Source of the DNA: Escherichia virus TH10
Sequence record: MT446388.1
DNA: 64,000 bases
Direction: 5' to 3' (one strand)
Shown here: in pieces, positions 1-64,000 of the stretch
How positions within the stretch are numbered: position 1 is the first letter of the stretch
How the letters are laid out: each line of letters starts with the position of its first letter
Notes under the pieces: model-generated
Database searches by the model: none
The model's input: only the letters and a program-made list of their open reading frames with translations
What the model was told of the DNA's origin: nothing
Made by a program: the position numbers and the translations under genes

Positions 1-144
1 CCCCTCTTACTCCCCCTCTCCCCAAAAGTCAAGAGAAAAATTTGTAGAGGATTGAAAAATAATTCTTGATTTGTGTTCTGTTTTGTGGTAGTCGTGTGCG
101 CCCGTTTCATTACAGTTTTGCCAAAAATATTTTTAAAATTTTTC

Positions 145-173
145 TTGACTCTTTGAACGTGGTTATCTAGTAT
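145..173 (+). promoter_or_regulatory. sigma70-like promoter (TTGACT-17-TAGTAT)
   Basis: -35/-10 hexamers with 17-bp spacer, A/T-rich upstream; precedes first leader cassette. Confidence 0.5.
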
Positions 174-183
174 TTGCATCAAC

Positions 184-204
184 GGGGAGGGAATGACCTT
201 CCCC
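184..204 (+). promoter_or_regulatory. leader stem-loop, family A (GGGGAGG..CCTTCCC)
   Basis: 7-bp stem with one G-U, 6-nt loop, followed by conserved ACTAAA..CCTAAACTGGAGATTCAAAA-ATG. Confidence 0.5.
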
Positions 205-236
205 ACTAAACAAAGTCCTAAACTGGAGATTCAAAA

Positions 237-620
237 ATGGCATACCGTGCACCTAAATTCGTGAACAAAGACAACTTTCGCAACGCACTGGAGAAGTCAC
301 TTGATGAGAATTTTAAAGGTAACGTTATTGTTATTCACTCATTTAATTTCAAGTACGATATCAACGGGAATAAAATCAACCATTACACAGCTACAATGCT
401 AGATGGTACTCTTTCAAGTGAAAAATCCATTCTCCATACACTTGCAGGACGTGGAAAAAACCTGATAAGATGTGACAAGAGACGTTATCAGGGTGGCGCA
501 TACGGTTACGATGATGCTATTTATCATCTTGAAAATATGGGCTATCAAGTAGAAAAAGCTGGAGCGTCTCAAATAATCGGTAGTGATGGTTACGTAACTA
601 TCTTCAAAATTAACAAATAA
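237..620 (+). CDS. hypothetical early protein (127 aa)
   Basis: ORF with GGAG RBS 9 nt upstream, preceded by leader cassette. Confidence 0.6.
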   Translation: MAYRAPKFVNKDNFRNALEKSLDENFKGNVIVIHSFNFKYDINGNKINHYTATMLDGTLSSEKSILHTLAGRGKNLIRCDKRRYQGGAYGYDDAIYHLENMGYQVEKAGASQIIGSDGYVTIFKINK

Positions 621-632
621 AGTACTTTACAA

Positions 633-661
633 GGGGCTTATAGTCCGATAAAGTAAGCCCC
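633..661 (+). promoter_or_regulatory. leader stem-loop, family B (GGGGCTTA..TAAGCCCC)
   Basis: perfect 8-bp inverted repeat, variable loop, followed by conserved AGATAAAGA..CTTTACCACTAAATCCTAAA-TGGAGA-ATG. Confidence 0.5.
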
Positions 662-706
662 AGATAAAGAACTTTACCACTAAATCCTAAATTGGAGAAC
701 TTAAAA

Positions 707-964
707 ATGGCTATTATCAAAAACGTTGTAATTACTGTAAAAACTCGTGATGACGCTCGTATCATGGCTAAAAAGTTATGCGGGAAAGTGGTTGACAACG
801 GAAAACAATCTGCTGTAAGGTGGGGCGTGAAGGTTGATAAACAACTAACCTTAAAACGCAGTTCAAACAACCTTTTTAAAGGTGTAAAATCACTCGGTAA
901 AGTGAACGTCTTTACCAAAAAAGGCTATAAAATGCACTTATCATTAACTGGCAATTTAATCTGA
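707..964 (+). CDS. hypothetical early protein (85 aa)
   Basis: ORF track 692..964 begins at TTG; first ATG at 707 is 8 nt after GGAG. Confidence 0.55.
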   Translation: MAIIKNVVITVKTRDDARIMAKKLCGKVVDNGKQSAVRWGVKVDKQLTLKRSSNNLFKGVKSLGKVNVFTKKGYKMHLSLTGNLI

Positions 965-978
965 TAAAGTACTTTACA

Positions 979-1008
979 GGGGGCTTAAAAGCTGATACCT
1001 TAAGCCCC
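979..1008 (+). promoter_or_regulatory. leader stem-loop, family B
   Basis: GGGGGCTTAA..TTAAGCCCC inverted repeat, same flanks as 633-661. Confidence 0.5.
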
Positions 1009-1052
1009 AGATAAAGAGCTTTACCACTAAATCCTAAACTGGAGATTCAAAA

Positions 1053-1265
1053 ATGAACATTAATCAAAAACTGAAAACCGCCTCACAAGTCCTGTTCACA
1101 GATGATGACTATTTCAATAAAGACCTTACAGGTTTGAAATCTCTCAAAGAGATTAAAGAGCGCATGAAAATTTATGGAAAACCTCGGTTAGTTGGTGTAT
1201 TCTCTAACTGTTATGTTTATCAGCTTAATGGTCATTACAATTTTACGATTACTATTTTATCCTAA
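1053..1265 (+). CDS. hypothetical early protein (70 aa)
   Basis: ORF after family B cassette with GGAG RBS. Confidence 0.55.
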   Translation: MNINQKLKTASQVLFTDDDYFNKDLTGLKSLKEIKERMKIYGKPRLVGVFSNCYVYQLNGHYNFTITILS

Positions 1266-1280
1266 ACTGGAGATTCAAAA

Positions 1281-1577
1281 ATGAAATTATCAAATAAAGT
1301 TCGTGAAAATCTAAGCAAGTTACTCAACAAAATTGATTTCATTGAAACATCAAGAAACAGCCATGATGTTATGGAATGGTTACACGGCAAAATAAAAGGT
1401 CGTCGTGTAGTGATTTGCTTATGGAATAGTTGCATGGGGTATAAAAAACCTGTATTGCAAGTTAATATCTATGATGATACTCTTAAAAGTCCTGTCAAAG
1501 CTAAAAGCGATTTACTAGATTCTTATGAGATAACTGTAAATGGCAAAGTGTCACGTAAAGAGGAAGCACCATGTTAA
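1281..1577 (+). CDS. hypothetical early protein (98 aa)
   Basis: ORF preceded by the conserved CCTAAACTGGAGATTCAAAA initiation region (no hairpin). Confidence 0.55.
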   Translation: MKLSNKVRENLSKLLNKIDFIETSRNSHDVMEWLHGKIKGRRVVICLWNSCMGYKKPVLQVNIYDDTLKSPVKAKSDLLDSYEITVNGKVSRKEEAPC

Positions 1578-1903
1578 TGATGGCCATAACTGCAATCATC
1601 GCTATTCTGGCGCTCTATAAGGCTTATAGCGCCTATAATCTGGCAAGTAAGGCAATCACACAACAGGTTAGTAATAGCCTTGTAATGAGCTTTCTAGAGC
1701 GTTTAAGTGATGAACAATTAAAACGGTTAGAGATGAGTTTCAGATTCAGGGCAAGAACTTATCAAATCAGTGACATTTTCAAAGATGATTTTCAATTAGT
1801 CGATGATTATAATTCTCTGACAAATGCTTTAAATATTAGTGACTTAAAAGACTATTACGCTGTAATTGTTCAAGAATTGAGCAAACGAAAACAAAACTGT
1901 TGA
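1571..1903 (+). CDS. hypothetical membrane protein (110 aa)
   Basis: hydrophobic N-terminus (MLMMAITAIIAILALY); start overlaps upstream stop. Confidence 0.55.
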   Translation: MLMMAITAIIAILALYKAYSAYNLASKAITQQVSNSLVMSFLERLSDEQLKRLEMSFRFRARTYQISDIFKDDFQLVDDYNSLTNALNISDLKDYYAVIVQELSKRKQNC

Positions 1904-1928
1904 CACTGATTTTTAGATAGATTAAATT
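1900..1928 (+). promoter_or_regulatory. sigma70-like promoter (TTGACA-17-TAAATT)
   Basis: near-identical about 95-bp promoter+leader copy also at 2766-2857. Confidence 0.5.
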
Positions 1929-1937
1929 ACTCATCAA

Positions 1938-1957
1938 CGGGGAGGCAATAACCTCCC
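1938..1957 (+). promoter_or_regulatory. leader stem-loop, family A
   Basis: GGGAGG..CCTCCC; compensatory change relative to the other copies. Confidence 0.5.
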
Positions 1958-1993
1958 TACTAAATAAAGTCCTTAAACTAGGAGATTCTAAAA

Positions 1994-2266
1994 ATGTACA
2001 CTACTAACAACGGTCGCACCTTAAACGTAACCCTACGCCACTATGTGAACGGTGTAATGCACTTCGAGGATTTACAAGCTGAACAGCACATTTTGGATTG
2101 GCAACTAGCAGGACTCCAAAAAACTGCTACCGGATACGGCAAAAAGATTCCAACTAGCTGGAAAGTACACTATGAAGGACGTTTGCGCAGAATTTACCAA
2201 GATGTATGCAGCAATAGCGCATCTAGTTACATCATAGTAAAAGGTAAAAAGCTGCATTTAGTATAA
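1994..2266 (+). CDS. hypothetical early protein (90 aa)
   Basis: ORF after promoter+leader cassette. Confidence 0.55.
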   Translation: MYTTNNGRTLNVTLRHYVNGVMHFEDLQAEQHILDWQLAGLQKTATGYGKKIPTSWKVHYEGRLRRIYQDVCSNSASSYIIVKGKKLHLV

Positions 2267-2278
2267 AGTACTTTACAA

Positions 2279-2307
2279 GGGGCTTATAAGTCTGTACAGT
2301 AAGCCCC
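2279..2307 (+). promoter_or_regulatory. leader stem-loop, family B
   Basis: GGGGCTTA..TAAGCCCC inverted repeat. Confidence 0.5.
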
Positions 2308-2352
2308 AGATAAAGAGCTTTACCACTAAATCCTAAATTGGAGAACTTAAAA

Positions 2353-2757
2353 ATGGCTATTAATAACCGTGAGTTATCAATCTTAAAAGCACGTTTGACC
2401 GTTAACCGGATTAATGTTATCACGTCATCAGCACCAGATGAAACACTGCAAAATATTATTGGGAAGATTCAAAGTGTTATCTTAGACGTTGAAAGCGTAA
2501 AAAACTCATTGGCTGACGTTGCAGCAGGTATCACGCTAGACGGTGCACAACATGAGATGTCCGACATGTTAGGTAAATCTAAGGTAATGAATAAAGAGTT
2601 AGACTTGAAAATGTTTAGATTTGCCGTGAAAGTATGGCTATCTGTCGAGTATGACGCTAATTTTGCAATCGCTGATTTCTTTGCCACTTGGTTGCAACGT
2701 AATTTGGCAAGTCATGACTTCCGTGACATCTGTGATGCAATTTACGCAGAACTCTAA
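2353..2757 (+). CDS. hypothetical early protein (134 aa)
   Basis: ORF track starts at TTG 2338; ATG at 2353 follows GGAG. Confidence 0.55.
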   Translation: MAINNRELSILKARLTVNRINVITSSAPDETLQNIIGKIQSVILDVESVKNSLADVAAGITLDGAQHEMSDMLGKSKVMNKELDLKMFRFAVKVWLSVEYDANFAIADFFATWLQRNLASHDFRDICDAIYAEL

Positions 2758-2765
2758 AAATTTTA

Positions 2766-2794
2766 TTGACACTGATTTTTAGATAGATTAAATT
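2766..2794 (+). promoter_or_regulatory. sigma70-like promoter (TTGACA-17-TAAATT)
   Basis: duplicate of 1900-1928. Confidence 0.5.
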
Positions 2795-2804
2795 ACTCAT
2801 CAAC

Positions 2805-2824
2805 GGGGAGGGAATAACCTTCCC
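2805..2824 (+). promoter_or_regulatory. leader stem-loop, family A
   Basis: GGGGAGG..CCTTCCC hairpin. Confidence 0.5.
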
Positions 2825-2857
2825 ACTAAATAAAGTCCTTAAACTAGGAGATTCAAA

Positions 2858-3106
2858 ATGATGAATTTTTTAAATATCCCTGATACTTGCCGACTGTTGA
2901 CGCAACCAGAAAATTTAGGCAAACCTTTCCTGTACCATATGCCAGACAATACACCAAAAACATATAGTTACACGGTTAACCGCTTTACGGGTTACGCTGC
3001 AAAAAACGGTTACAAGGTTACTACTCAAAAAGTAACACTATTTACAAATATCGAAGAGCTTCCAACAGTCGCAGTAAAACTAATATTTACGAAGAAGACG
3101 CAATAA
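2858..3106 (+). CDS. hypothetical early protein (82 aa)
   Basis: ORF after cassette. Confidence 0.55.
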   Translation: MMNFLNIPDTCRLLTQPENLGKPFLYHMPDNTPKTYSYTVNRFTGYAAKNGYKVTTQKVTLFTNIEELPTVAVKLIFTKKTQ

Positions 3107-3117
3107 AGTACTTTACA

Positions 3118-3147
3118 GGGGGCTTAAAAGCTGATACCTTAAGCCCC
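3118..3147 (+). promoter_or_regulatory. leader stem-loop, family B
   Basis: same hairpin sequence as 979-1008. Confidence 0.5.
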
Positions 3148-3191
3148 AGATAAAGAGCTTTACCACTAAATCCTAAACTGGAGATTCAAAA

Positions 3192-3734
3192 ATGAAATGT
3201 TTTCACGGTACTACTCAAGAAAATTTCATCAACCTGATTAATAACGGTGATAAACCATCAGGCGCATGGAATTGTTCGGATATGGATGGCAATTTTTACG
3301 TGTATCCAGAAAATAAAATCTATGGCGACGATGATGAAGAGATAACATCGGAAGGTATTCAGCAAGCTCTAGGCAATGCCACTATTACGGCGGCCTTCCA
3401 GATGAAAACCCAAAATATTGTTATCTTAGAACTCGATATTCCAGAGGATGAGCTAAATGATGATTATTCTTGTGATAATATGTCGAGTGTAGCAAGTTTT
3501 ACAGAGTACTTTGATGTAAATTGGATTAAAAAGGTCTATACAACAGAGTTTAACGCTATGTATTCGCCTTTTTGTCTTCCTTCATTGGATAACCCAAATT
3601 TAAACTATCTTGATGAGTCTCTGGAGCTTCTTGCTAAAAGTGTTCAACAGTCGGACAGTATTCAGGTTTTTTGTGACATCATGGATACACTGACAGGAAA
3701 CATTGCAGAAGAGGATTTAAAGAGCTTTTTCTAA
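3192..3734 (+). CDS. hypothetical strongly acidic protein (180 aa)
   Basis: Asp/Glu-rich translation (DDDEE, EDELNDDY, EEDLKS); early-region location. Confidence 0.6.
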   Translation: MKCFHGTTQENFINLINNGDKPSGAWNCSDMDGNFYVYPENKIYGDDDEEITSEGIQQALGNATITAAFQMKTQNIVILELDIPEDELNDDYSCDNMSSVASFTEYFDVNWIKKVYTTEFNAMYSPFCLPSLDNPNLNYLDESLELLAKSVQQSDSIQVFCDIMDTLTGNIAEEDLKSFF

Positions 3735-3766
3735 AAACCTATGCAATCACCTTATAAACACTAATC

Positions 3767-3786
3767 AGCCCCTTGTAGGGGCTTTT
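3767..3786 (+). terminator. terminator-like hairpin
   Basis: AGCCCCT-TGT-AGGGGCT followed by TTTTAG. Confidence 0.4.
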
Positions 3787-3800
3787 AGAGGGCTTAAATC

Positions 3801-4034
3801 ATGCTTACAACCATTTACCTCATCCTTTCCATCTGTAATGGCCATTCATGTGACTTTAAAGGGCTTGAAGAGTTTACAGGAAGTAAAGAAAATGCTATTC
3901 AAGTTTGCCAGATAGCAAGGAAAGACTATCCCGCTAGTGATGATATACAATGTTACTTTAAGACAGAAGATGACGACGGAATCTATTTCGACAGTGTTGA
4001 CGGTCAATATGAAATTGTCATTGAAAAAGACTAG
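3801..4034 (+). CDS. hypothetical small protein with hydrophobic N-terminus (77 aa)
   Basis: ORF; N-terminal MLTTIYLILSIC. Confidence 0.5.
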   Translation: MLTTIYLILSICNGHSCDFKGLEEFTGSKENAIQVCQIARKDYPASDDIQCYFKTEDDDGIYFDSVDGQYEIVIEKD

Positions 4035-4070
4035 ACAAGCCCGATAAAAGTCTGTAAATTGTCAATCAAC

Positions 4071-4091
4071 GGGGAGGGAATGACCTTCCCC
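4071..4091 (+). promoter_or_regulatory. leader stem-loop, family A
   Basis: about 80-bp element 4046-4126 repeated at 5200-5282. Confidence 0.5.
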
Positions 4092-4126
4092 ACTAAGTAA
4101 AGTCCTTAAACTAGGAGATTCAAAAA

Positions 4127-4468
4127 ATGGCTTATGTAACCGTAATTACCGATAAAGCTGGCGCATCTTGGTCAACTCAGGTTAGTGATAAGATGTCACC
4201 TATGCAGTGCCTAAAATACTTTGAACAGTGGAACAAAGGCGAGGACACAAGCCCCTTTCAAGTGATGCAGATTATCCATGTAGACAACGAAGGAAATAAA
4301 ACGACGCTGAATAGTGAGTACTATGCAAGCCGTTTTGAAACGAGAAGTAAAACAATGAAACTTTTACGTGAATCCGGTTATGCCCATATCGCCGCGTTAA
4401 TCTGGGATGACCTGCTAAAAAGTCAGCGTATCAGCTATGTAAAACCTGAAAAAATATTCATCAGTTAA
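4127..4468 (+). CDS. hypothetical early protein (113 aa)
   Basis: ORF after cassette. Confidence 0.55.
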   Translation: MAYVTVITDKAGASWSTQVSDKMSPMQCLKYFEQWNKGEDTSPFQVMQIIHVDNEGNKTTLNSEYYASRFETRSKTMKLLRESGYAHIAALIWDDLLKSQRISYVKPEKIFIS

Positions 4469-4635
4469 TCAATAACTTACAAAAAACTTTTAAAAAGTGT
4501 TGACAATACCCCTTGACATTGGTAACTTTGTTCGAGGGGGTTTATCTAAAAGGGATTAACTTAAAAGATTCTTTATAGATAAGCTTAAAAAATTGCTTGC
4601 AATCAGCTATCAAAACAAGTAAATTACTAATCAAC

Positions 4636-4653
4636 GGGAGGGATGACCTCCCC
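4636..4653 (+). promoter_or_regulatory. leader stem-loop, family A variant
   Basis: GGGAGGG-ATGA-CCTCCCC; upstream TTGCAA..TAAATT promoter-like hexamers. Confidence 0.45.
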
Positions 4654-4685
4654 ACTAAATAAAGTCCTAAACTGGAGATTCTAAA

Positions 4686-5216
4686 ATGAACAAATTTCAA
4701 GCTATCAACTTCATTCGTTCAAATGCTGTAATGTCTAAGCCTGTAAAAGATACATACGAATTTCGTTGTAATGGGGTACATTTCGCAACAATCACCAAAT
4801 CAGAAAACGGGGCTTATTACGTTCATCGTCGTAATGTCTCAACCGTTGTAGTCTCTCACTTTATGCAAGCTGTAGCGGAATTATTACCGTTATTCTTAGA
4901 GATTTATCTAGATGAGTGTAAAAACGTTCACAACCACGTTAAAAGCCTTTTAAACGGTTATAAAATGGCTTATGAACGTTCTATCAAGTCACTAAACAAG
5001 TTTTACAATGCACCTGCAAATACTGTTTCAATGGCTTATGATGTAAACGGTGAGTTAGCTAGCCTCTTTAAAGTGGAAGAAATTAAACTGTATAATTTAC
5101 GTCCTAGTGGTTACTCTAAGACTCTTGGTGAAGGTTTAACGTTCAATATCAAGAACTTAGAAAAAACTTTAAAAGATATTGAAAAAGATATTGACGAGAC
5201 AATCAAAAGTCTGTAA
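4686..5216 (+). CDS. hypothetical early protein (176 aa)
   Basis: ORF after cassette. Confidence 0.6.
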   Translation: MNKFQAINFIRSNAVMSKPVKDTYEFRCNGVHFATITKSENGAYYVHRRNVSTVVVSHFMQAVAELLPLFLEIYLDECKNVHNHVKSLLNGYKMAYERSIKSLNKFYNAPANTVSMAYDVNGELASLFKVEEIKLYNLRPSGYSKTLGEGLTFNIKNLEKTLKDIEKDIDETIKSL

Positions 5217-5229
5217 ATTGTCAATCAAC

Positions 5230-5250
5230 GGGGAGGGAATGACCTTCCCC
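5230..5250 (+). promoter_or_regulatory. leader stem-loop, family A
   Basis: GGGGAGG..CCTTCCC. Confidence 0.5.
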
Positions 5251-5282
5251 ACTAAATAAAATCCTAAACTGGAGTTATCAAG

Positions 5283-5546
5283 ATGGAAAACGTAGAATTA
5301 ACCACACTTTTACAAATTGCAACCGACAAAGAAGATGTAGCATTATTTCACCGTATCGAAAGTGATTTGTTCAATGGTGAAATCATCAAAGAATCTTACG
5401 AAGTTGTCGGATTCAAAGATGGTAAAGCGTTTGGCTTTTTTGACCTCGATAAAGGCAACGCTGTTACAAAGTATGATGTTGTATCTTGTGAGATTCTTAC
5501 AAAATACAACGAAAAAAGGCTTGCAACATACGCCAATATGCAGTAA
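5283..5546 (+). CDS. hypothetical early protein (87 aa)
   Basis: ORF after cassette. Confidence 0.55.
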   Translation: MENVELTTLLQIATDKEDVALFHRIESDLFNGEIIKESYEVVGFKDGKAFGFFDLDKGNAVTKYDVVSCEILTKYNEKRLATYANMQ

Positions 5547-5559
5547 ATTACTAATCAAC

Positions 5560-5576
5560 GGGGATGACCTCCCCCC
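5560..5576 (+). promoter_or_regulatory. leader stem-loop, family A variant
   Basis: GGGG-ATGA-CCTCCCC. Confidence 0.45.
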
Positions 5577-5610
5577 ACTAAGTAAAGTCCTAAACTGGAG
5601 AATCTAAATT

Positions 5611-5859
5611 ATGTCAACTATCCGCGTAACTGTTAATGCTTATGGCTGCCACGAACTTGATGCAAAATTCGATATCGGTGGAACAGATAACACCTTTGAC
5701 CTTATCAAAATGCTGATTCAGCAGGTGCTACCAGATTATAACCCTACCGATGACTTTTGGAAGGACGCTGTAAAAGAAGCCATAAACGAGGAATATCACT
5801 ACCACTACTGGGGAGAAAAAATCGTCTCCCTATACTACAGCAAACAAGGTTACAACTAA
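5611..5859 (+). CDS. hypothetical early protein (82 aa)
   Basis: ORF after cassette; last + strand gene before the non-coding region. Confidence 0.55.
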   Translation: MSTIRVTVNAYGCHELDAKFDIGGTDNTFDLIKMLIQQVLPDYNPTDDFWKDAVKEAINEEYHYHYWGEKIVSLYYSKQGYN

Positions 5860-5894
5860 TCGACGCAACGGGGCTATTTAGCCCCAGATACCTG

Positions 5895-5922
5895 AAAAGC
5901 TCCTTCTCATAGGGGCTTTTTT
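5895..5922 (+). terminator. rho-independent terminator
   Basis: AAAGCTCC..GGGGCTTTT hairpin followed by T-run; preceded by GGGGCT-ATTT-AGCCCC hairpin at 5870-5885. Confidence 0.6.
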
Positions 5923-5929
5923 ACGTCTA

Positions 5930-7520
5930 TCCAATCCCTTCCCAGAATCTTCCCAGACTCCCCTAACAAGTTAGAATCTTACCAGACCTTAAAAGCAATA
6001 ACTCTATAGTCTACTCTATATCTTCTTATCAAATCAACTTAAATATAAGCCCATAACCCGAAAGGGAAGGGCAACCACTAAAACGCTCTATAAAGCTCTA
6101 TAACAGCCTTATCAACCTAACTTAAGCAATCATATTAACCTGCTCTAAAAAGCCCTTTATAAAGCTTCCTAGAACCTTAAAAGAATCTTATAAGGGTGTA
6201 AGCTTTATTATCTCGTTAGCTATCTTGTGAACTACTAAACAAGCCCCTTGATAGTAACTGAAAAGTATGTTATAGGGGCTATAAAGTTACTTCAAAGTTG
6301 CTTAAAAGTTACGTAAATGCTAGCCCCCTTAACATTTTCTTAACAATTTCTTAACAATCCCTACATAGTTATGCTTTTAAGGCACTTGTTAGAGACTTGT
6401 TAGCCCCTTGTTAAATCTCTGTTAAGACCACGTAAAAACCTTGTAAGAACCTTTGACATAGCCTTTAAAGCCCCTGTAAAGCCCTATAAAGAGGTATCTG
6501 TATAGTTGGGGTGTAATTACTAGGAAGAGGCTTAAAAGAGCTTACAAGGAGCTATAGAGAGCTTTTAAGAGGTATGTTTAAAGAATCACTAAGAGGGGAA
6601 GGGAACGATAAGAGAAGAGTAGTGACCATGTTAATAGCTTGTTAAAAAGATTAAACACTTGTTAGAAACTTGTTAATCATCTTAATTGGTATTGTTACCA
6701 ATCCCTACAAAATAACTCTTAAAAATTAACTTGTTAGCTCTTGTTAGTCATCTGTTAAGAGACTATAAAGACCATGTATCGTCTGTTAAGAAACTGTTAA
6801 GCCCTTGTTAGTTCTGTTAAGAATCTGTTAAGACCTTTGAAGAGTTGTTAAGAAGATGTGAGAACTGTTAAGAGATTGTTAAGGATATTTTAAAATTTTG
6901 CAAAGGGGATGTTACAGGGATGTTAAGGGCTACCAAGCAGATATACATCTTCTACAGATATTTTTCAGTTCCTTCAAAGACCCTAAAAAATGACTTGATA
7001 GTCCTATTTTATAAAAATTTTAAAAATCTGAATAATTACCTATACAGTCTTTCTAAAATACAGGTAGAAACAGGCTTATAAGATACCTTGTTAGTACCGT
7101 GTTAGACCTTGTGAGATAAGGTCTGTAAAGATATTCCTGTTAAGTTTGTTAAAACAGTCTATATAGAGGCTTAGTAATACCTAGTGAACACCTATAGAGT
7201 GTCATCTATGTGACATAGAGATTAAGAGGTGTATAGGAGCTTCTAAGAGGGTATAGAGAGATGGTTAAGGTGATTGTATAGGTTGTTAAGAAGGCTTGTT
7301 AGAAGAGTGTTTAGAAGGCTATTTAGAAGGGCTATACAGAGGGGCTATTAAGACCACTAGATAGTTACTAAGATACTATATAGTACTATATAACTATATA
7401 GAGAGTAAGATTAAGAAGGTTGTTAAGAAGGATAGATATTTTATTCACATATGATGGTGACCCAGAGGTTGGGACAACCGATAAAATTTTATAAAAAATA
7501 TAAATTTCGTAAATTTTACT
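5930..7520. repeat. ORF-free iteron-rich region
   Basis: no ORF of 60 aa or more in any frame; at least 25 copies of (C/T)TGTTA(A)G in mostly one orientation, often about 11 bp apart (densest 6650-6900), plus CTATA(A/G)AG family. Confidence 0.8.
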
Positions 7521-7524
7521 CAAT

Positions 7525-7548
7525 AAAAAGCCCCCAATTAAGGAGGCT
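7525..7548 (-). terminator. rho-independent terminator (minus strand)
   Basis: reverse complement GAGCCTCC-TTAATT-GGGGGCT followed by TTTTT; near-identical element in + orientation at 60090-60113. Confidence 0.6.
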
Positions 7549-7559
7549 CTTAAGATATT

Positions 7560-8153
7560 TTAAATCAGTGTTTCCAGAACTGTTTTTAGTGATGACTTGG
7601 TTGTCTGATAAAAATGAGTAAAGCCATTGTTGTTATCAAATACCTGCATCATGATATCATCTCCCTTGATTGGGTACACTCGGATATCATAGTGAAAACC
7701 ATTAAAGACACAAGAGCCATTACAGAATGCACTAAAGTCATCAACTGAGATATACTCTTCATGTCCTGTGATTTTTATACAAACACCTTTACTCGGTCTC
7801 TTAGGGTTGATATCTTCCATCACAGACATATTCTGCCCACCAAGAGATACCATAGTGACCACTTTACGGTTCTTCTGCCTAAAGTACATCTTAACTTTCT
7901 GTAAAGTGTCTTCATAGAACGGATAAGACCTTTCTACAAAGATTCCTTCAAGTGGCTCTTTACCATTTTCAACCTCTCTGTTATGCCGTACTGCAAAGAT
8001 AATTTGTTCGAACCAGTCAAGATTTTCTTCGGAGAGTGCTTCCCGAACATCCTTCCAGTCAAGTACTAAGTAGTTACCTTCAACTTCTTTTAAGTTATCT
8101 TTTTCCATATCTATCACACCATTATCGTAAAACTTGGTAGGCTGGTACTGCAA
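7560..8153 (-). CDS. hypothetical protein (197 aa)
   Basis: ORF; start may be internal Met at 8108. Confidence 0.55.
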   Translation of the reverse strand: MQYQPTKFYDNGVIDMEKDNLKEVEGNYLVLDWKDVREALSEENLDWFEQIIFAVRHNREVENGKEPLEGIFVERSYPFYEDTLQKVKMYFRQKNRKVVTMVSLGGQNMSVMEDINPKRPSKGVCIKITGHEEYISVDDFSAFCNGSCVFNGFHYDIRVYPIKGDDIMMQVFDNNNGFTHFYQTTKSSLKTVLETLI

Positions 8154-8586
8154 ACTTGTTGCTGTTGTTCTTAATAAGGTCTTCTTCTGTTACTAAGAAT
8201 GTAATCCCACATAAGTGCGTATAGTGGCTGTCATACTCAAATATTTTAAGTAGGTATTTACCATCATGGTAGACAGATTCTACTACACCTTTTGCAACAA
8301 TCTTTCCAGTCTTGAAGTCTTTAAGACGGTACACATTACCAACTTTAGGGACTGTTTTCACTTCAGGTTCTTTTAGCTTTTCGCCAGCTTCTACATCACC
8401 TAGCAAGTGAGAACTTTCAAACGCTACATATTGCATATAAGCTTCTGAGCATTCCCAGATAAAACAATGTACAAGAACCTTAGCAGCATGTCTTGAGCAA
8501 TTCAACTTATCACAAATTTCTGTGTACATCTCATCTTTAGTTGAGTTGTTAAGCATTGCTTTTTGAACTACTTCTTTAATTTTCAT
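8122..8586 (-). CDS. hypothetical protein (154 aa)
   Basis: ORF in co-directional block. Confidence 0.55.
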   Translation of the reverse strand: MKIKEVVQKAMLNNSTKDEMYTEICDKLNCSRHAAKVLVHCFIWECSEAYMQYVAFESSHLLGDVEAGEKLKEPEVKTVPKVGNVYRLKDFKTGKIVAKGVVESVYHDGKYLLKIFEYDSHYTHLCGITFLVTEEDLIKNNSNKFAVPAYQVLR

Positions 8587-9004
8587 AAGCTCTCCGAATA
8601 ACCCTATTAAGCATCTCTAAAGTCAGCTTTCCAGATTCTAAATGTGGCATAACAAGCTTTAAAGCTTTTTCAACATCATGCACAACATCTATTATACCTT
8701 CTTCATAGGCTTCTACAAGGATATCTTTTACGTTTTGTTGGTTATCTTTTTGTGGTATTGCTAGACGCATATTAAACTCATTTGCTTGAGGGTGGTCACT
8801 ACCACGCCAGTAACCATCTTTGTTAAAGCTGATGTAGTCACCGTGGTAAAAGTGTACACCATTAGCTTTAAACTTCTCCAGCACAAGGCATTGAATTGGG
8901 TATTCAGTATTCCACTCCCTGACTCCTATAACCTTCACTGTTGCGATGTACTCCTGTGTTTTTGCATCTATGATGTCAAGTTCTTGACCAGCTATGATTT
9001 GCAT
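8576..9004 (-). CDS. hypothetical protein (142 aa)
   Basis: ORF in co-directional block. Confidence 0.55.
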   Translation of the reverse strand: MQIIAGQELDIIDAKTQEYIATVKVIGVREWNTEYPIQCLVLEKFKANGVHFYHGDYISFNKDGYWRGSDHPQANEFNMRLAIPQKDNQQNVKDILVEAYEEGIIDVVHDVEKALKLVMPHLESGKLTLEMLNRVIRRAYEN

Positions 9005-9057
9005 ATTCGCTACCTTCTAAGTTTCTACAAAGGGGCTATCAAGTAACCCCTAAGTTA

Positions 9058-9282
9058 TTACTCAGACTTTTCAGTCTTCTTATCGGATTTCTTACTAGTC
9101 TTCTTCTCAGCTTTCTGCTCAGGTTCCTTCTCAGAAGTTGCCTTGATAACCATATCAAGAAGCTCTGATAAGTCACTCTTCAGCAAAGTAACAGGCTGCT
9201 CGTTATAGAAGTTTTTGTCAAGATATACTTTAAATTCTTCTATAGAAGGAAATCCAAAAATTGGTACAGGTGTCTTAATCAT
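9058..9282 (-). CDS. hypothetical lysine-rich small protein (74 aa)
   Basis: ORF; K/E-rich C-terminus. Confidence 0.45.
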   Translation of the reverse strand: MIKTPVPIFGFPSIEEFKVYLDKNFYNEQPVTLLKSDLSELLDMVIKATSEKEPEQKAEKKTSKKSDKKTEKSE

Positions 9283-9358
9283 TACTTAGTCTCTCCATAG
9301 GCATCTTTTAAGATTGCCTTGTTAATCATTTCAGCGATTGCAAAACGAACACATACAG

Positions 9359-9892
9359 CTATAATTGTAGGTTGCATTCTTTACTTACCTCTTCAAGTTT
9401 AACCTCAGAATCCTTAAGTCGTTTCTTATGAACTCTGAACCTCATTAGTGAGATGATGATACCAGCTAAAGGAACAACATACAAGTACCAGACATCATGC
9501 AACTTTGCAGTAATCTGTGTAATGGTCAAGTCTTGAGCTATGTAGCTGATTGCTGATACAGCTAGTAATGTTGCTAAGAAGAAAACCAGTATCATAACAA
9601 TATTCAGACAACCTCTGGCATGGTATTCATGCTTAATGCACTTATTCTTCTCTTCAACAACCCTGTTGTAGTCATTTGTAAAGTCTCTGTAGAAAGCTTT
9701 TAAGTATTCTTGAGTGTAGCCTTCAAAGCAACCTGTACCGTACCAATAATCACCACCAAAATGTGCTATGATACCAGTATCCCCATTTGGTTTGGTTACT
9801 CTTAGTGAAGTATGATGACCAGTCTTCTGATAATCTATCTTGTATCTTTCTTCGTAAATCATTTCCCAACCCCTCTCAATCGTTTGTTCCAC
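9359..9892 (-). CDS. hypothetical membrane protein (177 aa)
   Basis: two hydrophobic segments in C-terminal half. Confidence 0.55.
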   Translation of the reverse strand: MEQTIERGWEMIYEERYKIDYQKTGHHTSLRVTKPNGDTGIIAHFGGDYWYGTGCFEGYTQEYLKAFYRDFTNDYNRVVEEKNKCIKHEYHARGCLNIVMILVFFLATLLAVSAISYIAQDLTITQITAKLHDVWYLYVVPLAGIIISLMRFRVHKKRLKDSEVKLEEVSKECNLQL

Positions 9893-10077
9893 TCAAGGTC
9901 AACAAGTCTTTGCAGGACTTTCCCTCTAGGTGTTACACCTTTTAAATCTGCATCGTAGCAACGGTAAAAGTCACCTTCAGCGTGTTTACCGTAGCATTTT
10001 CTGATATTCTGGCTCCTACGATACTGCTCTAACAGGGACAGTTTGTAGTAGTCTTCAACTGTAGTTAGTTTTTTCAT
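9859..10077 (-). CDS. hypothetical protein (72 aa)
   Basis: ORF with overlapping stop/start to neighbours. Confidence 0.45.
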   Translation of the reverse strand: MKKLTTVEDYYKLSLLEQYRRSQNIRKCYGKHAEGDFYRCYDADLKGVTPRGKVLQRLVDLEWNKRLRGVGK

Positions 10078-10619
10078 TCTTTCACCATAGCGTTTCTGAA
10101 CTGGCGTTGTGTTTCTCTTGTAATTTCGTTTGGAGTAAAACCAGCTTTTAGCATATCTCTGAAAAGAACTTCTAAATGGTTCCTCTCAATGATGTAAATA
10201 GCATTCTGAATAGCTGTTTTGCGCTCCTTCAGGTCACTACTAATCTCTTCGCACTTACTGGTAAGTTCTGTATCAACTTTCTTATAGACTGGCATAACAT
10301 GTGCATAGCAACCTTTATTAGTCTCCATGAAAAATTTAAAAGATTCTTCAGAGTCCTTTAGAGCAATCCCTATAAAGTTTTTGTAAGCACCTGTGAAAGA
10401 TAAGGAATCAATCTCAGCAGTTGAGTATACAGTCCCTGCACACAGTCTTGCAGAAGTACTGAATGTGTGGTTTGGTGTTGTGTCAAAGTCTAAGTTCTTC
10501 AGTGGTCGGAAATAAACTGTACCATTGTGTGAGATGTGTGTTACAACAGCCTCAACACTCTTTGAAGGGTTCTGTTTAACATACAAAATAATTTTATCGT
10601 GCTCTTTCACTTTAGCCAT
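10074..10619 (-). CDS. hypothetical protein (181 aa)
   Basis: ORF. Confidence 0.55.
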   Translation of the reverse strand: MAKVKEHDKIILYVKQNPSKSVEAVVTHISHNGTVYFRPLKNLDFDTTPNHTFSTSARLCAGTVYSTAEIDSLSFTGAYKNFIGIALKDSEESFKFFMETNKGCYAHVMPVYKKVDTELTSKCEEISSDLKERKTAIQNAIYIIERNHLEVLFRDMLKAGFTPNEITRETQRQFRNAMVKE

Positions 10620-10691
10620 AACTATTCTCCAGAAACTAAAAAGGGAACTACCTCTCGATAGCTCCCATCATAGTCAATATTGTATACTCGG

Positions 10692-11273
10692 TCAAGAGTA
10701 TTTTTTAGGCAGTAATGCACTGCGCTTGTTACTCTCTTCACTCAATAGTGCAATGAAATCATCACTTTTACCTTTCCACGGGCTGAATGAAGGGATATGC
10801 TCACGAATGGCTTCAATCACCGTTTTCAGTGCTGTATTTTTCATCCACCAATCAGAATCTGCTGATGCTACCACGTAGTATCCACCGTCATCAGTTAAAA
10901 TTGGCTCTGAAATACATGGTGAAATCAAAGTGGTGATGATTGAACCATTGTTCATGTAGTATGTTCGTTTCATAACCTTTTCAAGAAGCTTGTGAAGGTC
11001 ACCAAACAGTGTTACAAGTTCTTTGTGGTCAATGTCTTTTTCAAGATTTGCACGATACTTCAACAAAGCTGCATCAACTTCTCTGTCATTGAACTTGAAA
11101 TATTGAACTTCTTCAACAAGGCAAACACTGATATTGTTGACATTCATAGTTAACTTACAAACTTTTACGGGAGAGTTAATACTTGGTTGAAAAAGTGCAA
11201 TACACCCTTCAATATTTCCAAAATGTTGTACCAATGTTACTTGTGGAGTGATATTCTGTTGCTCTTCGGACAT
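10692..11273 (-). CDS. hypothetical protein (193 aa)
   Basis: ORF. Confidence 0.55.
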   Translation of the reverse strand: MSEEQQNITPQVTLVQHFGNIEGCIALFQPSINSPVKVCKLTMNVNNISVCLVEEVQYFKFNDREVDAALLKYRANLEKDIDHKELVTLFGDLHKLLEKVMKRTYYMNNGSIITTLISPCISEPILTDDGGYYVVASADSDWWMKNTALKTVIEAIREHIPSFSPWKGKSDDFIALLSEESNKRSALLPKKYS

Positions 11274-11617
11274 TACAGTTTCCTCATTAAATACTTTTTA
11301 AGTTGTGTGTTAGGTTTCTCAAAAACTTCTATAGAAGATATCTTGACAGATTCACCACGCATACCTGTATGCTTGAATATATAGTACTCTAACATTCCTA
11401 TATACTTTGCTGGTAAGTCATGTTTGACATACACTGTTACAGAATCTTCAAATTCAACAACCTTTGTACCATCTTTGTAGTTAAACTCTTTAGGATGGTT
11501 GTAGTTGTCTATGTCATACATTAAAAAGAGTCTTTTACGTTGTAAATCAAGCTTATTTGTTAAAGACTCTTTAATATCTGAGAAGTTTTTGTACACTGTG
11601 ACATGGAGCTTACTCAT
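11273..11617 (-). CDS. hypothetical protein (114 aa)
   Basis: ORF; stop/start overlap with neighbours. Confidence 0.55.
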   Translation of the reverse strand: MSKLHVTVYKNFSDIKESLTNKLDLQRKRLFLMYDIDNYNHPKEFNYKDGTKVVEFEDSVTVYVKHDLPAKYIGMLEYYIFKHTGMRGESVKISSIEVFEKPNTQLKKYLMRKL

Positions 11618-11903
11618 CGTTAAACTCTCTGACGAAGAAATAGTTGACTTTATTATTACCTACCATAAGGTCAAAGCAGGTATTCTCAAAAGGTTTGTTG
11701 TAGGCATCGTATGAAGTGTACGTATCAGCTACTTGTTTAGTGTTGAGCTTTTTACTTGATGGGTTTAAGAGGCCACCATACAGTTTCTTGATAGCCTCTT
11801 CTACAACAGACCAGATGATTTCGTCAGTAATTTCTTCGTACAGGTCAAGTTCACGCTCTAGTGAGAAGTCACAAATTGGGAAAATAACCTGTACTTTACT
11901 CAT
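11610..11903 (-). CDS. hypothetical protein (97 aa)
   Basis: ORF. Confidence 0.5.
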   Translation of the reverse strand: MSKVQVIFPICDFSLERELDLYEEITDEIIWSVVEEAIKKLYGGLLNPSSKKLNTKQVADTYTSYDAYNKPFENTCFDLMVGNNKVNYFFVREFNDE

Positions 11904-12307
11904 TAACGAATAACCTGTGTTACCTGAATAGCTTCAGTCACTGACAAATCACCAACCTTTTCTTCTTTGATGAAGGTGAAGGTGAGTTCAACAGGCTCTT
12001 GCTCTTCTTGCTCTTCTTGCTCAACCGGAATACCGTTAAGCTCATCAAAGATTGATTGAGTTGTCCAGTCTTCTCCACCATCTGGGTAGTGGATGGCATA
12101 AAGAGGGAACTCTAAATTGTACCAAGCAAAAACAGGGCAACCGTCTGCATCATCTCGGCATCTGTGGAGATATGTGTTTGTACCTTCAAAATGCAAATGG
12201 AGATTACCATTCTTCTCAAAGAGAAGAGCATCTTGAAGGTCTAGTTCCTCATTTTCACTGTAACGGCTGACATCAACTTTAACGTGAATATGGCTGTTAT
12301 TATTCAT
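11903..12307 (-). CDS. hypothetical protein (134 aa)
   Basis: ORF; acidic EQEEQEEQE stretch. Confidence 0.55.
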   Translation of the reverse strand: MNNNSHIHVKVDVSRYSENEELDLQDALLFEKNGNLHLHFEGTNTYLHRCRDDADGCPVFAWYNLEFPLYAIHYPDGGEDWTTQSIFDELNGIPVEQEEQEEQEPVELTFTFIKEEKVGDLSVTEAIQVTQVIR

Positions 12308-12698
12308 AAAAACCTCTCTCTGCTTGTTCGATTTTTGCTCTTAAAGTTTCGCAATGCTGTAAATGGTAGTTAGCTTCTTGTTCATGTGTTGCTAACTGCC
12401 TTTCCAGAACAGTTTTATAGTAACCTGCAAGTTGCTCTTTTGTCAATGGGTGCTCTGAAATAATATCAAGTCCACTTTCACCAAGAGGATTGAATTGTCC
12501 ATGCTCATTGACATTGTAAGTCTCAAACTTGAACATGCCATTGTTCACAGACTCAATAGGTGACAGTTCAACAAGCTCTACAGTAAACCGTGTATACACC
12601 TTGTCGCCTCTTGAAACTACATTGTTTCCAATGATGCGTACAAGTGAACCGTTACGAGTGCACTTAAAAGTTCCAAAGTCACTAGCCCAAAGTTTCAT
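12300..12698 (-). CDS. hypothetical protein (133 aa)
   Basis: ORF track 12300..12773 trimmed to Met preceded by AGGAG RBS, because the longer version would cover the terminator. Confidence 0.55.
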   Translation of the reverse strand: MKLWASDFGTFKCTRNGSLVRIIGNNVVSRGDKVYTRFTVELVELSPIESVNNGMFKFETYNVNEHGQFNPLGESGLDIISEHPLTKEQLAGYYKTVLERQLATHEQEANYHLQHCETLRAKIEQAERGFYE

Positions 12699-12713
12699 AG
12701 TTTTCTCCTTAGA

Positions 12714-12740
12714 AAATAAAAAAAGGCTCCCGAAGGAGCC
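12714..12740 (-). terminator. rho-independent terminator (minus strand)
   Basis: GGCTCC-CGAA-GGAGCC hairpin followed by T-run on minus strand, just downstream of endolysin stop. Confidence 0.65.
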
Positions 12741-12750
12741 TATGAAGATA

Positions 12751-13215
12751 TTACTTTGGATATACACTGTCAAGATAAATGTCAGCTTCCATTCTTCGTC
12801 TATTTTTCAGACCGTTTGAAGTGACCTTCTGACCTTTGACTGTAACCTTGTTCCACCACTGCATAGCTTCTGCACAACCTACCTTATTACCAGCATTGTG
12901 GCGCTTGATAAATGTAGAATCCTGCATAGCTGTAATACCGATGTTGTATGTTTCACTTACAAGAGCATCGAACTCATTCTGAGAAGTAGGAACCTTGATA
13001 GCTTTGTTCACTGCTGCAACAAACTTTTCAACATCTGCAAGAAGATACTGTTCAGCTTGTTCAGCCGTGATTTTCATACCCATCTTAACAGGTTTTCCGT
13101 CAATACGGATTGTACCATACCCGATTGTTGGGATTCCGGCAGAGTCTTCGTAAGCCTCTAACTTCAGACCTTCAAAGAACTTAATAGCTTCTAAACCTTT
13201 TCTTGAGAGTTGCAT
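12751..13215 (-). CDS. endolysin, T4-lysozyme-like muramidase (GH24)
   Basis: N-terminal FEGLKLEAYEDSAGIPTIGYGT matches the T4 lysozyme catalytic Glu/Asp/Thr region. Confidence 0.85.
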   Translation of the reverse strand: MQLSRKGLEAIKFFEGLKLEAYEDSAGIPTIGYGTIRIDGKPVKMGMKITAEQAEQYLLADVEKFVAAVNKAIKVPTSQNEFDALVSETYNIGITAMQDSTFIKRHNAGNKVGCAEAMQWWNKVTVKGQKVTSNGLKNRRRMEADIYLDSVYPK

Positions 13216-14348
13216 TATGCCCCTCCTACTGGACTAACTGTAACTGTTGCAGCGTTAGACGTTACAGAGCCACCTGCACCAGTAACTACACAGGTGTAGC
13301 TTCCTGAATCAGCAGCGGTTGCACCTTCTTTAGTGTAAGTTGCAGCGGTTGCATCAAGGATATCTTCCTCACCTTTCTTCCACTGGTAACCTGTTGCACC
13401 TGTTGCCACAACATTCAGTGTTAAGGTCTCACCTTCATTGATTTCTTGATTGGTTGGCTGTTGAGTGATTACTGGAAGTGCATTCACAGTAACTGTTGCA
13501 GCGTTAGACGTTACAGAGCCACCTGCACCTGTTACAACGCAAGTGTATGAACCAGCATCTGCTGGAAGTGCACCAGATTTGCTATATGTAGCCTTTGTAG
13601 CCGAAGGGATGTCAGAACCATCTTTCTTCCACTGGTAACCAGTTGCACCTGTTGCAGTAACTGCTAAGCTGATGTTTCCACCTTCATTAATAGTCTGGTT
13701 AGAAGGTTGCTTGGTAATCACAGGTAGTGCGTTCACAGTCACTGTTGCTGCATCTGATGTAACACTTGTTCCACCCTCTCCAGATACAACACAAGTGTAT
13801 GAACCAGCGTCAGAAGGTGCTACTGACTGTTTTGTGTAAGTTGCAGAATTGGCACTAGGGATGTCCTCACCATCCTTTTTCCACTGATATCCAGTGGCAT
13901 TAGTTGCTAGAATGCTTAGAGTAAGTGTGCCACCCTCATTGACTGTTTGACCTGTTGGTTGCTGAGTAATCGCTGGTGGCTTAATAGCATCCTTCAACTT
14001 AGCATTCAACATTGAGAACGGCTTAACTCTTGCCAACCATTCACAGTAAATTGTGTCAACATCTTTACCATTGATGATTGCATACTGCAAATCCATGAAG
14101 AAATCAGCAGTTCTCATCTGTGCACCAACACTGTAAAGGAGTTCATTACTAAAAGGAACTTTGTAGTCTGGTTTGTAATCAAACTTCTCAACTTCTGCAA
14201 TATCAGCTTCAGGCCAATATGAGCTATAGGTGAGTGGTAAAATAGCCTCTTGATATGTTCTAAAATCATATCTCTTACCAGCTTTTACGTTTGCAATGAA
14301 GCCCTTCACAAACTCTTTGAAGTCTGGGTAAGTCTTTGCTTTAATCAT
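13215..14348 (-). CDS. protein with three tandem Ig-like domains (377 aa)
   Basis: three repeats of about 82 aa with (Q/K)QP..Q..NEGG.L.L...ATGATGYQWKK.G.DI..A..ATY.K....A.D.GSYTCVV.G.GG; N-terminal 125 aa paralogous to 14345..14716. Confidence 0.75.
   Translation of the reverse strand: MIKAKTYPDFKEFVKGFIANVKAGKRYDFRTYQEAILPLTYSSYWPEADIAEVEKFDYKPDYKVPFSNELLYSVGAQMRTADFFMDLQYAIINGKDVDTIYCEWLARVKPFSMLNAKLKDAIKPPAITQQPTGQTVNEGGTLTLSILATNATGYQWKKDGEDIPSANSATYTKQSVAPSDAGSYTCVVSGEGGTSVTSDAATVTVNALPVITKQPSNQTINEGGNISLAVTATGATGYQWKKDGSDIPSATKATYSKSGALPADAGSYTCVVTGAGGSVTSNAATVTVNALPVITQQPTNQEINEGETLTLNVVATGATGYQWKKGEEDILDATAATYTKEGATAADSGSYTCVVTGAGGSVTSNAATVTVSPVGGA
13240..13985. repeat. three tandem DNA repeats of about 246 bp
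   Basis: near-identical blocks, e.g. ACTGTTGCAGCGTTAGACGTTACAGAGCCACCTGCACC at about 13245 and 13493; encode the Ig-like repeats. Confidence 0.7.
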
Positions 14349-14716
14349 TTCTTTTTAGCCTCTAAATGTGCGTTTAGTCTAAAATAACCTTTGTGGTGTG
14401 GAGATACATCACCAACAACAATACCTTTAACCTTATAACCTTTACCAATTACATACTGGATATCCATAAGGAATCTACCAAGACCAACAATATGGAACAT
14501 TGGATATAATAGATTCTCAGAATCTGGAATATTGATTTCAGGTTTGTAGGTGCGTTGTTCGCTTGTTGGTGTAATATCTTCTTCAGGCCATTTACTGAGT
14601 CTCCATGTCAAAGGTGTTGGGATAACATCATTAAGATTGTACCTCTCACCATTTTTCACGGAATTGATGTAGGATTGTAGGAAGCAATAAAAGTCTTTTG
14701 CACTCTTAGCCTTCAT
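14345..14716 (-). CDS. hypothetical protein, paralog of the N-domain of the Ig-repeat protein (123 aa)
   Basis: shared motifs (KDF..F...I..VK.G.RY, EADI/EEDI, YKP, F.MDLQY.I.GK). Confidence 0.6.
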   Translation of the reverse strand: MKAKSAKDFYCFLQSYINSVKNGERYNLNDVIPTPLTWRLSKWPEEDITPTSEQRTYKPEINIPDSENLLYPMFHIVGLGRFLMDIQYVIGKGYKVKGIVVGDVSPHHKGYFRLNAHLEAKKK

Positions 14717-14763
14717 TAAATATCCTTATAAACAGATAAAGGGGCACTAGCCCCTATTTACAC

Positions 14764-15354
14764 TTAAGCTTTAGTCTTAAGTAGGTTCTTAAGCTTTTTG
14801 AGATTCATACTCTCGTCAAACTTAAAACCAAATCCATTGACGTAATCAATGAACTCGGATTTTTTACTAAGTGATAGCGCATAATCCATATCAAAGCTGT
14901 TACTTGTTTCTGCGTCTGGACTAGAGTTCACATCAAATGAAATTTCTGTAGGCTCTTGCTTATTCTTTCTCATATTATCAACCAATAAGCAGGTATAGTT
15001 TGCTGGATAGAAGTTAACACTACCATCAACATAGCTATACTTATTATTGTGAATAAGATTGGAAAATACCTTAAAGAATGTTTCTGAGTCGTGGCACACA
15101 AGTTTGAATTGACTGCTCTCTCCAAGAGCAACTAATGAGTACGGACTTTCACTATCAAAGTCATAGTTTGGATTCGATGCCGTCACTGTTACACGCATCA
15201 AATTGTTAGCAATTGTCTTTTGCTTAAAAGAGTTTTGAACATAGAAAAGACCTCTACCACACTGGTTAACTAACTCTTTAAGTAGGTCATTTGCATATGG
15301 TGAATTAATTGATACAGAACCATCACTATTGTAATTAAAACTTACTGTTAACAT
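14764..15354 (-). CDS. hypothetical protein (196 aa)
   Basis: ORF. Confidence 0.55.
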   Translation of the reverse strand: MLTVSFNYNSDGSVSINSPYANDLLKELVNQCGRGLFYVQNSFKQKTIANNLMRVTVTASNPNYDFDSESPYSLVALGESSQFKLVCHDSETFFKVFSNLIHNNKYSYVDGSVNFYPANYTCLLVDNMRKNKQEPTEISFDVNSSPDAETSNSFDMDYALSLSKKSEFIDYVNGFGFKFDESMNLKKLKNLLKTKA

Positions 15355-15581
15355 TTTTCAGTTCTCCTGCGATTTATAATTTTGCTGCAATAGAGAAACG
15401 AAGTAAACTCACTGGAAGAAACCATTAAGTGTTGTTCACTAGATTGAGCCATTGCCCTGAAATACATTCCAGTCAAAGCATCATAGTGACTATTCTTTCC
15501 AATTGAGGTTATATAGCCATGACTCTTTGCAGTTTGGTATAAATCAATAATATCTGCGATTTCTAATTGGGAACTACACAT
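15348..15581 (-). CDS. hypothetical protein (77 aa)
   Basis: ORF. Confidence 0.45.
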   Translation of the reverse strand: MCSSQLEIADIIDLYQTAKSHGYITSIGKNSHYDALTGMYFRAMAQSSEQHLMVSSSEFTSFLYCSKIINRRRTEKC

Positions 15582-15745
15582 AGATAATCCTCTTGTCTTC
15601 TGTAATTTTGAAAGAACAGGTACAGACCAATTTCAGAGGACGAATAGTAGAATAATTCTACCCTTTTTGATTCCTTACAGTGATTGGTATTTTTACCTTT
15701 CTTCGGTTTATTTGATTTTCTCATTAAGTCTCCTTTGTAGAACAA
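15563..15745 (-). CDS. hypothetical basic small protein (60 aa)
   Basis: ORF; first gene of minus block. Confidence 0.4.
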   Translation of the reverse strand: MFYKGDLMRKSNKPKKGKNTNHCKESKRVELFYYSSSEIGLYLFFQNYRRQEDYLCVVPN

Positions 15746-15823
15746 GGCAGACCTACAGCTTTAAGTAAGATGGTACAGTAATCCATACAACAAGTCAAGA
15801 ACTATTGCAAGTTAAAAAAGTTG

Positions 15824-15852
15824 TTGACAAAGTACTTGACAAGGTGTAGGCT
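15824..15852. promoter_or_regulatory. conserved tandem TTGACA motif in divergent intergenic region
   Basis: TTGACAAAGTACTTGACAAGGTGT; near-identical motif at 58639-58665 in another divergent region. Confidence 0.45.
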
Positions 15853-15973
15853 TATAAATACTTAGAAGATTACTTAAAAGGTTCCTCTAAAAAGGCTATT
15901 TAAACAGATATCTTTCTGGATATCTATCTTTTATCTTAAAAGCCTTTTAAGAGGTCTTATAAGAGGCATACCA

Positions 15974-16345
15974 ATGAAAAACAGAACAAACAAAGGCCAG
16001 TTTAAAAAAGGCCAATCTGGAAACCCATCTGGAAGACCAAAAGGCTCTCGCAACAAAAGCTCACTTGTAAAAGCTCAACTGACCATTGACAATTCTGCTG
16101 AGTTTGCTGCAAAGTTATTTGAAGCGATTGTTACAAGGGATGCTGCTAAGCTTGCAGAGTTCGGGTTAAACACAGATGACGTAACCATCAAGAGCATGAT
16201 TGAAGTTGGTAAAACTATCATGACTCACTCAGCAGGTGAGATGAAAGCAATTGCAGCAGACACTAAGAAGACCCCTGATAACGGTGGTCAACCTCAGACA
16301 GATAACAAACCAACGTTCTCTGCTGTAGCGACTCTTAAAAAATAA
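15974..16345 (+). CDS. hypothetical protein with GQSGNPSGRPKG motif (123 aa)
   Basis: ORF; basic Gly/Pro-rich N-terminus. Confidence 0.55.
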   Translation: MKNRTNKGQFKKGQSGNPSGRPKGSRNKSSLVKAQLTIDNSAEFAAKLFEAIVTRDAAKLAEFGLNTDDVTIKSMIEVGKTIMTHSAGEMKAIAADTKKTPDNGGQPQTDNKPTFSAVATLKK

Positions 16346-16357
16346 TTTTAAAAGGTG

Positions 16358-16387
16358 TTGACAGACTCTACAAAGTTGCTCTATAGT
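16358..16387 (+). promoter_or_regulatory. sigma70-like promoter (TTGACA-18-TATAGT)
   Basis: hexamers upstream of 16427 gene, A/T-rich UP region. Confidence 0.55.
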
Positions 16388-16426
16388 CTGTCACATCAAA
16401 CAACAAATGAGAGAAGAGAGTAAAAT

Positions 16427-17842
16427 ATGAGCGAATTATTTAAACATGCGCACCTTCATGCAGGTCGAACTGAAAATGGTGCTGTAAACCATACTTCATC
16501 AATGTCTGCTCTTGTAGACTTTTACAAAGCTGCTGGTTCTAGCCGTAGCAATGTAGAAATCTTACCAGACTTGTTCTACAAAGCTTTGCATGAGGATGTT
16601 GATGTTGCAGTTCGTATTTTACTGCATATGCGAGATGTACGAGAAGGTATGGGTGAGCGTAAAGCTTTCCGAACTGTTTTACTTCAAGCAATTGAAGATA
16701 AGATTTTAGAGCCTACACAGGTTCTTCGCATTATGGATAAGATTGCAGAGCTTGGTCGTTTTGATGACTTCAAAATCTTCGTCGGTACTCGTTTCGAAAC
16801 AGATGCCTTCAAACATTTAGAAGCTGCATTACTAGACCCTGCAACAGCAGGTTTGGCAGCCAAGTGGTTACCACGAGTCAAACCACGCCATAAGCATTTT
16901 GTAAAACGTTTCTGCAAGTTTGCAAACTTAAGTGAGAAAGAGTACCGCACACTGTTGTCTGCACTATCTGATACAGTTGAGCAAAAAATCTCTGCTAATG
17001 AGTTTGGTAAGATTGACTACAGTAAGATTCCTTCACTTGCTGCTGCACGTTACCAAAAACTGTTTAACCGTAAAGATGGAGAGCGCTACAAAGCTTACAT
17101 CGAGTCATTATCAAAGGGTGAGGCTAAGATTAATGCTGGTGCTGTTTACCCATACGATGTGATTAAATCTGTTAAGTATGGTAATGCAGATGTTGCTAAT
17201 GAGCAGTGGAAAGCACTACCAAACTGGATGGCAGAGGGTGAAAACATTCTATGTATGTCTGATGTTTCAAGTTCAATGTCTTGGGTGAATTTTGGCTCAA
17301 TTACTGCCCTTGATATTGGTGTATCACTTGCCTTGTATGTAGCAGAACGCAATACAGGTTGCTTTAAGAACGAGTTAATGGTTTATTCAACAAACCCTCA
17401 TTTCATCGAACTGAGTGGCGATTTAAAGAACCGTCACCGTCAGGTAATGCGACATGTTGAATACGGTTCAACTAACTTACAAGCAGCTTTTGACCGCATC
17501 CTTGAGACAGGTAAGAGAAACAACTTGACTCAGAAAGATATGCCAAGTAAGCTTATCATCTTCTCTGATATGGAGTTCAATCAGGTTGACGGTGCAAATG
17601 GTCGTACAAACTTTGAAGCAATTCAGAGTAAGTACAAAAAAGCTGGATATGAGATGCCACAACTGGTATTCTGGTACTTAGCAAACCGTAATGGTACTTG
17701 CGAAGTATCTGTTAAGGATAACGGTGTAGCAATGGTATCTGGTTTCTCTCCAGCCACTTTAAAAGCTCTGCTTGGTGGTGAGAAGTTTGACCCAATCAGT
17801 GTAATGCTCAAAGCAGTAATGATTGACCGTTATATCTGGTAA
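16427..17842 (+). CDS. vWA-domain protein with Ro60 (TROVE+vWA)-like architecture (471 aa)
   Basis: C-terminal MIDAS motif D-V-S-S-S (LCMSDVSSSMSW) and later FSDME typical of vWA; about 270-aa helical N-terminal domain; sits immediately 5' of the tRNA/Y-RNA-like array. Confidence 0.6.
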   Translation: MSELFKHAHLHAGRTENGAVNHTSSMSALVDFYKAAGSSRSNVEILPDLFYKALHEDVDVAVRILLHMRDVREGMGERKAFRTVLLQAIEDKILEPTQVLRIMDKIAELGRFDDFKIFVGTRFETDAFKHLEAALLDPATAGLAAKWLPRVKPRHKHFVKRFCKFANLSEKEYRTLLSALSDTVEQKISANEFGKIDYSKIPSLAAARYQKLFNRKDGERYKAYIESLSKGEAKINAGAVYPYDVIKSVKYGNADVANEQWKALPNWMAEGENILCMSDVSSSMSWVNFGSITALDIGVSLALYVAERNTGCFKNELMVYSTNPHFIELSGDLKNRHRQVMRHVEYGSTNLQAAFDRILETGKRNNLTQKDMPSKLIIFSDMEFNQVDGANGRTNFEAIQSKYKKAGYEMPQLVFWYLANRNGTCEVSVKDNGVAMVSGFSPATLKALLGGEKFDPISVMLKAVMIDRYIW

Positions 17843-17860
17843 AAAGTTTTAAAAAGGGTA

Positions 17861-17889
17861 TTGACAATGTGTTTAATACCCTTTAATAT
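17861..17889 (+). promoter_or_regulatory. sigma70-like promoter (TTGACA-17-TAATAT)
   Basis: hexamers between the vWA gene and tRNA array. Confidence 0.5.
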
Positions 17890-17951
17890 GTTCTACATAG
17901 AAACGAAATGAGAGCTTTTCTAAGATACTGAAAAATATTTTAAAAAAGTTC

Positions 17952-17980
17952 TTGACAATCACTAAAAAATAATGTTAAAG
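17952..17980 (+). promoter_or_regulatory. possible promoter (TTGACA .. TTAAAG)
   Basis: -35 good, -10 weak; about 30 nt upstream of first tRNA. Confidence 0.35.
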
Positions 17981-18007
17981 TGGTTACATAGAGTTTGAAA
18001 AGTTTAT

Positions 18008-18084
18008 CTCTGTTTAGCTCAGCTTGGTAGAGCGTTCCGTTTGGGGCGGTAAGGCCGGAGGTTCAAGTCCTCCAACAGAGACCA
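18008..18084 (+). tRNA. tRNA-Pro (UGG)
   Basis: 7-bp acceptor CTCTGTT/AACAGAG, T-arm GGAGG-TTCAAGT-CCTCC, loop ttTGGgg, encoded CCA. Confidence 0.75.
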
Positions 18085-18091
18085 AATTAAT

Positions 18092-18169
18092 GTTCCAGTA
18101 GACAAAATGGTAAAGTCACCACTCTTTCAAAGTGGATATCTGAGGGTTCAAATCCCTTCTGGAACGCCA
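18092..18169 (+). tRNA. tRNA-Glu (UUC)
   Basis: acceptor GTTCCAG/CTGGAAC, anticodon stem CCACT/AGTGG, loop ctTTCaa, CCA. Confidence 0.8.
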
Positions 18170-18176
18170 GTTTTGA

Positions 18177-18248
18177 CAGAAGACCAATTACAGCAAACTT
18201 AATCTACTCATCTGAAAGTTAATCGGACAAAGAAGATATTTGGTCTGG
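18177..18248 (+). ncRNA. structured element 1 (CAGAAGACC..GGTCTGG helix)
   Basis: 5' CAGAAGACCAA pairs with 3' TTGGTCTGG; no ORF; one of 4 copies with compensatory changes. Confidence 0.4.
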
Positions 18249-18259
18249 TCATTAAGAAT

Positions 18260-18336
18260 TGCGGGTATAGAGAAAGGGCGTCTCACATGTCTCATTAGCA
18301 TGGTATCGGCAGGTTCGACTCCTGCACCCGCCTCCA
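18260..18336 (+). tRNA. tRNA with CAU anticodon (Met or Ile2), atypical
   Basis: T-arm GCAGG-TTCGACT-CCTGC, acceptor with 1-72 mismatch, loop ctCATta, CCA; irregular D arm and 6-nt variable region. Confidence 0.55.
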
Positions 18337-18342
18337 ATTTTG

Positions 18343-18401
18343 CAGAAGACCGTATTCAGCAACAAAATACTTTTTGCGGATAAAAGAAAAACACGGTCTG
18401 G
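18343..18401 (+). ncRNA. structured element 2 (CAGAAGACC..GGTCTGG helix)
   Basis: 5' CAGAAGACCGT pairs with 3' ACGGTCTGG. Confidence 0.4.
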
Positions 18402-18412
18402 CAATGTATTAA

Positions 18413-18489
18413 GGTTAGGAAGCACATAAGGTATGTGCGGTCGCCTGTTAAGCGAATGGCACAGGGTTCGAATCCCTGACTAACCGCCA
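18413..18489 (+). tRNA. tRNA-Asn (GUU)
   Basis: T-arm CAGGG-TTCGAAT-CCCTG, D-stem GCAC/GTGC, loop ctGTTaa, CCA. Confidence 0.75.
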
Positions 18490-18497
18490 AATTAAAT

Positions 18498-18585
18498 GTG
18501 TCGTTATCCCGTAGATGGTAGCGGTGGGGACTGTAAATCCCTTGTCATTGAGACTCGGTAGGTTCGACTCCTACACGGCACACCA
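18498..18585 (+). tRNA. tRNA-Tyr (GUA), type II
   Basis: acceptor GTGTCGT/ACGGCAC, anticodon stem GGGGA/TCCCT, loop ctGTAaa, long variable arm, T-arm GTAGG-TTCGACT-CCTAC, CCA. Confidence 0.8.
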
Positions 18586-18590
18586 ATAAA

Positions 18591-18667
18591 GGCTATGTAG
18601 TTTAACTGGAGAAAATACTCCCCTGTCACGGGAGATGATGTGAGTTCAAGTCTCATCGTAGCCGCCA
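18591..18667 (+). tRNA. tRNA-Asp (GUC)
   Basis: acceptor GGCTATG/CGTAGCC, anticodon stem CTCCC/GGGAG, loop ctGTCac, CCA. Confidence 0.8.
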
Positions 18668-18728
18668 ATTTTGAGAGGGCTATTTAGCCCCTCCCTTAAA
18701 GAGTTCTTACGAGTATTCTTTAAAGGAG

Positions 18729-18804
18729 CAGAAGACCAAATACAGCAAGAACGTATGAAAATTTCAAGCCAATTTAATTTTGAAAAATTTAAAACTTGGT
18801 CTGG
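18729..18804 (+). ncRNA. structured element 3 (CAGAAGACC..GGTCTGG helix)
   Basis: 5' CAGAAGACCAA pairs with 3' TTGGTCTGG; interior A/T-rich. Confidence 0.4.
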
Positions 18805-18817
18805 CTCAACAAATTTA

Positions 18818-18948
18818 CAGAAGACCGTTTACAGCAAAACTTAAACAATCTATTTCTCGGTAAAGAAAAGGCGAAGGTTCGATTCCTTCACTCGGCAGAT
18901 GTCGAGTTGGTGTAATGGTAGCACTTAAGATGATAAACAACGGTCTGG
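18818..18948 (+). ncRNA. candidate Y-RNA-like RNA: permuted tRNA-like module closed by terminal helix
   Basis: order is helix strand (CAGAAGACCGTT), T-arm (GAAGG-TTCGATT-CCTTC), acceptor 3' strand ACTCGGC, 4-nt loop, acceptor 5' strand GTCGAGT (7 bp incl. one G-U), D-arm GTG-TAATGGTAG-CAC, helix strand (AACGGTCTGG). Confidence 0.5.
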
Positions 18949-19097
18949 TAATTGTCTTTGTAGATAAGTTATTAAGCTTACCTGTGAGTATGCGACCACA
19001 AAGGGTGAAAGGGTAAATTCTAGATTTAAACCCAAAAAGGCACATCGCTACAGACCTTAAGCAAGTCTGGGTAGCTTATCTACAAAGATAATTTAAT

Positions 19098-19173
19098 GGA
19101 AGTGTAGCAGAATGGTGATGCGGCAGACTTTTAATCTGACAGGCGATGGGTTCGAATCCCTCCACTTCTACCA
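19098..19173 (+). tRNA. tRNA-Lys (UUU)
   Basis: acceptor GGAAGTG/CACTTCT, anticodon stem CAGA/TCTG, loop ctTTTaa, GGGTTCGAATCCC T-arm, CCA. Confidence 0.7.
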
Positions 19174-19251
19174 AATTCACCCTTAACTGAGAAACACCTG
19201 CGCGGCTGGAAACACCCACTCAACAGTTTCTCTAACTAGGGTACTTATTCT

Positions 19252-19328
19252 GGTTCAGTCGCAGATAAGGTAATGCAAGGGTCTCATAAGCCCTATGAAT
19301 GTGGGTTCGATTCCCATCTGAACCTCCA
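19252..19328 (+). tRNA. tRNA with CAU anticodon (Met/Ile2)
   Basis: acceptor GGTTCAG/CTGAACC, anticodon stem AGGGT/GCCCT, loop ctCATaa, T-arm GTGGG-TTCGATT-CCCAT, CCA. Confidence 0.7.
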
Positions 19329-19329
19329 A

Positions 19330-19405
19330 GCTGGTATAGTTAAGAAGGTTATAACACTCCCCTGATAAGGGAACATCGGTGGTTCGATTCCACCTACCAG
19401 TACCA
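19330..19405 (+). tRNA. tRNA-Ile (GAU)
   Basis: acceptor GCTGGTA/TACCAGT, loop ctGATaa, T-arm GGTGG-TTCGATT-CCACC, CCA. Confidence 0.75.
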
Positions 19406-19420
19406 ATTTCAATAAAGTTG

Positions 19421-19449
19421 TTGACATTGAGATGTGACAGCTTTATAGT
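19421..19449 (+). promoter_or_regulatory. sigma70-like promoter (TTGACA-17-TATAGT)
   Basis: consensus hexamers inside tRNA array; followed by about 200 nt ORF-free transcript before tRNA-Arg. Confidence 0.55.
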
Positions 19450-19652
19450 AACCTTAGTTTTCGTTGCGTAGCGTCTATTTTGCAAATTTAAAATAAATGC
19501 AAACGACAATGTTTTTCTGGCAGTAGCTTGATAGGCTAAACACCAGTGAGGTCTTCCAACCCCTCATCAAAGAATTTGGCGTACTAGCCCACGGTATGAT
19601 TAATAAGGTGGGCATCTTTAAGGGCTTTCTCAGAGAGTCTTTAAAGATTAAT

Positions 19653-19729
19653 GCACCCTTAGTTCAATTGGATAGAGCAACGGTCTTCTAAATCGTTAGT
19701 TACAGGTTCGAATCCTGTAGGGTGTGCCA
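19653..19729 (+). tRNA. tRNA-Arg (UCU)
   Basis: acceptor GCACCCT/AGGGTGT, D-arm AGTTCAATTGGATAGAGC, loop ctTCTaa, T-arm ACAGG-TTCGAAT-CCTGT, CCA. Confidence 0.8.
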
Positions 19730-19877
19730 AATAGTTAGCAGATTGCTTAGACGACCTTATCGGGTCTCCGTGTAAGGAGGTGGTCTGTATCTCATGTTTT
19801 CCAGAACATGTAAATAATCTGAGAAGGGGCTTTACAGTGTTGAGATAATACGGTAAGCTTCGAATTATAGTTTTAAT

Positions 19878-19948
19878 AGGGGTGAGCTATGGCAGCAATA
19901 GAGTCTCCAAAATTCTTGATTAGAGTTCGAATCTCTACACCCCTGCCA
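19878..19948 (+). tRNA. tRNA-Trp (CCA), short
   Basis: perfect acceptor AGGGGTG/CACCCCT, T-arm TAGAG-TTCGAAT-CTCTA, loop ctCCAaa, CCA. Confidence 0.65.
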
Positions 19949-19962
19949 GAACAGGTGCTTGT

Positions 19963-20367
19963 ATGAAACTTTGTAGAAAATGTTCTCAAGAAAAGCCTTT
20001 AAGCTGCTTTCATAAAAGAGGTAATGGCTATCAGTCTGCTTGCAAAGATTGTAAAGCTAAGTACTCAGCAAAGAGATACAAAGAAGACCCTACTTATAAA
20101 GCAAAAAGAAAAGTTAGGGCAAAATATGACAAAAAGAGGAACAGAGAGTTCCTTAGTAGATATAAAAAGTTTTGCAAATGCAGAATATGTGGCGAATCTG
20201 AGCCAGTAGCTTTGGATTTTCATCACTTAGACCCTAAAGAGAAAGATTTTGCTCCAAGCAATCTTAAAACTTACTCTAGGGGCACTATTAAGCGTGAAGT
20301 CCGTAAGTGTGTTGTGCTTTGTTCAAACTGTCATAGGAAAGTTCATGCAGGACTGTTAAGTATTTAA
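19963..20367 (+). CDS. HNH endonuclease (134 aa)
   Basis: Cys-rich zinc-binding N-terminus; HNH motif DFHHLDP..N..VVLCSNCHRKVH; embedded in tRNA array. Confidence 0.8.
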   Translation: MKLCRKCSQEKPLSCFHKRGNGYQSACKDCKAKYSAKRYKEDPTYKAKRKVRAKYDKKRNREFLSRYKKFCKCRICGESEPVALDFHHLDPKEKDFAPSNLKTYSRGTIKREVRKCVVLCSNCHRKVHAGLLSI

Positions 20368-20380
20368 CAGTCTTATTAGG

Positions 20381-20468
20381 GGTAGGTAGCGGCTAATGGC
20401 AGCCAAACAGTCTTGAAAACTGTTGCCACTGTAGAGATACGGTGAGGGTTCGACTCCTTTACTTACCG
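20381..20468 (+). tRNA. tRNA-Ser (UGA), type II
   Basis: acceptor GGTAGGT/ACTTACC, anticodon stem ACAGT/ACTGT, loop ctTGAaa, long variable arm, T-loop TTCGACT; CCA not encoded. Confidence 0.75.
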
Positions 20469-20626
20469 CCTAATAAGATTTAAAGCCAAGCTTCATTCGG
20501 ATGTTGCTTTGGTATCCCTCGTGTATTGTCGTACACGCACAGTAAAACACCTAGTAGGTGTCACGGAGAAGAGATAATATCAAGCTCTCCAAAGGTTCTA
20601 GTCACCGGATTAAACAAGACTATGCA

Positions 20627-20647
20627 AAGACCTTTTTAGGTCTTTTT
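20627..20647 (+). terminator. terminator-like hairpin inside tRNA array
   Basis: AAGACC-TTTTTA-GGTCTT followed by TTTA. Confidence 0.35.
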
Positions 20648-20726
20648 AGAGGGCTTCTAAGGTTATTACAGCTTGTTGTGGAACCTTGTTGCTTAGGTTC
20701 TTAGAAGTTCTCTAAAAAGGTTTAAT

Positions 20727-20804
20727 GGGAGATTGACGGTAATTGGTAAACCTACCATCCTTAGAAGTTGGTGTTTGAGGGTTCGAATCCCTTGTCTCCT
20801 ACCA
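20727..20804 (+). tRNA. tRNA, anticodon UAG (Leu-like), short variable arm
   Basis: acceptor GGGAGAT/GTCTCCT, T-arm GAGGG-TTCGAAT-CCCTT, loop ctTAGaa, CCA; lacks type II arm. Confidence 0.6.
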
Positions 20805-20811
20805 AATTAAT

Positions 20812-20887
20812 GCAGGTGTAGCAAAATGGTTATGCGGCTGACTCTTAATCAGTAAGACGATGGGTTCAATTCCCTCCACCTGTACCA
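20812..20887 (+). tRNA. tRNA-Lys (CUU)
   Basis: acceptor GCAGGTG/CACCTGT, anticodon stem GCTGA/TCAGT, loop ctCTTaa, GGGTTCAATTCCC T-arm, CCA. Confidence 0.7.
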
Positions 20888-20893
20888 AACAAT

Positions 20894-20969
20894 GGGGATG
20901 TAGTTTACATGGTTAAAACATAAGTTTTGCAAACTTAAGTACAGGGTTCAATTCCCTGCTTCTCCACCA
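20894..20969 (+). tRNA. tRNA-Ala (UGC)
   Basis: acceptor with G3:U70 pair (Ala identity element), anticodon stem TAAGT/ACTTA, loop ttTGCaa, T-arm CAGGG-TTCAATT-CCCTG, CCA. Confidence 0.8.
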
Positions 20970-20975
20970 ATTAGT

Positions 20976-21050
20976 GCATCCATAGTTTAAACGGGAAAAT
21001 TACAGTCTTCCAAACTGAGGTTGAGGGTTCGATTCCCTCTGGATGCTCCA
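20976..21050 (+). tRNA. tRNA-Gly (UCC)
   Basis: perfect acceptor GCATCCA/TGGATGC, loop ctTCCaa, T-arm GAGGG-TTCGATT-CCCTC, CCA. Confidence 0.75.
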
Positions 21051-21056
21051 AACAAT

Positions 21057-21133
21057 GCTGCTTTCGTATAATTGGCTATTACACATCCCTTGTAAGGATG
21101 GAAATGCAGGTTCGAGTCCTGTGAGCAGCACCA
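21057..21133 (+). tRNA. tRNA-Thr (UGU)
   Basis: acceptor GCTGCTT/GAGCAGC, anticodon stem CATCC/GGATG, loop ctTGTaa, T-loop TTCGAGT, CCA. Confidence 0.8.
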
Positions 21134-21137
21134 ATTC

Positions 21138-21226
21138 AGAGGTCAAGTGAAAGACCGCTTTGAGTCAACTGAAGACCGTAACAAATTCCACGGAGTTGAG
21201 TTAGCGGCACAACTCCAGACCTCTTT
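21138..21226 (+). ncRNA. structured ORF-free element (nested inverted repeats)
   Basis: outer AGAGGTC..GACCTCT and inner GGAGTTG..CAACTCC inverted repeats; contains GAAGACCG motif. Confidence 0.35.
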
Positions 21227-21229
21227 CAT

Positions 21230-21304
21230 ACTCGCTTAGTTTATATGGTAAAACACCACCCTTACAAGATGAAGAAAAAGGTTCAAGTCCTTTAGTGAGT
21301 ACCA
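21230..21304 (+). tRNA. tRNA, isotype uncertain (possibly Val UAC)
   Basis: acceptor ACTCGCT/AGTGAGT, T-arm AAAGG-TTCAAGT-CCTTT, CCA; anticodon stem poorly paired. Confidence 0.55.
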
Positions 21305-21305
21305 T

Positions 21306-21383
21306 GTTCCAGTATCCCAATTGGCAGAGGATGCAAGCTCAAACCTTGTACTAGTGACGGTTCGAATCCGTCTTGGAACACCA
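21306..21383 (+). tRNA. tRNA, anticodon CAA (Leu-like), short variable arm
   Basis: acceptor GTTCCAG/TTGGAAC, anticodon stem GCAAG/CTTGT, loop ctCAAac, T-arm GACGG-TTCGAAT-CCGTC, CCA. Confidence 0.6.
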
Positions 21384-21399
21384 ATTTTAGGAGAACACT

Positions 21400-21507
21400 A
21401 TGAGTAATAAGTCAATTGCAAAAAAGTTTATAGCGTCATTCAAAAACAGACGTAAAAACAACTCTTGTGAAAAACTGTATGGTGTTCTTGTAGGTAAGCA
21501 GGATTAG
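21400..21507 (+). CDS. possible small basic ORF (35 aa)
   Basis: AGGAG RBS 7 nt upstream of ATG; not in ORF track (<60 aa); 3' end overlaps next tRNA by 10 nt. Confidence 0.3.
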   Translation: MSNKSIAKKFIASFKNRRKNNSCEKLYGVLVGKQD

Positions 21508-21573
21508 TTCAAATGGATAGAGCAACAGTCTACGAAGCTGTTAATAGGGGTTCGAATCCCTTATCCTGCACCA
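21498..21573 (+). tRNA. tRNA-Arg (ACG)
   Basis: perfect acceptor GCAGGAT/ATCCTGC, D-arm AGTTCAAATGGATAGAGC, loop ctACGaa, T-loop TTCGAAT, CCA. Confidence 0.8.
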
Positions 21574-21592
21574 ATTTAAAGAGGCTATTTAG

Positions 21593-22150
21593 ATGAGATA
21601 TTTGAAGTATGCTTCATGGATTTTCTTAGCTTTGTTAGAACCATTTGCAGCAACCCTAGCAGTCATCTTAGCACCTTTTGTAGTTCCATTCTACAGTGAG
21701 AAGAAAGGACACTTACCTTTCGGGTTCAGATGGATGGAGACATATGACAACCCAATTGATGGTGATGAAGGTCACGTTAAAAGATGGGCTAATATTAGAT
21801 GGATTGGTAAACTAGGCGTCTACATGCAAAGAGTCGGATGGCTCTGGAGAAACAAAGCTTATAACTTCTCTTACCATGTATTAGGAAGAGATGTAAAAGA
21901 TGTTACTAAGTGGAAAGGTAATATCAACGTAAGTTCTGACCCTGAAGATAATCAGACTGGTTATCTCCTAATGTGGAACAGTAATGCTTGGGGATTATTC
22001 GCCTTTATCCCATCAATTAAAGTCTTTGGTAAACAGTTTTACTGGAGAATTTATATTGGATGGAAACTAAAAAGTGTTGTCCCAGAAGAAAGAGCATTCT
22101 CAAGGGAAAGAGTTATGTTGGCATTCTTTATTCATCCACTGAGAAAGTAA
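21593..22150 (+). CDS. hypothetical membrane protein (185 aa)
   Basis: AAGAGG RBS; hydrophobic N-terminal segment; Trp-rich; embedded in tRNA array. Confidence 0.6.
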   Translation: MRYLKYASWIFLALLEPFAATLAVILAPFVVPFYSEKKGHLPFGFRWMETYDNPIDGDEGHVKRWANIRWIGKLGVYMQRVGWLWRNKAYNFSYHVLGRDVKDVTKWKGNINVSSDPEDNQTGYLLMWNSNAWGLFAFIPSIKVFGKQFYWRIYIGWKLKSVVPEERAFSRERVMLAFFIHPLRK

Positions 22151-22158
22151 AGATTTAA

Positions 22159-22234
22159 AGGGGATTAGTTTACAAGGTTAAAACCTCGGTCTTTGAAATC
22201 GAAGAAGTTGGTTCAATTCCAACATCCCCCGCCA
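22159..22234 (+). tRNA. tRNA-Gln (UUG)
   Basis: acceptor AGGGGAT/ATCCCCC (1-72 mismatch), anticodon stem TCGGT/ATCGA, loop ctTTGaa, T-arm GTTGG-TTCAATT-CCAAC, CCA. Confidence 0.7.
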
Positions 22235-22236
22235 AT

Positions 22237-22315
22237 GCTCCATTACTCCAATTGGCAGAGAGGCCAGACTTAAAATCTGTGTTATGTATCGGTTCGAATC
22301 CGATATGGAGTACCA
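22237..22315 (+). tRNA. tRNA, anticodon UAA (Leu-like), atypical variable region
   Basis: acceptor GCTCCAT/ATGGAGT, T-arm ATCGG-TTCGAAT-CCGAT, loop ctTAAaa, CCA. Confidence 0.55.
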
Positions 22316-22320
22316 AATTT

Positions 22321-22396
22321 AGCGGTATAGCATAACTGGCAATGCAGCAGTCTCTGAAGCTGTCCTATTAAGGTTCAAATCCTTATGCCGCTGCCA
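22321..22396 (+). tRNA. tRNA-Gln (CUG)
   Basis: acceptor AGCGGTA/TGCCGCT, anticodon stem GCAGT/GCTGT, loop ctCTGaa, T-arm TAAGG-TTCAAAT-CCTTA, CCA. Confidence 0.7.
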
Positions 22397-22427
22397 CTTC
22401 TAAGGATTCTTACGAGAGTCCTTAAAT

Positions 22428-22503
22428 GTGGCCTTATCATAAATGGTAATGACCCATGCTGTGAACATGGTCTATACGGGTTCAAATCCCGTAGGTCACC
22501 CCA
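22428..22503 (+). tRNA. tRNA-His (GUG)
   Basis: acceptor GTGGCCT/AGGTCAC, anticodon stem CCATG/CATGG, loop ctGTGaa, discriminator C, CCA. Confidence 0.8.
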
Positions 22504-22508
22504 ATTTA

Positions 22509-22585
22509 TAGTCCAAGTAGCTTATATGGTTAAAGCGCGTGTCTGAAAAACATGAGAAGAGGGTTCAAATCCCACTGGACTACCA
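22509..22585 (+). tRNA. tRNA-Phe (GAA)
   Basis: acceptor TAGTCCA/TGGACTA, anticodon stem CGTGT/ACATG, loop ctGAAaa, T-loop TTCAAAT. Confidence 0.7.
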
Positions 22586-22601
22586 ATTTCAAAGGTGCTT
22601 A

Positions 22602-23336
22602 ATGAAAGAGATGACAGAACAAGGTAAGGAGATTTTTAATCTCTTAAAAACTGGTAAAGGGTTTTCTAATCCCCTTATTACTGGTGCAGCAGTTCTCAGT
22701 GGAACCGTAGCTGCCTCTACATCACTTGTAAGCTCTATTAGCTCTGTAACAGACCCAACAATAAAAGATAAACTTGTTGCTGCTGGACTTACAACAGTTC
22801 TGCTTAACAGCTTTACAACGAGCCTGACAAGCACTACATCAACTACCAAAACACTGACAGATTACGGTCAAAAGTCCATTGATGAGTTTTCATCACGTAT
22901 GCAGGTAGCAAAAGGTTATTCTAATGTTATGGGTGCAGCAGGTGAACAAGTTGGCTGTACACCATTTAGTGGTATTATGGGTGTTGCTACAGAGTATGGT
23001 CAAAAAGCTATTGATACGATTAACAGTGCACTAGACGGTGTTAATGATGTATTAAGTGACTTACAAGACGCTATTGACAAAGGTCTTGATACTATTTCTG
23101 ATTTAGCTAACCAAGCTGTTAGTAAGATTAATGAAGGTATTTCGAAGATTACAGCTTATGCAGATGAAGTTGTGCAGATGATTGAAGAAGAAGCTGCCCT
23201 TATTGCAGAGTACCTTAGAACGAATATCAATGGGTTCTTAGCAGGTATCTTACCAGACTGGTTTGATGATGCTTGTAAAACTGGTGTAATTGATACTATT
23301 GCAACACCAGAAATGAAGAACGCATTACAGAAATAA
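22602..23336 (+). CDS. hypothetical Ser/Thr-rich protein (244 aa)
   Basis: ORF track 22539..23336 starts at GTG inside tRNA-Phe; trimmed to first ATG (MKEMTEQ). Confidence 0.6.
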   Translation: MKEMTEQGKEIFNLLKTGKGFSNPLITGAAVLSGTVAASTSLVSSISSVTDPTIKDKLVAAGLTTVLLNSFTTSLTSTTSTTKTLTDYGQKSIDEFSSRMQVAKGYSNVMGAAGEQVGCTPFSGIMGVATEYGQKAIDTINSALDGVNDVLSDLQDAIDKGLDTISDLANQAVSKINEGISKITAYADEVVQMIEEEAALIAEYLRTNINGFLAGILPDWFDDACKTGVIDTIATPEMKNALQK

Positions 23337-23337
23337 T

Positions 23338-23430
23338 GGAAGATTAACCCTAAAAGGTAAGGGAGCAGTTTGCTAAACTGCCAGTAGCTGAGAAATCGGT
23401 GTACCAGTTCAAGTCTGGTATCTTCCTCCA
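23338..23430 (+). tRNA. tRNA-Ser (GCU), type II
   Basis: perfect acceptor GGAAGAT/ATCTTCC, anticodon stem GCAGT/ACTGC, loop ttGCTaa, long variable arm, T-arm ACCAG-TTCAAGT-CTGGT, CCA. Confidence 0.8.
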
Positions 23431-23434
23431 ATTC

Positions 23435-23510
23435 GAATCCGTGACAGAAATGGCTATGTGCCTGTCTGCAAAACAGGTTTATAAGGGTTCAAGTCCCTTC
23501 GGATTCTCCA
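23435..23510 (+). tRNA. tRNA-Cys (GCA)
   Basis: perfect acceptor GAATCCG/CGGATTC, anticodon stem CCTGT/ACAGG, loop ctGCAaa, T-arm AAGGG-TTCAAGT-CCCTT, CCA. Confidence 0.8.
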
Positions 23511-23547
23511 AGTTATTTTACTCTCTCTCAATTAAAATAATAATAAT

Positions 23548-23607
23548 GCCCTGCTATAAGTATTCTTCCTTTCGCTACCGAAGAGTATTTTTAGACAGGG
23601 CTTTTTT
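23548..23607 (+). terminator. rho-independent terminator (long hairpin)
   Basis: GCCCTG..CAGGGC extended inverted repeat followed by TTTTTT; ends the tRNA operon. Confidence 0.7.
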
Positions 23608-23672
23608 ACAGAGTTATACTTTATAAGAAGCCTTATACAGTATGTCTCTGACGTACATTGTGGTTTCTCCTT

Positions 23673-23696
23673 GACGGTCTCTGTACCGTCTTTTTT
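23673..23696 (+). terminator. rho-independent terminator
   Basis: GACGGT-CTCTGT-ACCGTC followed by TTTTTT. Confidence 0.6.
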
Positions 23697-23732
23697 AAGG
23701 GGAAACATGGTTAACTATTTGGAGAAAACATA

Positions 23733-23933
23733 ATGAGCGAGACCGTTTATAAAGAACTTTACGAAGCTAACAAGAAGCTAGAATTTATGCAGAACACTAT
23801 CATGGCAATTGCAGACAGACTATCTGTAGCAACAGGTATTGATATTCAAGAAGCGTCTATGGATGCACTTCTTGACGCTGTTGATGCAAAGTTCGAAGTT
23901 AAGAAAGAAGAGACTGCTACAGACTCTGAATAA
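23733..23933 (+). CDS. hypothetical small protein upstream of terminase (66 aa)
   Basis: ORF; position suggests a packaging-associated protein. Confidence 0.5.
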   Translation: MSETVYKELYEANKKLEFMQNTIMAIADRLSVATGIDIQEASMDALLDAVDAKFEVKKEETATDSE

Positions 23934-23954
23934 TTCTATTTGCGGAGGTGCTTA

Positions 23955-25556
23955 ATGGACTTAAATGCTGTTAAGCAGAAGCGAGTGGAAGATGTTAGGA
24001 AAGTCCTAGCTGGAGAGTTGGGGCTTTCTGATGAAGTAAAAGAAATTATCAAATCATTCGGTAAAGACCCCTCTAAATTCCTTCCAACTCAAATTCTGAC
24101 TTTATTAAGATACACACCAGACCAAGTTAGACTTATCTTCAAATTGATGACTGATAAGAACTATGTAGCCCCTCAGCCGGGTTCTCAAGAGGTCTTTTTA
24201 AACACTAATGCTGACTTGGTTCTCTATGGTGGTGCTGCTGGTGCTGGTAAGACGGCTGCATTGCTAATGGACTCTTTAAGGTTTATTGATGACCCTAATT
24301 ATAATGCTGTATATTTCCGTCGAAATACAACACAGCTACAAGGTGGTTTGTGGCCTGCTGCAAAGAAACTATTTGGTAAGTTTGGTGGGGTTCCTCACGA
24401 GCAGAAGATGACTATCACATTCCCTTCTGGGGCAACTATCAAGTTTACCTACCTAGAACTTGAAAAGCACGCTGAAGGTCATCAGGGTATTGAATACTCA
24501 GCTATTTACTTTGACGAAGGTACTCACTTCTCTGCTTCACAGATTTCATACCTACAGACTCGTCTGCGTTCTGGGGCTGAAGGTGATTCATACATGAAGA
24601 TTTCTATGAACCCAGACAGAGACCACTTTATTTACGATTGGGTAGAACCATTCTTAGATGAAGAAGGTTACCCAGACCCTGAAAAGTGTGGTCGTATTCG
24701 TTGGTATGTAATGAATGATGGTGTTATGGTTTCTGATTGGGAGAGAGACAAGATTCTTGAAATGTTTCCTCTTGAGATTCCTCAAACATATACATTCATC
24801 TCTGGTACGATTGATGATAACCCAATTCTTGACTTCTTAGAACCAAAATATCGCGGTAAGTTGGAAAACAACACCCCTGTAAACGTTGCAAGACTTCGTT
24901 TCGGTAACTGGAAGGCTCGTGCAGAAGGTTCAAACTATTGGCAAAGACAATGGTGTGAAATTGTTGATTCACTCCCAGAAGATGTATTCGATGTCAGAGC
25001 ATGGGACTTAGCAGCAACTTTACCATCTGAGATTAACCCTAATCCAGACTGGACAGCAGGTGTTAAGATGGGTAAATCTAAAAAAGACGGTTGCTATTAT
25101 ATCATTGATGTAGTAAGATTTAGAGATAGACCCTCTGGAGTCGAAACACAAATTAATTTGACTGCTGAAAGTGACGGTAAGCGAACTGGTATTTTTATCC
25201 CTCAAGACCCAGGCGCTGCTGGTAAATCCTACGCAACATCCCTCATCAGGAAACTTGCCGAGAAAGGTTATCGAGCAAGAGCTAAACCAACAAATAAAGA
25301 CAAAGTTACCCGATTTGCGGGGTTTTCTGCTGCTTCTGAAGCTGGACTTGTAAAAGTCTTGAGAGGTAGTTGGAACGAAGCTTACTTCCAAGAACTTGAA
25401 GGCTTTTGTGGTGATGGTAAAACTAAAGATGACCAAGTGGATGCTACCAGTGATGCTTTCAACAGTCTTAACGAAGTTAAATTATTCAAGCCACCATCAA
25501 TGGGTGCTCACACAGACTTAGTGAGAGGAAACCCATATGAGGGGCTTAGACGTTGA
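23955..25556 (+). CDS. terminase large subunit
   Basis: Walker A LYGGAAGAGKT; about 530 aa; first gene of late module; ATG 23955 after GGAGG. Confidence 0.8.
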   Translation: MDLNAVKQKRVEDVRKVLAGELGLSDEVKEIIKSFGKDPSKFLPTQILTLLRYTPDQVRLIFKLMTDKNYVAPQPGSQEVFLNTNADLVLYGGAAGAGKTAALLMDSLRFIDDPNYNAVYFRRNTTQLQGGLWPAAKKLFGKFGGVPHEQKMTITFPSGATIKFTYLELEKHAEGHQGIEYSAIYFDEGTHFSASQISYLQTRLRSGAEGDSYMKISMNPDRDHFIYDWVEPFLDEEGYPDPEKCGRIRWYVMNDGVMVSDWERDKILEMFPLEIPQTYTFISGTIDDNPILDFLEPKYRGKLENNTPVNVARLRFGNWKARAEGSNYWQRQWCEIVDSLPEDVFDVRAWDLAATLPSEINPNPDWTAGVKMGKSKKDGCYYIIDVVRFRDRPSGVETQINLTAESDGKRTGIFIPQDPGAAGKSYATSLIRKLAEKGYRARAKPTNKDKVTRFAGFSAASEAGLVKVLRGSWNEAYFQELEGFCGDGKTKDDQVDATSDAFNSLNEVKLFKPPSMGAHTDLVRGNPYEGLRR

Positions 25557-25572
25557 TAGCTAGGTGAGAAGA

Positions 25573-27039
25573 ATGGCAGAAATTACAGAAACACAAGAAA
25601 GCTTACCACCATTTAGAATGGGTGAAGTAGGTTCTTTGGGTCTGAAGGTTAAGAATGGAAGAATCTATGAAGAACCTCGTCAGGCACTAAGGTTCCCTGA
25701 AAGTATTAAAACTTTCCAATTAATGATGCGTGACCCTGCTGTAGCAGCATCTGTAAATATTATCAAGATGTTTGTCAGAAAAGTCAACTGGAGATTCGTA
25801 CCTCCAAAGGGAAAAGAGCAAGACCCTAAAATGCTTGAAAGAGCAGACTTCTTTAATTCTTTAATGGATGACATGGAGCATGATTGGGCAGATTTTATTA
25901 ACTCTGTAATGTCATTCTGCACTTATGGGTTCTGTGTTAACGAGAAAGTTTATAAGAAGCGACAGGGTAAAAAAGGAAAGTACCAGTCAAAATTTGATGA
26001 TGGTCTCATTGGATGGGCTAAATTACCAATCAGAAACCAATCAACACTTGATAAGTGGTATTTTGACGAAGACTTTAGAAAAGTTACTGGTGTTAGACAG
26101 AATCTGAGAAATGTTTCACATATTGCTGGAGCAATTAATCTTGGAGAAAGACCGCTAACAAGAAAACTTCCACGAGCTAAATTCATGCTGTTTAAGTATG
26201 ATGATGAATATGGAAACCCAGAAGGTCGTTCACCATTACTTAATGCCTATGTACCGTGGAAGTATAAAGTTCAGATTGAAGAGTACGAAGCTGTTGGTGT
26301 TTCAAGAGACTTGGTAGGTATGCCAAAAATTGGTTTACCACCAGATTATCTGGATGAAAATGCAGAACCTGAAAAGAAAGCTTTCGTACAATACTGCAAA
26401 ACTGTTGTTAACGATATGATTGCTAATGATAGAGCAGGTTTAATCTGGCCTAGATATATCGACCCAGATACTAAAGAGGATATTTTCGAGTTCTCATTAG
26501 TTTCTAGACAGGGTGCTAAAGCATACGATACAGGTTCTATTATTGATAGATATTCCAAGCAGATTATGATGGCATTTATGTCAGATGTTCTTGCTATGGG
26601 TCAGTCAAAATATGGTTCATTCTCTCTTGCAGATTCTAAGACAAGCTTACTAGCAATGTCAGTAGATATTCTGCTTAAGCAGATTAAGAACGTAATTAAC
26701 CGTGATTTAGTTGCACAGACTTATGTTCTTAATATGTGGGACGATGAAGAACATGTACAAATCACTTATGATGATATCGAAACTCCAGACCTTGAAGCAA
26801 TTGGTTCTTATATCCAGAAGACTGTTGCAGTAGGTGCTTTGGAAGTTGACAAAGAGCTATCTAACAAGCTTAGAGAGCATATTGGTCTCCCTCCTGCTGA
26901 TGAGTCTCAGCCAGTATCTGAAAAGCTTTCTCCAAATAGTCAAAGCCGTTCAGGAGATGGTTATAAGACCGCTGGAGAAGGTACTGCAAAGACACCTTCA
27001 GCGAAAGACCCAAGCACAGCAAATAAGGCAAATAAATAA
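25573..27039 (+). CDS. putative portal protein
   Basis: about 490-aa ORF immediately after terminase; conserved gene order only. Confidence 0.6.
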   Translation: MAEITETQESLPPFRMGEVGSLGLKVKNGRIYEEPRQALRFPESIKTFQLMMRDPAVAASVNIIKMFVRKVNWRFVPPKGKEQDPKMLERADFFNSLMDDMEHDWADFINSVMSFCTYGFCVNEKVYKKRQGKKGKYQSKFDDGLIGWAKLPIRNQSTLDKWYFDEDFRKVTGVRQNLRNVSHIAGAINLGERPLTRKLPRAKFMLFKYDDEYGNPEGRSPLLNAYVPWKYKVQIEEYEAVGVSRDLVGMPKIGLPPDYLDENAEPEKKAFVQYCKTVVNDMIANDRAGLIWPRYIDPDTKEDIFEFSLVSRQGAKAYDTGSIIDRYSKQIMMAFMSDVLAMGQSKYGSFSLADSKTSLLAMSVDILLKQIKNVINRDLVAQTYVLNMWDDEEHVQITYDDIETPDLEAIGSYIQKTVAVGALEVDKELSNKLREHIGLPPADESQPVSEKLSPNSQSRSGDGYKTAGEGTAKTPSAKDPSTANKANK

Positions 27040-27539
27040 TGGCTGAAGTTATCTCTATTTCAAATGCTACACGAGTGCATTCGTATAGAGGTGTTCTTAT
27101 CATTACTGACAAATTATCTGTAGAGGCTGGCTCAAGGGTCAGCCTTTCAGGCTATGTAAGTGATGGTGGAACCTCTGACGTTTTCACTATTTGCAGGTTA
27201 CTTGATGCTCCAATGAGTGGAAAACCGTTTATTTCAGGAAATTGTAGTGAAATTGTTAAAATTCCATTTGACAGTTCATGCCTTTTGGGTGTAAAGTTAT
27301 ATAACTGCGAGAATAAACGTATCAATGTTAATAGCATTGAAGCTGCTTTCATTACCCTCGACACTGCATTTCAATCTCCAATGACAGTTAATAAAGAAAC
27401 AAACAGACTTGAGTACATTTTTTCACAAAATGATTACAAAGTACTTGTCAAAGGTAAAGTATATGATATGATTGTAAATGTGGTAGATGAATCTGGTAAC
27501 CATTCAACAGTCCTTAAACAAAAAGTAAGGTTTAATTAA
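27039..27539 (+). CDS. hypothetical head-module protein (166 aa)
   Basis: ORF between portal and protease. Confidence 0.5.
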   Translation: MAEVISISNATRVHSYRGVLIITDKLSVEAGSRVSLSGYVSDGGTSDVFTICRLLDAPMSGKPFISGNCSEIVKIPFDSSCLLGVKLYNCENKRINVNSIEAAFITLDTAFQSPMTVNKETNRLEYIFSQNDYKVLVKGKVYDMIVNVVDESGNHSTVLKQKVRFN

Positions 27540-27871
27540 TGGGAACATTAACTATTGATGGTAAGAATAAAATCCTCGCCACGCTAACCCCAACGACTAT
27601 TATTTTACACAATGTAGACCCAACGGCAGACCCTACAGCAAATAAGGTTACTCAGCCAGTGGCTATTTATTTTTCTGAACCGGATAATGGCTTAATTACC
27701 TCAGAAGATACAGTTAATATTACTGTTCCAGCTTCTGCAACGGTCTCACACTATAGCTTGTGGGATGCTAACGATAAATGCGTGGCAACTGGTGCTCTTA
27801 GCAAACCTCAATTCTTTGCTGAAGAAGGTATCTATGTTATCTCTTCAGTCTCTGTAGATTTAAACAAATAG
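27539..27871 (+). CDS. hypothetical head-module protein (110 aa)
   Basis: ORF with ATGA stop/start overlap. Confidence 0.5.
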   Translation: MGTLTIDGKNKILATLTPTTIILHNVDPTADPTANKVTQPVAIYFSEPDNGLITSEDTVNITVPASATVSHYSLWDANDKCVATGALSKPQFFAEEGIYVISSVSVDLNK

Positions 27872-27882
27872 GGTGAGTAAAA

Positions 27883-29229
27883 ATGAGTTCGAATATCTTC
27901 AGACTTGCTGATAGATTATTCAACCAACCTTTACTAGCCACTGAATCATTAGCTCACTCAGCAGCAACTTATGTGAATAACAGATTGCTGGGTGATGTCC
28001 AAGCAGCAGTAAACTTTGATAAACCCAAAGGCGAAGCAAGAAGTCTTTTAAAAGTAAAAGATGACATTGCTATTATCCCTATTATGGGTGGTTTAACCCA
28101 TCGTATGACATTCATTGATGCAATGTGTACAGGTGGATTAAGCTCTTATGAAGGTTTGCGTAGAGGCTTTGACGAAGCTTTAGCAGATGAGTCAATCAAG
28201 ACTATTGTTCTGCACATCGATTCTGGTGGTGGTGAAGCTTCAGGTTGCTTTGAATTAGCACGTCACATTATGGCTTCAAGAGGCCAAAAGAAAATTATTG
28301 CCTATGTAGATGAGTTCGCTTGTTCCGCTGCATATGCTCTTGCATCTTCTGCTGAAGAAATTATTGCATCACCAGATGCAGATGTTGGTTCTATTGGTGT
28401 AATTATGGTTCATCAGGAATTAACTAAGGCATTTGAAAAGAATGGCGTAACAATTAACGTCATCAAAGCTGGTGAGTTTAAAGGTATGGGTTCACCATTC
28501 CAAGCACTCTCAGAAGAAAGCAAAGAAAGACTTCAAAAGAGAATTAATGATACCTACGCAACCTTTACAGGTTTTGTAGCCGAATCTCGTAATCTCTCTG
28601 AAGAAGCTGTAAAGAATACTGAGGCGAATGTTTATTCTGCTCAGGAAGCTCTTGAACTTGGTTTAATTAACTCAATCATGTCTCAAGATGATTTCTTAAA
28701 TTACTTACAAGGTTCTGAAGAGGCTCCTGTAAGTTTAAACGTTAACAATTCAGGTGAAGAAATGACTGAACAAGAAAAGCAAGAACTAGAAGCTTTGCGT
28801 CTTCAGGTTGCTCAAATGAAAGCTAAAGAACAGGAAGCTGCTTTGTCAGATTTGACTAATAAGATTTCTGCTTCTGCTGAAGCTTTTGGGTTTGATGCAA
28901 AAGAAGCTGCAACGACTATTTTAGGTGCTGGTCTTGATAACCCTCTGAGCGTTCTGTTTATGAATGCTATGGAAGGTGCTAACCAGAAACTTAATGAAAC
29001 TATCGCGTCCCATGCTTCTGCAATGGAAGAAAAAGAATCAGAAATTACCAAGCTGAAAGAAACTGCTGGTGCTGTTCTTGAACATTCCAACGCTATGGAA
29101 GAAATGGGTAATGACGGCGAAGCTGATTTGGTTGAAGAAGAAAAAGAACCAGCTAAGAATGCTTCCGAAGACACCGCTGAACAACGCAAACTGGCTCTCC
29201 AGAATGCTCTAAAATCTCTTATTAAATAA
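27883..29229 (+). CDS. prohead protease (S49/SppA-like) fused to scaffold-like coiled-coil domain
   Basis: LHIDSGGGEA and FACSAAYALAS motifs typical of S49 peptidases; Glu/Ala/Lys-rich C-terminal half. Confidence 0.75.
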   Translation: MSSNIFRLADRLFNQPLLATESLAHSAATYVNNRLLGDVQAAVNFDKPKGEARSLLKVKDDIAIIPIMGGLTHRMTFIDAMCTGGLSSYEGLRRGFDEALADESIKTIVLHIDSGGGEASGCFELARHIMASRGQKKIIAYVDEFACSAAYALASSAEEIIASPDADVGSIGVIMVHQELTKAFEKNGVTINVIKAGEFKGMGSPFQALSEESKERLQKRINDTYATFTGFVAESRNLSEEAVKNTEANVYSAQEALELGLINSIMSQDDFLNYLQGSEEAPVSLNVNNSGEEMTEQEKQELEALRLQVAQMKAKEQEAALSDLTNKISASAEAFGFDAKEAATTILGAGLDNPLSVLFMNAMEGANQKLNETIASHASAMEEKESEITKLKETAGAVLEHSNAMEEMGNDGEADLVEEEKEPAKNASEDTAEQRKLALQNALKSLIK

Positions 29230-29240
29230 GGAACACAATA

Positions 29241-29618
29241 ATGGCATATGAAGGTTTTACTAAGCTAGGTAAAAGAGAACCTCTGAATGATATCATTCTT
29301 TGGGAACAGGTTACCCCAACAGGCCACTCTCGTAAAGAGTACACTCCAGTTGCTTCAACAGAATACCGTGTAGGTGAAGTTCTGAAAGCAGATGGTACTA
29401 AAGTTGCAGCAGGGGAAGAAACTCAGGCTGATTCTGTATGTATCGTTAACTTTTATGCAGACCTGCAACTGTCTTACCACGGTCAGTTGAAAGTTGTTGG
29501 TATTTACCGCGACGCAGAACTAAAAGACCTGCTTACTCTTGAATCAGGTGTTGATGCTGCCGCAGTCAAGACAGCTCTGGCTGCTAAAGGTATCGATTTC
29601 GTACCAACTGGCCTGTAA
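29241..29618 (+). CDS. putative head decoration protein (125 aa)
   Basis: small ORF between protease and capsid gene; position only. Confidence 0.45.
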   Translation: MAYEGFTKLGKREPLNDIILWEQVTPTGHSRKEYTPVASTEYRVGEVLKADGTKVAAGEETQADSVCIVNFYADLQLSYHGQLKVVGIYRDAELKDLLTLESGVDAAAVKTALAAKGIDFVPTGL

Positions 29619-29651
29619 TAACAATAATAAGACATTCTGGAGAATTTTACA

Positions 29652-30755
29652 ATGTTGACTAATTCTGAAAAAAGCAGATTTTTCCTTGCTGACCTGACTG
29701 GTGAAGTCCAGTCTATCCCAAATACTTATGGGTATATTTCCAACTTAGGTCTGTTCCGTTCAGCACCAATCACCCAAACTACTTTCCTTATGGACTTGAC
29801 TGATTGGGATGTTAGCTTGCTTGATGCGGTAGACCGTGATAGCCGTAAAGCAGAGACTAGCGCACCTGAGCGTGTTCGTCAAATCAGCTTCCCAATGATG
29901 TACTTCAAAGAAGTTGAAAGCATCACTCCTGATGAAATTCAGGGTGTACGTCAGCCAGGCACTGCAAACGAACTGACTACTGAAGCTGTAGTACGTGCTA
30001 AGAAACTGATGAAGATTCGTACCAAGTTCGATATTACTCGTGAGTTCCTGTTTATGCAAGCTCTGAAGGGTAAAGTTGTTGATGCTCGTGGTACTCTGTA
30101 TGCTGACCTGTACAAGCAGTTCGACGTTGAGAAGAAAACTGTTTACTTCGACCTTGACAACCCTAATGCTGACATCGACGCTTCTATTGAAGAACTGCGT
30201 ATGCACATGGAAGACGAAGCTAAGACTGGCACTGTAATCAACGGTGAAGAAATTCACGTAGTTGTTGACCGTGTATTCTTCAGCAAACTGGTTAAGCATC
30301 CTAAGATTCGTGACGCTTATCTTGCACAGCAGACCCCACTGGCTTGGCAACAGATTACTGGTTCTCTGAGAACTGGTGGTACTGATGGAGTTCAGGCTCA
30401 CATGAACACCTTCTACTACGGTGGTGTTAAGTTTGTCCAGTACAACGGTAAGTTCAAAGACAAGCGTGGTAAGGTTCATACTCTGGTGAGCATTGATGGT
30501 GCTGGTGCAGAGGTTGGTGTAGGACACGCTTTCCCTAACGTTTCTATGCTTGGTGAAGCAAACAACATCTTCGAAGTGGCTTATGGCCCATGTCCTAAGA
30601 TGGGTTACGCAAATACACTTGGTCAGGAACTATACGTATTCGAATACGAAAAAGACCGTGACGAAGGTATTGACTTTGAAGCTCACTCTTACATGCTGCC
30701 ATACTGTACTCGTCCTCAGTTGCTGGTAGATGTTCGCGCTGACGCTCAAGGCTAA
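29652..30755 (+). CDS. putative major capsid protein (367 aa)
   Basis: strong AGGAG RBS; position after protease/decoration genes; highly expressed-type codon usage. Confidence 0.65.
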   Translation: MLTNSEKSRFFLADLTGEVQSIPNTYGYISNLGLFRSAPITQTTFLMDLTDWDVSLLDAVDRDSRKAETSAPERVRQISFPMMYFKEVESITPDEIQGVRQPGTANELTTEAVVRAKKLMKIRTKFDITREFLFMQALKGKVVDARGTLYADLYKQFDVEKKTVYFDLDNPNADIDASIEELRMHMEDEAKTGTVINGEEIHVVVDRVFFSKLVKHPKIRDAYLAQQTPLAWQQITGSLRTGGTDGVQAHMNTFYYGGVKFVQYNGKFKDKRGKVHTLVSIDGAGAEVGVGHAFPNVSMLGEANNIFEVAYGPCPKMGYANTLGQELYVFEYEKDRDEGIDFEAHSYMLPYCTRPQLLVDVRADAQG

Positions 30756-30776
30756 TATTCTTAAGGAGGGTTATGA

Positions 30777-31226
30777 ATGTGTTATACAGGCAACCCAGCC
30801 AATAACCCTCTTGATAGAGTAAGAATCCTCTGCACAGACACCAATAATGATGAAATTCTTATTGAACAGTCTGTGCTAGAGTGGTTCTATCTAGAATCTG
30901 GAAAGGATGAAAAGAAAGCAGCCATCAAAGCTCTTAAATATTTACTCTTTCAAGTAGCCAAGATGGGAGATGAGAAGGTTGGTGGTGTTTATTTACGTAA
31001 CTCTTCCAGATTCAAATCTCTGAAAGCTGTTTATGACGACCTTGTTAAAAGCTCTGTTTCAGGACTACCCTATGCAGGTGGTATTAATCAGTGTGACATT
31101 GATATGCGTCGTCAGAATCCTTGCTCTGTCAAGAAATACACAGAATATGGTGATGCTGCCAGATACGAAGGCAGAGATTACTGCAACCGTGTTAATGGCG
31201 TATTTATTATCGAGCGAGATGAATAA
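30777..31226 (+). CDS. hypothetical head-tail joining protein (149 aa)
   Basis: position. Confidence 0.45.
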   Translation: MCYTGNPANNPLDRVRILCTDTNNDEILIEQSVLEWFYLESGKDEKKAAIKALKYLLFQVAKMGDEKVGGVYLRNSSRFKSLKAVYDDLVKSSVSGLPYAGGINQCDIDMRRQNPCSVKKYTEYGDAARYEGRDYCNRVNGVFIIERDE

Positions 31227-31708
31227 TGGTTAAAAGGGTTATTCACCCCGCTAGAGCAAAATTAGTCGGGGCTATGAAGAACTTGCAAACGGCTAATGCT
31301 CAAGTTGGGTATTTTCAAGAACAAGGTCAACATAGCTCTGGTTTTTCTTATCCTGCTTTAATGTATTTACAAGAGGTTATTGGGGTTCCTTCAGCTTCTG
31401 GTAAAGTATATCGTAGGTTGTTTGAAATCACTATGATGCTAAACAAACAGACCTTGTTAGAGCAGACTAAGAAGAATCTATATAAGCAACTTAGCAGTCT
31501 CAATACAGACCCTTCAAATACCTTAGAAGCATTTGCAAAGAATGCTCAAAAGGCAATTAAAAGAGGTTTTGGTAATTCTGCTATCCTCCCTCCTAACGCA
31601 CCTTCCACAGTCAAGAAAAAAGGCTTTAATGCACCTCTTGTTGAGACAGGTGACTTAAGGGATAACCTTGCTTATAAAATTTCTACTAAGAAGGGTATTA
31701 AAAAATGA
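31226..31708 (+). CDS. hypothetical head-tail joining protein (160 aa)
   Basis: position. Confidence 0.45.
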   Translation: MVKRVIHPARAKLVGAMKNLQTANAQVGYFQEQGQHSSGFSYPALMYLQEVIGVPSASGKVYRRLFEITMMLNKQTLLEQTKKNLYKQLSSLNTDPSNTLEAFAKNAQKAIKRGFGNSAILPPNAPSTVKKKGFNAPLVETGDLRDNLAYKISTKKGIKK

Positions 31709-32106
31709 GGCTCTTAAACAGACACAGCTTTGTAGTAAAGCGTAAAGTCTCTGAAGACGGTTATTATAATGATGATGGTGATTGGGTAGCTTCACAAGAT
31801 ATTGTTGAGGTTAACTGTAAAGGTAATATCCAGCCATACATCAAAGGTTCTGTAAAGAATGGTACACAGATTGCTTTACCGGAAGGTATTAGGCTAACCG
31901 ATACAAGAATCCTGTATACCACATATAAACTTAGAACTTCAGATGATGTAGAGTGGAATGAGTCTGACATTGTTATGATTGATGGTCATGAGTATGAAGT
32001 ATTTATGACTATGGATTGGTCACAGCAATTAGCCCATACGTCCCATTATGAATATATCATTATTAGAAGGGATAAAATGAATGCAGTTAGAAACAGCAGA
32101 ACTTGA
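31705..32106 (+). CDS. hypothetical head-tail joining protein (133 aa)
   Basis: position. Confidence 0.45.
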   Translation: MRLLNRHSFVVKRKVSEDGYYNDDGDWVASQDIVEVNCKGNIQPYIKGSVKNGTQIALPEGIRLTDTRILYTTYKLRTSDDVEWNESDIVMIDGHEYEVFMTMDWSQQLAHTSHYEYIIIRRDKMNAVRNSRT

Positions 32107-32680
32107 AAAAGGTCTAGTTAGAACCTTAGTGGATGTTATTGGTCACAGACTAGCTCGTGATAAAAATAATAGGCCAAACGTAATTAGAGCTTACCCTTCT
32201 GATAACTCAAATGACAAAGGTTTAAAACCTGACCAGCCATTTATTACCGTATATTGTCAAGATGCTGCAACACCTTATGGTTGGGTTCTTGATAAGTTTG
32301 TTGAGGATGATGTAGTTTGCTACAGAATTGCTTTTCAGATTCCAGTGTTAATTACGGTGAATGGTAAAGGTGCTCACAGTATTATGCTTGAGCTTAAACA
32401 ACGATTAGAGATGAGTTCAGTCAGAGATTTAATCCTTGAAGAAACAGGAGCTACAGTACTAGACACTGGAGCAATCCCTAATGATTACACTTATCTCAAT
32501 ACAGATTTCGAAAATTCTGCACCTCTTGTTGTAACTCTTGTAAAAAACTCAGTCCTGAAAGATGAACGTGGAAGTATTATTGAGCGTGTCATTGTTGATG
32601 GTGAGTTAGTTTATGAAGAAGGACAAGAGCCACCAGAATATACTATCCATCTAGATGTAGACTCCAAAGGGGTAAAATAA
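32081..32680 (+). CDS. hypothetical tail completion/terminator protein (199 aa)
   Basis: position upstream of sheath. Confidence 0.45.
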   Translation: MQLETAELEKGLVRTLVDVIGHRLARDKNNRPNVIRAYPSDNSNDKGLKPDQPFITVYCQDAATPYGWVLDKFVEDDVVCYRIAFQIPVLITVNGKGAHSIMLELKQRLEMSSVRDLILEETGATVLDTGAIPNDYTYLNTDFENSAPLVVTLVKNSVLKDERGSIIERVIVDGELVYEEGQEPPEYTIHLDVDSKGVK

Positions 32681-34033
32681 ATGTGGAATCCAATTGTTAA
32701 TGTAGATATTACATTGAACACCGCAGGAACTACAAGAGAAGGTTTTGGTTTGCCACTATTCTTAGCTTCAACAGATAACTTTGAAGAAAGAGTGCGTGGT
32801 TATACTTCCTTAACTGAAGTTGCTGAAGATTTCGATGAGAAGTCTGCTGCATATAAGGCTGCTAAACAACTTTGGAGTCAAACTCCTAAAGTAACTCAGC
32901 TTTATATTGGTAGACGTGCTATGCAGTACACTGTATCAATTCCTGATGCCGTTACCGAAAGTACAGACTACTCAATTACTGTAGCTGTCGGTGGGGGAAT
33001 GTCACAACCATTCCAGTACACCTCACAAGGTGAAGATACTGCCGAGAATGTATTACAACAGTTTAAAACACAGATTGAAGCTGACCAATCAATTAAAGAT
33101 AAAGTTTCAGTCAATGTTACTGGTAGCAACGGTTCTGCCACAATGATTATTACCAAAGCTGGTGATAATGATTTTGTGAAAGTAACAACCACAGCACAGA
33201 CTGTGTATATTGCAAGCACAACTGCTGATACAGCATCAACTGCTCTGGCAGCTATTGAAGCTTATTCTACCGACTGGTATTTCATTGCAGCAGAAGACAG
33301 AACTCAACAGTTTGTCTTAGCAATGGCTTCTGAAATTCAGGCTCGTAAAAAGATTTTCTTCACGGCTAACTCTGATGTAACAGCACTACAAGGGACAGAA
33401 CTAGCTAGTGCAAATGATGTTCCAGCACAACTCTCTAAGGGTATGTACACCCGCACAGTTTGCTTGTGGCATCACACAGCAGCAGAAGACTATCCAGAGA
33501 TGGCATACATTGCTTATGGTGCTCCATACGATGCAGGGTCAATTGCTTGGGGTAATGCTCAGTTGACTGGTGTAGCGGCTTCTCTACAGCCAGCTAATAA
33601 GAGACCTCTGACAAGTATTCAGAAGTCAGCTTTAGATGCGCGTCACTGTAACTTTATTGACCTTGATGGTGGTGTTCCAGTGGTTCGTAGAGGGATTACT
33701 TCTGGTGGGGAATGGATTGATATCATCCGTGGTGTTGACTGGCTAGAATCAGACCTGAAAACTTCTCTGAGAGACTTGCTAATTAACCAGAAGGGTGGTA
33801 AGATTACTTATGATGATACTGGTATTACCCGTATTCGTCAAGTCATTGAAACCTCTCTACAAAGAGCAGTCAACAGAAACTTCCTGTCATCTTACACAGT
33901 TAATGTTCCTAAAGCCTCTCAAGTTGCTTTGGCAGACAAGAAAGCTCGTATCCTGAAAGATGTTACCTTCGCAGGTATCTTAGCAGGGGCTATCTTGGAT
34001 GTTGACTTGAAAGGTACAGTGGCTTACGAATAA
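32681..34033 (+). CDS. putative tail sheath protein (450 aa)
   Basis: size and position: followed by about 150-aa tube-like gene, chaperone pair and tape measure. Confidence 0.55.
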   Translation: MWNPIVNVDITLNTAGTTREGFGLPLFLASTDNFEERVRGYTSLTEVAEDFDEKSAAYKAAKQLWSQTPKVTQLYIGRRAMQYTVSIPDAVTESTDYSITVAVGGGMSQPFQYTSQGEDTAENVLQQFKTQIEADQSIKDKVSVNVTGSNGSATMIITKAGDNDFVKVTTTAQTVYIASTTADTASTALAAIEAYSTDWYFIAAEDRTQQFVLAMASEIQARKKIFFTANSDVTALQGTELASANDVPAQLSKGMYTRTVCLWHHTAAEDYPEMAYIAYGAPYDAGSIAWGNAQLTGVAASLQPANKRPLTSIQKSALDARHCNFIDLDGGVPVVRRGITSGGEWIDIIRGVDWLESDLKTSLRDLLINQKGGKITYDDTGITRIRQVIETSLQRAVNRNFLSSYTVNVPKASQVALADKKARILKDVTFAGILAGAILDVDLKGTVAYE

Positions 34034-34048
34034 TAGAGGTAAATTGGA

Positions 34049-34495
34049 ATGGCTATGTATCAGCAATATTCCCCTAAAGACGTTGTATGTAGCTGGAATG
34101 GTATTGCCATTGAAGGCTTTGCCCCAGACTCATTTTTACGTCTACAGAGAACATCACCACTTGTGACACCAGTTGTTGGGGCAGGTGGTCAAGTTGCTCT
34201 GACAAGAAATGCAGACAAGACAGGTACTATTGAGATTGAGCTAATGCAGACTTCTCTCTCTAACCAGATGCTTTCTGCAATTCAAGCTAAACAAGACAAC
34301 ATGGAACTTGAAGAAGATATCTCTTCTAACTTCGTAATCTACGACCCATCAGGCTCTGTTCTGGCAACTGGTATTAATGCTTGGTTGCAGGAATTACCAC
34401 AGATTGAACTTGGGCGTGACCAGAACTCTAAAACTTGGATTTTTGGTTGTGAGAAGCTAGACTACACTTCTACAATTCCAGCGTCAAGTGTTTAA
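34049..34495 (+). CDS. putative tail tube protein (148 aa)
   Basis: size/position; followed by strong terminator. Confidence 0.5.
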   Translation: MAMYQQYSPKDVVCSWNGIAIEGFAPDSFLRLQRTSPLVTPVVGAGGQVALTRNADKTGTIEIELMQTSLSNQMLSAIQAKQDNMELEEDISSNFVIYDPSGSVLATGINAWLQELPQIELGRDQNSKTWIFGCEKLDYTSTIPASSV

Positions 34496-34507
34496 TAAAT
34501 CCTATAA

Positions 34508-34540
34508 GGGGGAGACTTTAAAAGGTCTTCCCCTTTTTTG
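34508..34540 (+). terminator. rho-independent terminator
   Basis: GGGGGAGAC..GGTCTTCCCC 9-bp stem followed by TTTTTT. Confidence 0.65.
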
Positions 34541-34567
34541 TTTCTTTTAAAGTATTAAGGAATCACA

Positions 34568-34966
34568 ATGAAAACAGAATCTAGAGTAATTAATGGTAAG
34601 AAAGTAAATATCGTTCTGCTTGGGGCAAGAGATGGTATTAAGATGTCTATGAAGTTGGGTAAGATTGTTGTTCCAACCTTTGCACAGATGCTGTCAAGTC
34701 TGACTGATAAAGATAAGAAAGAAGCTCCAATGGTTCCATTTAAAGAACTTGTTGAAGCTTGTTTTGACAGAATTGAAGAAATTAACCTTGAAGAAATGGC
34801 TACCCTGTTATTTCAAGGGGCAACTGTTGATGACTTCCCACTTAATATTGATACATACTTCCAAGCAAACTATGGTGAGTTTATTGATTACTTAGCATTT
34901 GCGCTGGAGGCAAACTTCGGAAGTTTTTTCGAAGCAAGCATTTTCAAAAGCCTAACTTCTCAGTAA
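34568..34966 (+). CDS. putative tail assembly chaperone (132 aa)
   Basis: position between tube and tape measure. Confidence 0.5.
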   Translation: MKTESRVINGKKVNIVLLGARDGIKMSMKLGKIVVPTFAQMLSSLTDKDKKEAPMVPFKELVEACFDRIEEINLEEMATLLFQGATVDDFPLNIDTYFQANYGEFIDYLAFALEANFGSFFEASIFKSLTSQ

Positions 34967-34968
34967 AC

Positions 34969-35207
34969 ATGGGTAATACTCTACAGACACCACTGACTGA
35001 TGCTGCTGTAGAGGCAACCTATGAAGAAGCAGACGAGATGAAATTTGTGCTTGCTATTTATGGTATGGAAGGGTGTAAAGAAACACTTGACCAACTCTTT
35101 GCTATGACATTCTCTGATTTATTATCATTGAGACAATTTCTTGAAATTCAGAGGTCGTATAAAGAGGAAATTGCTTACAACGAACTTAGAAGAGCAGGAA
35201 AAATGTA

Positions 35208-35208
<1 letters not shown>
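34969..35208 (+). CDS. putative tail assembly chaperone, second ORF (79 aa)
   Basis: adjacent ORF in different frame; possible frameshift partner. Confidence 0.4.
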
Positions 35209-43221
<8,013 letters not shown>

Positions 43222-43223
43222 TA

Positions 43224-44396
43224 ATGGCAGTAGGTGAAATTCAAATTAGTGCCTTGCCTCAAGCAGCTTTACCAATTGACCTTAGTGATATCTTCCATCT
43301 TAAGCAGGGTATTGAGGATAAGAGGTGTACTCTTGAGCAATTACTTGCTCCACACGCAAGCCTAAGAAATAACCCTCATGGTGTTACTAAAACACAAATT
43401 GGTTTAGATAATGTTATTAATGCTCTTCAGTTAGTCGCTGCAAATAACTTATCAGATATTGTTAATGTAGCTGAGGCAAGAGCAAATCTACAGATTATGT
43501 CTTCAGAAGAGGTTAATAACCTTGTTCAGCAACATATTCAGGACAAGAGCAACCCACACAATACAACTAAGGCACAGGTAGGATTGAGTAATGTTCAGAA
43601 CTGGACAACATCTAACCTTTATAATGAAGATGCAGATAAGTATGCTACAGCAAGAGCAGTAAATAACTTGTACAAGGCTGTTCAGGCTTCCTATCCAGTA
43701 GGTACTATCCATCTTTCCATGAACTCTGCAAACCCTTCTACATACTTAATTTGCGGAGGTACTTGGGAGTTAGTCTCAAAAGGTAGGGCATTGGTTGGTT
43801 ATGCCTCTGATGCAAGACCAGCAGGTTCTGTATTTGGTGCTTCAACTGTCACTTTGTCAGTTAATAATATGCCTCAACACTCCCACTCTGTATCTCTTAG
43901 TGGTGGTGGTCACACTCATAATGCAACTGTGTCAATCTCAGCTTTTGACTATGGAACTAAGACTACCAACTCTTTTGACTATGGAACAAAAGCTACTAAC
44001 ACAACTGGCAACCATACACATAGTGTGTCAGGTAACACGAGTACAAACGGTACTCATGACCATGACGTGTATCCTAGAGAAAATGATGGCACTGGTAATG
44101 CTGTAGCTGACTCTGATGGTGGTGGTGCAAGAAGGACATCAAGGACATCTAGTGATGGCGCACACTCACATAGTTTTAGTGTTACATCTGGTGCATCCGG
44201 TAACCACAGTCATACAGTCGGTATTGGTGCTCACAGCCACACAGTTGGTATTGGTTCACATACACACAGTGGTACTGTGACAGTTTCTTCTTCTGAGCAT
44301 ACACATAGTGGTAACACGAATAGTGTTGGTGGAGGTCAGGCTGTGAATATCGAACAGCCGTCCTTCGTGCTGTATGTATGGCAGAGAACAGCTTAA
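43224..44396 (+). CDS. tail fiber protein with His-x-His repeat tip (390 aa)
   Basis: C-terminal HSHS, HTHN, FDYGTK, NHTHSVSG, HSHSF, HSHTVGIGAHSHTVGIGSHTHSG repeats; C-terminus ..YVWQRTA. Confidence 0.75.
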   Translation: MAVGEIQISALPQAALPIDLSDIFHLKQGIEDKRCTLEQLLAPHASLRNNPHGVTKTQIGLDNVINALQLVAANNLSDIVNVAEARANLQIMSSEEVNNLVQQHIQDKSNPHNTTKAQVGLSNVQNWTTSNLYNEDADKYATARAVNNLYKAVQASYPVGTIHLSMNSANPSTYLICGGTWELVSKGRALVGYASDARPAGSVFGASTVTLSVNNMPQHSHSVSLSGGGHTHNATVSISAFDYGTKTTNSFDYGTKATNTTGNHTHSVSGNTSTNGTHDHDVYPRENDGTGNAVADSDGGGARRTSRTSSDGAHSHSFSVTSGASGNHSHTVGIGAHSHTVGIGSHTHSGTVTVSSSEHTHSGNTNSVGGGQAVNIEQPSFVLYVWQRTA

Positions 44397-44406
44397 TTTC
44401 TTTACA

Positions 44407-44426
44407 GGGGCTTTATAGCCCCTTTT
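44407..44426 (+). terminator. terminator-like hairpin
   Basis: GGGGCT-TTAT-AGCCCC followed by TTTT. Confidence 0.45.
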
Positions 44427-44442
44427 AAGAGGAAAATTTATA

Positions 44443-46800
44443 ATGGCAGATTACAAGTTGAGTGAATTAAACTCAATCGACACAATCCGTTCAGACGACC
44501 TTCTTCATGTCAGAGTTAAAAAGAGACCTGAAATGCTAGGTGATGAAGACCGTCGAATGACCTATCAAGACTTCTTAGCATCTTTTAAGCTTGAAAGATT
44601 TGTCCAGATTGCTGGTAGTACTATGACGGGTGACTTAGGGATTGTTAAGTTACTCTATGGCGGTAAGGCAGTATTTGACCCAACAGATTCTTCTGAGATT
44701 AATATTGGGGATGTTTTAAAGACTTTTAAAATTAACGCAAATGGCCTTAAACTAACTATTGCAGATGCTTCGAGGTCAGCAACTGTTTATCATACTCTGA
44801 ATAAACCAAGTCCTAATGAGCTTGGGATGAGAACTAATGAAGAGAATGATGCAAGATACTCAAGATTGGCTGTAAAAAACACCTTTAGCAGTACTCAAGC
44901 TATTCTCTCTGATAATGAAGCCCTTATTATTAAGAATACCACACAAGGTGCGCCAATCTACATTAGTTGCCAAGATGCAGATGGCACTCAAAGATGGTAT
45001 CTTGGCAATGATGCTTTTAGTAGAGATAACCTTGTTATCAAAAATGTTAAATATGGTGTCTATTTAGCTCTTTTAGACGGCCTATTATCCGTGAACAAAT
45101 CACTCCAGATTGTTGGTCAAGTTCGACCTTCTGATTGGGCTAACTTAGATGCTAGATACTTTACTCAGACAGTCGCTAATCAGAGATTTGCACAGCTAGC
45201 TGGTGATAACACCTTTAGGGGTATTAATAATTTTGTAGGTGAGTTCAAAATTACCAGAGATAATGCTGCGTTAGTTATTAAGAATGCCTCTAATGCAACC
45301 GGACTATACCTACTTGGGGTGAAGGCTGACGGTACAAGCAAATTCTACTTAGGGACTGATACTTCTGACTCTGTAGTTAATCTGCACAACTACAGCACAA
45401 GCACAACCATCTCTTTGTCAGATGTGATTAGTGCTACTAAGACTGTGAGAATCACTGGTCAAGTTCAACCTTCTGATTGGACTAACATTGACTCTAGATA
45501 CGTTCCGGCAGGAACTTTGAGCAATCTTGCTAAACTCAGTGACATGAATACTTTTAGGTCTGCACAAATTATTACACAAAATGGTTCATTGTTGCGACTA
45601 AAAAACACTGTTCAGGATAATGAACTGTACCTTTCTGGTCATAATGCTGATAATGCGAGAAGGTGGTACATCGGGACTGCTGATAGAGCAAACCCATCTA
45701 GATTCATTATCCACAATGATAAAACTGTGACCACTATTTTTATGGAAGATGACTTTTTGCTAAATAAAACTGTAAGGATTACTGGTCAAGTACAACCTTC
45801 TGACTTCTCTAACTTAGATGCTAGATACTATACCCAATCTGCCGCAAACGCAAGATATATGCTTGCAAGCATCACTGGCTCAGCTTCTGAAGCAGATGGC
45901 GGTGATGGTGTTGCATGGAATGCAAAAACAGGTCTCTATAAGGTTACTAACACAAGTGGCCAGTCCTCTCTTCTTGTGTATCACATGTTTTTGGGCACTA
46001 GTTCTACGCCATCTGCACAATTAAAGTTTAATTTTAAAAATGGTGGGATGTGGTATAGAACAGCAAGAGATAGCTATGGTTTTGAGGCCAGTTGGTCTAA
46101 AGTTTACACAGATACTCAAAAACCAACCCCTTCAGAAATTGGTGCATATACTAAAGCCGAAACTGACCAGAAAATTGCAACAGCAATTAGTGACTCTACA
46201 GACCTTAATAAAATCTATCCAGTAGGTATTGTAACGTGGTTTAACAGTAATGTTGACCCTAATACAGCACTTCCTGGGTTAACTTGGACGTACCTTAACA
46301 ATGGTGTTGGTAGGACTATCAGGATTGCAGCAGCAAATGGTTCAGATGTTGCTACAACTGGTGGTTCAGACTCTGTAACGTTGTCTGTTGGTAACTTACC
46401 ATCACACACCCATAGTTTCTCTGCTACCACTTCATCTTTTGATTATGGTACAAAGAACACTAATAACACTGGTGCTCACACCCACTCTGTAAGTGGTACT
46501 GCTAACTCTGGTGGTGGACACGCACATAGAATCTCACAAGGTGACAACGCTAACGTACCATCTGGTCGTGTTGCTTCATCAAACTCTGCTCAAACGCACG
46601 TTGGTTGGACAGAAAGTGATGGTGTTCACACTCACTCTGTAAGTGGTTCTGCTGCATCTGCTGGGGGACATGCTCATTCTGTAGGTATTGGCGCTCACAG
46701 TCACACAGTTAGTGGTAACACTGGTGGTACAGGTTCTGGTTCAGCATTCAGTGTTACTAACCAGTTCTACAAGTTAATGGCTTGGGTAAGAACTGCTTAA
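44443..46800 (+). CDS. long tail fiber protein with triplicated shaft repeats and His-x-His tip (785 aa)
   Basis: three internal repeats (..(V/L)(R/Q)I(T/V)GQV(Q/R)PSD(W/F).N(L/I)D(A/S)RY..); C-terminal FDYGTKNTNNTGAHTHSVSG..HAHSVGIGAHSHTVSG; C-terminus ..MAWVRTA. Confidence 0.8.
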   Translation: MADYKLSELNSIDTIRSDDLLHVRVKKRPEMLGDEDRRMTYQDFLASFKLERFVQIAGSTMTGDLGIVKLLYGGKAVFDPTDSSEINIGDVLKTFKINANGLKLTIADASRSATVYHTLNKPSPNELGMRTNEENDARYSRLAVKNTFSSTQAILSDNEALIIKNTTQGAPIYISCQDADGTQRWYLGNDAFSRDNLVIKNVKYGVYLALLDGLLSVNKSLQIVGQVRPSDWANLDARYFTQTVANQRFAQLAGDNTFRGINNFVGEFKITRDNAALVIKNASNATGLYLLGVKADGTSKFYLGTDTSDSVVNLHNYSTSTTISLSDVISATKTVRITGQVQPSDWTNIDSRYVPAGTLSNLAKLSDMNTFRSAQIITQNGSLLRLKNTVQDNELYLSGHNADNARRWYIGTADRANPSRFIIHNDKTVTTIFMEDDFLLNKTVRITGQVQPSDFSNLDARYYTQSAANARYMLASITGSASEADGGDGVAWNAKTGLYKVTNTSGQSSLLVYHMFLGTSSTPSAQLKFNFKNGGMWYRTARDSYGFEASWSKVYTDTQKPTPSEIGAYTKAETDQKIATAISDSTDLNKIYPVGIVTWFNSNVDPNTALPGLTWTYLNNGVGRTIRIAAANGSDVATTGGSDSVTLSVGNLPSHTHSFSATTSSFDYGTKNTNNTGAHTHSVSGTANSGGGHAHRISQGDNANVPSGRVASSNSAQTHVGWTESDGVHTHSVSGSAASAGGHAHSVGIGAHSHTVSGNTGGTGSGSAFSVTNQFYKLMAWVRTA

Positions 46801-46879
46801 TCCCTTGTTGACTGATTGTTAAGATGGTGTTAATATTCTTTATGGGTATTCTCACCATCTTGGCTGATGAGGTGATTAA

Positions 46880-47077
46880 ATGCCTACAATCCTAGCAATT
46901 CTTCTAAAAAATCTAGGTAGCTTCTTCTGGAAACTCATTTTATCCCTTCTAAGTGAATACATGATTGAGAAAGTGTTCTTTAGGCTTGCAAGATACCTTG
47001 CGAGTAAAACAGACACACCTATTGATGATGAGTTCGTAGATAACTTAGAAAAAGCTTTTAAGGGGGAGAATAAATGA
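46880..47077 (+). CDS. hypothetical small membrane protein (65 aa)
   Basis: N-terminal hydrophobic segment. Confidence 0.45.
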   Translation: MPTILAILLKNLGSFFWKLILSLLSEYMIEKVFFRLARYLASKTDTPIDDEFVDNLEKAFKGENK

Positions 47078-47445
47078 AGTGGCTAGAGGAAGCTTTTAAA
47101 AATAATATTGGTGCAATTGTAGTTGGTATTTTTAGTGTTATTGGGATGTATACCACCATGCAAGTTTCAAGTGGTAAACAAGAAGTGTCTGTCACAACAA
47201 AGTTACAGCAGCTAGATAATTATTCCAAAAGTAACTATTCAGCTATTCGTGATTTACAGTCTGACATGAGATTGATTCAGCTAGGGATGGAGAACCAGAA
47301 AGTTCAGTTAGAGAATGTTAAGGGCGAAAACGCAAAACTTACCAAAACTCTTGATAAATTTTCTGACAGTGTAAATAATCTGGCTCAATCAGTATCAGCC
47401 CTCCAAGCTATTACTGAGAAGAACACAAAGAATACTGAAAAATAA
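47074..47445 (+). CDS. hypothetical membrane-anchored coiled-coil protein (123 aa)
   Basis: N-terminal TM (IGAIVVGIFSVIGMY) then heptad-like region. Confidence 0.5.
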   Translation: MKWLEEAFKNNIGAIVVGIFSVIGMYTTMQVSSGKQEVSVTTKLQQLDNYSKSNYSAIRDLQSDMRLIQLGMENQKVQLENVKGENAKLTKTLDKFSDSVNNLAQSVSALQAITEKNTKNTEK

Positions 47446-47453
47446 AATTTTAA

Positions 47454-47485
47454 GGCTCCTTTTGACGGGAGCCTTTTTTGTTTTT
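47454..47485. terminator. bidirectional rho-independent terminator
   Basis: GGCTCC-TTTTGAC-GGGAGCC flanked by A-run upstream and T-run downstream; sits between convergent genes. Confidence 0.7.
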
Positions 47486-48383
47486 ACTTACCTACTGACA
47501 AAGGCGCTTCAATCTTTCCTGCATGTTGGTAGTTGTTAATTCCACCGATAAAGTCACTTGCAGTGAGATGTTTTAGGTCACTTAAAGTGTTAAGTGGGAT
47601 ACCAATCTCAAAAGTTGGTGCATGGAACTCTTCATTGTTCATCAGTTCATAAACCTGCTTCATATGGTTCTGATAAATCTGAGTATCTCCAAAGACACCT
47701 ATCAAATATCGTGGAGTGTATCCAGTCATCTTACAAAGGACTTCCAGAATAAAACCATAAGATGCAATGTTAAACGGAAGCCCTAAAAAGGTGTCTACAG
47801 AACGCTGATACCATTGTAAGTCAACTTCACCCTCGTTGGTGATATAAATCTGAAACAGAACATGACAAGGTGCTAAAGCCATCGAGTTTGCTGCAATATC
47901 TGCTGCATTCCAAGCATTAACAAGCATGTAACGGTCTGTGATATCACCTTTCATCTTCGTTACTAAGGTTTCTAACTGGTCTACAACACAACCATTATGA
48001 CCTTCAAAGTTTCTCCACTGAACCCCGTAGATTCTCCCACCTGCATCTTCTAACCAGTCTTGCTCAGAAGAATAGTTAGAGCTTAACCAACGTTTAAAAT
48101 CATCTGACCAGATAGTCCAACGTTCTCCATCATTTTCACCCCAAGTGCGATAACGGAGTTCACCAAGTTTATTCTCACCATTCAGGAACCATAAAGCTTC
48201 CCCAATGACTTGCCGTGTAAACACCTGTTTAGATGTTAAGAGTGGGAAACCAGTACGCATATCAAAACGAAACTTAGGTGGAGCAAATGCAGAGATAACA
48301 TCTCCAGTTCGTGTAGTACGCAGTTCACCAACGGATAAAACATGGTTCAGGATATTTTTGTAACTTGTATCTGCTTGTGACAT
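47484..48383 (-). CDS. thyA: thymidylate synthase
   Basis: active-site ALAPCH, LGLPFNIASY and RTGTG-like (RTTRTG) motifs. Confidence 0.9.
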   Translation of the reverse strand: MSQADTSYKNILNHVLSVGELRTTRTGDVISAFAPPKFRFDMRTGFPLLTSKQVFTRQVIGEALWFLNGENKLGELRYRTWGENDGERWTIWSDDFKRWLSSNYSSEQDWLEDAGGRIYGVQWRNFEGHNGCVVDQLETLVTKMKGDITDRYMLVNAWNAADIAANSMALAPCHVLFQIYITNEGEVDLQWYQRSVDTFLGLPFNIASYGFILEVLCKMTGYTPRYLIGVFGDTQIYQNHMKQVYELMNNEEFHAPTFEIGIPLNTLSDLKHLTASDFIGGINNYQHAGKIEAPLSVGK

Positions 48384-48384
48384 A

Positions 48385-48930
48385 TCAAAAGTGTCCTTTT
48401 ACTTGTGGAACATAAATTTCAAAGGTTGCTTTACCATCCTCTGATGGTTTTGACTGTACCTTTGTGAATACACGGTTATCATACAGCTTCTCAAAGAAGT
48501 TTTCAAAAGGTAAATGCACAGTGGCCTCTTCAGTAACTTTATGGAAAACTGTATGGAAAACTACACCAGCATACGGTAAAGCATTGACAAGGACACCTGC
48601 ACCACCAATTACAAAGACATCTTCATCAATAGAGCTATCAAGATAGTTCAAAAATGCTCCAAAGGATTCTTTACTGGCCTTAGCATACATTACCTCATCT
48701 TTGCCAAAGTCTATGCCTAAGTATGGTACAGAATTTGTTAAGATGAGGTTTGCACGTTCTGGTAAAGGCTTACTCCCCAGAGTCTTGAAAGTCTCGTTAC
48801 CCATCACTACTAAGTTGTTTTTAGTAAGTCTCTTAAACTCTTGCATATCCTGTTTATGTCGAGGCCACGGCATACCAGTTGGAGTACCAAACTCCCCATT
48901 TTCACCACTTGCAAAGATTAATTTAATCAT
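48385..48930 (-). CDS. folA: dihydrofolate reductase
   Basis: N-terminal GMPWPRHKQDMQEF and VIGGAGV motifs; adjacent to thyA. Confidence 0.85.
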   Translation of the reverse strand: MIKLIFASGENGEFGTPTGMPWPRHKQDMQEFKRLTKNNLVVMGNETFKTLGSKPLPERANLILTNSVPYLGIDFGKDEVMYAKASKESFGAFLNYLDSSIDEDVFVIGGAGVLVNALPYAGVVFHTVFHKVTEEATVHLPFENFFEKLYDNRVFTKVQSKPSEDGKATFEIYVPQVKGHF

Positions 48931-49187
48931 TTTGTAAATCCTTTCTTAATGAACCAGTTGATAACATTCTTCACAGCTTTATTGCTATGGTAGATTAAGT
49001 GTGGTGTAGGTTGGTATGAACCATAAGCCCAGAAAGCAATGATTGCATTACACCCTGTACACCTTGTACTCTCTTCAGCAATATGACCGTTGACTATTTC
49101 ACTTACCTCACCTTGTAAGTCTGTACATCCACAATGTGGACAACGGATAGGTGCTCCGTCAGACTCATAGCAGTGTTCAATTTTCAT
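48927..49187 (-). CDS. hypothetical zinc-ribbon protein (86 aa)
   Basis: CPHCGC..CTGC Cys pairs. Confidence 0.5.
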   Translation of the reverse strand: MKIEHCYESDGAPIRCPHCGCTDLQGEVSEIVNGHIAEESTRCTGCNAIIAFWAYGSYQPTPHLIYHSNKAVKNVINWFIKKGFTK

Positions 49188-49703
49188 TTATTTAACCTCA
49201 AAAACTGGCTCAAGAGCCAATATAAAGTCTACACAGTCATCTTCTTCATCCAGAATACCATCAAAGTTCTTAGGAACGAAGTCGAAGAGGCTCATAACAA
49301 AGCAGTCAGAAGTAACCCTGATAGTGCCTCCCATATTCTCTACAGTCAACACTGTACGGCTTTCTTTTACCTCTCTCAGAAGATTACTCACAAAGTCATC
49401 TAAGAAGTATTTCATCAGTGACTTAAAGCCTTTAGGGTAATCTGTACCAGAGTATGTTTCAATCTGGGGCACAAGCTTAACATTTATACTAGTCTTTGTT
49501 AAGAACGTGCTAGAGAACATACTGTCAGGTAACTTACAAACAGTCTTTCCAGTACCTTCATGTTCAATCTCAACAAAACCAGCTTCGTCACCACATGTAA
49601 CTATTTTAAAAGATGCTTCATTCTCATACTGTGAAGCCATAAACTTTTTAAGCATCTCTTTAAGGAAATCTGCATGAGCATCTTGTAAGTAGATATCAAT
49701 CAT
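49188..49703 (-). CDS. hypothetical protein (171 aa)
   Basis: ORF. Confidence 0.55.
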   Translation of the reverse strand: MIDIYLQDAHADFLKEMLKKFMASQYENEASFKIVTCGDEAGFVEIEHEGTGKTVCKLPDSMFSSTFLTKTSINVKLVPQIETYSGTDYPKGFKSLMKYFLDDFVSNLLREVKESRTVLTVENMGGTIRVTSDCFVMSLFDFVPKNFDGILDEEDDCVDFILALEPVFEVK

Positions 49704-49716
49704 AGTTAATCACCTA

Positions 49717-50076
49717 TTATGGGAACAGACACTTGATGTCATCGTTTTTAAAAACAAAACTTGTGTAGTTATGACCATCAACATCCAGCCAAACAGCCTG
49801 AACATCTACACCATCAAGGTTGTGGTAAAGCTCTTTGATGAAGTGGTCTTTTACAATCTGGCTGCTAGTTGTTTCCAGCTTAATGTTTGAGATTGCTGAA
49901 CCTACAGCCATATAGCCCATGACACGTTTCTTCTCAGTATGCTTAATCTTACCATCTTTGTAAGCCATAATGAGATTGGAGAGAATCTTCACACCATAAT
50001 ACTTTTCAAGGTGAGTAGGTACACCATAAAAGCCTAATGCAAAGTTTTCAGAGTGGATAATGTTTTCACGTTTCAT
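49717..50076 (-). CDS. hypothetical protein (119 aa)
   Basis: ORF. Confidence 0.5.
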   Translation of the reverse strand: MKRENIIHSENFALGFYGVPTHLEKYYGVKILSNLIMAYKDGKIKHTEKKRVMGYMAVGSAISNIKLETTSSQIVKDHFIKELYHNLDGVDVQAVWLDVDGHNYTSFVFKNDDIKCLFP

Positions 50077-50077
50077 A

Positions 50078-50407
50078 TTAATCTGCCAACCTTAAATTAA
50101 AATTAACACCAAATTTTTCACAGACACCCAACATATACTCAAGGGAGACATTACCAGTGAGGTGGATTATGTTGGATACACGAGCCTGAGAGATACCACA
50201 AATTTTAGCAACTTGCTCTTGAGAAAGACCTCTGGATTTAATCTCTCTCTTAAAACGATGTGCAACGAAATCTCTCATTTCGTCTACATCCATTGGACAA
50301 ATATAACTCTCCATTTCAGCCTCTCTGTCAGCCTCCCAATCATCTTGTGGAGCATAAGGGTCAAAAACCTCATTCATCTTTCTTCTTCCGTTTTCGTGAA
50401 GTGTCAA
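50078..50407 (-). CDS. putative HTH (XRE-type) DNA-binding protein (109 aa)
   Basis: LSQEQVAKICGISQARVSNI helix-turn-helix signature. Confidence 0.6.
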   Translation of the reverse strand: MTLHENGRRKMNEVFDPYAPQDDWEADREAEMESYICPMDVDEMRDFVAHRFKREIKSRGLSQEQVAKICGISQARVSNIIHLTGNVSLEYMLGVCEKFGVNFNLRLAD

Positions 50408-50582
50408 TCAATGAATCTATGTTTGTAGCCCTAACCTTTTCACGTTCATCGTTAAGATAATCGTCAAGAGCCTTTTCAATCTGTGAATCATCCTGACAGA
50501 TGACTGTAAAGACTGTAAAGCCGTCTGTATCGTCAATTATCTTACCATAACCGCTTCTGGGATGTAACTTTTTAAGAGCCAT
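50370..50582 (-). CDS. hypothetical protein (70 aa)
   Basis: ORF; start may be shifted to reduce overlap. Confidence 0.4.
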   Translation of the reverse strand: MALKKLHPRSGYGKIIDDTDGFTVFTVICQDDSQIEKALDDYLNDEREKVRATNIDSLIDTSRKRKKKDE

Positions 50583-50583
50583 A

Positions 50584-50967
50584 TCAAATACCTGTGCAGC
50601 TTCTGTTTTCTAAGAAATACTCAACACCATACATAGCTTTTTGCATCAAATCTTCTTTAAACTGGATACGATGATTGAGCATAGCCTGTACATCAATATC
50701 ATCAGGGTGCTTCTCTTTAATATTTGCAGATTGCAGGAAATACTCTGCAAGAACACGATACTGATAGTCAGTTACCTTATCAGTCATCTCTGTTAAAGAC
50801 TCTTCAGAGATTGGTTTAAGTAGTTCACCTTTAGATAGGGCAACACCTTTAACAATCTGGCAAGTGTCTTCTGGAACACCTGATAAGTCCACATTTGGAA
50901 GTTCTGTTGCATTGACTGGTAAATTCATTGCCATAACCATTGCAGCAGCTAATAAAATCTTTTTCAT
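50584..50967 (-). CDS. hypothetical secreted protein (127 aa)
   Basis: N-terminal signal-peptide-like MKKILLAAAMVMAMNLPVNA. Confidence 0.6.
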   Translation of the reverse strand: MKKILLAAAMVMAMNLPVNATELPNVDLSGVPEDTCQIVKGVALSKGELLKPISEESLTEMTDKVTDYQYRVLAEYFLQSANIKEKHPDDIDVQAMLNHRIQFKEDLMQKAMYGVEYFLENRSCTGI

Positions 50968-51353
50968 AATGACCTCAAAGTTATATTAAATTTTGTATTA
51001 CATTGAGTATAAAAATAAGCTATAACACCTGACTTGTCAACAGATTTTATAGCTTATTTGGCAGATTTTTTATAAGGCTACTGCCATCCTTCCAAACTAT
51101 ACCAAACCTAACCCCACCTAACCCCACCTAACCCTACCACACCAGACCTAGCCTAACCTTGTTAAAAGACCCTCTTAAAGACCTTTTAAAAAGGTAAGTC
51201 TCATTTTAATGTAGCTGAGACTAACTACCCATACCAGACCCTACCTTACCAAACCAGACCTCACTCTACCCCACCATACCGTATACTACCTCATTAAAAG
51301 ACCCTCTTAAAGACCTTTTAAAAAGGAGCCTCCGAAGAGGCTACCTAGTCAAC
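50968..51353. repeat. CA-rich repeat region R1 with conserved core
   Basis: iterated CCAGACC/CCTTACC/CCTAACC units; about 65-bp core (51164-51240) near-identical to 52575-52641; terminator-like AGCCTCCGAAGAGGCT at about 51327. Confidence 0.7.
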
Positions 51354-51794
51354 TTAGAAAGGTTTTCTGCGTTGCTTGTTAATGTTAGCTTTCATAGCAG
51401 CTAAGTGGTTTTGCTGTTCAATTAGTCGTGAACGTTCTTGGTGGCTAAGTGCCATAGTGTTCACATTCTCAATCGCTTGAGTGGCTTGCTTTAAAGCACG
51501 ACCAATCTTACCAGACATTTTACGTTTTGCAATAGTTGCTTGATGCTTAGGTTCAACCACACGATAACCAACACCCATTGAAGCAACCAGATAAATCTTC
51601 TCTTCTTTAAGAAGCTTCTCAATAAACTTCTCAAGTCGGTTTAGACGTGTAAGCGCATAAGCCTTCATTTCATCTTCGTACTTAACAATGTCACCTTGAT
51701 AAGTTGGTTTCACAATACCTAAGAAGGTATCCATCTCAGAATGTGATACAGTGTCACCGTAACTAAACTTTGCTGCTAATGCTTTTGTATTCAT
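51354..51794 (-). CDS. hypothetical protein (146 aa)
   Basis: ORF flanked by repeat regions. Confidence 0.55.
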   Translation of the reverse strand: MNTKALAAKFSYGDTVSHSEMDTFLGIVKPTYQGDIVKYEDEMKAYALTRLNRLEKFIEKLLKEEKIYLVASMGVGYRVVEPKHQATIAKRKMSGKIGRALKQATQAIENVNTMALSHQERSRLIEQQNHLAAMKANINKQRRKPF

Positions 51795-51796
51795 AA

Positions 51797-52833
<1,037 letters not shown>

Positions 52834-53934
52834 TTATTCGTAATCTCGAATAACTAACCCAACAGGGAACTGTAAAGAACCCTTACGAGTCATCTTCTGG
52901 AACTGAACAGTTAAAGGTTTCCCGATAAACTCTTCAGGATGTTCAGCAAGATACTGTTTCTTCTCATGAGTAGTCTTCCATGAGACATCTACAAAGACGT
53001 TAGGAAGAGTCTCTACGACGAACTTACCATGACCACGTTTATCAGTCTTTACACCAGTTACTTTAAACTCTTCAGTGTGCATCTTCTTGTGCTTAATCAA
53101 GAAGTATGAACGGTGACAACACTCATAGAAGGAGTCTTCAGAGATTGAACGGTACATTGCACCTTCAAACTTAGCTTCAACCCACTTATCATGAGCTTCA
53201 TCAAACTCTTCCCAAGAGTTAACACGACGAGACTTAACAGGGACAACTTTACAGCCGTCTCTGAAGTCATTCAATGGTGAAGTCTCAATAATATCTCTAC
53301 GCTCAGGCCACGTCTTAGTGCTGTCACAGATATCATACCAGTAGAACTGGAGTAGATGTCGGTCTGGATTGTCAGCATTCTTAATCATAGACACAATATC
53401 TTCTAAGTCCCAACCATGAGCATAAATCTCACCATCAAAGTCTTCTACTTGTGGATGCAATTTAAGCAACAAAAGCAAATCTGGGATTAGTTCTTCTGGG
53501 ACGTTGTAAATAGTATTCTCACGAGAATAAGCCGTGAAGTTAACTAAATCAGCATCTCTTGAAATCCTACAACGGACACCATCAAGTTTCGGTTGAGCAT
53601 CAGCAGGGAACTTCAGATACTTTGCGTGACTAACCTTTGCAGCATCATGAGCAAGCTGTACACCCACCTTTTCAGTATTCTGTGCAGACTCTTTTGTGTA
53701 AGCATAACCTTTACGGTCAACTTGCTTTTTATACTTAGCAGCAACTTCAAAGAGAGCTTGCTGTTCAGCGTTACGCTCATTCTTTTTACCGATGTTTTTA
53801 GGTTCTGCTGTATACTCTTCAAACATCATCTTGCCATTTTCTTTACCGTAGGTTGTGATAACTTTGTCGCCTACAGCAACACATGACCAGACGTTGAAGG
53901 AACCATCTTTATTTTGTTTGTACAGAATTGTCAT
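52834..53934 (-). CDS. ATP-dependent DNA ligase
   Basis: motif I KLDGVRC (KxDG), EGAMYR and LIKHKK motifs; start trimmed to Met preceded by GAGGT RBS. Confidence 0.8.
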   Translation of the reverse strand: MTILYKQNKDGSFNVWSCVAVGDKVITTYGKENGKMMFEEYTAEPKNIGKKNERNAEQQALFEVAAKYKKQVDRKGYAYTKESAQNTEKVGVQLAHDAAKVSHAKYLKFPADAQPKLDGVRCRISRDADLVNFTAYSRENTIYNVPEELIPDLLLLLKLHPQVEDFDGEIYAHGWDLEDIVSMIKNADNPDRHLLQFYWYDICDSTKTWPERRDIIETSPLNDFRDGCKVVPVKSRRVNSWEEFDEAHDKWVEAKFEGAMYRSISEDSFYECCHRSYFLIKHKKMHTEEFKVTGVKTDKRGHGKFVVETLPNVFVDVSWKTTHEKKQYLAEHPEEFIGKPLTVQFQKMTRKGSLQFPVGLVIRDYE

Positions 53935-54127
53935 TTTTAACCTCTGAGTGATACCAAGTATTGCAAGCATTACATGCGTAAAGCTCTAAGTCATTTTTAT
54001 CTGGTTTATGAAAACAGTTTGCTCCACAGTGGCAACGAAACGGCTTTCCACCAACTGTCAGGATGAAGGATTGAACCTTTCCATCAGGAGTTCGTACAGC
54101 ATTTTTATTCTTGGCTTCTTTACTCAT
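53909..54127 (-). CDS. hypothetical zinc-ribbon protein (about 72 aa)
   Basis: CHCG..C..C..CNAC cysteine cluster; start uncertain (ORF track 53909..54262). Confidence 0.4.
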   Translation of the reverse strand: MSKEAKNKNAVRTPDGKVQSFILTVGGKPFRCHCGANCFHKPDKNDLELYACNACNTWYHSEVKNDNSVQTK

Positions 54128-54283
54128 TTGTGCTATTACCTGTGTCAGATTTAATATAAGACCTATCACTACGTCTTTTAATGAAATGTACAAAGCATTT
54201 TGGTGTATTTTTTGCATCTTTAATATGCAACCTTTCGAAACTGAGTACTGTGAAGATTGCATCTGTCATTGTTTGCTTAGATT

Positions 54284-54490
54284 TCATTTTCTCTTACCAC
54301 CAATTTCCACGTCGATAACCTGAACACCACTAGCAACATCAAACTTGTGAGTAATACTCTCCACAGTGTAAGTCCAACCATCAATGCGAACCCATTCACC
54401 CTCTCGTGGTACTATTGGGTTTTGTTGGGCCACGGTTGCAGTGGAATAAACAACATCGTAGCAGTAGATATAGTGTACTAAAACTTGCAT
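54284..54490 (-). CDS. hypothetical protein (about 68 aa)
   Basis: ORF track 54284..54589 trimmed to internal Met to avoid 90-nt overlap with the lipoprotein gene. Confidence 0.4.
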   Translation of the reverse strand: MQVLVHYIYCYDVVYSTATVAQQNPIVPREGEWVRIDGWTYTVESITHKFDVASGVQVIDVEIGGKRK

Positions 54491-54497
54491 ATTAGTC

Positions 54498-54758
54498 TCA
54501 TCCATCAATAACAGTAGTGTGTGATTGACCATTTTTGCCATATCTATAAGATGTTGTTGTTTGAGAGTTGGGGCATCTGACAACAACAATATCCCTGCTT
54601 ATAGCATCACCATTGAGTTTGTAGATTTTGCAGTCTTGCATCTCTGGAGGGAGGCTGTAAGAGGCATCTTTGTTTTCATAAGATGGGTTACAGCCAGCCA
54701 GAAAAATTACTCCAAGTGCAACCATTGCTTTCACACAACTCTTAACCTTATTGTTCAC
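54498..54758 (-). CDS. putative lipoprotein (86 aa)
   Basis: signal peptide with lipobox FLAGC then small Cys-containing domain. Confidence 0.65.
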   Translation of the reverse strand: MNNKVKSCVKAMVALGVIFLAGCNPSYENKDASYSLPPEMQDCKIYKLNGDAISRDIVVVRCPNSQTTTSYRYGKNGQSHTTVIDG

Positions 54759-54890
54759 GATAGTCTACCTCTCTGTATGTTTTTAAATAGTGAGTGATGA
54801 GTTCTGGTAATTCACTACGCTTAACGTTTGAACGAAGAAGTGTCCAGTCAAAACCTTTACCAACCCTTCCCCAGAGACTGTACATTTTCT

Positions 54891-55124
54891 TCATAGCAAC
54901 TCCAGAATATCAATACGTTCACCTTTGAGTACTCCAGTACGGTCTTTTGCAATCTTACCTTCAACAATAAGAATGTGTGCAGACCTTAAAGTGTCACTGT
55001 TAAAGGCTTTTACGAACTTGCTAGGCATCACTACAATACACATCTCCTGAATCAACTCTGGAGTATAGCAGTTGTCGTGAAGTTGCTGAATAACGTCTGC
55101 AAGTGTCATTTTTGATGTCTCCAA
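54891..55124 (-). CDS. hypothetical protein (77 aa)
   Basis: ORF. Confidence 0.45.
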   Translation of the reverse strand: METSKMTLADVIQQLHDNCYTPELIQEMCIVVMPSKFVKAFNSDTLRSAHILIVEGKIAKDRTGVLKGERIDILELL

Positions 55125-55315
55125 TACTCAATGTCAATAAGTTCTTGTGCAATGCTTTTCAGATTACCTTTCAAGAAAACCTTCTCAGAACCTGAAAGAG
55201 ATGAATTGTCAATTAACCTGCTCATTCTCTCAAACAACTTCTGCTTACGGTTCTTGATAGTCTCCTTTGAAGCACCTTTCATCATCGCTGCATGGGTTCT
55301 TCCACGGTGGCTCAT
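55106..55315 (-). CDS. hypothetical basic protein (69 aa)
   Basis: ORF. Confidence 0.45.
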   Translation of the reverse strand: MSHRGRTHAAMMKGASKETIKNRKQKLFERMSRLIDNSSLSGSEKVFLKGNLKSIAQELIDIEYWRHQK

Positions 55316-55366
55316 AAGCCCTCCTATATAAGATATAGTATAAGGTACTCTTCCATGAGCACCTTG

Positions 55367-55882
55367 TCAACTTAGTTTTGCAAACTCTCCGTGGAGTTTA
55401 ATAGCAGCTTCACAGTAAGCTTTATGGGCTTCTTCTTCCGTTGTGTATGTTCCTATATGTATAGTCTTGCCGTTATGGTTAATCTGGGCTATCCACTTAC
55501 CAGACTTGCTTCTACTTGTACCTTTTAAGTTTTTTGATGTTCTAGGTTGTCTCCTATTAGACATGTTCTGTTCTTTTGTGGCCTCTCTTAGATTGTCCCA
55601 AGCGTTATTCAAACCATCTCCATCTTTGTGGTCAATGTGTTTGTCAGGCCACTTACCTGTCATCCAGAACCAAGCAATTCGGTGATTACCTGTCCTGTAT
55701 CCTAAAATCTGTGTGTGCATATACACACCAGACCTTGTGCGCTTAATTGCTCCGGCTTGGCTTCCAATAACCACCCTACTACTATGTGGAGGTCTGCCAA
55801 TCCATGTTAAGACCCCTGTTTCGGGGTCATAATCTAACCAAGATTTTAACTGTTCATGTGTGAATCCACAATCTCTCATCAA
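55367..55882 (-). CDS. HNH homing endonuclease with AP2-like DNA-binding domain (171 aa)
   Basis: HIDHKDGDGLNNAWDNLREATKEQN (HNH) and SGKWIAQINHNGKTIHIGTYTTEEEAHKAY (AP2-like); directly downstream of DNA polymerase. Confidence 0.8.
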   Translation of the reverse strand: MMRDCGFTHEQLKSWLDYDPETGVLTWIGRPPHSSRVVIGSQAGAIKRTRSGVYMHTQILGYRTGNHRIAWFWMTGKWPDKHIDHKDGDGLNNAWDNLREATKEQNMSNRRQPRTSKNLKGTSRSKSGKWIAQINHNGKTIHIGTYTTEEEAHKAYCEAAIKLHGEFAKLS

Positions 55883-58608
55883 TGTACCTCATACCAGCTC
55901 TTACCAACCTTACCAGTACCAGTTACCAGTGTTTCTTTCTTAAGACCTAAGTTCTTAGAAGCTTGTCCATAATACCAGTCAGTAACCGCTTTCACCTCTG
56001 CCGTCATACTTTCTGGACATTCCCAACTCGTCTCATCGTGATATGCGCAGAGTAAACGAGCACCAATAGCTGGTTTGCGACCATTCAACTTCATCAAGCC
56101 TTCGTCAATCATACGACGACAAGCAAGGTTAATCGCCTCATTTTGAATCTGAGCCTCTGAACCCATCAAAAGATAGTTCAATAATTTGTGTGGAGATTTA
56201 CACCACAACCAAGCTCCAGCAACCTTTACAAAACCACCTTTAGAGATTGCAGCGGTCTTACCAAACACCTCTTCAAGTGCCTTTTTAGTTGCTTTGTAGT
56301 CAGCTTCCAAGTTATCTAATAGTTTCTTAATCTTTGGCAAACGCACAAAGTAAGTCTGTTTAGTTAATGCACCTTCCTGAGTAGTAGCTGCCTTAATAGT
56401 TTTAGCAAACTTCTCATCACCTGCACCGAACAGTAGTGCATAGATACCATTCTTAGCTTTCTTACGACCTTTGCTAATCTCATGAAGAAGATTCTCATCC
56501 TGAGTAGCTCGACAAGTCAAGATATCCTGCTCATCATTCAAGCTAAAGTAAATACTGTTCAGTGTATGTGCATCAGTCCCTGAATAGACAACGTACAGGT
56601 CATTCTCAGAGTCATAGCGAAGGTACTTATCAATCTCTGGGTTTAGGTACTCATCAAAATGTTTGCAGTAATAGCGTCCATCTTCTTGACGAATGAACTC
56701 AATCTCTTCTTTACCTTGCGTTACCGCTTTGGTGAAGTCTTTATCACCCATAAAGTTACAAAGAAGAACTAGCTGGGCTGAGTTCATATCTACAGATACT
56801 ACGTTGGTTCCCTCTTCACAAATCCACACTGCCCTCATTGGTTCCCCATAGACAGCAGCACCAGACGGTACGTTTACAATACCATATTGTGTCATACGTC
56901 CAGTTGAAGTACCAAACACCATTGCACCAGCACTAAGGCGACCATCAGGACGAATCTGGTTCAACCAACCTTTTTCATCATCCTTTGAGTTCTCAATAGT
57001 TCTGCGTCTGTGCATCAAAGTGTAGTATTTAGCAATCTTCTGTCCAAGCTCACCTTCAATCGTATCATAAGATGATTCAGTAAGTTTTGGTGAAGTACGG
57101 ATTAAGCAAGGCTCAAGCAAATCTGTGTATTTCTTCACAGACCAGTTATGCTCGATGTACTGTACACCTTCATGTTCAACATAACTCAAACCACACCGCT
57201 CAATCATTTCCTGCCACTTAGGATGCTTTGTAATCATCTTTTTATTGTCTTTGAAACGACAAACTTTGACAGGGCGACCATCTGAGTCTTTCTTGTAATT
57301 CCAGTCATCTGGAATCCAACCAACTGATTTCAAGTAGTCTTTAACAACTGCTACCTGAGTCATACGAGAAACTTCAAACTCAATTGGTGTATATGGTGCA
57401 TCAATCAATCCTGTGTAGCGACTTGACTCAAGTTCAAAGTGGTTAACAACATGGCTGTTATAGTACTTCACAGTTTTAACAGTTTTTACTGGCTTCCAGT
57501 CTTTGCATTTCTTACCAATCTTTGCATTCAACTCGTTGCAAATTGCACGGGCATCCTTCATTGCTACAAAGCCTTCCTTGTACTCTTCACCAGTTACAGA
57601 GTTGGTTGGTGTATAGCAATTTCTCTTTTCAATGTTAAAAATCTTTGTAGTTGGCTTACCAAATGGCTTGATTTCGTATGTCTGCATCTCACCGTTACGT
57701 ACCTGCTGACGATACTTTGTTTTAGGGTACTTGGTAATTCTCTTCAGTCCATCTGCATGACCGAATGTTTCAACATACTCATTCCAAGCTTTTGCAAACT
57801 CTTCTCCAGTGACTTTACCTTTGGTCTTAATAGTTGGAGGTAGATGTGGTTCAACCTCTGAAGCAAGCTCATTAGTCAACTTGTCAAGTTCCTTTACATG
57901 GAACTCCATAAGCTCTTTATCAGCTTTCCAGCCATTGATAGCTTGTTGACTCATCCAGAAAGATGTTTCTTTAGCTCGCATGTAGGTTTCATAAGTGTCT
58001 ATGCCACACTTCTTAAGCTTGAGATATTCATTATCAAGTGCCCGTTTAGTTTTGGCGTTAATACGGATATCTTCTACAACACGAGTGAAGATTTCTGCAT
58101 TCCACACACCCCAATGTTCAATCTCTGGTTTACGAACACCAACACGAGCACCCCATGCAGCCAAACCATGAGCACCTTTATAACCCTTTGGAGTTGGTCT
58201 ATCCATCCACTGAACACGAGACTGGATAAGAGAATCCTGAAAGAAATTACTCCACGGTTTACACTTTGGATTATCAAAGTTCCATAAATCAGGTGCAATG
58301 TGATTGAAAACCCACCAGTCATAACCGAGGCCGTTATGGATGCAAAGTCGTTTTGCCTTTAACGCAAACTCAACACCTTCACGTAAACCACCCTTGATGT
58401 ACTTAGTGTACTTGTGACCGAGGATAGGCTCATCTGTAAAGACCCATACAGGTGGCTCTTCATCGTCAGATTTATAGTCTGCGAAAGCCATTACGTGCAC
58501 TTTAGTGAACTCAAGGAGTAAACCATCAGTTTCTGTATCACCAACTAAATGTAAGTTTTTAAAATCTACGTTTTCCATTTTTACTCCCTCTAAAATCATT
58601 AACCTCAT
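55879..58608 (-). CDS. DNA polymerase, family A, with 3'-5' exonuclease domain
   Basis: exo I motif DTETDGL near N-terminus; polymerase motif C LLCAYHDE; 909 aa; start may be internal Met (MENVDF). Confidence 0.85.
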   Translation of the reverse strand: MRLMILEGVKMENVDFKNLHLVGDTETDGLLLEFTKVHVMAFADYKSDDEEPPVWVFTDEPILGHKYTKYIKGGLREGVEFALKAKRLCIHNGLGYDWWVFNHIAPDLWNFDNPKCKPWSNFFQDSLIQSRVQWMDRPTPKGYKGAHGLAAWGARVGVRKPEIEHWGVWNAEIFTRVVEDIRINAKTKRALDNEYLKLKKCGIDTYETYMRAKETSFWMSQQAINGWKADKELMEFHVKELDKLTNELASEVEPHLPPTIKTKGKVTGEEFAKAWNEYVETFGHADGLKRITKYPKTKYRQQVRNGEMQTYEIKPFGKPTTKIFNIEKRNCYTPTNSVTGEEYKEGFVAMKDARAICNELNAKIGKKCKDWKPVKTVKTVKYYNSHVVNHFELESSRYTGLIDAPYTPIEFEVSRMTQVAVVKDYLKSVGWIPDDWNYKKDSDGRPVKVCRFKDNKKMITKHPKWQEMIERCGLSYVEHEGVQYIEHNWSVKKYTDLLEPCLIRTSPKLTESSYDTIEGELGQKIAKYYTLMHRRRTIENSKDDEKGWLNQIRPDGRLSAGAMVFGTSTGRMTQYGIVNVPSGAAVYGEPMRAVWICEEGTNVVSVDMNSAQLVLLCNFMGDKDFTKAVTQGKEEIEFIRQEDGRYYCKHFDEYLNPEIDKYLRYDSENDLYVVYSGTDAHTLNSIYFSLNDEQDILTCRATQDENLLHEISKGRKKAKNGIYALLFGAGDEKFAKTIKAATTQEGALTKQTYFVRLPKIKKLLDNLEADYKATKKALEEVFGKTAAISKGGFVKVAGAWLWCKSPHKLLNYLLMGSEAQIQNEAINLACRRMIDEGLMKLNGRKPAIGARLLCAYHDETSWECPESMTAEVKAVTDWYYGQASKNLGLKKETLVTGTGKVGKSWYEVH

Positions 58609-58638
58609 ACATTACTGCAAAAAATTATAAAAAGCAAG

Positions 58639-58665
58639 TTGACAATGCACTTGACAAGGTGTTAA
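58639..58665. promoter_or_regulatory. conserved tandem TTGACA motif in divergent intergenic region
   Basis: TTGACAATGCACTTGACAAGGTGT; matches 15824-15852. Confidence 0.45.
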
Positions 58666-58835
58666 TCTTTGCGAAGTGGGTTTTTACTTAAAAGGTTACT
58701 TAACAGTTTAACTATACAGATACTTTAAAACTCTTAAAAGATTATTTAATAGCTTTTAAAAAGCTTTAAAGTATAACGTATAGAATACGTTAAGATAAAA
58801 GATTAAAACTTAATAGCTACTTAAAAGAGGCTTAC

Positions 58836-59258
58836 ATGCAGAAAATGTTTGTTCACCCAGACATAGCTGACTTTGTTAGAGCTTTGCAGAAGTTGGAAGA
58901 ACTTGACATTGCTGCTCAACGGGAATATGCTCACCATCACAGGAGAATGGTTGATATACAACATGAAATAGAGTTGTCTGAAGACTATGAAGATGACTTA
59001 AAATGCTCTGTATTTGAGCATATGAAAGATGTTGCTACAGCGAGACGTAAAGCTAAAGACACAGTTGCTTTACTAGATTCTCTTAAAAAGAGGTTGCAAA
59101 GTGGTACAGACCTGTGTAATCTAGCATCACTGATTAACGATGTTGAAACTTCTTGGGATAGGCACTATTATCCACGTTCTGAAAAGACACTTGACTTTTC
59201 TTCATCCGAAAACTTAAAATGTTCTAGAAAGAAACTTAACCAACTGAGAGAGAAATAA
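58836..59258 (+). CDS. hypothetical protein (140 aa)
   Basis: ORF. Confidence 0.55.
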   Translation: MQKMFVHPDIADFVRALQKLEELDIAAQREYAHHHRRMVDIQHEIELSEDYEDDLKCSVFEHMKDVATARRKAKDTVALLDSLKKRLQSGTDLCNLASLINDVETSWDRHYYPRSEKTLDFSSSENLKCSRKKLNQLREK

Positions 59259-59259
59259 T

Positions 59260-60072
59260 ATGAATATCGATGTAGAAAAGATGCTTGAAGAGAAAGGTGT
59301 TGATGAAGCATTCTTAATCAATGCTGTAGAAAGCATGGCTATGATTCTTCGTGGAAACAACTATACAGAACAGTTTATGCCAAAAAGCTATAACTTGCCT
59401 GAAGATAAAACTGATAACGGTGCTTTTGCAGAGCAGGTTAATATGATGCTGTGCGACAAAACACTTGCTTTAGCATCTATCGTTGTAGGTGTTGATGCTC
59501 TTGCAGAGTTCATTTTTTATGAAATGCAGAAAAATGACTATGTTGCCATGACCTCTGAAGAGAAAGACCTGCTACTACTCGCAGGTAATGATGAACTAAT
59601 TAACCTGTTAATTTCATCAACGAGTGCTGTAATGGCTGCTCTTGAGAAGCGCATGGAAGAGAAACTTTCACGATATGAAAAACTTGATTGGGGCGTAGAA
59701 GAATTAAACCCACGAATCAAAGAGATTATCCAGCAAACTAAAGAGTCTTTGGAAAAAGCTGTTGAAAATGACTCTGTAGCTGATATAGAACCACTTCAGG
59801 TGAAAGTTGCACTGATGATTCCAGCTATCTCTACGATGATGAATATCGTTGCACTAATCCAACTTTCACAGATGATGGGTGTGAGTGTTGAGTTCATTGA
59901 GGAGATGACTGGTGGCGTTAGTATGCAAGCAATCAATGATGTTCTTATGAGCATCGGTGCATCAATTATTGAAGAGAAACTACGCATCAACTTTGGTGAT
60001 GAGTTTGTGAAGCAAGTTGCAGAGATGGCTGAAAAAGAATCTTCTCAAGTGACTGCTAAACAATTGCACTAA
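59260..60072 (+). CDS. hypothetical protein (270 aa)
   Basis: ORF. Confidence 0.55.
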   Translation: MNIDVEKMLEEKGVDEAFLINAVESMAMILRGNNYTEQFMPKSYNLPEDKTDNGAFAEQVNMMLCDKTLALASIVVGVDALAEFIFYEMQKNDYVAMTSEEKDLLLLAGNDELINLLISSTSAVMAALEKRMEEKLSRYEKLDWGVEELNPRIKEIIQQTKESLEKAVENDSVADIEPLQVKVALMIPAISTMMNIVALIQLSQMMGVSVEFIEEMTGGVSMQAINDVLMSIGASIIEEKLRINFGDEFVKQVAEMAEKESSQVTAKQLH

Positions 60073-60089
60073 TCATTTATAAACTTACA

Positions 60090-60113
60090 AGCCTCCTTAG
60101 TTGGGGGCTTTTT
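60090..60113 (+). terminator. rho-independent terminator
   Basis: AGCCTCC-TTAGTT-GGGGGCT followed by TTTTT; inverse copy of 7525-7548. Confidence 0.6.
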
Positions 60114-60132
60114 AGTAATTGATGGAGATAAA

Positions 60133-60876
60133 ATGAGTAATATCATTGCATTTACTGGAAAGGCACGTTCTGGAAAGGACACCTCTTGTTCTATTGTGAA
60201 GGCTATTTTGGAAGATGAGTATGGTTACAATGTTGCAGTAATGGCCTTTGCAGATAACCTTAAGATATCTGCTTCCAAGATATTTGACCTTACTTGGAAT
60301 GACCTTTATGGTGAAACTAAAGAGACTCCACAAGTATTTGATTTATCATACCATGAACTTATGTTTAAAGTTGCGGAAGCTATGGAGTTCACCTTCAAAG
60401 ATGAGAGATACCATCTTGACTTTAAGCTTATGTCAGAATTAACCGGACGATTAATTATGGAGCTTAAAAAGGTTGCTAAACCAACTTTATTAACACGTCT
60501 GGGGTTTAGTAAAAAATATAAATTCTCATCAAGGCAAATCCAACAGATTTGGGGTACTGAAGTTATCCGTAAAGTTATGGGTGATAAATTCTGGTCTAAA
60601 GACCTTGAAAAAAGGATGGTTAACTTCTTTGACGCTTGTGCAATAAGATATCAAGATGGTGTTGTTTTAATCAGTGATTTGAGGTTTGACTCTGAAGCTG
60701 AGTGGCTTGGAAGATTTCCACACCAAACTATTGAAGTAAAAAGAGACAATGTGGATAAGATTTCGTCACATGTTTCAGAAAATGGTATTTCCACCAAATA
60801 TGAGCGTGACATTATTCATAATAATGGTACTCTTGCAGACCTTGAGAACAAGCTAAGAGCTATTCTGAAAATTTAA
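60133..60876 (+). CDS. deoxynucleoside monophosphate kinase (T4 gp1-like)
   Basis: N-terminal P-loop IIAFTGKARSGKDT resembles the T4 dNMP kinase N-terminus; about 247 aa. Confidence 0.7.
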   Translation: MSNIIAFTGKARSGKDTSCSIVKAILEDEYGYNVAVMAFADNLKISASKIFDLTWNDLYGETKETPQVFDLSYHELMFKVAEAMEFTFKDERYHLDFKLMSELTGRLIMELKKVAKPTLLTRLGFSKKYKFSSRQIQQIWGTEVIRKVMGDKFWSKDLEKRMVNFFDACAIRYQDGVVLISDLRFDSEAEWLGRFPHQTIEVKRDNVDKISSHVSENGISTKYERDIIHNNGTLADLENKLRAILKI

Positions 60877-60884
60877 AAGAGAGA

Positions 60885-61085
60885 ATGAAGATGAGAGTAA
60901 AAGATAATTTTAAAGTTATTGACCATCGTTTAGTGGAACTCTCATCTCTTTCCAATGAAGTGATGTTTGAACGTCTTAAAAGAGTTGAATCACGAAGGAA
61001 AGAGATTGCAGATGAGATTTATGAACTGGACAAGATTGAGAATGGTTTAAAAGCAGAACTACAACGAAGAGGTGCTAATGTCTAA
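60885..61085 (+). CDS. hypothetical coiled-coil protein (66 aa)
   Basis: ORF. Confidence 0.45.
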   Translation: MKMRVKDNFKVIDHRLVELSSLSNEVMFERLKRVESRRKEIADEIYELDKIENGLKAELQRRGANV

Positions 61086-63063
61086 AGGTCGTAAATTAAA
61101 AGAGGCTGGTCAGTTTGTAGGTCATTGTGCATGTCCACGTTGTGGTTCGTCAGATGCTGGTTCAATCTATCACCATGACGATGGCTCTTACTCAATGACT
61201 TGCTTTAGTTGTAACAAAGGTTTCCCAGAATGGGATTTTGATAAAGGACAAATCGTGAGCACTTATTCTACTGGTTCAGATAGCAAAAATCGTACATTCC
61301 GTGGGATGGATTTAGATGATGTAAAAGATAATCTTGAAGCTATGGACTTAAAAGACAGGAAGATTCCTGCAAAAGTCCTTGAGAGATTAGGTATCAAGGT
61401 TGATATTGATAGTGATGGTGAAATTGATGCACACTTCTATCCAACTTACAAACGTAATGAAGATGGAAAGCTAGAGCATGTTGGTTACCGTGTTCGTCAT
61501 CGTTACCCAGAAGACCACCCAAAAGAACACCTACGTGGTAAGTTAAAAGATTTTTCAGGTGGTGTTGGAGACATTAAAGGTGAACTGGCAATGTTTGGTT
61601 CATGGATTGCTCCAGAAGGTGGTAATCGCCTGTTCATCTGGGAAGGCGAGATGGAATGTGCTACAGCAATCTATATGACTTCTCTTGCGATTAAGGACAA
61701 ATCTCGTCGTAAGAATTACTGTCATGTGTCCGTTCCATCAGGTGCAAACATCAAGTCTATCAAAGATAATTATCAGTACATTACATCATTTGATGAAATT
61801 TACTTGTGCTTTGATAACGATGAAGCAGGTGCTAAAGCTACTAAGGAGGCTGCTGGTATCCTACCTATTGAGAAGGTTCGTTTATTCCAGTATCCAGAGG
61901 GTGTAAAAGACCTTAATGAATGGTGGACAAAGTTCTATAAAGAGAAAGATACAGTTCTGGAAGGATTTAAGCAGCGTATCTACAACGCACCTCGTTACTG
62001 CCCTGCTGGTATCAAGAACTTTGCAGACGGTTTTGAGGCAATGAAGAATCGTGGTCAGATTCCATTGATTCCTTTCCCAGAATCTTTCGGGGATTTGAAC
62101 AGACTGACTTATGGTGGCTACGGTTTAGGTGAGATTACAACTATTGCAGCACCATCTTCAGTAGGTAAGTCAGCTTACACTCGTGAGATGATTTACTCAG
62201 CTTGGAAAGAAACTGATTATAATATCGGTGTAATTCCTGTAGAAGATACCTATGAAGAGTTGATGGAGATGCTCTGTGCAATCCACCTGAGCAAGCAGAT
62301 TTCTGAGATTCCTTATGATGAACGGGATTGGGATGAATTAAAAGGAGCACACGCAGAACTATCTAAAGGCCGTCGTATCCATATCGTTGACCATCAAGGG
62401 GCAATTGACCAAGATAACCTGCTAGAGTTTGTTGACTATCTTGTTAACAGTTTAGACTGTAAGATTATCATTCTTGACCCTATCACGTTAGCCCTGTCAC
62501 GTTCTGATACGGATGAAGAGGAAGTTTTGTCTGAGCTATTGCGTCGTTGCAAACGCTACCAGTATGCACAGGTAAACGTCTGTCACGTTCGTAAGAGTGC
62601 AGGTGGTCAGAAAGCTAACTCTGAAGGTGGAGATATCTCTGAAGAGGATATTAAAGGCTCTGGTGCGTATTTCCAGATTTCTATGAACAACATTCTGTTA
62701 ATGCGTAACAAGGTTGACCCAGACCCTGTTAAGAAAAACTTGACAAAAATCAAGTTAACTAAATGTCGTCGTCATGGTAAGTCAACGGGTATTGCTGGTC
62801 ATACTTGGTACAATCCAGATACAGGACGTCTCATTAAAGCATCTGGTTGTGGAGTTGACATTGATGGTGCAGCAGAAAATATCCGTCAACAGTTTGGTAT
62901 TGGTGAGGCTGAAGACCATTACGATGACTCTTTGCCACATTATGAGGATGAAGTGTTTGACCGTGAGACTGGTGAAGTCTATACTGATGAGCAGCGTCAA
63001 AGTTCAACAATTCCACCAGTCGTAAGTGAGGATGCAGATGACTGCCCGTTCGAAACTGAGTGA
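61078..63063 (+). CDS. primase-helicase (T7 gp4-like)
   Basis: N-terminal zinc ribbon CACPRCGS..CFSCNKG, central TOPRIM-like region, C-terminal Walker A APSSVGKSA; ATG 61078 after AGAGG. Confidence 0.8.
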   Translation: MSKGRKLKEAGQFVGHCACPRCGSSDAGSIYHHDDGSYSMTCFSCNKGFPEWDFDKGQIVSTYSTGSDSKNRTFRGMDLDDVKDNLEAMDLKDRKIPAKVLERLGIKVDIDSDGEIDAHFYPTYKRNEDGKLEHVGYRVRHRYPEDHPKEHLRGKLKDFSGGVGDIKGELAMFGSWIAPEGGNRLFIWEGEMECATAIYMTSLAIKDKSRRKNYCHVSVPSGANIKSIKDNYQYITSFDEIYLCFDNDEAGAKATKEAAGILPIEKVRLFQYPEGVKDLNEWWTKFYKEKDTVLEGFKQRIYNAPRYCPAGIKNFADGFEAMKNRGQIPLIPFPESFGDLNRLTYGGYGLGEITTIAAPSSVGKSAYTREMIYSAWKETDYNIGVIPVEDTYEELMEMLCAIHLSKQISEIPYDERDWDELKGAHAELSKGRRIHIVDHQGAIDQDNLLEFVDYLVNSLDCKIIILDPITLALSRSDTDEEEVLSELLRRCKRYQYAQVNVCHVRKSAGGQKANSEGGDISEEDIKGSGAYFQISMNNILLMRNKVDPDPVKKNLTKIKLTKCRRHGKSTGIAGHTWYNPDTGRLIKASGCGVDIDGAAENIRQQFGIGEAEDHYDDSLPHYEDEVFDRETGEVYTDEQRQSSTIPPVVSEDADDCPFETE

Positions 63064-63133
63064 TAGCTATAAAAGAGAGGGGTTCATACCCTTCTTTGAA
63101 GAAAAAAGTTTAAATAAATTTCAGGAAGAGTGT

Positions 63134-63162
63134 TTGACAAAGGTTGATAGGTTCTATAGAAT
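63134..63162 (+). promoter_or_regulatory. sigma70-like promoter (TTGACA-17-TAGAAT)
   Basis: consensus hexamers. Confidence 0.5.
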
Positions 63163-63316
63163 GCTCTACATGAAATGTGATGGGGGTGTCGAAGTAGAGA
63201 AAAAGTCCTATCACAATACTGTCACAGTCATCATCACTATACCTGAACATAATATTGGTTGGCTGTTTGTAATAAAAGAAAATGTGTTTGAATATCAAGT
63301 ATATCGGAGAATATCA

Positions 63317-63457
63317 TGAAACACTCTAAAGCATTTGAAAAAGTTTTTGGGGATTCCTTAAAAGCCACTGCTGGAAAACCAGCAAAATACTATGAAGAGA
63401 AGCGTGTAAGAACTGGAAAAACTGCACGCAAAGCATCTTCTAAAGATAAGCACAACT
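63317..63457 (+). CDS. possible small basic protein (46 aa)
   Basis: GGAG RBS 8 nt upstream; not in ORF track (<60 aa). Confidence 0.35.
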
Positions 63458-63472
63458 TCCAGTAATTAATGT

Positions 63473-63501
63473 TTGACAATAGAGTATCAACAAATTAGAA
63501 T
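63473..63501 (+). promoter_or_regulatory. sigma70-like promoter (TTGACA-17-TAGAAT)
   Basis: consensus hexamers. Confidence 0.5.
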
Positions 63502-63537
63502 TGGTACTCTTCATAAATTGAGATAGAGGTTTAAATA

Positions 63538-64000
63538 ATGTCTAAAGTTGTTAAAATGAAAGCTCCGGTAGAGAAGTACAACGGTACTGAACGTCAAACT
63601 CTGCGTTACCTTCTGAAAGATGTCTGGTTTTATTACCTGAACACTTCACCACGTCCGGGAAAAGGTAAGTCCATTGATAAGAAATTCCCAGGCAAAGACT
63701 GTAACTACAGCGTTTCAATTCTGGCAGAAGATGGTAACAAGCTGTTTAAAGAGTTTACTAAGTCTAAGAAAAACCCAGAAGGTTGGGATAAAGTTACTAC
63801 TGAAGCAGTTGATGCAGATGACTTCGAAGAGAAGTTTGGTTGTAAACCACCTTTTGAAGCAGACACTTACTACATCTTGAAAGTAAGTCGTGCAGCAGCT
63901 TATAAAGACGGTGCTGTGTGGACAGCTAAACAGTCATTCCCTGTGATGCTGATTGAAGAAGTAAATGGTAAGCGTGTAGCTGTTAAACAGCCGATGAAGA
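63538..64000 (+). CDS. hypothetical protein, 3' end truncated by window
   Basis: ATG after GAGGT RBS, open to the last base (at least 154 codons); missing from ORF track because no stop is in the window. Confidence 0.6.
   Translation, partial: MSKVVKMKAPVEKYNGTERQTLRYLLKDVWFYYLNTSPRPGKGKSIDKKFPGKDCNYSVSILAEDGNKLFKEFTKSKKNPEGWDKVTTEAVDADDFEEKFGCKPPFEADTYYILKVSRAAAYKDGAVWTAKQSFPVMLIEEVNGKRVAVKQPMK

Follow-up and report, generated by a model that had tools for sequence, protein, structure and literature searches.

The stretch from 18,008 to 23,510 of the window (the whole 64,000-nucleotide stretch of Escherichia virus TH10, MT446388.1, analyzed here) holds the tRNA genes of a Felixounavirus, a Felix O1-like phage, in a cluster of a kind already known. 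The best explanation of the cluster as a whole, with a probability of roughly 0.8, is that it provides a 27-tRNA set charged by the host, in which three tRNA-Leu without the long variable arm decode leucine and two tRNAs with CAU anticodons would act in initiator-like and elongator roles. The three type I tRNA-Leu most likely decode leucine in the ordinary way and do not serve for recoding. The window is 95–97% identical to published Felixounavirus genomes, in which the arrays, including the three tRNA-Leu, have already been annotated. The first-pass annotation, made from the sequence alone, did not recognize the window as belonging to a well-known phage genus with an annotated array.

Content of the tRNA gene cluster

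ARAGORN identified exactly 27 tRNA genes, all on the + strand, where the first-pass annotation had counted about 27, with the same anticodons; the coverage given there as most amino acids extends to all 20. Independently of ARAGORN, 24 of the 27 tRNAs score above the gathering threshold of Rfam RF00005; the first CAU tRNA, tRNA-Tyr, and tRNA-Trp fall short of it. The 3' CCA is encoded in 26 of the 27 genes, the exception being tRNA-Ser(UGA), which reads CCU, and none of the 27 anticodons reads a stop codon. The acceptor mismatches noticed earlier in several tRNAs are real in the ARAGORN folds, with U1.C72 in the first CAU tRNA, A1.C72 in tRNA-Gln(UUG), G7.A66 in tRNA-Asn, and U6.U67 in tRNA-Ala. 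The features of the array are listed below (tRNA genes from ARAGORN with Rfam scores, ORFs from Pfam matches, and sigma-70-like promoter matches from a consensus scan).

17861–17889, +, promoter match TTGACA-17-TAATAT, just 5' of the array
17952–17981, +, promoter match TTGACA-18-TAAAGT, just 5' of the array
18008..18084, +, tRNA-Pro(UGG), 57.7 bits
18092..18169, +, tRNA-Glu(UUC), G73, 60.4 bits
18260..18336, +, first CAU tRNA, initiator-like, very deviant, below gathering threshold
18413..18489, +, tRNA-Asn(GUU), 48 bits
18498..18585, +, tRNA-Tyr, 88 nt, tRNA-Sec model its only match (29.6 bits)
18591..18667, +, tRNA-Asp(GUC), 60.6 bits
19098..19173, +, tRNA-Lys(UUU), 54.4 bits
19252..19328, +, second CAU tRNA, most likely elongator Met, 55.6 bits
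19330..19405, +, tRNA-Ile(GAU), 62.3 bits
19421–19449, promoter match TTGACA-17-TATAGT, within the array
19653..19729, +, tRNA-Arg(UCU), 62.8 bits
19878..19948, +, tRNA-Trp(CCA), 71 nt, reduced D arm, G73, below threshold
19963..20367, +, small HNH-type endonuclease ORF, 134 aa, within the array, weak HNH matches (E ~0.006)
20381..20470, +, tRNA-Ser(UGA), type II, 90 nt, 3' CCU, 31.1 bits
20727..20804, +, tRNA-Leu(UAG), type I, 40.0 bits
20812..20887, +, tRNA-Lys(CUU), 56.9 bits
20894..20969, +, tRNA-Ala(UGC), G3.U70, 62.7 bits
20976..21050, +, tRNA-Gly(UCC), 59.6 bits
21057..21133, +, tRNA-Thr(UGU), 54.7 bits
21230..21304, +, tRNA-Val(UAC), 55.8 bits
21306..21383, +, tRNA-Leu(CAA), type I, 43.6 bits
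21498..21573, +, tRNA-Arg(ACG), 61.1 bits
21593..22150, +, DUF7338 ORF, 185 aa, within the array, E 9.7e-61
22159..22234, +, tRNA-Gln(UUG), A1.C72 mismatch, 56.6 bits
22237..22315, +, tRNA-Leu(UAA), type I, 47.5 bits
22321..22396, +, tRNA-Gln(CUG), 57 bits
22428..22503, +, tRNA-His(GUG), C73, U rather than G at -1 (upstream base checked), 53.3 bits
22510..22585, +, tRNA-Phe(GAA), 45 bits
22602..23336, +, DUF7217 ORF, 244 aa, within the array, E 1.2e-89
23338..23430, +, tRNA-Ser(GCU), type II, 93 nt, 46.2 bits
23435..23510, +, tRNA-Cys(GCA), 56.3 bits

Three HNH endonuclease genes are annotated by RefSeq in the Felix O1 array. The total number of sigma-70-like matches in the consensus scan was not above that in shuffled sequences, and it is the positions of the matches alone that are suggestive of promoters.

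Structure of the type I tRNA-Leu

The tRNA-Leu genes are 78 (UAG), 78 (CAA), and 79 nt (UAA) long, including the encoded CCA, and their variable regions comprise 4–7 nt in the ARAGORN bracket strings, which is type I. tRNA-Leu(UAG) has a variable region of 4–5 nt, A73, the D loop AAUUGGUAA, and G1.U72; its D stem is irregular and its anticodon stem contains a U.U mismatch in the window, and in Felix O1 compensatory changes have rebuilt this anticodon stem. In tRNA-Leu(CAA), a variable region of 5–6 nt ending in U48 is combined with A73, a 3-bp D stem, and the D loop CAAUUGGCAGA, and tRNA-Leu(UAA) has the same D arm, A73, and a 7-nt variable region also ending in U48. In contrast, E. coli leuZ, leuW, and leuX are 87, 85, and 85 nt long with long arms, the T4 tRNA-Leu is 87 nt, and the variable regions of the E. 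coli and T4 tRNA-Leu are 12–17 nt. The tRNA-Tyr (88 nt) and both tRNA-Ser (90 and 93 nt) of the window keep long arms, as had been described before. The synthetases for Ser and Tyr use the long arm, and its retention in these tRNAs is in line with that use.

To evaluate covariation, 18 distinct type I tRNA-Leu of phages were aligned; 97.5% of the cells in this alignment were paired, and compensatory changes occurred in 18 of 20 pairs. In none of 500 shuffles was the percentage paired or the covariation score as high as observed, and shifting the pairing register lowered the pairing to 36–48%. The first-pass annotation had seen no type II arm in the tRNA-Leu at 20727, 21306, and 22237, and automated folding agreed, returning the same anticodons and no type II Leu structure. 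Its suspicion that the short arm was a misfold is excluded by the pairing and the compensatory changes.

Leucine identity

According to a review of E. coli LeuRS identity, A73, A15-U48, G18G19, and A20a matter and the long arm does not, and arm-less tRNA-Leu variants remain active. The published set is complete in all three tRNA-Leu of the window, which keep A73, U8-A14, A15-U48, G18G19, and A20a and whose D arm (3-bp stem, 11-nt loop) is that of leuZ, leuW, and leuX. Across the 18 aligned sequences, U8, A14, G18, G19, A20a, A35, U48, and A73 are invariant and A15 is conserved in at least 90%. In the T5-like phage OSYSP (MF402939.1), the only tRNA-Leu are of type I, both 77 nt long, and an OSYSP tRNA-Leu bearing the anticodon CGA inserts leucine at TCG in E. 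coli, according to a preprint that leaves unstated which of the two this was. Arm-less tRNAs are not automatically LeuRS substrates, because the type I tRNA-Leu(CAA) of Streptomyces coelicolor is not charged by E. coli LeuRS, which was stated to charge type II tRNA-Leu only (Fan et al., 2019). The three tRNA-Leu of the window have lost the long variable arm while retaining what E. coli LeuRS is known to read. Because they keep these features, they would be charged with leucine by the host LeuRS and decode UUR and CUN as leucine codons, with no recoding involved.

The two CAU tRNAs

Both CAU anticodons reported earlier at 18260 and 19252 were placed there by ARAGORN (18260–18336 and 19252–19328). 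In addition to the U1.C72 mismatch, the first tRNA has U73, U37, and a 3-nt linker from its acceptor stem to its D stem; in Rfam, no RF00005 match was listed for it and tRNA-Sec was its only match (15.9 bits). Its relatives retain the 1:72 mismatch as U.C, A.A, or U.U, and with this conserved mismatch it looks like an initiator-like tRNA. The second, with G1-C72, U4-A69, U73, and GGG/CCC in the anticodon stem, is most likely an elongator tRNA-Met; AUA is rare in the window ORFs (2.3 per 1000 codons).

Ro60-like gene and Y-RNA-like units

As a by-product of the tRNA array analysis, a Ro60-like gene was found beside the array, together with four unannotated Y-RNA-like units between the first tRNAs, one of which carries a YrlA-type tRNA mimic.

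16427..17842, +, Ro60-like protein gene, 471 aa, immediately 5' of the array, Pfam DUF2828 and DUF7788
18174..18251, +, Y-RNA-like unit 1, repeat family D10, scan with shuffle control, covariation
18340..18404, +, Y-RNA-like unit 2, fold, repeat family, scan with shuffle control, covariation
18726..18807, +, Y-RNA-like unit 3, fold, repeat family, scan with shuffle control, covariation
18815..18951, +, Y-RNA-like unit 4, with permuted tRNA-like domain, from its fold

The AlphaFold2 model of the Ro60-like protein (pLDDT 83.4) had Ro60/Rsr/TROVE structures as all 10 of its 10 best Foldseek matches in the PDB (2i91_A, E 8.5e-8, TM 0.67), and Ro60 likeness has also been reported for Bas63 gp130. 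Unit 1 consists, in order, of helix a, an internal loop (5' AGA / 3' G), helix b (AGACC/GGUCU), and the single-stranded UUACAGCAA. The tRNA-like domain of unit 4 comprises a V-like hairpin, a T arm (18873–18889), a closed 7-bp acceptor-like hairpin (18890–18907), and a D-like arm (18909–18925), which is the module order of YrlA. The acceptor-like hairpin is rebuilt with other sequences in Mordin and SUSP2, and in Rfam the T arm of unit 4 finds a match and nothing else does.

Distribution and alternative explanations

Arm-less tRNA-Leu are also found in T5-like, V5-like, KVP40-like, Lactobacillus, and numerous uncultivated phages, and many bacteria, mostly Actinomycetota, carry type I tRNA-Leu as solitary chromosomal genes. 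Two sub-lineages were read by eye on 18 sequences and do not constitute a phylogeny. One has GGAAUUGG(C/U)AUAC and the variable region (G/A)UU(U/C)U (T5-like, Vequintavirinae, Aeromonas, and Xanthomonas phages), and the other has CCAAUUGGCAGAG (Felix O1-like, Erwinia, and Lactobacillus phages).

The short arm may be a neutral or streamlining trait of an old arm-less tRNA-Leu lineage spreading horizontally among phages, functionless and tolerated only because LeuRS ignores the arm. We place this at slightly below even odds, given that the arm is dispensable for E. coli LeuRS, that the sub-lineages, by-eye as they are, cross phage families, and that the Felix O1-like tRNA-Leu(UAG) is 84% identical to its T5-like counterpart; however, beyond the synthetase constraint it leaves unexplained why arm-less forms are essentially absent for Ser and Tyr and frequent for Leu. 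It is unlikely, but deserves some weight, that arm loss is a counter-defense, by which tRNA-Leu escapes host toxins that recognize class II tRNAs through the long arm and is still charged, a course that Ser and Tyr cannot follow as their synthetases need the arm. This would add a selective reason to the decoding explanation and not replace it. The AbiE toxin has been reported as likely preferring class II tRNAs, the cited literature holds that phage tRNAs evolve so that host tRNA nucleases no longer recognize them, and the gene adjoining the array is Ro60-like, of a kind reported to counter the Ppl defense system. Moreover, arm-less tRNA-Leu recur across unrelated phage families and host phyla, and IMG/VR loci selected by a type I Leu pattern have a median of 12 tRNAs per locus, compared to 3 for loci selected by the type II pattern. 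Against this, in a sample not picked on Leu, most viral tRNA-Leu are type II (24 compared to 6 of type I, 6/30), and evasion of anti-phage toxins is no obvious driver for the solitary chromosomal genes of bacteria. No toxin is known to use the arm of enterobacterial tRNA-Leu for cleavage or modification.

It is extremely improbable that the Leu-anticodon tRNAs are charged with another amino acid or are suppressor-like, with UUR/CUN recoded, as only their atypical shape and the failure of E. coli LeuRS on the Streptomyces tRNA speak for it. Every anticodon is a sense anticodon, and neither A73 nor the Leu-specific D arm varies. In the window ORFs, UUA and CUU rank among the most frequent Leu codons, and ORFs translated with the standard code match Pfam strongly (e.g., E 1.2e-89). 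Since the E. coli Leu identity set is kept in all three, the long arm lies outside it, and OSYSP, with type I tRNA-Leu only, gave a tRNA that inserts leucine in E. coli, the suppressor-like or reassigned decoders proposed in the first-pass annotation are unsupported. That the odd array members are decaying pseudogenes or gene-finder artifacts is also very unlikely. RefSeq flags the Felix O1 tRNA-Tyr and tRNA-His as pseudogenes, other records label some genes tRNA-Pseudo or tRNA-OTHER, and three tRNAs lie under the Rfam threshold, but the three tRNA-Leu lie above it with strong covariation, 215 phage records contain tRNA-Leu(UAA) at 99% identity or more, and the shape and 1:72 mismatch of the deviant CAU tRNA persist across phages with Ro60-like proteins just 53–63% identical.

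Predicted decoding by the phage tRNA set

Set beside the general codon frequencies of E. coli, the window ORFs use the Leu codons CUU (22.4 per 1000), UUA (21.9), CUA (9.9), and CUG (only 10.3), and AGA, read by tRNA-Arg(UCU), reaches 17.9. Assuming four-way wobble at U34, the array reads 59 of the 61 sense codons, or 99.7% of ORF codons, leaving only CGG (0.7 per 1000) and AUA. Felixounavirus REP phages reportedly express a viral tRNA-Ser(UGA) that allows them to infect E. coli deleted for serine tRNAs, and the tRNA-Leu(UAA) of REP5 and REP12 is identical to that of the window. The benefit of the tRNAs is conditional, because those of Bas63 are mostly non-essential in laboratory strains according to the PhageMaP preprint. 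If expressed and charged by the host synthetases, the 27 tRNAs, with one U34 tRNA per four-codon box, would form a near-minimal yet near-complete decoding set that fits the A/U-rich codon usage of the phage.

Gene content of the array and its known relatives

The tRNA gene cluster at 18008-23510 (the array) contains 27 tRNA genes, all on the + strand and together covering 20 of 20 amino acids, and ARAGORN returned the same coordinates and anticodons as the first-pass annotation. A 3' CCA is encoded in 26 of the 27 genes, and the tRNA model of Rfam (RF00005) scored above its curated threshold for 24/27, with the first CAU tRNA (18260-18336), Tyr, and Trp below it. Three protein-coding genes are embedded in the array:

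19963-20367, + strand: small HNH-type endonuclease gene
21593-22150, + strand: DUF7338 protein gene
22602-23336, + strand: DUF7217 protein gene

The array itself is ordinary for Felixounavirus. Many Salmonella and Escherichia Felixounavirus genomes share 95-97% identity with the 5.9-kb region across at least 94% of its length, and the clusters of Felix O1, wV8, and Mordin agree with it in gene content and gene order at 95-97% DNA identity. The array as such was already known because related records (NC_005282, wV8, Mordin, etc.) carry its tRNA genes, including the three tRNA-Leu, annotated as such. In Felix O1, 22 tRNA genes are annotated compared to 27 genes in the window copy; the Felix O1 locus lacks Arg(UCU) and Trp, both present in the window, while its second CAU tRNA and both Ser genes were found by ARAGORN and are unannotated in RefSeq. 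The HNH genes of Felix O1 also lie at different array positions, and these differing positions, together with the window tRNA genes that are missing or unannotated in Felix O1, suggest that the array has been reshuffled by homing endonucleases. The T4 cluster is similar in having an interspersed homing endonuclease gene, as well as the small stable RNAs rnaC and rnaD, but it comprises only 8 tRNAs and its tRNA-Leu is of type II (long variable arm).

tRNA-Leu genes without a long variable arm

The three tRNA-Leu genes of the window, all on the + strand, are as follows:

20727-20804, + strand: tRNA-Leu(UAG)
21306-21383, + strand: tRNA-Leu(CAA)
22237-22315, + strand: tRNA-Leu(UAA)

They are 78, 78, and 79 nt long with CCA, and their variable regions of 4-7 nt lack the long arm that defines the class II shape, whereas in the window Tyr (88 nt) and both Ser (90 and 93 nt) the arm is long. 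The ARAGORN folds thereby confirm the earlier observation that three tRNAs with Leu anticodons have no long arm while Ser and Tyr keep theirs. For comparison, E. coli leuZ, leuW, and leuX are 87, 85, and 85 nt with long arms, and the T4 tRNA-Leu is 87 nt. The window genes combine a Leu anticodon, a variable region shorter than about 10 nt, and a covarying cloverleaf, and are referred to here as type I (short variable region).

The cloverleaf was examined in an alignment of 18 distinct short tRNA-Leu from ten phages, scored on the standard cloverleaf. In this alignment, 97.5% of cells were paired and changes on both sides occurred in 18 of 20 pairs; 0 of 500 shuffles matched the observed pairing percentage or covariation score, and sliding the register lowered pairing to 36-48%. 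Differences between Felix O1 and the window in the anticodon stem of Leu(UAG) are fully compensated. The cloverleaf pairing and compensatory changes exclude misfolding, which had been offered as one explanation for these genes, and likewise exclude pseudogene decay. A literature search, limited in coverage and hence no proof of absence, found no paper mentioning arm-less phage tRNA-Leu. The arm-less tRNA-Leu are a real, under-described yet explicable trait of a known phage tRNA cluster. As a separate observation, a G1.U72 wobble tops the acceptor stem in 12 of the 18 aligned sequences; leuZ has G1.U72, and leuW and leuX do not.

Leucine identity and charging

Recognition by E. coli LeuRS depends crucially on the discriminator A73 but not on the anticodon or the long arm, and it requires A15-U48, G18G19, and A20a as hinge elements; the long arm is characteristic of tRNA-Leu without being an identity determinant, and arm-less variants are still active (PMC9976931). 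A73 precedes CCA in all three window tRNA-Leu, in 18/18 aligned phage type I tRNA-Leu, and in 172 of 176 type I Leu among the listed matches from IMG/VR loci. The 18 sequences show no variation at U8, A14, G18, G19, A20a, A35, U48, and A73, with A15 reaching at least 90% conservation, so that the hinge set (U8-A14, A15-U48, G18G19, and A20a) is present in the phage type I tRNA-Leu at the level of sequence. An unusual D arm (3-bp stem and 11-nt loop AAUUGGNAGA) is common to Leu(CAA), Leu(UAA), leuZ, leuW, and leuX, and Leu(UAG) has a D-loop sequence identical to those of Leu(CAA) and Leu(UAA) with an irregular D stem (ARAGORN).

Judging from these elements, the arm-less tRNA-Leu of the window should remain leucine tRNAs that are charged with leucine. 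Recoding had been raised in the first-pass annotation, in the form of suppressor-like or reassigned decoders. This reading is not supported, as none of the 27 array tRNAs has a stop-reading anticodon (CUA, UUA, or UCA) in the ARAGORN anticodon table and the Leu identity elements are consistent with the Leu anticodons.

Charging of the exact window tRNA-Leu is what we infer, because the type I tRNA-Leu(CAA) from Streptomyces coelicolor could not be charged by E. coli LeuRS (Fan et al., 2019; PMC6614811). In the same work, E. coli LeuRS is said to charge type II tRNA-Leu only, and Streptomyces to be the first example in which a single LeuRS serves both types. Mitochondrial tRNA-Leu, like this Streptomyces tRNA, ranks among the nearest known counterparts of the window tRNA-Leu. 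The Streptomyces situation differs from that of the window in that S. coelicolor LeuRS has a specialized leucine-specific domain, whereas the host here is E. coli or Salmonella and the phage tRNA-Leu keep an E. coli-type D arm. A closer comparison is the T5-like phage OSYSP (MF402939.1), whose tRNA-Leu are type I only, both 77 nt. Like those of the window they have A73 and the same D loop, and the UAG isoacceptor is 84% identical; unlike the window phage, OSYSP belongs to Demerecviridae and has two tRNA-Leu isoacceptors rather than three. According to a 2026 preprint, a tRNA-Leu from OSYSP with a CGA anticodon decodes TCG as leucine in E. coli, and the tRNA-Leu of T5-like phages have served in recoded E. 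coli as a "viral tRNA" that inserts leucine. Phage type I tRNA-Leu would be natural compact leucine tRNAs with anticodon independence, which synthetic biologists already exploit.

Distribution of arm-less tRNA-Leu and possible reasons for arm loss

ARAGORN found only type I tRNA-Leu in Mooglevirus, Suspvirus, an Erwinia phage, T5-like and Aeromonas Demerecviridae, a Cronobacter Vequintavirinae phage, Lactobacillus phage LpeD, the KVP40-like Vibrio phage phi-pp2, a Yersinia phage, and three metagenomic relatives, and both types in Xanthomonas phage X1. A type I Leu(UAR) pattern matched at least 120 IMG/VR contigs; among the matches listed, the loci had a median of 12 tRNAs, and Ser was long-armed in 104/104 cases and Tyr in 40/43. 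The relative frequency of the two types was taken from 109 viral loci that were chosen via a tRNA-Arg pattern and are hence independent of Leu. In this sample there were 6 type I versus 24 type II tRNA-Leu, with type I absent from Ser (0/18) and Tyr (0/9), and arm-less Leu is therefore a recurrent minority form. That Leu is often arm-less while Ser and Tyr are not provides a clean natural readout of which synthetases require the arm.

The type I tRNA-Leu(UAR) pattern also occurs on bacterial chromosomes, where the matches listed are mostly solitary genes of Actinomycetota (Nocardia, Mycobacterium, Gordonia, Rhodococcus, and Arthrobacter) and include Acidobacteriota and cyanobacteria. On the basis of these matches, bacterial arm-less tRNA-Leu seems wider than the studied Streptomyces case, and the Actinomycetota matches agree with Fan et al. 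(PMC6614811).

Loss of the arm may reflect neutral inheritance combined with horizontal spread, which fits the two sequence sub-lineages of the 18-sequence alignment that cross phage families. Counter-defence, which had also been proposed for these tRNAs, would be the other explanation; its support consists of a report that the Abi toxin AbiEii probably prefers class II tRNAs and of the general tendency of phage tRNAs to evolve so that host nucleases no longer recognize them.

Codon usage and decoding

Codon usage was counted in the 57 long ORFs of the window.

Usage of Leu codons and of AGA in window ORFs (per 1000 codons)
CUU: 22.4
UUA: 21.9
CUG: 10.3
UUG: 10.3
CUA: 9.9
CUC: 4.9
AGA: 17.9

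In E. coli, CUG is the dominant Leu codon and AGA is rare. The array has Leu UAA, CAA, and UAG as well as Arg UCU, and is without Leu CAG. Each four-codon box is served by one U34 tRNA. With strict wobble 45 of 61 sense codons are read, and with four-way U34 wobble 59 of 61 (99.7% of ORF codons); the two unread codons in the latter case, CGG (0.7 per 1000) and AUA (2.3 per 1000), are both rare. Near-identical REP phages have been reported to infect E. coli without tRNA-Ser(UGA/CGA) via an expressed viral tRNA-Ser(UGA), and this infection of a tRNA-Ser-deleted host shows that array tRNAs of this kind function in vivo. Most tRNAs of phage Bas63 were dispensable when laboratory strains were the hosts (PhageMaP preprint; PMC11482910).

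The two CAU tRNAs and other odd members

The first CAU tRNA is highly deviant, with U37 and a three-base linker between the acceptor and D arms, and Rfam listed no RF00005 match to it even at E up to 10. Its 1:72 position is unpaired (U1.C72, with U.C, A.A, or U.U in relatives), and its shape and unpaired 1:72 are kept in T5-like phages and in relatives with Ro60-like proteins only 53-63% identical. An unpaired 1:72 is the formylation hallmark of initiator tRNAs, another hallmark of initiator tRNA-fMet being a run of three G-C pairs at the base of the anticodon stem. The anticodon stem of the first CAU tRNA (CAUGU/GCAUG) is without these three pairs, whereas the second CAU tRNA (19252-19328) has GGG/CCC but a paired 1:72 (G1-C72). 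The two hallmarks are thus split between the two genes, and the first CAU tRNA is a putative initiator-like tRNA. A review cites work from 1975 on T5-coded Met- and fMet-specific tRNAs.

The second CAU tRNA is probably an elongator Met, given G1-C72, U4-A69 instead of C4-G69, and the rarity of AUA. The TilS determinants of tRNA-Ile2, reportedly from the 2005 work of Ikeuchi et al., are C4-G69 and C5-G68 in the acceptor stem. Neither window gene has both (U4-A69 and C5-G68 in the second; G4-C69 and G5-C68 in the first), while the CAU tRNAs of T4 and Aeromonas phage Akh-2, which start with GGCCC, do fit. A tRNA-Ile2 that reads AUA through lysidine is disfavored for the second CAU tRNA by U4-A69 and the rare use of AUA.

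Two further oddities were observed. Position 37 of tRNAs is normally a purine; the U37 of the first CAU tRNA (anticodon loop CUCAUUA) is preserved among Felix O1-like relatives and in the Yersinia phage, and the T5-like homologue has A37. In tRNA-His (22427-22503, + strand, including the -1 base), which has C73, a U replaces the G at -1 that is the main HisRS identity element. This U-1 is also found in Felix O1, where RefSeq flags the copy as a pseudogene, and in Mordin, SUSP2, and the T5-like OSYSP, with G in one metagenomic relative.

A Ro60-like protein and Y-RNA-like units at the head of the array

The region at the head of the array includes the following features:

16427-17842, + strand: gene for a Ro60-like protein (471 aa, DUF2828 and DUF7788; RefSeq name "RNA-binding protein"), directly upstream of the array
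18174-18251, + strand: unit 1, unannotated Y-RNA-like unit in a spacer between the first tRNAs
18340-18404, + strand: unit 2, as unit 1
18726-18807, + strand: unit 3, as unit 1
18815-18951, + strand: unit 4, as unit 1
18848-18929, + strand: permuted tRNA-like domain in unit 4, with T arm GAAGGUUCGAUUCCUUC

The best 10 PDB matches (Foldseek) of an AlphaFold2 model of the protein (pLDDT 83) were without exception Ro60, Rsr, or TROVE proteins, one of them from a Thermus phage; the match to 2i91_A had E 8.5e-8 and TM 0.67. These matches point to a predicted Ro60 fold of a HEAT-repeat ring and a vWA domain. The sequence contains a MIDAS-type DxSxS motif (DVSSS). The protein has at least 2,827 homologues, many of which are encoded on phage contigs of 75-270 kb, and in 5/5 distant loci examined there are tRNA genes no farther than 6 kb from the Ro60-like gene. 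The Ro60 likeness of Bas63 gp130 was noted previously and the protein was reported to counter the Ppl defense system; its authors guessed that some annotated tRNAs might be Y RNAs (PhageMaP preprint; PMC11482910). In the window, by comparison, the Y RNA candidates are unannotated spacers.

All four units have a 4-bp helix and, separated from it by an AGA/G internal loop, a second helix that starts with AG...CU; the motif UNNCAGCAA is single-stranded. Conserved copies of the units are present in Felix O1, Mordin, and SUSP2 as well as in more distant phages. A strict scan with a shuffle control was used, as a looser version matched everywhere and was dropped. It detected 4 units in each of four Ounavirinae loci and 3, 3, 2-3, and 1-2 units in loci with Ro60-like proteins 63-51% identical, against about 0.0-1.4 expected in shuffles, and found no convincing unit in the scanned loci without a Ro60-like gene. 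The terminal helices covary in 9 of 11 pairs; the 100% pairing of the units is circular because the scan itself demanded pairing.

In unit 4, a V-like hairpin is followed by a T arm, a closed 7-bp acceptor-like hairpin, and a D-like arm, the order in which the modules of YrlA are arranged. As a putative small RNA, the unit lies on the same strand as the Ro60-like gene and less than 4 kb from it, and it combines a terminal stem with this YrlA-ordered tRNA-like domain. The acceptor-like hairpin is rebuilt with different sequences in Mordin and SUSP2. Because this hairpin is closed and covaries across phages, two alternative readings of unit 4, as a permuted tRNA gene or as fused halves of two neighboring tRNAs, were rejected. 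By analogy with the YrlA of M. smegmatis, which is reported to be an RNase P substrate, the closed 7-bp stem could make the tRNA-like domain of unit 4 a substrate as well.

The arrangement resembles the Ro60-YrlA loci of bacteria and phages (Chen et al., 2014; PMC4201824) in that the gene for a protein with a predicted Ro60 fold is followed, on the same strand and within 1.2 kb, by putative small RNAs with stem-forming ends. It differs in that the window protein is DUF2828/DUF7788 without TROVE annotation, that there are four units interleaved with real tRNA genes, and that the 5' motif is (G/A)CAGAAG followed by UNNCAGCAA, one base off the GNCGAAG of YrlA (GNCGAAN0-1G). None of the four units matched Rfam release 15 at E up to 10, a release that may be without a YrlA model, and searches of the array spacers for Y RNA or another known family gave only chance-level matches at E up to 5 and 10 (Dictyostelium class I RNA, microRNAs, and permuted tmRNA at 28.7 bits compared to a threshold of 47), of which the tmRNA matches were treated as echoes of tRNA similarity. 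Based on their predicted folds and conservation, the four units are candidate Y RNAs for the Ro60-like protein.

Other long, structured-looking spacers were observed on the + strand:

18955-19090, + strand: spacer (18948-19088 closed, by eye, by a 13-bp stem)
19180-19250, + strand: spacer
19406-19652, + strand: spacer
19730-19877, + strand: spacer
20471-20726, + strand: spacer
21134-21229, + strand: spacer (folds at -29.4 kcal/mol, z = -3.8)

These may be further stable RNAs like T4 rnaC and rnaD, or processing signals.

A possible counter-defense role

Beyond codon supply, the head of the array could be an RNA-based counter-defense island, a reading to which we assign a probability of roughly one in four. 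Such an island would combine the Ro60-like protein, whose Bas63 homologue acts against Ppl as reported; the four previously unannotated Y-RNA-like RNAs, one of them a putative YrlA-type tRNA mimic; and tRNAs remodeled to withstand attack by the host, among them arm-less tRNA-Leu that would escape class II-specific toxins. Two separate claims would be new: that the units form a Y RNA family to which the DUF2828-type Ro60 proteins of many large phages bind, and that loss of the Leu arm was selected by host tRNA-targeting immunity.

For a phage Ro60-like protein with a reported anti-defense phenotype, the analysis supplies concrete Y RNA candidates, and these may outweigh the array in importance. 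During infection with Felix O1-like or T5-like phages, E. coli would offer a second, far more accessible case of one LeuRS serving both tRNA-Leu types, and, if arm loss is an escape from class II-specific toxins, it would represent a new kind of phage counter-defense.

What the first reader, a model, noticed from the sequence alone, without database searches (positions are those of the whole stretch)
18177..18948. Four-copy family of structured elements with a covarying terminal helix
Four ORF-free elements (18177-18248, 18343-18401, 18729-18804, 18818-18948) begin with CAGAAGACC(N2-3) and end with the complementary (N2-3)GGTCTGG. The variable positions next to AGACC change in a compensatory way (AA with TT; GT with AC), supporting a conserved RNA helix rather than a protein motif. 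Only the fourth copy contains the tRNA-like module. CCAGACC/GGTCTGG also recurs in the CA-rich repeat regions at 50968-51353 and 52400-52833.
Basis: seen in the sequence. Interest (0 to 1): 0.7.

Follow-up and report, generated by a model that had tools for sequence, protein, structure and literature searches.

The report
Phage Y-like RNAs beside Ro60-like gene
The four repeated elements are real, structured small RNAs interleaved with this Felix O1-like phage's tRNA genes, and they are most likely the unidentified "Y RNA" partners of the Ro60-like ring protein encoded just upstream, as members of a widespread phage RNA family that is in no Rfam model I searched.

Summary
The window comes from a Felixounavirus. 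Four elements lie 330-1,100 nt downstream of a 471-aa gene (16427-17842). Pfam files that gene as DUF2828+DUF7788, and its predicted fold matches Ro60/Rsr.

Each element has:
- a 4-bp covarying outer helix (NNNC/GNNN)
- a conserved 3x1 internal loop (AGA/G)
- a 7-8-bp inner helix (AGACCNN/NNGGUCU)
- an invariant single-stranded CAGCAA
- a variable interior

Only E4 carries a T-arm, acceptor-like hairpin and D-arm, in the permuted order seen in bacterial YrlA.

The same signature (AGR-helix, CAGCAA, YCU-G) sits next to homologues of this gene, on the gene strand, in phages of Klebsiella, Campylobacter, Mycobacterium, Listeria, Staphylococcus, Bacillus and Enterococcus, and in dozens of metagenomic contigs. 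A covariance model gave 59 hits in 535 kb of such loci, all on the gene strand. It gave 2 hits in 764 kb of control viral DNA, both in the only control locus with the gene.

No Rfam family matches. The YrlA motif GNCGAAG is absent. The Bas63 orthologue gp130 is reported to counter the ppl defence.

Best reading: Y RNA-like partners of a divergent Ro60, a new variant of a known kind. Binding was not tested.

The parts
16358..16387 (+). Sigma-70-like promoter upstream of the Ro60-like gene (TTGACA-18-TATAGT)
   Evidence: Consensus scan, 11 of 12 matches. This is a pattern match only.
16427..17842 (+). Gene for the 471-aa Ro60-fold protein (Pfam DUF2828 + DUF7788; alpha-helical repeat ring plus vWA domain with MIDAS residues). 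It is 97% identical to Bas63 gp130.
   Evidence: Pfam hits at 2.3e-29 and 1.8e-43. AF2 model with pLDDT 86.5 and pTM 0.88. The ten best Foldseek PDB matches are all Ro60/Rsr/TROVE, with E 8.5e-9 to 2.2e-6 and TM 0.48-0.65. D279, S281, S283, T349 and D381 are invariant in 29 homologues. Bas63 comparison.
17861..17981 (+). Two sigma-70-like promoters (17861-17889 and 17952-17981) that would drive the tRNA/Y-like RNA array
   Evidence: Consensus scan, 10 of 12 each. Inference only.
18174..18251 (+). E1, a short Y-like RNA. Outer helix 18174-18177/18248-18251, loop AGA 18178-18180 opposite G 18247, inner helix 18181-18187/18240-18246, ACAGCAA 18190-18196.
   Evidence: Sequence, MFE fold, CM R1 46.5 bits, pair counts. 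It lies between tRNA-Glu (ends 18169) and tRNA-Met (starts 18260).
18340..18404 (+). E2, a short Y-like RNA. Outer helix 18340-18343/18401-18404, AGA 18344-18346 opposite G 18400, inner helix 18347-18353/18393-18399, TCAGCAA 18356-18362.
   Evidence: CM R1 45.5 bits (seed member). Orthologues show the compensatory change TTGC/GCAA <-> TTAC/GTAA.
18726..18807 (+). E3, a short Y-like RNA. Outer helix 18726-18729/18804-18807, AGA 18730-18732 opposite G 18803, inner helix 18733-18739/18796-18802, ACAGCAA 18742-18748.
   Evidence: CM R1 37.7 bits; pair counts.
18815..18951 (+). E4, a YrlA-like RNA. Outer helix 18815-18818/18948-18951, AGA 18819-18821 opposite G 18947, inner helix 18822-18829/18939-18946, ACAGCAA 18831-18837. 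The interior tRNA-like module has a T arm at 18873-18889, a 7-bp acceptor-like hairpin at 18890-18907 (loop AGAU), U-G, and a D arm at 18910-18924.
   Evidence: An alignment with seven homologues from other phages shows a covarying T arm and acceptor hairpin. ARAGORN and the Rfam tRNA model do not call it as a tRNA.
18950..19097 (+). Adjacent ~150-nt structured RNA, possibly a fifth partner (uncertain). It has a ~24-bp terminal stem and a hairpin at 19053-19071 (CAGAC/GUCUG) with loop CUUAAGCAA.
   Evidence: RNAalifold on 6 Ounavirinae sequences gave 44 pairs, 9 of them with double-sided changes. It has no CAGCAA and gives no CM R1 hit.

Best explanation
E1-E4 are four paralogous small non-coding RNAs of the Y RNA type. 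They are the RNA partners of the divergent Ro60-like ring protein encoded at 16427-17842.

Shown here:
- They sit on the same strand as the gene, 330-1,100 nt downstream, inside the phage tRNA array.
- Each has its 5' and 3' ends paired in a two-part stem: a 4-bp outer helix, a conserved AGA/G internal loop and a 7-8-bp inner helix.
- The stem is followed by an invariant single-stranded CAGCAA, a variable interior and an A-rich 3' segment.
- The same stem-plus-CAGCAA signature accompanies homologues of the protein in very distant phages.
- E4 and its counterparts carry a tRNA-like module (T arm, closed acceptor-like stem, D arm) in the permuted order of bacterial YrlA.

Inferred:
- The RNAs are co-transcribed with the tRNAs from the promoters near 17861 and 17952. 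They would be released by tRNA processing, with RNase P cutting 8 nt after E1 and E2 and 3' maturation of the tRNA lying 3-4 nt before them.
- The conserved stem base (A-G-R paired to Y-C-U), the unpaired G and CAGCAA form the docking site for the Ro-like ring.
- The variable interiors, which are a tRNA mimic in E4 and simple U/A hairpins in E1-E3, recruit different effectors or substrates. This would resemble Y RNAs tethering Ro60 to PNPase.
- The RNP acts on RNA during infection. In the close relative Bas63 the protein is needed to overcome the ppl defence system.
For: Partner protein:
- The protein has a Ro60 fold, invariant MIDAS residues and is 97% identical to Bas63 gp130.
- Bas63 gp130 is reported as Ro60-like and as a counter to ppl. 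Its authors guessed that Y RNAs hide in the downstream tRNA array.

Structure within Ounavirinae:
- 11 pairs are 100% paired in 35 distinct copies.
- The outer helix and the NN positions were not used to select these copies.

Family-wide signal:
- 51% of WCAGCAA motifs on the gene strand are closed by a >=7-bp helix, against 19% after shuffling. On the opposite strand the figures are 23% and 22%.
- CM R1 gave 59 hits at E<=0.05 in 535 kb of Ro-like loci. All were on the gene strand and almost all lay within about 0.7 kb of the gene.
- The inner helix is 98.4% paired with 147 double-sided changes.

Controls and independent lineages:
- In 764 kb of unrelated viral DNA R1 gave only 2 hits, both in L099, the one control locus with a homologue of the gene.
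- In the 64-kb window only E1-E4 score.
- Staphylococcus, Bacillus and Enterococcus phages were not in the seed alignment. They have the elements directly beside the gene.

tRNA-like cargo and literature:
- The cargo recurs in Klebsiella, Mycobacterium and metagenomic phages, with a covarying T arm and acceptor hairpin.
- The order T arm, acceptor stem, D arm and the closed acceptor match published YrlA.
- In Listeria phage CKA15, highly transcribed unannotated regions lie upstream of the Rsr-like gene. Three elements are found in that position in the related LMSP-25.
Against: - No binding, expression or end-mapping data exist for these RNAs in this phage.
- The association with the protein is genomic only, and most loci were collected by anchoring on the protein. 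The reverse test rests on a single positive control locus.
- The published Ro-binding motifs (GNCGAAN0-1G in YrlA, GGUCCGA in animals) are absent.
- No Rfam family matches, even at E<=10.
- Single-sequence folding z-scores are modest, from -1.5 to -2.8.
- Some homologous loci show no element within the flanks fetched: Aeromonas, Serratia and Sinorhizobium.
- Many members of alignments A3 and A4 were selected or fitted with the helix, so their percent-paired values lean high.
Confidence: 0.7

Rival explanations
1. The elements are structural punctuation of the polycistronic tRNA precursor. On this view they are spacer hairpins that guide or insulate RNase P/E/Z processing, are then degraded, and have no dedicated protein partner.
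For: They are packed 3-8 nt from flanking tRNAs. In Bacillus phage Nate one copy also lies between two tRNAs. Many Ro-like loci contain tRNA genes.
Against: The same elements occur beside the gene where no tRNA is adjacent. Examples are mycobacteriophage Kingsolomon at 4462-4719, Staphylococcus phage at 4479-4704, and metagenomic loci L028, L062, L074 and L082, which have no tRNA hit. The other 20 or so tRNA junctions in the window lack them. An invariant single-stranded CAGCAA and a tRNA-mimic cargo are not needed for a spacer.
Confidence: 0.12
2. They are cis-regulatory or autoregulatory sites for the Ro-like gene's own mRNA, or protein-titrating decoys, rather than trans-acting RNP subunits.
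For: In Campylobacter, Listeria and Enterococcus phages the elements lie directly upstream of the gene. In KVP40-like Vibrio phages a lone AGACAUUUUACAGCAA sits in the 5' UTR.
Against: In Felixounavirus, mycobacteriophage and Staphylococcus phages they lie downstream of the stop codon. In the window they are behind separate promoter-like sites. They occur in up to 3-4 tandem copies with different cargo, including tRNA mimics, which fits separate RNAs better. This rival still implies binding by the same protein.
Confidence: 0.1
3. They are DNA-level elements, such as miniature inverted-repeat mobile elements or recognition sites of a homing endonuclease in the tRNA region. On this view the terminal inverted repeat is a DNA feature.
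For: They have terminal inverted repeats and multiple copies. HNH endonuclease genes occur in the tRNA regions.
Against: All 59 model hits are on the gene strand. G-U pairs occur and the reciprocal A-C pairs do not. Positions are syntenic across genera with no target-site duplications. The helix sequence differs completely between lineages while CAGCAA and the unpaired G stay fixed.
Confidence: 0.03
4. They encode small proteins, as some GenBank records annotate.
For: Mechanical ORFs of 44-57 aa overlap them. Hypothetical proteins are annotated over them in HP1, Bas63, S-CoN_Ph16 and VRE9_1.
Against: Indels of 1-6 nt occur among orthologues. The annotated ORFs lie on different strands in different records. 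Conservation follows base pairing, not codons.
Confidence: 0.01

Closest known systems
Bacterial YrlA / YrlB (Y RNA-like RNAs bound by Rsr, the bacterial Ro60; Chen et al. 2014, PMC4201824; Wang et al. 2018, bioRxiv 312249)
   Same: Both are encoded within about 1-2 kb of, and on the same strand as, a Ro60-fold protein gene. Both occur as several paralogues per locus. In both, the 5' and 3' ends pair into a stem with a conserved motif at the 5' side. One paralogue (E4) has a tRNA-like module in the order T arm, closed acceptor-like stem, D arm, with U8, G18G19 and a TΨC-type loop. The others (E1-E3) lack it, like YrlB.
   Different: The protein is not a Pfam TROVE member (it is DUF2828+DUF7788, 11-16% identical to solved Ro60s). 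The conserved RNA motif is an AGR...YCU stem base plus an unpaired G plus CAGCAA, not GNCGAAN0-1G. The genes are interleaved with functional tRNA genes. Some homologues (Mooglevirus E4, L049) carry discriminator+CCA after the acceptor 3' strand.
Phage Y RNA-like RNAs with canonical Ro60 (mycobacteriophage ET08 and others in Chen 2014; Thermus phage phiLo Yrl1/Yrl2, PMC12135203)
   Same: Both are phage-encoded Ro60 plus neighbouring stem-bulge-stem RNAs. For phiLo, binding and a ternary complex with host PNPase were shown in vitro.
   Different: Those phages have recognisable TROVE proteins and the CGAA motif. This family has a different protein branch and a different motif, and nothing has been shown biochemically.
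Metazoan Y RNAs (Rfam RF00019)
   Same: Terminal stem interrupted by a conserved bulge or internal loop as the Ro60 site, with a variable effector loop.
   Different: There is no sequence or covariance-model similarity. These RNAs have no Pol III/La features, and E4 has a tRNA-like cargo.
Permuted or split tRNA genes and tRNA-like structures
   Same: In E4 the 3' half (T arm plus 3' acceptor strand) precedes the 5' half (5' acceptor strand plus D arm).
   Different: E4 has no anticodon arm. The position of the anticodon stem leads into the Ro-type stem, and the acceptor stem is closed by a 4-nt loop. tRNA finders do not call it.

Membership tests
YrlA / bacterial Y RNA-like | Encoded near, and on the same strand as, a Ro60 orthologue | tested here: met
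   The elements lie 330-1,100 nt downstream of a Ro60-fold gene on the same strand. The same holds for all 59 model hits in 75 sources. The protein is a structural, not a Pfam-level, Ro60 relative.
YrlA / bacterial Y RNA-like | 5' and 3' ends pair to form the stem that carries the Ro-binding site | tested here: met
   Two-part terminal stem, 100% paired in 35 copies with covariation. Family-wide it is 98.4% paired.
YrlA / bacterial Y RNA-like | Conserved 5' motif GNCGAAN0-1G (CGAA) | tested here: not met
   The 5' region reads NNNCAGAAGACCNN(N)WCAGCAA. No CGAA is present. The family invariants are CAGCAA and a 3' unpaired G.
YrlA / bacterial Y RNA-like | tRNA-like module in the order T arm, acceptor-like stem-loop, D arm, without a free CCA end | tested here: met
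   E4 at 18873-18924. It is conserved with covariation in 8 lineages. E1-E3 lack it, like YrlB.
YrlA / bacterial Y RNA-like | Physical binding by Ro60/Rsr, with accumulation dependent on it | not testable with these tools
   Needs RIP/CLIP, EMSA or Northern blots in a gene-deletion phage.
Rfam families (Y_RNA, tRNA, any of 4,227 models) | Covariance-model score at or above the gathering threshold | tested here: not met
   Only tRNAs pass in the window. No relevant hit on E1-E4 at E<=10. In 16 diverse homologous loci only tRNAs and one permuted tmRNA pass. I could not verify whether a YrlA model is in the library.
Ro60 / Rsr (TROVE + vWA) protein family (for the partner gene) | Ring of alpha-helical repeats plus a C-terminal vWA domain with a MIDAS motif | tested here: met
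   AF2 model pTM 0.88. Full-length Foldseek matches to 9KOP, 2I91, 1YVR, 9NFA and 2NVO. DxSxS...T...D is invariant.
Ro60 / Rsr (TROVE + vWA) protein family (for the partner gene) | Sequence-level match to Pfam TROVE or to solved Ro60 chains | tested here: not met
   Pfam gives DUF2828 + DUF7788 only. phmmer against PDB sequences finds nothing at E<=0.01.
tRNA | Cloverleaf with an anticodon arm, in the canonical 5'-to-3' order | tested here: not met
   ARAGORN and Rfam tRNA do not call E1-E4. E4 is permuted and lacks an anticodon arm.

The most novel reading that the evidence does not exclude
These RNAs would define a previously unrecognised, phage-wide class of Ro-partner RNAs with its own recognition code: an AGR/YCU stem base, an unpaired G and single-stranded CAGCAA, read by the DUF2828 branch of the Ro60 fold. 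The stem would act as a universal adaptor that presents interchangeable cargo to the ring protein. The cargo includes closed or CCA-bearing permuted tRNA mimics, near-complete tRNAs, and even a functional-looking tRNA-Asp carrying the motif as an insert. The RNP would be an RNA-based anti-defence device, countering ppl in Felix O1-like phages and working with RtcB or RNA ligases elsewhere. If so, Y RNAs would be anti-defence RNAs rather than housekeeping quality-control factors.
Probability: 0.3. Interest if true: 0.85.

Novelty: new variant of a known kind. Interest (0 to 1): 0.72.

Why it matters
Ro60-Y RNA particles are conserved from bacteria to humans, yet their function in bacteria and phages is still poorly understood.

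A 2024 genetic screen showed that the Felix O1-like phage Bas63 needs its Ro60-like gp130 to overcome the ppl defence system. Its authors could only guess that Y RNAs hide among the annotated tRNAs. This analysis points to four specific unannotated RNAs, and possibly a fifth, and gives a defined motif that can be mutated. That turns the guess into a directly testable model in a tractable E. coli phage.

It also supplies a sequence-structure signature and a working covariance model for a family present next to DUF2828 genes in hundreds of phages of Gram-negative, Gram-positive and actinobacterial hosts. In many of these the elements are currently unannotated or mis-annotated as small hypothetical proteins.

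Finally, it gives a first functional handle on the DUF2828/DUF7788 family.

Tried and rejected
- **Rfam.** A gathering-threshold scan of the window, an E<=10 scan of 17800-19700 and a gathering scan of 16 homologous loci gave no family for the elements.
- **PDB by sequence.** phmmer of the protein against PDB sequences found nothing. Only fold comparison revealed Ro60.
- **Reverse search.** I scanned IMG/VR with AGGNNNNNTTACAGCAAAC (14 specified bases). The 120 stretches returned were almost all chance matches: 116 had neither helix nor gene. They were useful only as a negative control for the model.
- **Loose helix descriptor.** My >=7-bp helix descriptor has a 19-22% chance rate. I therefore relied on the covariance model and on strand and position statistics.
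- **CA-rich repeats.** A relation to the repeats at 50968-51353 and 52400-52833 is rejected. They are on the opposite strand, have pentamer periodicity and give no model hit.
- **Other readings.** Coding potential, MITE or homing-site readings and terminators were considered and rejected (see rivals). No U-tract follows the stems.
- **Literature.**
  - Supplements of Chen 2014 are not held.
  - The 2020 Annual Review is not held.
  - 'Felix O1' plus 'Y RNA' found nothing.
  - 'DUF2828' found only unrelated plant and tardigrade papers.
  - A transcriptome search was unspecific.
  - A guessed accession for Bas63 was wrong before the right one was found.
- **Loci without elements.** None were seen within the fetched flanks of the Aeromonas, Serratia and Sinorhizobium loci.
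Full report
**Context.** The window is from a Felix O1-like phage. A 1,251-nt query across the finding is 99.4% identical to Enterobacteria phage KhF2 and 96-98% identical to many Felixounavirus genomes. In total 237 phage records cover at least 80% of it. ARAGORN finds 27 tRNA genes on the + strand between 18008 and 23510. The four elements lie in gaps of the first part of this array: E1 between tRNA-Glu and tRNA-Met, E2 between tRNA-Met and tRNA-Asn, and E3 and E4 after tRNA-Asp.

**Observation.** The sequences are as described. AGAAGACC occurs 9 times in 64 kb against 2.3 expected, and GGTCTGG 19 times against 4.4 expected. The four + strand pairs are at the reported positions.

In all four, three further bases on each side pair: TGAC/GTCA, TTGC/GCAA, GAGC/GCTC and TTAC/GTAA. 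The common architecture is therefore:
- a 4-bp outer helix ending in an invariant C-G
- an internal loop of AGA on the 5' side opposite a single G
- a 7-8-bp inner helix AGACCNN/NNGGUCU
- 1-3 nt, then CAGCAA
- a variable interior and an A-rich stretch

The true extents are 18174-18251, 18340-18404, 18726-18807 and 18815-18951.

**Covariation within Ounavirinae.** I collected every copy from 18 Ounavirinae genomes using only the AGAAGRCY, CAGCA and GGTCTG strings. Neither the outer helix nor the NN positions were used for selection. This gave 35 distinct E1-E3 sequences.
- All 385 pair cells of the 11 proposed pairs form standard pairs.
- Five pairs change on both sides.
- Sliding the 3' partner by one column drops pairing to 32-46%.
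- There are 7 G-U cells and no A-C cell, as expected for RNA on the + strand.

Most of this covariation is between paralogues. However, E2 orthologues also switch TTGC/GCAA to TTAC/GTAA, and single changes give wobble pairs (AGGCC, AGACU and AGACCGA opposite UUGGUCU). Ortholog lengths vary by 1-6 nt, which argues against coding.

**The neighbouring gene.** The ORF at 16427-17842 (471 aa) ends 330 nt before E1.
- Pfam gives DUF2828 and DUF7788 but not TROVE. Sequence search of PDB chains finds nothing.
- An AlphaFold2 model built on 29 homologues is confident, with pLDDT 86.5 and pTM 0.88.
- Its ten best PDB fold matches are all Ro60 proteins. They are Thermus phage phiLo Ro60 (9KOP), Xenopus Ro60 (2I91, 1YVR, 1YVP), human Ro60 (9NFA, 9NEP, 9NF8) and Deinococcus Rsr (2NVO). 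E-values run from 8.5e-9 to 2.2e-6, TM-scores from 0.48 to 0.65, at 11-16% identity. After these come isolated vWA domains.
- The MIDAS residues D279, S281, S283, T349 and D381 are invariant.
- Homologues occur in 709 phage records, some annotated 'Ro-like RNA binding protein'.
- The protein is 97% identical to gp130 of phage Bas63.

A 2024 preprint reports gp130 as structurally Ro60-like and as required to counter the ppl defence system. It speculates that some of the downstream annotated tRNAs are Y RNAs. In Bas63 the four elements are present in unannotated gaps or under minus-strand hypothetical ORFs, not among the annotated tRNAs.

**The family beyond Felix O1-like phages.** Looking next to homologues of the protein in distant phages, I found the same design with entirely different helix sequences.

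| Phage | Protein identity | Elements seen |
|---|---|---|
| Klebsiella phage FBKp34 | 52% | At least three, directly downstream and before its tRNA array |
| Campylobacter phage CP30A | – | Two, directly upstream |
| Mycobacteriophage Kingsolomon | – | Three, directly downstream |
| Listeria phage LMSP-25 | – | Three, directly upstream |

A protein-profile scan of IMG/VR gave 80 more loci.
- A simple descriptor (WCAGCAA preceded by the 5' strand of a >=7-bp helix that closes within 180 nt) hit 162 times on the gene strand and 31 times on the other strand.
- In a de-replicated set, 93 of 183 gene-strand motifs are closed by such a helix, against 18.6% after shuffling the downstream sequence. 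On the opposite strand 19 of 84 are closed, against 22% shuffled.
- A 37-sequence alignment of short elements shows that CAGCAA and a G immediately after the 3' strand are invariant. The second helix pair is almost always G-C.

The consensus is 5'-A-G-R-N4-5-(N0-2)-WCAGCAA ... A-rich ... N4-5-Y-C-U-G-3'. The Felix-type AGACC.../...GGUCU-G fits it.

**Covariance model R1.** I built R1 from that alignment.
- In the window it finds only E1-E4, at 46.5, 45.5, 37.7 and 21.6 bits. The next hit has E = 0.37, and nothing scores in the CA-rich repeats.
- Over 75 sources (535 kb, both strands) it finds 59 hits at E<=0.05. All are on the gene strand and almost all lie within about 0.7 kb of the gene's start or stop.
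- On the resulting alignment the helix is 98.4% paired, with 147 double-sided changes. Four positions show all four Watson-Crick pair types, and the covariation score is 0.967 against 0.21 shuffled. This alignment is fitted to the model and many members are seeds, so these figures lean high.
- As a control I used 100 unrelated IMG/VR stretches (764 kb) that contain AGGN5TTACAGCAAAC by chance. The model hits only twice, both in L099. L099 is the only one of the 120 retrieved stretches (the 100 scanned among them) in which tblastn finds a homologue of the protein, on the same strand 1.7 kb away.
- Phages not used in the seed confirm the pattern. Staphylococcus phage S-CoN_Ph16 has three tandem copies starting 15 nt after the stop codon. 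Bacillus phage Nate has three copies between its tRNA array and the gene, one of them between two tRNAs. Enterococcus phage VRE9_1 has one just upstream.

**The tRNA-like cargo.** E4 contains:
- a T arm GAAGG-UUCGAUU-CCUUC (18873-18889)
- a 7-bp hairpin ACUCGGC-AGAU-GUCGAGU (18890-18907), which corresponds to a closed acceptor stem
- U-G
- a D arm GUGU-AAUGGUA-GCAC (18910-18924)

Equivalent modules occur in the long elements of Mooglevirus, another Ounavirinae genus, Klebsiella phage FBKp34, mycobacteriophage Kingsolomon and several metagenomic lineages. An alignment of eight of them recovers the T arm and the acceptor hairpin with compensatory changes.

This order (T arm, acceptor-like stem-loop, D arm) and the closed acceptor are the published hallmarks of bacterial YrlA. 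In Mycobacterium smegmatis a 7-bp acceptor stem makes YrlA a substrate for RNase P and CCA addition. E4 also has 7 bp. The Mooglevirus and L049 versions even have discriminator+CCA after the 3' acceptor strand. Cleavage of E4 is an inference.

**Comparison with what is known.** The elements work like Y RNAs of the YrlA/YrlB kind. The parallels are several paralogues beside a Ro60-fold gene, a terminal stem with a conserved motif, a tRNA mimic in one member, and simpler hairpins in the others. They fail one defining sequence feature of YrlA, the GNCGAAN0-1G (CGAA) motif, which is also used by Thermus phage phiLo Yrl1/2. They match no Rfam model.

The partner protein fails the sequence-level TROVE test but meets the structural one. 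I therefore file this as a new variant of a known kind: a Y RNA-like family specific to the DUF2828 branch of Ro60, not a member of YrlA proper.

Published work comes close but does not define these RNAs. The Bas63 preprint guessed that the Y RNAs were among the annotated tRNAs. A Listeria phage study saw three highly transcribed unannotated regions upstream of its Rsr-like gene, found the protein in virions, and listed Y RNAs as one possibility. A jumbo-phage survey noted ROT/TROVE proteins with 'a tRNA-like partner' in general terms.

**Mechanism (mostly inferred).** Promoter-like sites at 17861 and 17952 precede the array, and another at 16358 precedes the gene. The elements would be transcribed with the tRNAs and released by RNase P and 3' processing of their neighbours. 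This would leave short tails of 3-4 nt at the 5' end and about 8 nt at the 3' end.

The conserved stem base, the unpaired G (within the AGA/G loop in Felix-type RNAs) and CAGCAA would dock on the Ro-like ring. The variable interiors would recruit different effectors or substrates. By analogy with Deinococcus, Salmonella and phiLo, a 3'-5' exonuclease such as PNPase is the first candidate. Linkage to RtcB or RNA ligase genes in the Listeria and Serratia phage loci suggests RNA repair or tRNA-damage contexts. Genetics on the protein places the RNP in countering ppl.

**Limits.** There are no expression, end-mapping or binding data for this phage. The RNA-protein link is by genomic association, and the loci were mostly collected through the protein. 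The reverse test has one positive locus. Some homologous loci show no element within the flanks fetched. I could not confirm whether Rfam holds a YrlA model.

Noticed in passing
window 18950-19097: A ~150-nt structured RNA lies directly after E4. It has a ~24-bp terminal stem (CUUUGUAGAUAAG.../...CUUAUCUACAAAG) that keeps pairing through compensatory changes in Mooglevirus. It also has an internal hairpin CAGAC/GUCUG (19053-19071) whose loop CUUAAGCAA resembles the CAGCAA motif. It may be a fifth, divergent partner RNA.
   Followed up: partly
window 19421-19652: A strong promoter-like site (TTGACA-17-TATAGT) is followed by a tmRNA-like tag frame at 19497-19532: GCA AAC GAC AAU GUU UUU CUG GCA GUA GCU UGA UAG = ANDNVFLAVA**. 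The Rfam tmRNA hits are sub-threshold (tmRNA_permuted 28.7 bits against a gathering score of 47; tmRNA model positions 56-294 at 16.2 bits). ARAGORN calls no tmRNA and no tRNA-like domain is evident. It could be a degenerate or two-piece phage tmRNA. The C-terminal ...AVA differs from the host ...LAA degradation signal.
   Followed up: partly
L002 6003-6116 (Klebsiella phage vB_KpM_FBKp34, MW394390.1): A 114-nt tRNA-Asp(GUC) scores 47.7 bits with Rfam tRNA. It carries a ~38-nt insert between the D arm and the anticodon stem, made of a hairpin CUUCU/AGAAG followed by UUUUACAGCAU. This is the Ro-partner motif embedded in an otherwise normal-looking tRNA.
   Followed up: no
L071 4828-4928 (IMG/VR contig 3300038393_000245): This element's closing AGG.../...CCUG stem replaces the acceptor stem of a nearly complete tRNA in normal order (D arm, anticodon-like arm, T arm; Rfam tRNA model positions 5-66, 55.7 bits). 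It is a second way of fusing tRNA-like cargo to the stem.
   Followed up: no
L001 6398-6522 (Citrobacter phage HP1) and L049 4654-4788: In these E4-type RNAs the 3' strand of the acceptor-like stem is followed by discriminator+CCA (…ACCCUUC-G-CCA-AACA-GAAGGGU…; …CCCCG-A-CCA-AUUCAAA-CGGGG…). RNase P cleavage could therefore yield a nicked tRNA mimic with a CCA-proximal 3' end.
   Followed up: no
window 50968-51353 and 52400-52833: Two intergenic regions between minus-strand genes contain pentamer-periodic ACCNN repeats (TRF periods 5, 10, 15 and 20). They also share a ~70-nt module: uuaaaagacccucuuaaagaccuuuuaaaaagguaagucucauuuuaauguagcugagacuaacuaccc. Their function is unknown. They are unrelated to E1-E4.
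   Followed up: partly
L003 3959-3980 (Vibrio phage XZ1) and L026: In KVP40-like Vibrio phages a single AAAGACAUUUUACAGCAA lies in the 5' UTR of the Ro-like gene, 20 nt before the start codon. There is no convincing closing helix (CM E = 0.02). It may be an autoregulatory binding site.
   Followed up: no
L058 338-619 (IMG/VR contig 3300042556_003130): A bona fide permuted tmRNA (Rfam RF04321, 90.9 bits) lies about 2 kb upstream of the Ro-like gene, on the same strand as the Y-like elements and a tRNA.
   Followed up: no
window 19963-20367: A 134-aa ORF with weak HNH endonuclease matches (E about 0.006) is inserted in the tRNA array. Similar HNH or homing endonuclease genes lie in the tRNA/Ro-like regions of other phages (L002, L005, L213).
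   Followed up: no
window 17853-17884: A 12-bp inverted repeat (AAAGGGUAUUG...AAUACCCUUU) overlaps the -35 element of the first promoter-like site after the Ro-like gene. It could be a terminator for the gene or an operator.
   Followed up: no

Follow-up and report, generated by a model that had tools for sequence, protein, structure and literature searches.

In the window, that is, the whole 64,000-nt stretch of Escherichia virus TH10 DNA (MT446388.1) analysed here, a region inside the tRNA array is flanked by tRNA-Ile(GAT) at 19330-19405 and by tRNA-Arg(TCT), anticodon UCU, at 19653-19729 on the + strand. The region opens with a sigma-70-type promoter at 19421-19449 (+), which is composed of the -35 hexamer TTGACA (19421-19426), a 17-nt spacer and the -10 hexamer TATAGT (19444-19449), just as the original prediction had it. 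This promoter agrees with the sigma-70 pattern at 11 of 12 positions and is among the two best between 15000 and 25000; the same interval contains 23 promoter-like sites against 22.3 expected, which is the level of chance, so that the motif alone is little proof. A promoter of the same sequence and spacing was also found in SUSP1, Mordin and phiEa21-4, all of them Ounavirinae relatives, and its retention at equal distance supports the assignment beyond the motif match. In addition, analogous strong promoters lie 6-12 nt 5' of the conserved 5' motif of the family described below in 33 of 94 distinct upstream contexts, which come from unrelated phages. Transcription is predicted to start near A19456/G19457. 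There is no terminator between this stretch and the adjoining tRNA-Arg; the two are co-transcribed, the tRNA delimiting the RNA on the 3' side, and the 3' end is probably generated by an RNase P cut at 19652/19653.

The RNA of 197 nt that is predicted in this way is structured and poor in ORFs, in keeping with the stretch of about 200 nt originally described upstream of tRNA-Arg(UCU). The statement that it contains no ORF is correct only for practical purposes; ORFs of 30-46 aa, found mechanically, touch the region at 19379-19471 (+), 19596-19691 (+) and 19475-19615 (-), and none of these frames is kept across the family. The neighbouring 134-aa ORF gave no Pfam match.

Distribution of the RNA and its relatives

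The core of the region (19490-19614) displays 70-82% identity with sequences of HK620, BUCT610, Cba120, FSL SP-058, pJN2-26, phiEa21-4 and others. With the core of the window as the query, 625 phage records were matched, and with a longer relative 842; a 461-nt query from HK620 matched 411 of 5426 E. coli genomes (about 8% of the complete genomes), some of these matches covering only the other modules of the query. Two E. coli sites were inspected, one in the Q-S late leader of a prophage and one on a plasmid of ~110 kb. The carriers comprise Felix O1-like phages, HK620, Kuttervirus, N4-like phages, siphoviruses and SSU5-like elements, and thus phages, prophages and phage-plasmids of enterobacteria; they represent unrelated phage families, including phages without tRNAs. 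As judged from these comparisons, the putative + strand RNA at 19456-19652 belongs to an RNA family that is unannotated and has hundreds of carriers among enterobacterial phages, prophages and phage-plasmids.

This distribution bears on the simplest readings of the locus, namely that it has no function of its own, being a passive spacer or the 5' leader of precursor tRNA-Arg, or that the minus strand encodes a small protein. The stretch does abut tRNA-Arg with no terminator in between, and the minus-strand ORF of 46 aa is annotated as a hypothetical protein in some GenBank records of relatives. The minus-strand frame is, however, not maintained across the family, and conservation extends across unrelated phage families, those without tRNAs among them; the compensatory base-pair changes and the strand-specific folding set out in the next section point the same way. 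The comparative data argue strongly against both readings, which we regard as very improbable. The suggestion of a long tRNA precursor leader therefore survives only topologically, in that the RNA is co-transcribed with tRNA-Arg, and not as a full description, since relatives without a downstream tRNA exist (HK620, BUCT610). The other option offered at the time, an independent small RNA, gains support from these relatives, from the conserved structure and from the RNA's own promoter.

Message-domain architecture

The + strand folds better than its shuffles (z = -4.0, with 0 of 200 shuffles as good), and no folding excess over shuffles was seen for the - strand (z = -1.35). Comparative analysis demonstrates, at the level of predicted frame and fold, a four-part architecture, in which a lead-in carrying U-5/A-4 is followed by a tag frame of 10 codons, a stop-codon hairpin, and a pseudoknot with a further hairpin.

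The lead-in to the resume codon, AAUUUAAAAUAAAU, is an A/U-rich single-stranded segment at 19485-19498 (+), in which U19494 occupies position -5 and A19495 position -4. Their counterparts in E. coli tmRNA, U85 and A86, set the reading frame (PMC2481249), and the frame-setting upstream sequence of tmRNA is accordingly present at -5/-4 of the phage RNA. The context AUAAnn|GCN is kept, with ATAA invariant, in the 31 sequences of alignment A2, which were not selected for ATAA; both patterns used to scan IMG/VR forced ATAA, and only alignment A2 counts as unforced evidence for U-5/A-4.

The tag frame at 19499-19534 (+) has no start codon and reads GCA AAC GAC AAT GTT TTT CTG GCA GTA GCT, encoding ANDNVFLAVA, before TGA TAG; the predicted frame thus runs from a start-less resume codon to a stop and has the character of a tmRNA degradation tag. 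Among 132 elements, which represent 49 distinct nucleotide versions, every frame comprises 10 codons and a stop, often a double stop, and the consensus peptide is A-N-[DE]-x-x-[YFVI]-L-[AMI]-[VA]-A; the tag of HK620 is ANEEMYLAVA. Variation within the frame is codon-like, the third positions varying while the first and second are fixed, as exemplified by codon 10, which is GC[T/C/G]. The same tag, ANDNVFLAVA, is given by ARAGORN for Mordin, and the weak matches to the Rfam tmRNA models centre on 19499-19534. An alternative frame, which begins at an AUG overlapping the resume codon, was discarded, as its start is missing in Cba120 and pJN2-26 and its peptides are not conserved. The 10-codon frame (19499-19528) had been overlooked in the original prediction.

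The end of the tag and the UGA stop are held in a hairpin at 19517-19546 (+) that resembles helix 5 of tmRNA, the stop being located in its loop. Its outer stem pairs CUGG (19517-19520) with CCAG (19543-19546), and its inner stem pairs UAGCU (19524-19528) with GGCUA (19534-19538). The outer stem covaries, with GC in 17 and AU in 14 of 31 sequences, and is 100% paired in all of them. It is followed by an H-type pseudoknot at 19547-19579 (+), in which stem 1 joins UGAGG (19547-19551) to CCUCA (19562-19566), and stem 2 joins CCAA (19556-19559), located in the loop, to UUGG (19576-19579). Compensatory double changes were detected at 3 of the 5 pairs of stem 1 and at all 4 pairs of stem 2; covariation supports one pseudoknot of the H type as well as the hairpin that resembles helix 5. 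For the structure as a whole, 92.6% of the cells are paired compared with 78.2% in shuffles, with 0 of 500 shuffles as high, and sliding of the pairing partners leaves only 31-58% of the cells paired.

Downstream, a hairpin at 19587-19613 (+) with the stem GCCCAC/GUGGGC and the conserved loop GGUAUGAUUAAUAAG was verified pair by pair in the window; elsewhere its stems differ (GGCGGGAG/CUCCCGCC, GCCCUGA/UCAGGGC, GCUUCCA/UGGAAGC) and the UGAUU motif of the loop is kept. The last element (19614-19652, +) is a 16-bp terminal hairpin at 19614-19648 followed by UAAU, which is specific to the Ounavirinae, abuts tRNA-Arg and is kept with changes in phiEa21-4 and SUSP1. Five helices were checked base by base, which bears out the several inverted repeats initially noticed, and the covariation analysis with homologs proposed at that time delivered the compensatory changes in the pseudoknot and the stop-codon hairpin.

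The message domain of bacterial tmRNA (SsrA; RF00023) shares with the phage RNA the A-rich lead-in with U-5/A-4, the start-less resume codon GCA, a 10-codon tag that runs from A-N-D to small hydrophobic residues and ends in a double stop, and the placement of the stop codon in a helix-5-like hairpin that is followed by a pseudoknot. By contrast with bacterial tmRNA, the phage RNA measures only ~197 nt, lacks the acceptor stem, the T-arm, CCA and the pseudoknots PK1, PK3 and PK4, of which none was found in it, and scores below the Rfam threshold.

Search for a tRNA-like domain

ARAGORN reported no tmRNA in the window and none in the Felix O1 locus, and no tRNA-like domain was found in 132 loci; the 7-bp acceptor stem, G3-U70, the T-arm and (A)CCA that define such a domain are absent. 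The phage RNA is predicted to start 0-2 nt before the family-invariant GUUUUCG, without an acceptor strand, and a search of the 132 loci for a strand complementary to this motif (CGAAAAC) accompanied by a T-arm or CCA disclosed nothing consistent nearby. The Rfam tmRNA model RF00023 scored 16.2 bits where the gathering threshold is 47, and 8.2 bits for the region alone. For RF04321, whose threshold is likewise 47, the score was 28.7 bits, a value reached only because the T-arm was taken from tRNA-Ile, and 17.4 bits for the region alone; the positive control for this model, the viral locus L256, gave 141 bits. The arrangement of a two-piece tmRNA (RF04321, RF01849, RF01850), with an acceptor piece upstream of the coding piece, was likewise not found, and a permissive Rfam search for known families yielded sub-threshold tmRNA-type matches and noise only. 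T-arm-like hairpins downstream in Cba120 and Mulvp2 were set aside, as they are not common to the family.

A complete phage tmRNA (ssrA), either two-piece or permuted, would need its tRNA-like domain elsewhere, and the candidate is an element at 18866-18960, ~600 nt upstream, which has a T-arm, a D-arm and a covarying acceptor-like stem. Genome announcements credit Felix O1 and Moogle with ssrA, ARAGORN reports a 'tmRNA*' with the tag ANDNVFLAVA at 69-818 in Mordin, and true two-piece tmRNAs do occur on viral contigs. The Mordin call, however, is 750 nt long and swallows three tRNA genes and the promoter, no such call is made in the window or the Felix O1 locus, and the acceptor-like stem of the upstream element is closed by a 2-8-nt loop and has no G3-U70, while a CCA follows it in Mordin alone. 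Moreover, the phage RNA itself carries no 5' acceptor strand, and most family members, HK620 and BUCT610 among them, lack any tRNA-like partner, which leaves a complete tmRNA a quite doubtful reading. Pairing of the phage RNA with the upstream tRNA-like region was also considered, and only hairpin similarity was found. In the full-text searches of the literature, the phage 'ssrA' concerned here appeared only in ARAGORN-based one-line mentions, and tmRNA is not referred to in the paper on the Felix O1 genome.

Among complete relatives the nearest is the two-piece tmRNA of locus L256, located on a 78.8-kb viral contig (IMGVR_UViG_3300010354_000061), which displays G3-U70 and ACCA in addition to its 141 bits with RF04321; its tag, ANEDTYLMAA, is of a related type, and the context AUAAGU|GCC is the same. 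In sequence, the lead-in and the beginning of the tag are best matched by the coding piece of two-piece tmRNAs (RF04321, RF01850), whose consensus there is ...AUAAAUGCAAACGAUAAC. A mirror image is offered by the mycobacteriophage DS6A, which carries a 'TLD-only' tmRNA fragment for which interference with host trans-translation has been proposed (Hudson et al. 2014, PMC4131195). Each of the two amounts to a single half of a tmRNA carried by a phage: the tRNA-like domain without the message in DS6A, and the message without the tRNA-like domain in the present family.

The 5' arm and host tmRNA

The first 30 nt, the 5' arm UAGUUUUCGUUGCGUAGCGUCUAUUUUGCA at 19455-19484 (+), are antisense to nt 77-106 of E. 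coli tmRNA, the part of the one-piece host tmRNA that the ribosome must read; the target comprises the 3' edge of PK1, the A-rich linker, U85/A86, the resume codon G90 and tag codons 1-6. The tmRNA region 79-107 is known to be single-stranded. With a verified E. coli ssrA reference sequence, a perfect 10-nt match was observed between 19455-19464 and ssrA 97-106, which encloses the invariant GUUUUCG (19457-19463), and 10 of 11 positions pair between 19471-19481 and ssrA 81-91. The predicted energy of the duplex between the arm in the window and the host is -27.3 kcal/mol, compared with -13.4 (sd 3.2) for shuffled targets. Prediction of a duplex over the whole length of the RNA and ssrA was uninformative.

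The complementarity is a property of the whole family. Against nt 74-120 of E. coli tmRNA, 75 distinct leaders, which are interrelated and thus non-independent observations, gave a mean of -28.9 kcal/mol, and shuffled leaders gave -14.0 (sd 3.7). The leaders reached a mean of only -14.0 kcal/mol with their own message domains and -14.3 with those of other members, and in each of the 75 distinct members the duplex with the host was the more favourable. When each RNA is compared with ssrA, the longest Watson-Crick run almost always joins the 5' motif to ssrA 96-108, and the leader classes extend this run on different sides, to 8-12 nt. Four leader classes of different lengths each keep 22-26 bp with host tmRNA; variation in paired leader columns is about half that in unpaired columns, and 11 of 26 variants preserve the pairing. 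In short, a conserved seed whose complementarity to the host target goes beyond both chance and self-pairing was computed.

The target sequence is identical in Enterobacter, Pantoea, Franconibacter and Atlantibacter, and leader pairing is weaker with other proteobacterial tmRNAs. The Salmonella tmRNA, with the tag ANDETYALAA, introduces one mismatch into the 10-nt seed, which changes the predicted pairing from -27.3 to -23.0 kcal/mol; no host-phage co-evolution was seen, as Salmonella phages keep GUUUUCG unchanged. The arm is not always at the primary 5' end, considering that Felix O1 and JohannRWettstein (Bas63) carry an insertion of ~90 nt between the promoter and the RNA body, and that in many prophages the element is preceded by a stem rather than a promoter. 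A second contact, between the loop UGAUUAA and ssrA 236-242, is present in many members and was rejected, being weak and absent in phiEa21-4 and in the pJN2-26 and L036 types. No conserved leader fold was recognised, the RNAalifold structures being weak and inconsistent in each leader class; folding of the leader on its own resume codon (RNAfold) was dismissed too, pairing with the own domain being no better, family-wide, than with other members' domains or shuffles.

Could the complementarity be a mere by-product of descent? The RNA would then be independent of host tmRNA and might act as a sponge that takes up S1, SmpB or a nuclease, or as a substrate mimic that absorbs a host RNase. Descent of the family from a tmRNA coding piece is clear, and GUUUUCG resembles the tmRNA D-loop motif GGUUUCGAC, so that part of its conservation could be ancestral. 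Real tmRNA 5' regions, however, show only background complementarity to the same host target (-13 to -18 kcal/mol), the 22-26 bp are kept by the four leader classes through different arrangements, and the arm matches host-specific bases (GUCGC, GAAAACUA) that are missing from the phage's own message domain. An RNA of this independent kind is consequently held to be improbable.

The explanation we favour, at roughly even confidence, is that the + strand RNA at 19456-19652 may represent a tmRNA 'coding piece' of ~197 nt without a tRNA-like domain, which attaches to host tmRNA and puts its own tag in place of the host's. The RNA would be made from its own promoter, be freed from tRNA-Arg by RNase P and anneal to host tmRNA, whereby the host tag template would be masked. 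The phage resume codon would emerge ~15 nt from the PK1-side end of the duplex, a distance comparable to the 11-12 nt of the host; across the family this spacing is class-dependent, ~15 nt versus ~29 nt. The host Ala-tmRNA-SmpB would still enter stalled ribosomes, translation would resume on the phage template, and rescued proteins would end in (A)ANDNVFLAVA instead of (A)ANDENYALAA. For the phage, the host tmRNA would thereby take the role that the 'acceptor piece' has in a two-piece tmRNA. The idea of a coding RNA base-paired to a separate acceptor RNA is shared with two-piece tmRNAs; in a true coding piece, however, the 5' acceptor strand and the D-loop come first, and helices P1 and P2 connect it to an acceptor piece of its own, parts that are replaced in the phage RNA by an arm pairing with the message domain of the one-piece host tmRNA. 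No tmRNA is known to carry an antisense arm of this kind.

The main rival is a plain anti-tmRNA inhibitor or decoy, in which the arm would block tagging or trigger cleavage by a double-strand RNase and the body would never be translated, the tmRNA-like body being a scaffold, a decoy that occupies message-domain-binding proteins, or an ancestral remnant. The same complementarity data apply to it, a duplex of 22-26 bp over the resume codon is expected to stop loading of the host template, and we know of no mechanism by which a template without a tRNA-like domain is delivered to the ribosome. With 24 bp formed on its message domain, tmRNA might just be blocked. Comparable trans-acting RNAs are AgvB and AsxR, anti-sRNAs of EHEC prophages that base-pair with Hfq-dependent sRNAs and have no tmRNA-like body: phage RNAs of that type likewise lie in a late-leader or accessory region and recognise a plentiful host RNA through a short, conserved seed. 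The present RNA differs from them in its tmRNA-like body and tmRNA target, and it has no evident intrinsic terminator or Hfq-type 3' end. What inhibition leaves unexplained is a tag frame that always has 10 codons and a stop, codon-like third-position variation and a hydrophobic C-terminus, the kept frame-setting U-5/A-4, and a message domain that has diverged just enough against self-pairing and yet remains tmRNA-like. For these reasons inhibition is judged unlikely, if less so than the readings weighed above.

The fuller form of tag substitution, in which a parasitic coding piece would make Ala-tmRNA-SmpB use the phage template so that every rescued chain is phage-tagged during infection, is advanced more tentatively. 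The altered C-terminus (LAVA or LMAA as against ALAA) might change recognition by ClpXP/SspB proteolysis, which is a guess. Full-text literature searches disclosed no account of a phage tmRNA devoid of a tRNA-like domain, nor of a phage RNA directed against tmRNA, and the original prediction had not recognised the identity of the RNA as a tmRNA-type message domain with an arm against host tmRNA.

tmRNA-SmpB is the universal ribosome-rescue system of bacteria, and to our knowledge its template has always been regarded as part of the same molecule or of a dedicated two-piece pair. If the tag-substitution model is correct, the family would provide the first case of trans-translation re-programmed in trans, one that is widespread in enterobacterial phages, prophages and phage-plasmids, and a template-only phage RNA addressed to host tmRNA would be a new form of viral takeover of translation quality control. 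It could alter the fate of truncated proteins in infection as well as the ClpXP/SspB load, and it would explain the sporadic ARAGORN 'ssrA' calls in Felix O1-like phages. Some phages (lambda-P22 hybrids, Mu) depend on SsrA, a dependence that has long been known and is poorly explained, and on which the model may bear. The element itself stands unannotated in hundreds of phage genomes, including those of phages from the Felix O1 and Kuttervirus groups that serve in therapy and biocontrol.

The locus and the RNA family

The source phage is a Felix O1-like myovirus (Felixounavirus), and the 501 bases round the finding show 97-99% identity to many Escherichia and Salmonella Felixounavirus genomes. 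ARAGORN placed 27 tRNA genes on the + strand of the window (18008-23510), and the RNA lies in the gap bordered by tRNA-Ile(GAT) (19330-19405, +) and tRNA-Arg(TCT) (19653-19729, +). The consensus promoter TTGACA-17-TATAGT proposed in the original prediction is present at 19421-19449 (+) as a sigma-70 type site with an 11/12 match. Since promoter-like sites occur in the surrounding 10 kb at shuffle frequency (23 vs 22.3, no excess), the motif gains weight from conservation only: it is retained in SUSP1 and Mordin and also in phiEa21-4, there with a TAATCT -10 box. Moreover, of 94 distinct upstream contexts taken from unrelated phages, 33 have a strong sigma-70 promoter 6-12 nt 5' of the conserved 5' motif. 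In many prophages the element is preceded by a stem, not a promoter. Felix O1 and many relatives carry an insertion of about 90 nt that separates promoter and RNA body, placed between the -10 box and the conserved GUUUUCG start (Felix O1 locus L254, ~2375-2465; JohannRWettstein locus L009, 655-745), and the window is without it; its 3' end, ...TACATATACTGAATA, may provide a new -10 box.

The region had also been described as free of ORFs. Mechanical ORFs of 30-46 aa do touch it, one of which, on the minus strand, is labelled a hypothetical protein in some relatives' records; the substance of the claim survives in that no reading frame kept family-wide was found among them. The + strand of 19455-19652 folds at -57.7 kcal/mol (z = -4.0 against dinucleotide shuffles), and the - strand gives z = -1.35.

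A blastn search with the intergenic 247 nt alone as query matched 625 phage records. Outside Ounavirinae the core (19490-19614) is matched at 70-82% identity in the P22-like HK620, the Klebsiella and Escherichia siphoviruses BUCT610 and swi2, Cba120 and many Salmonella phages (Kuttervirus/Ackermannviridae), the N4-like FSL SP-058, the SSU5-like phage-plasmid pJN2-26, the Enterobacter phage Mulvp2 and the Erwinia phage phiEa21-4, and the matching stretch is almost never annotated. In HK620 and E. coli prophages the element is part of the late leader, with Q/pR' on one side and the holin gene on the other; it adjoins tRNA genes in Cba120, FSL SP-058, phiEa21-4 and the phage-plasmids. With a 461-nt HK620 query, matches were obtained in 411 of the 5426 complete E. 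coli genomes searched, at 215 places on chromosomes and 208 on plasmids, part of these matches being to the query's other modules only, and a pattern scan of IMG/VR yielded at least 120 matches. Judged by these similarities, the TH10 RNA belongs to a large RNA family that has gone unannotated.

In the lambdoid and siphovirus relatives, repeated long-stem modules, CACACAACAGGTAAGAGCATT ... AGTGCTCTTTCCGTTGTGGTG, flank the tmRNA-like element (HK620 locus L001, 2390-2455 and 2620-2760; BUCT610 locus L002, 2620-2760 and 2858 onward; also loci L006, L016 and L032). These unannotated modules surround inserts of variable content, T-arm-like hairpins (GGTTCGAATCC) being present in some, and could serve as processing stems or represent another RNA family of the late leader. 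A 134-aa ORF with CxxC...HH...CxxCH motifs (19963-20367, +) lies inside the tRNA array and has no Pfam match at E<=1e-3; HNH endonucleases are annotated at equivalent places in Felix O1.

A tmRNA-type message domain without a tRNA-like domain

The window reads AAAAUAAAU followed by GCA AAC GAC AAU GUU UUU CUG GCA GUA GCU UGA UAG, a frame that encodes ANDNVFLAVA and two stops and is without a start codon. The corresponding tags are ANEEMYLAVA in HK620 and BUCT610, ANDNTFLAVA in Cba120, ANDAQFLAVA in phiEa21-4, ANDDVVLMAA in FSL SP-058 and Mulvp2, and ANDNQYLAVA in pJN2-26. Like the E. coli tmRNA tag, ANDENYALAA, the phage tags begin with A-N-D/E and have an aromatic residue in position 6; their C-terminus is LAVA or LMAA where that of E. 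coli is ALAA. With a search pattern that left codons 8-10 and the stop unconstrained, every one of 132 elements (49 distinct tag sequences) showed ten codons and then a stop, often with a second in-frame stop. In codons 8-10, positions 1 and 2 are fixed or two-state and position 3 is freely variable, codon 9 being G[T/C]N and codon 10 GC[T/C/G]. A second scan, whose pattern omitted the 5' motif, recovered essentially the same loci, and an exact upstream GTTTTCG was missing in only 3 of 130 tag-bearing elements, one of which is a true tmRNA. U at -5 and A at -4 are present throughout the 31-sequence alignment, whose members were not selected for these bases, as distinct from both IMG/VR patterns, which forced ATAA; the equivalent E. 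coli bases are U85 and A86, mutation of which shifts the frame on tmRNA (PMC2481249). In addition, the window and six relatives gave sub-threshold Rfam matches, centred on the tag, to tmRNA, permuted tmRNA, alpha-tmRNA and beta-tmRNA, and the window comes close to the RF04321 consensus ...AUAAAUGCAAACGAUAAC.

The inverted repeats noticed originally resolve into helices whose pairs were all verified in window coordinates. A hairpin 3' of the variable codons carries the stop codon in its loop, and next to it is an H-type pseudoknot. A further hairpin, whose UGAUUAAUAA loop is conserved, comes after that, and Ounavirinae add a 16-bp terminal hairpin. The layout resembles that of helix 5 and PK2 of tmRNA, where the tag end and stop lie in a hairpin and a pseudoknot comes next. 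The covariation analysis suggested at the outset supports this hairpin and pseudoknot: in the 31-sequence alignment 92.6% of cells are paired, vs 78.2% in column shuffles (0/500 reach the observed value) and 31-58% with the partners slid, and 8 of 13 pairs, including 4/4 of pseudoknot stem 2, are changed on both sides. An independent parse of 99 distinct cores showed the outer hairpin stem alternating between CUGG/CCAG and CUGA/UCAG, pseudoknot stem 1 among UGAGG/CCUCA, CAAGG/CCUUG, CGAGG/CCUCG, CAGGG/CCCUG and UCAGG/CCUGA, and stem 2 among CCGA/UCGG, CCAG/CUGG, CCAA/UUGG, CUCCA/UGGAG and GUCG/CGAC. At the level of sequence, frame and covariation, the RNA body is shown to have the features of a tmRNA-type message domain. 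The terminal hairpin (19614-19648, AUCUUUAAGGGCUUUCUCAGAGAGUCUUUAAAGAU) resembles a second hairpin, located after tRNA-Asp (18690-18726, CCCTTAAAGAGTTCTTACGAGTATTCTTTAAAGG), shares a GUUCUUACGAGAGUCUUU core with its phiEa21-4 counterpart, and looks like a repeated hairpin type of these tRNA arrays.

A tRNA-like domain is absent from the phage RNA. ARAGORN searches of the window, the Felix O1 locus and 130 other loci returned no tmRNA; the predicted transcripts begin 0-12 nt 5' of GUUUUCG and thus have no 5' acceptor strand; the surroundings of the family elements yielded no complementary strand accompanied by a T-arm or CCA, and the 5-kb stretch examined round the HK620 and BUCT610 elements no tRNA-like gene. 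The sole ARAGORN call, a 750-nt 'tmRNA*' at 69-818 in Mordin, joins the tag to a tRNA-like element that lies 600 nt upstream, with three tRNA genes in between; this upstream element is closed by a short loop and is without G3-U70, and the call is an artefact. This artefact is the probable reason why one-line remarks credit Felix O1 and Moogle with encoding 'ssrA' and deny it to Mushroom; Mushroom does possess the family element, and tmRNA goes unmentioned in the Felix O1 genome paper.

The window counterpart of the Mordin upstream part (18866-18960) is a permuted tRNA-like element. It presents the T-arm first (GAAGGTTCGATTCCTTC), next an acceptor-like stem ACTCGGC/GTCGAGT closed by a short loop, and then U8-G9 and a D-arm GTGT-AATGGTA-GCAC, the whole being enclosed by AGACCGTT/AACGGTCT. 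The acceptor-like stem has no G3-U70 and covaries (CCCTTC/GAAGGG, then CCA, in Mordin; also SUSP1), and the topology may resemble that of the tRNA-like domain of bacterial Y RNAs. The element lies inside the fourth copy of a spacer module between tRNA genes (18177-18248, 18343-18401, 18729-18804 and 18818-18948), which has the form CAGAAGACC...CAGCAA...GGTCTGG with complementary ends (AGACC/GGTCT) and may serve in processing the array or constitute a small structured RNA in repeated form.

Complementarity of the 5' arm to host tmRNA

The 5' motif, invariant in the family, exactly complements host tag codons 3-6 in E. coli ssrA, the sequence of which was checked against 5426 genomes. Window 19455-19464 (UAGUUUUCGU) pairs with ssrA 97-106 (ACGAAAACUA), and 19471-19481 (GCGUCUAUUUU) pairs at 10/11 positions with ssrA 81-91, which takes in U85, A86 and the resume codon G90-C91; the predicted duplex of phage 19455-19484 with host 77-106 reaches -27.3 kcal/mol. 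Against ssrA 74-120, 75 distinct leaders average -28.9 kcal/mol and shuffled leaders -14.0 (sd 3.7), figures that overstate independence as the family sequences are phylogenetically related. The same leaders give -14.0 kcal/mol with their own message domain and -14.3 with those of other members, the host duplex being the better one in 75/75; with the target shuffled or reversed, energies are -12 to -20. Genuine tmRNAs, represented by their 5' regions (E. coli nt 8-48; the coding piece of the viral contig L256), reach only -13 to -18 kcal/mol on this target, which argues that the complementarity is not an inherited tmRNA property. The phage message domain differs from that of the host at exactly the bases read by the arm (AAU for GUC before the resume codon; AAUGUUUU for GAAAACUA), so that self-sequestration is avoided.

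Six other Enterobacterales score like E. coli, and the AAUAGUCGCAAACGACGAAAACUAC target is common to Enterobacter, Pantoea, Franconibacter and Atlantibacter; in 114 other gamma- and beta-proteobacteria the target region differs and the duplex is weaker by 5-9 kcal/mol. The Salmonella tag, ANDETYALAA, introduces one seed mismatch (-23.0 vs -27.3 kcal/mol), for which Salmonella phages show no compensating change. Four leader classes (~41, 51, 57 and 60 nt) each form 22-26 bp in different arrangements, class M by UAGUUUUCGU (host 97-106), GCGAC (87-91) and UUUGCGG (75-81); the side of seed extension and the spacing from duplex to resume codon also differ among classes. Predicted paired columns are about half as variable as unpaired ones, and pairing is kept in 11 of 26 variants. 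Specific complementarity of the arm to host tmRNA is thereby shown in sequence terms. The loop motif UGAUUAA (19593-19607) exactly complements ssrA 236-242 in most members, not all; as it is not universal, a second contact with host tmRNA is weakly suggested as a possibility.

Ancestry and proposed mode of action

The IMG/VR viral contig L256 (IMGVR_UViG_3300010354_000061, 78.8 kb) harbors at 361-726 (- strand) a genuine two-piece (permuted) tmRNA, scoring 141 bits with RF04321 and 124 bits with RF01850, with an acceptor stem GGGCCUG/CAGGUCC, G3-U70, ACCA and the tag ANEDTYLMAA following AUAAGU|GCC. No complete relative stands nearer to the message domain of the family, and on this basis the coding piece of such a tmRNA is the most plausible ancestor of the family, the segment of acceptor strand, D-loop, P2 and PK1 having most plausibly been replaced by, or remodelled into, the arm against the host one-piece tmRNA. 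The D-loop motif GGUUUCGAC may be the source of GUUUUCG.

In the proposed mechanism, the phage RNA would be transcribed from the 19421-19449 promoter, freed by an RNase P cut at 19652/19653, and annealed to the single-stranded host message domain, which would mask the host resume codon. The phage strand would exit the duplex at the PK1-proximal end, its own resume codon lying ~15 nt on, vs 11-12 nt in the host, and the ribosome would resume translation on the phage template. In the main rival reading the RNA would, by the same pairing, do no more than inhibit or decoy host tmRNA; resumption on the phage template is preferred because a coding-type tag frame with its frame-setting bases is maintained. 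The net result of resumption would be a two-piece tmRNA in which host tmRNA serves as the acceptor piece. Going by the published ClpX and SspB determinants, the phage tags might, as a speculation, keep adaptor binding and alter protease recognition.

The 2014 tmRNA census lists phage ssrA for mycobacteriophages and Bacillus phage G alone, with the addition of a DS6A fragment that, unlike the present RNA, consists of the tRNA-like domain only (Hudson et al. 2014, PMC4131195), and literature mentions of ssrA in Felix O1-like phages are ARAGORN-derived only. In full-text searches neither a phage tmRNA devoid of the tRNA-like domain nor an RNA directed against tmRNA turned up. The phage RNA appears to be a kind of tmRNA coding piece, and the proposed mechanism would, if confirmed, be new.
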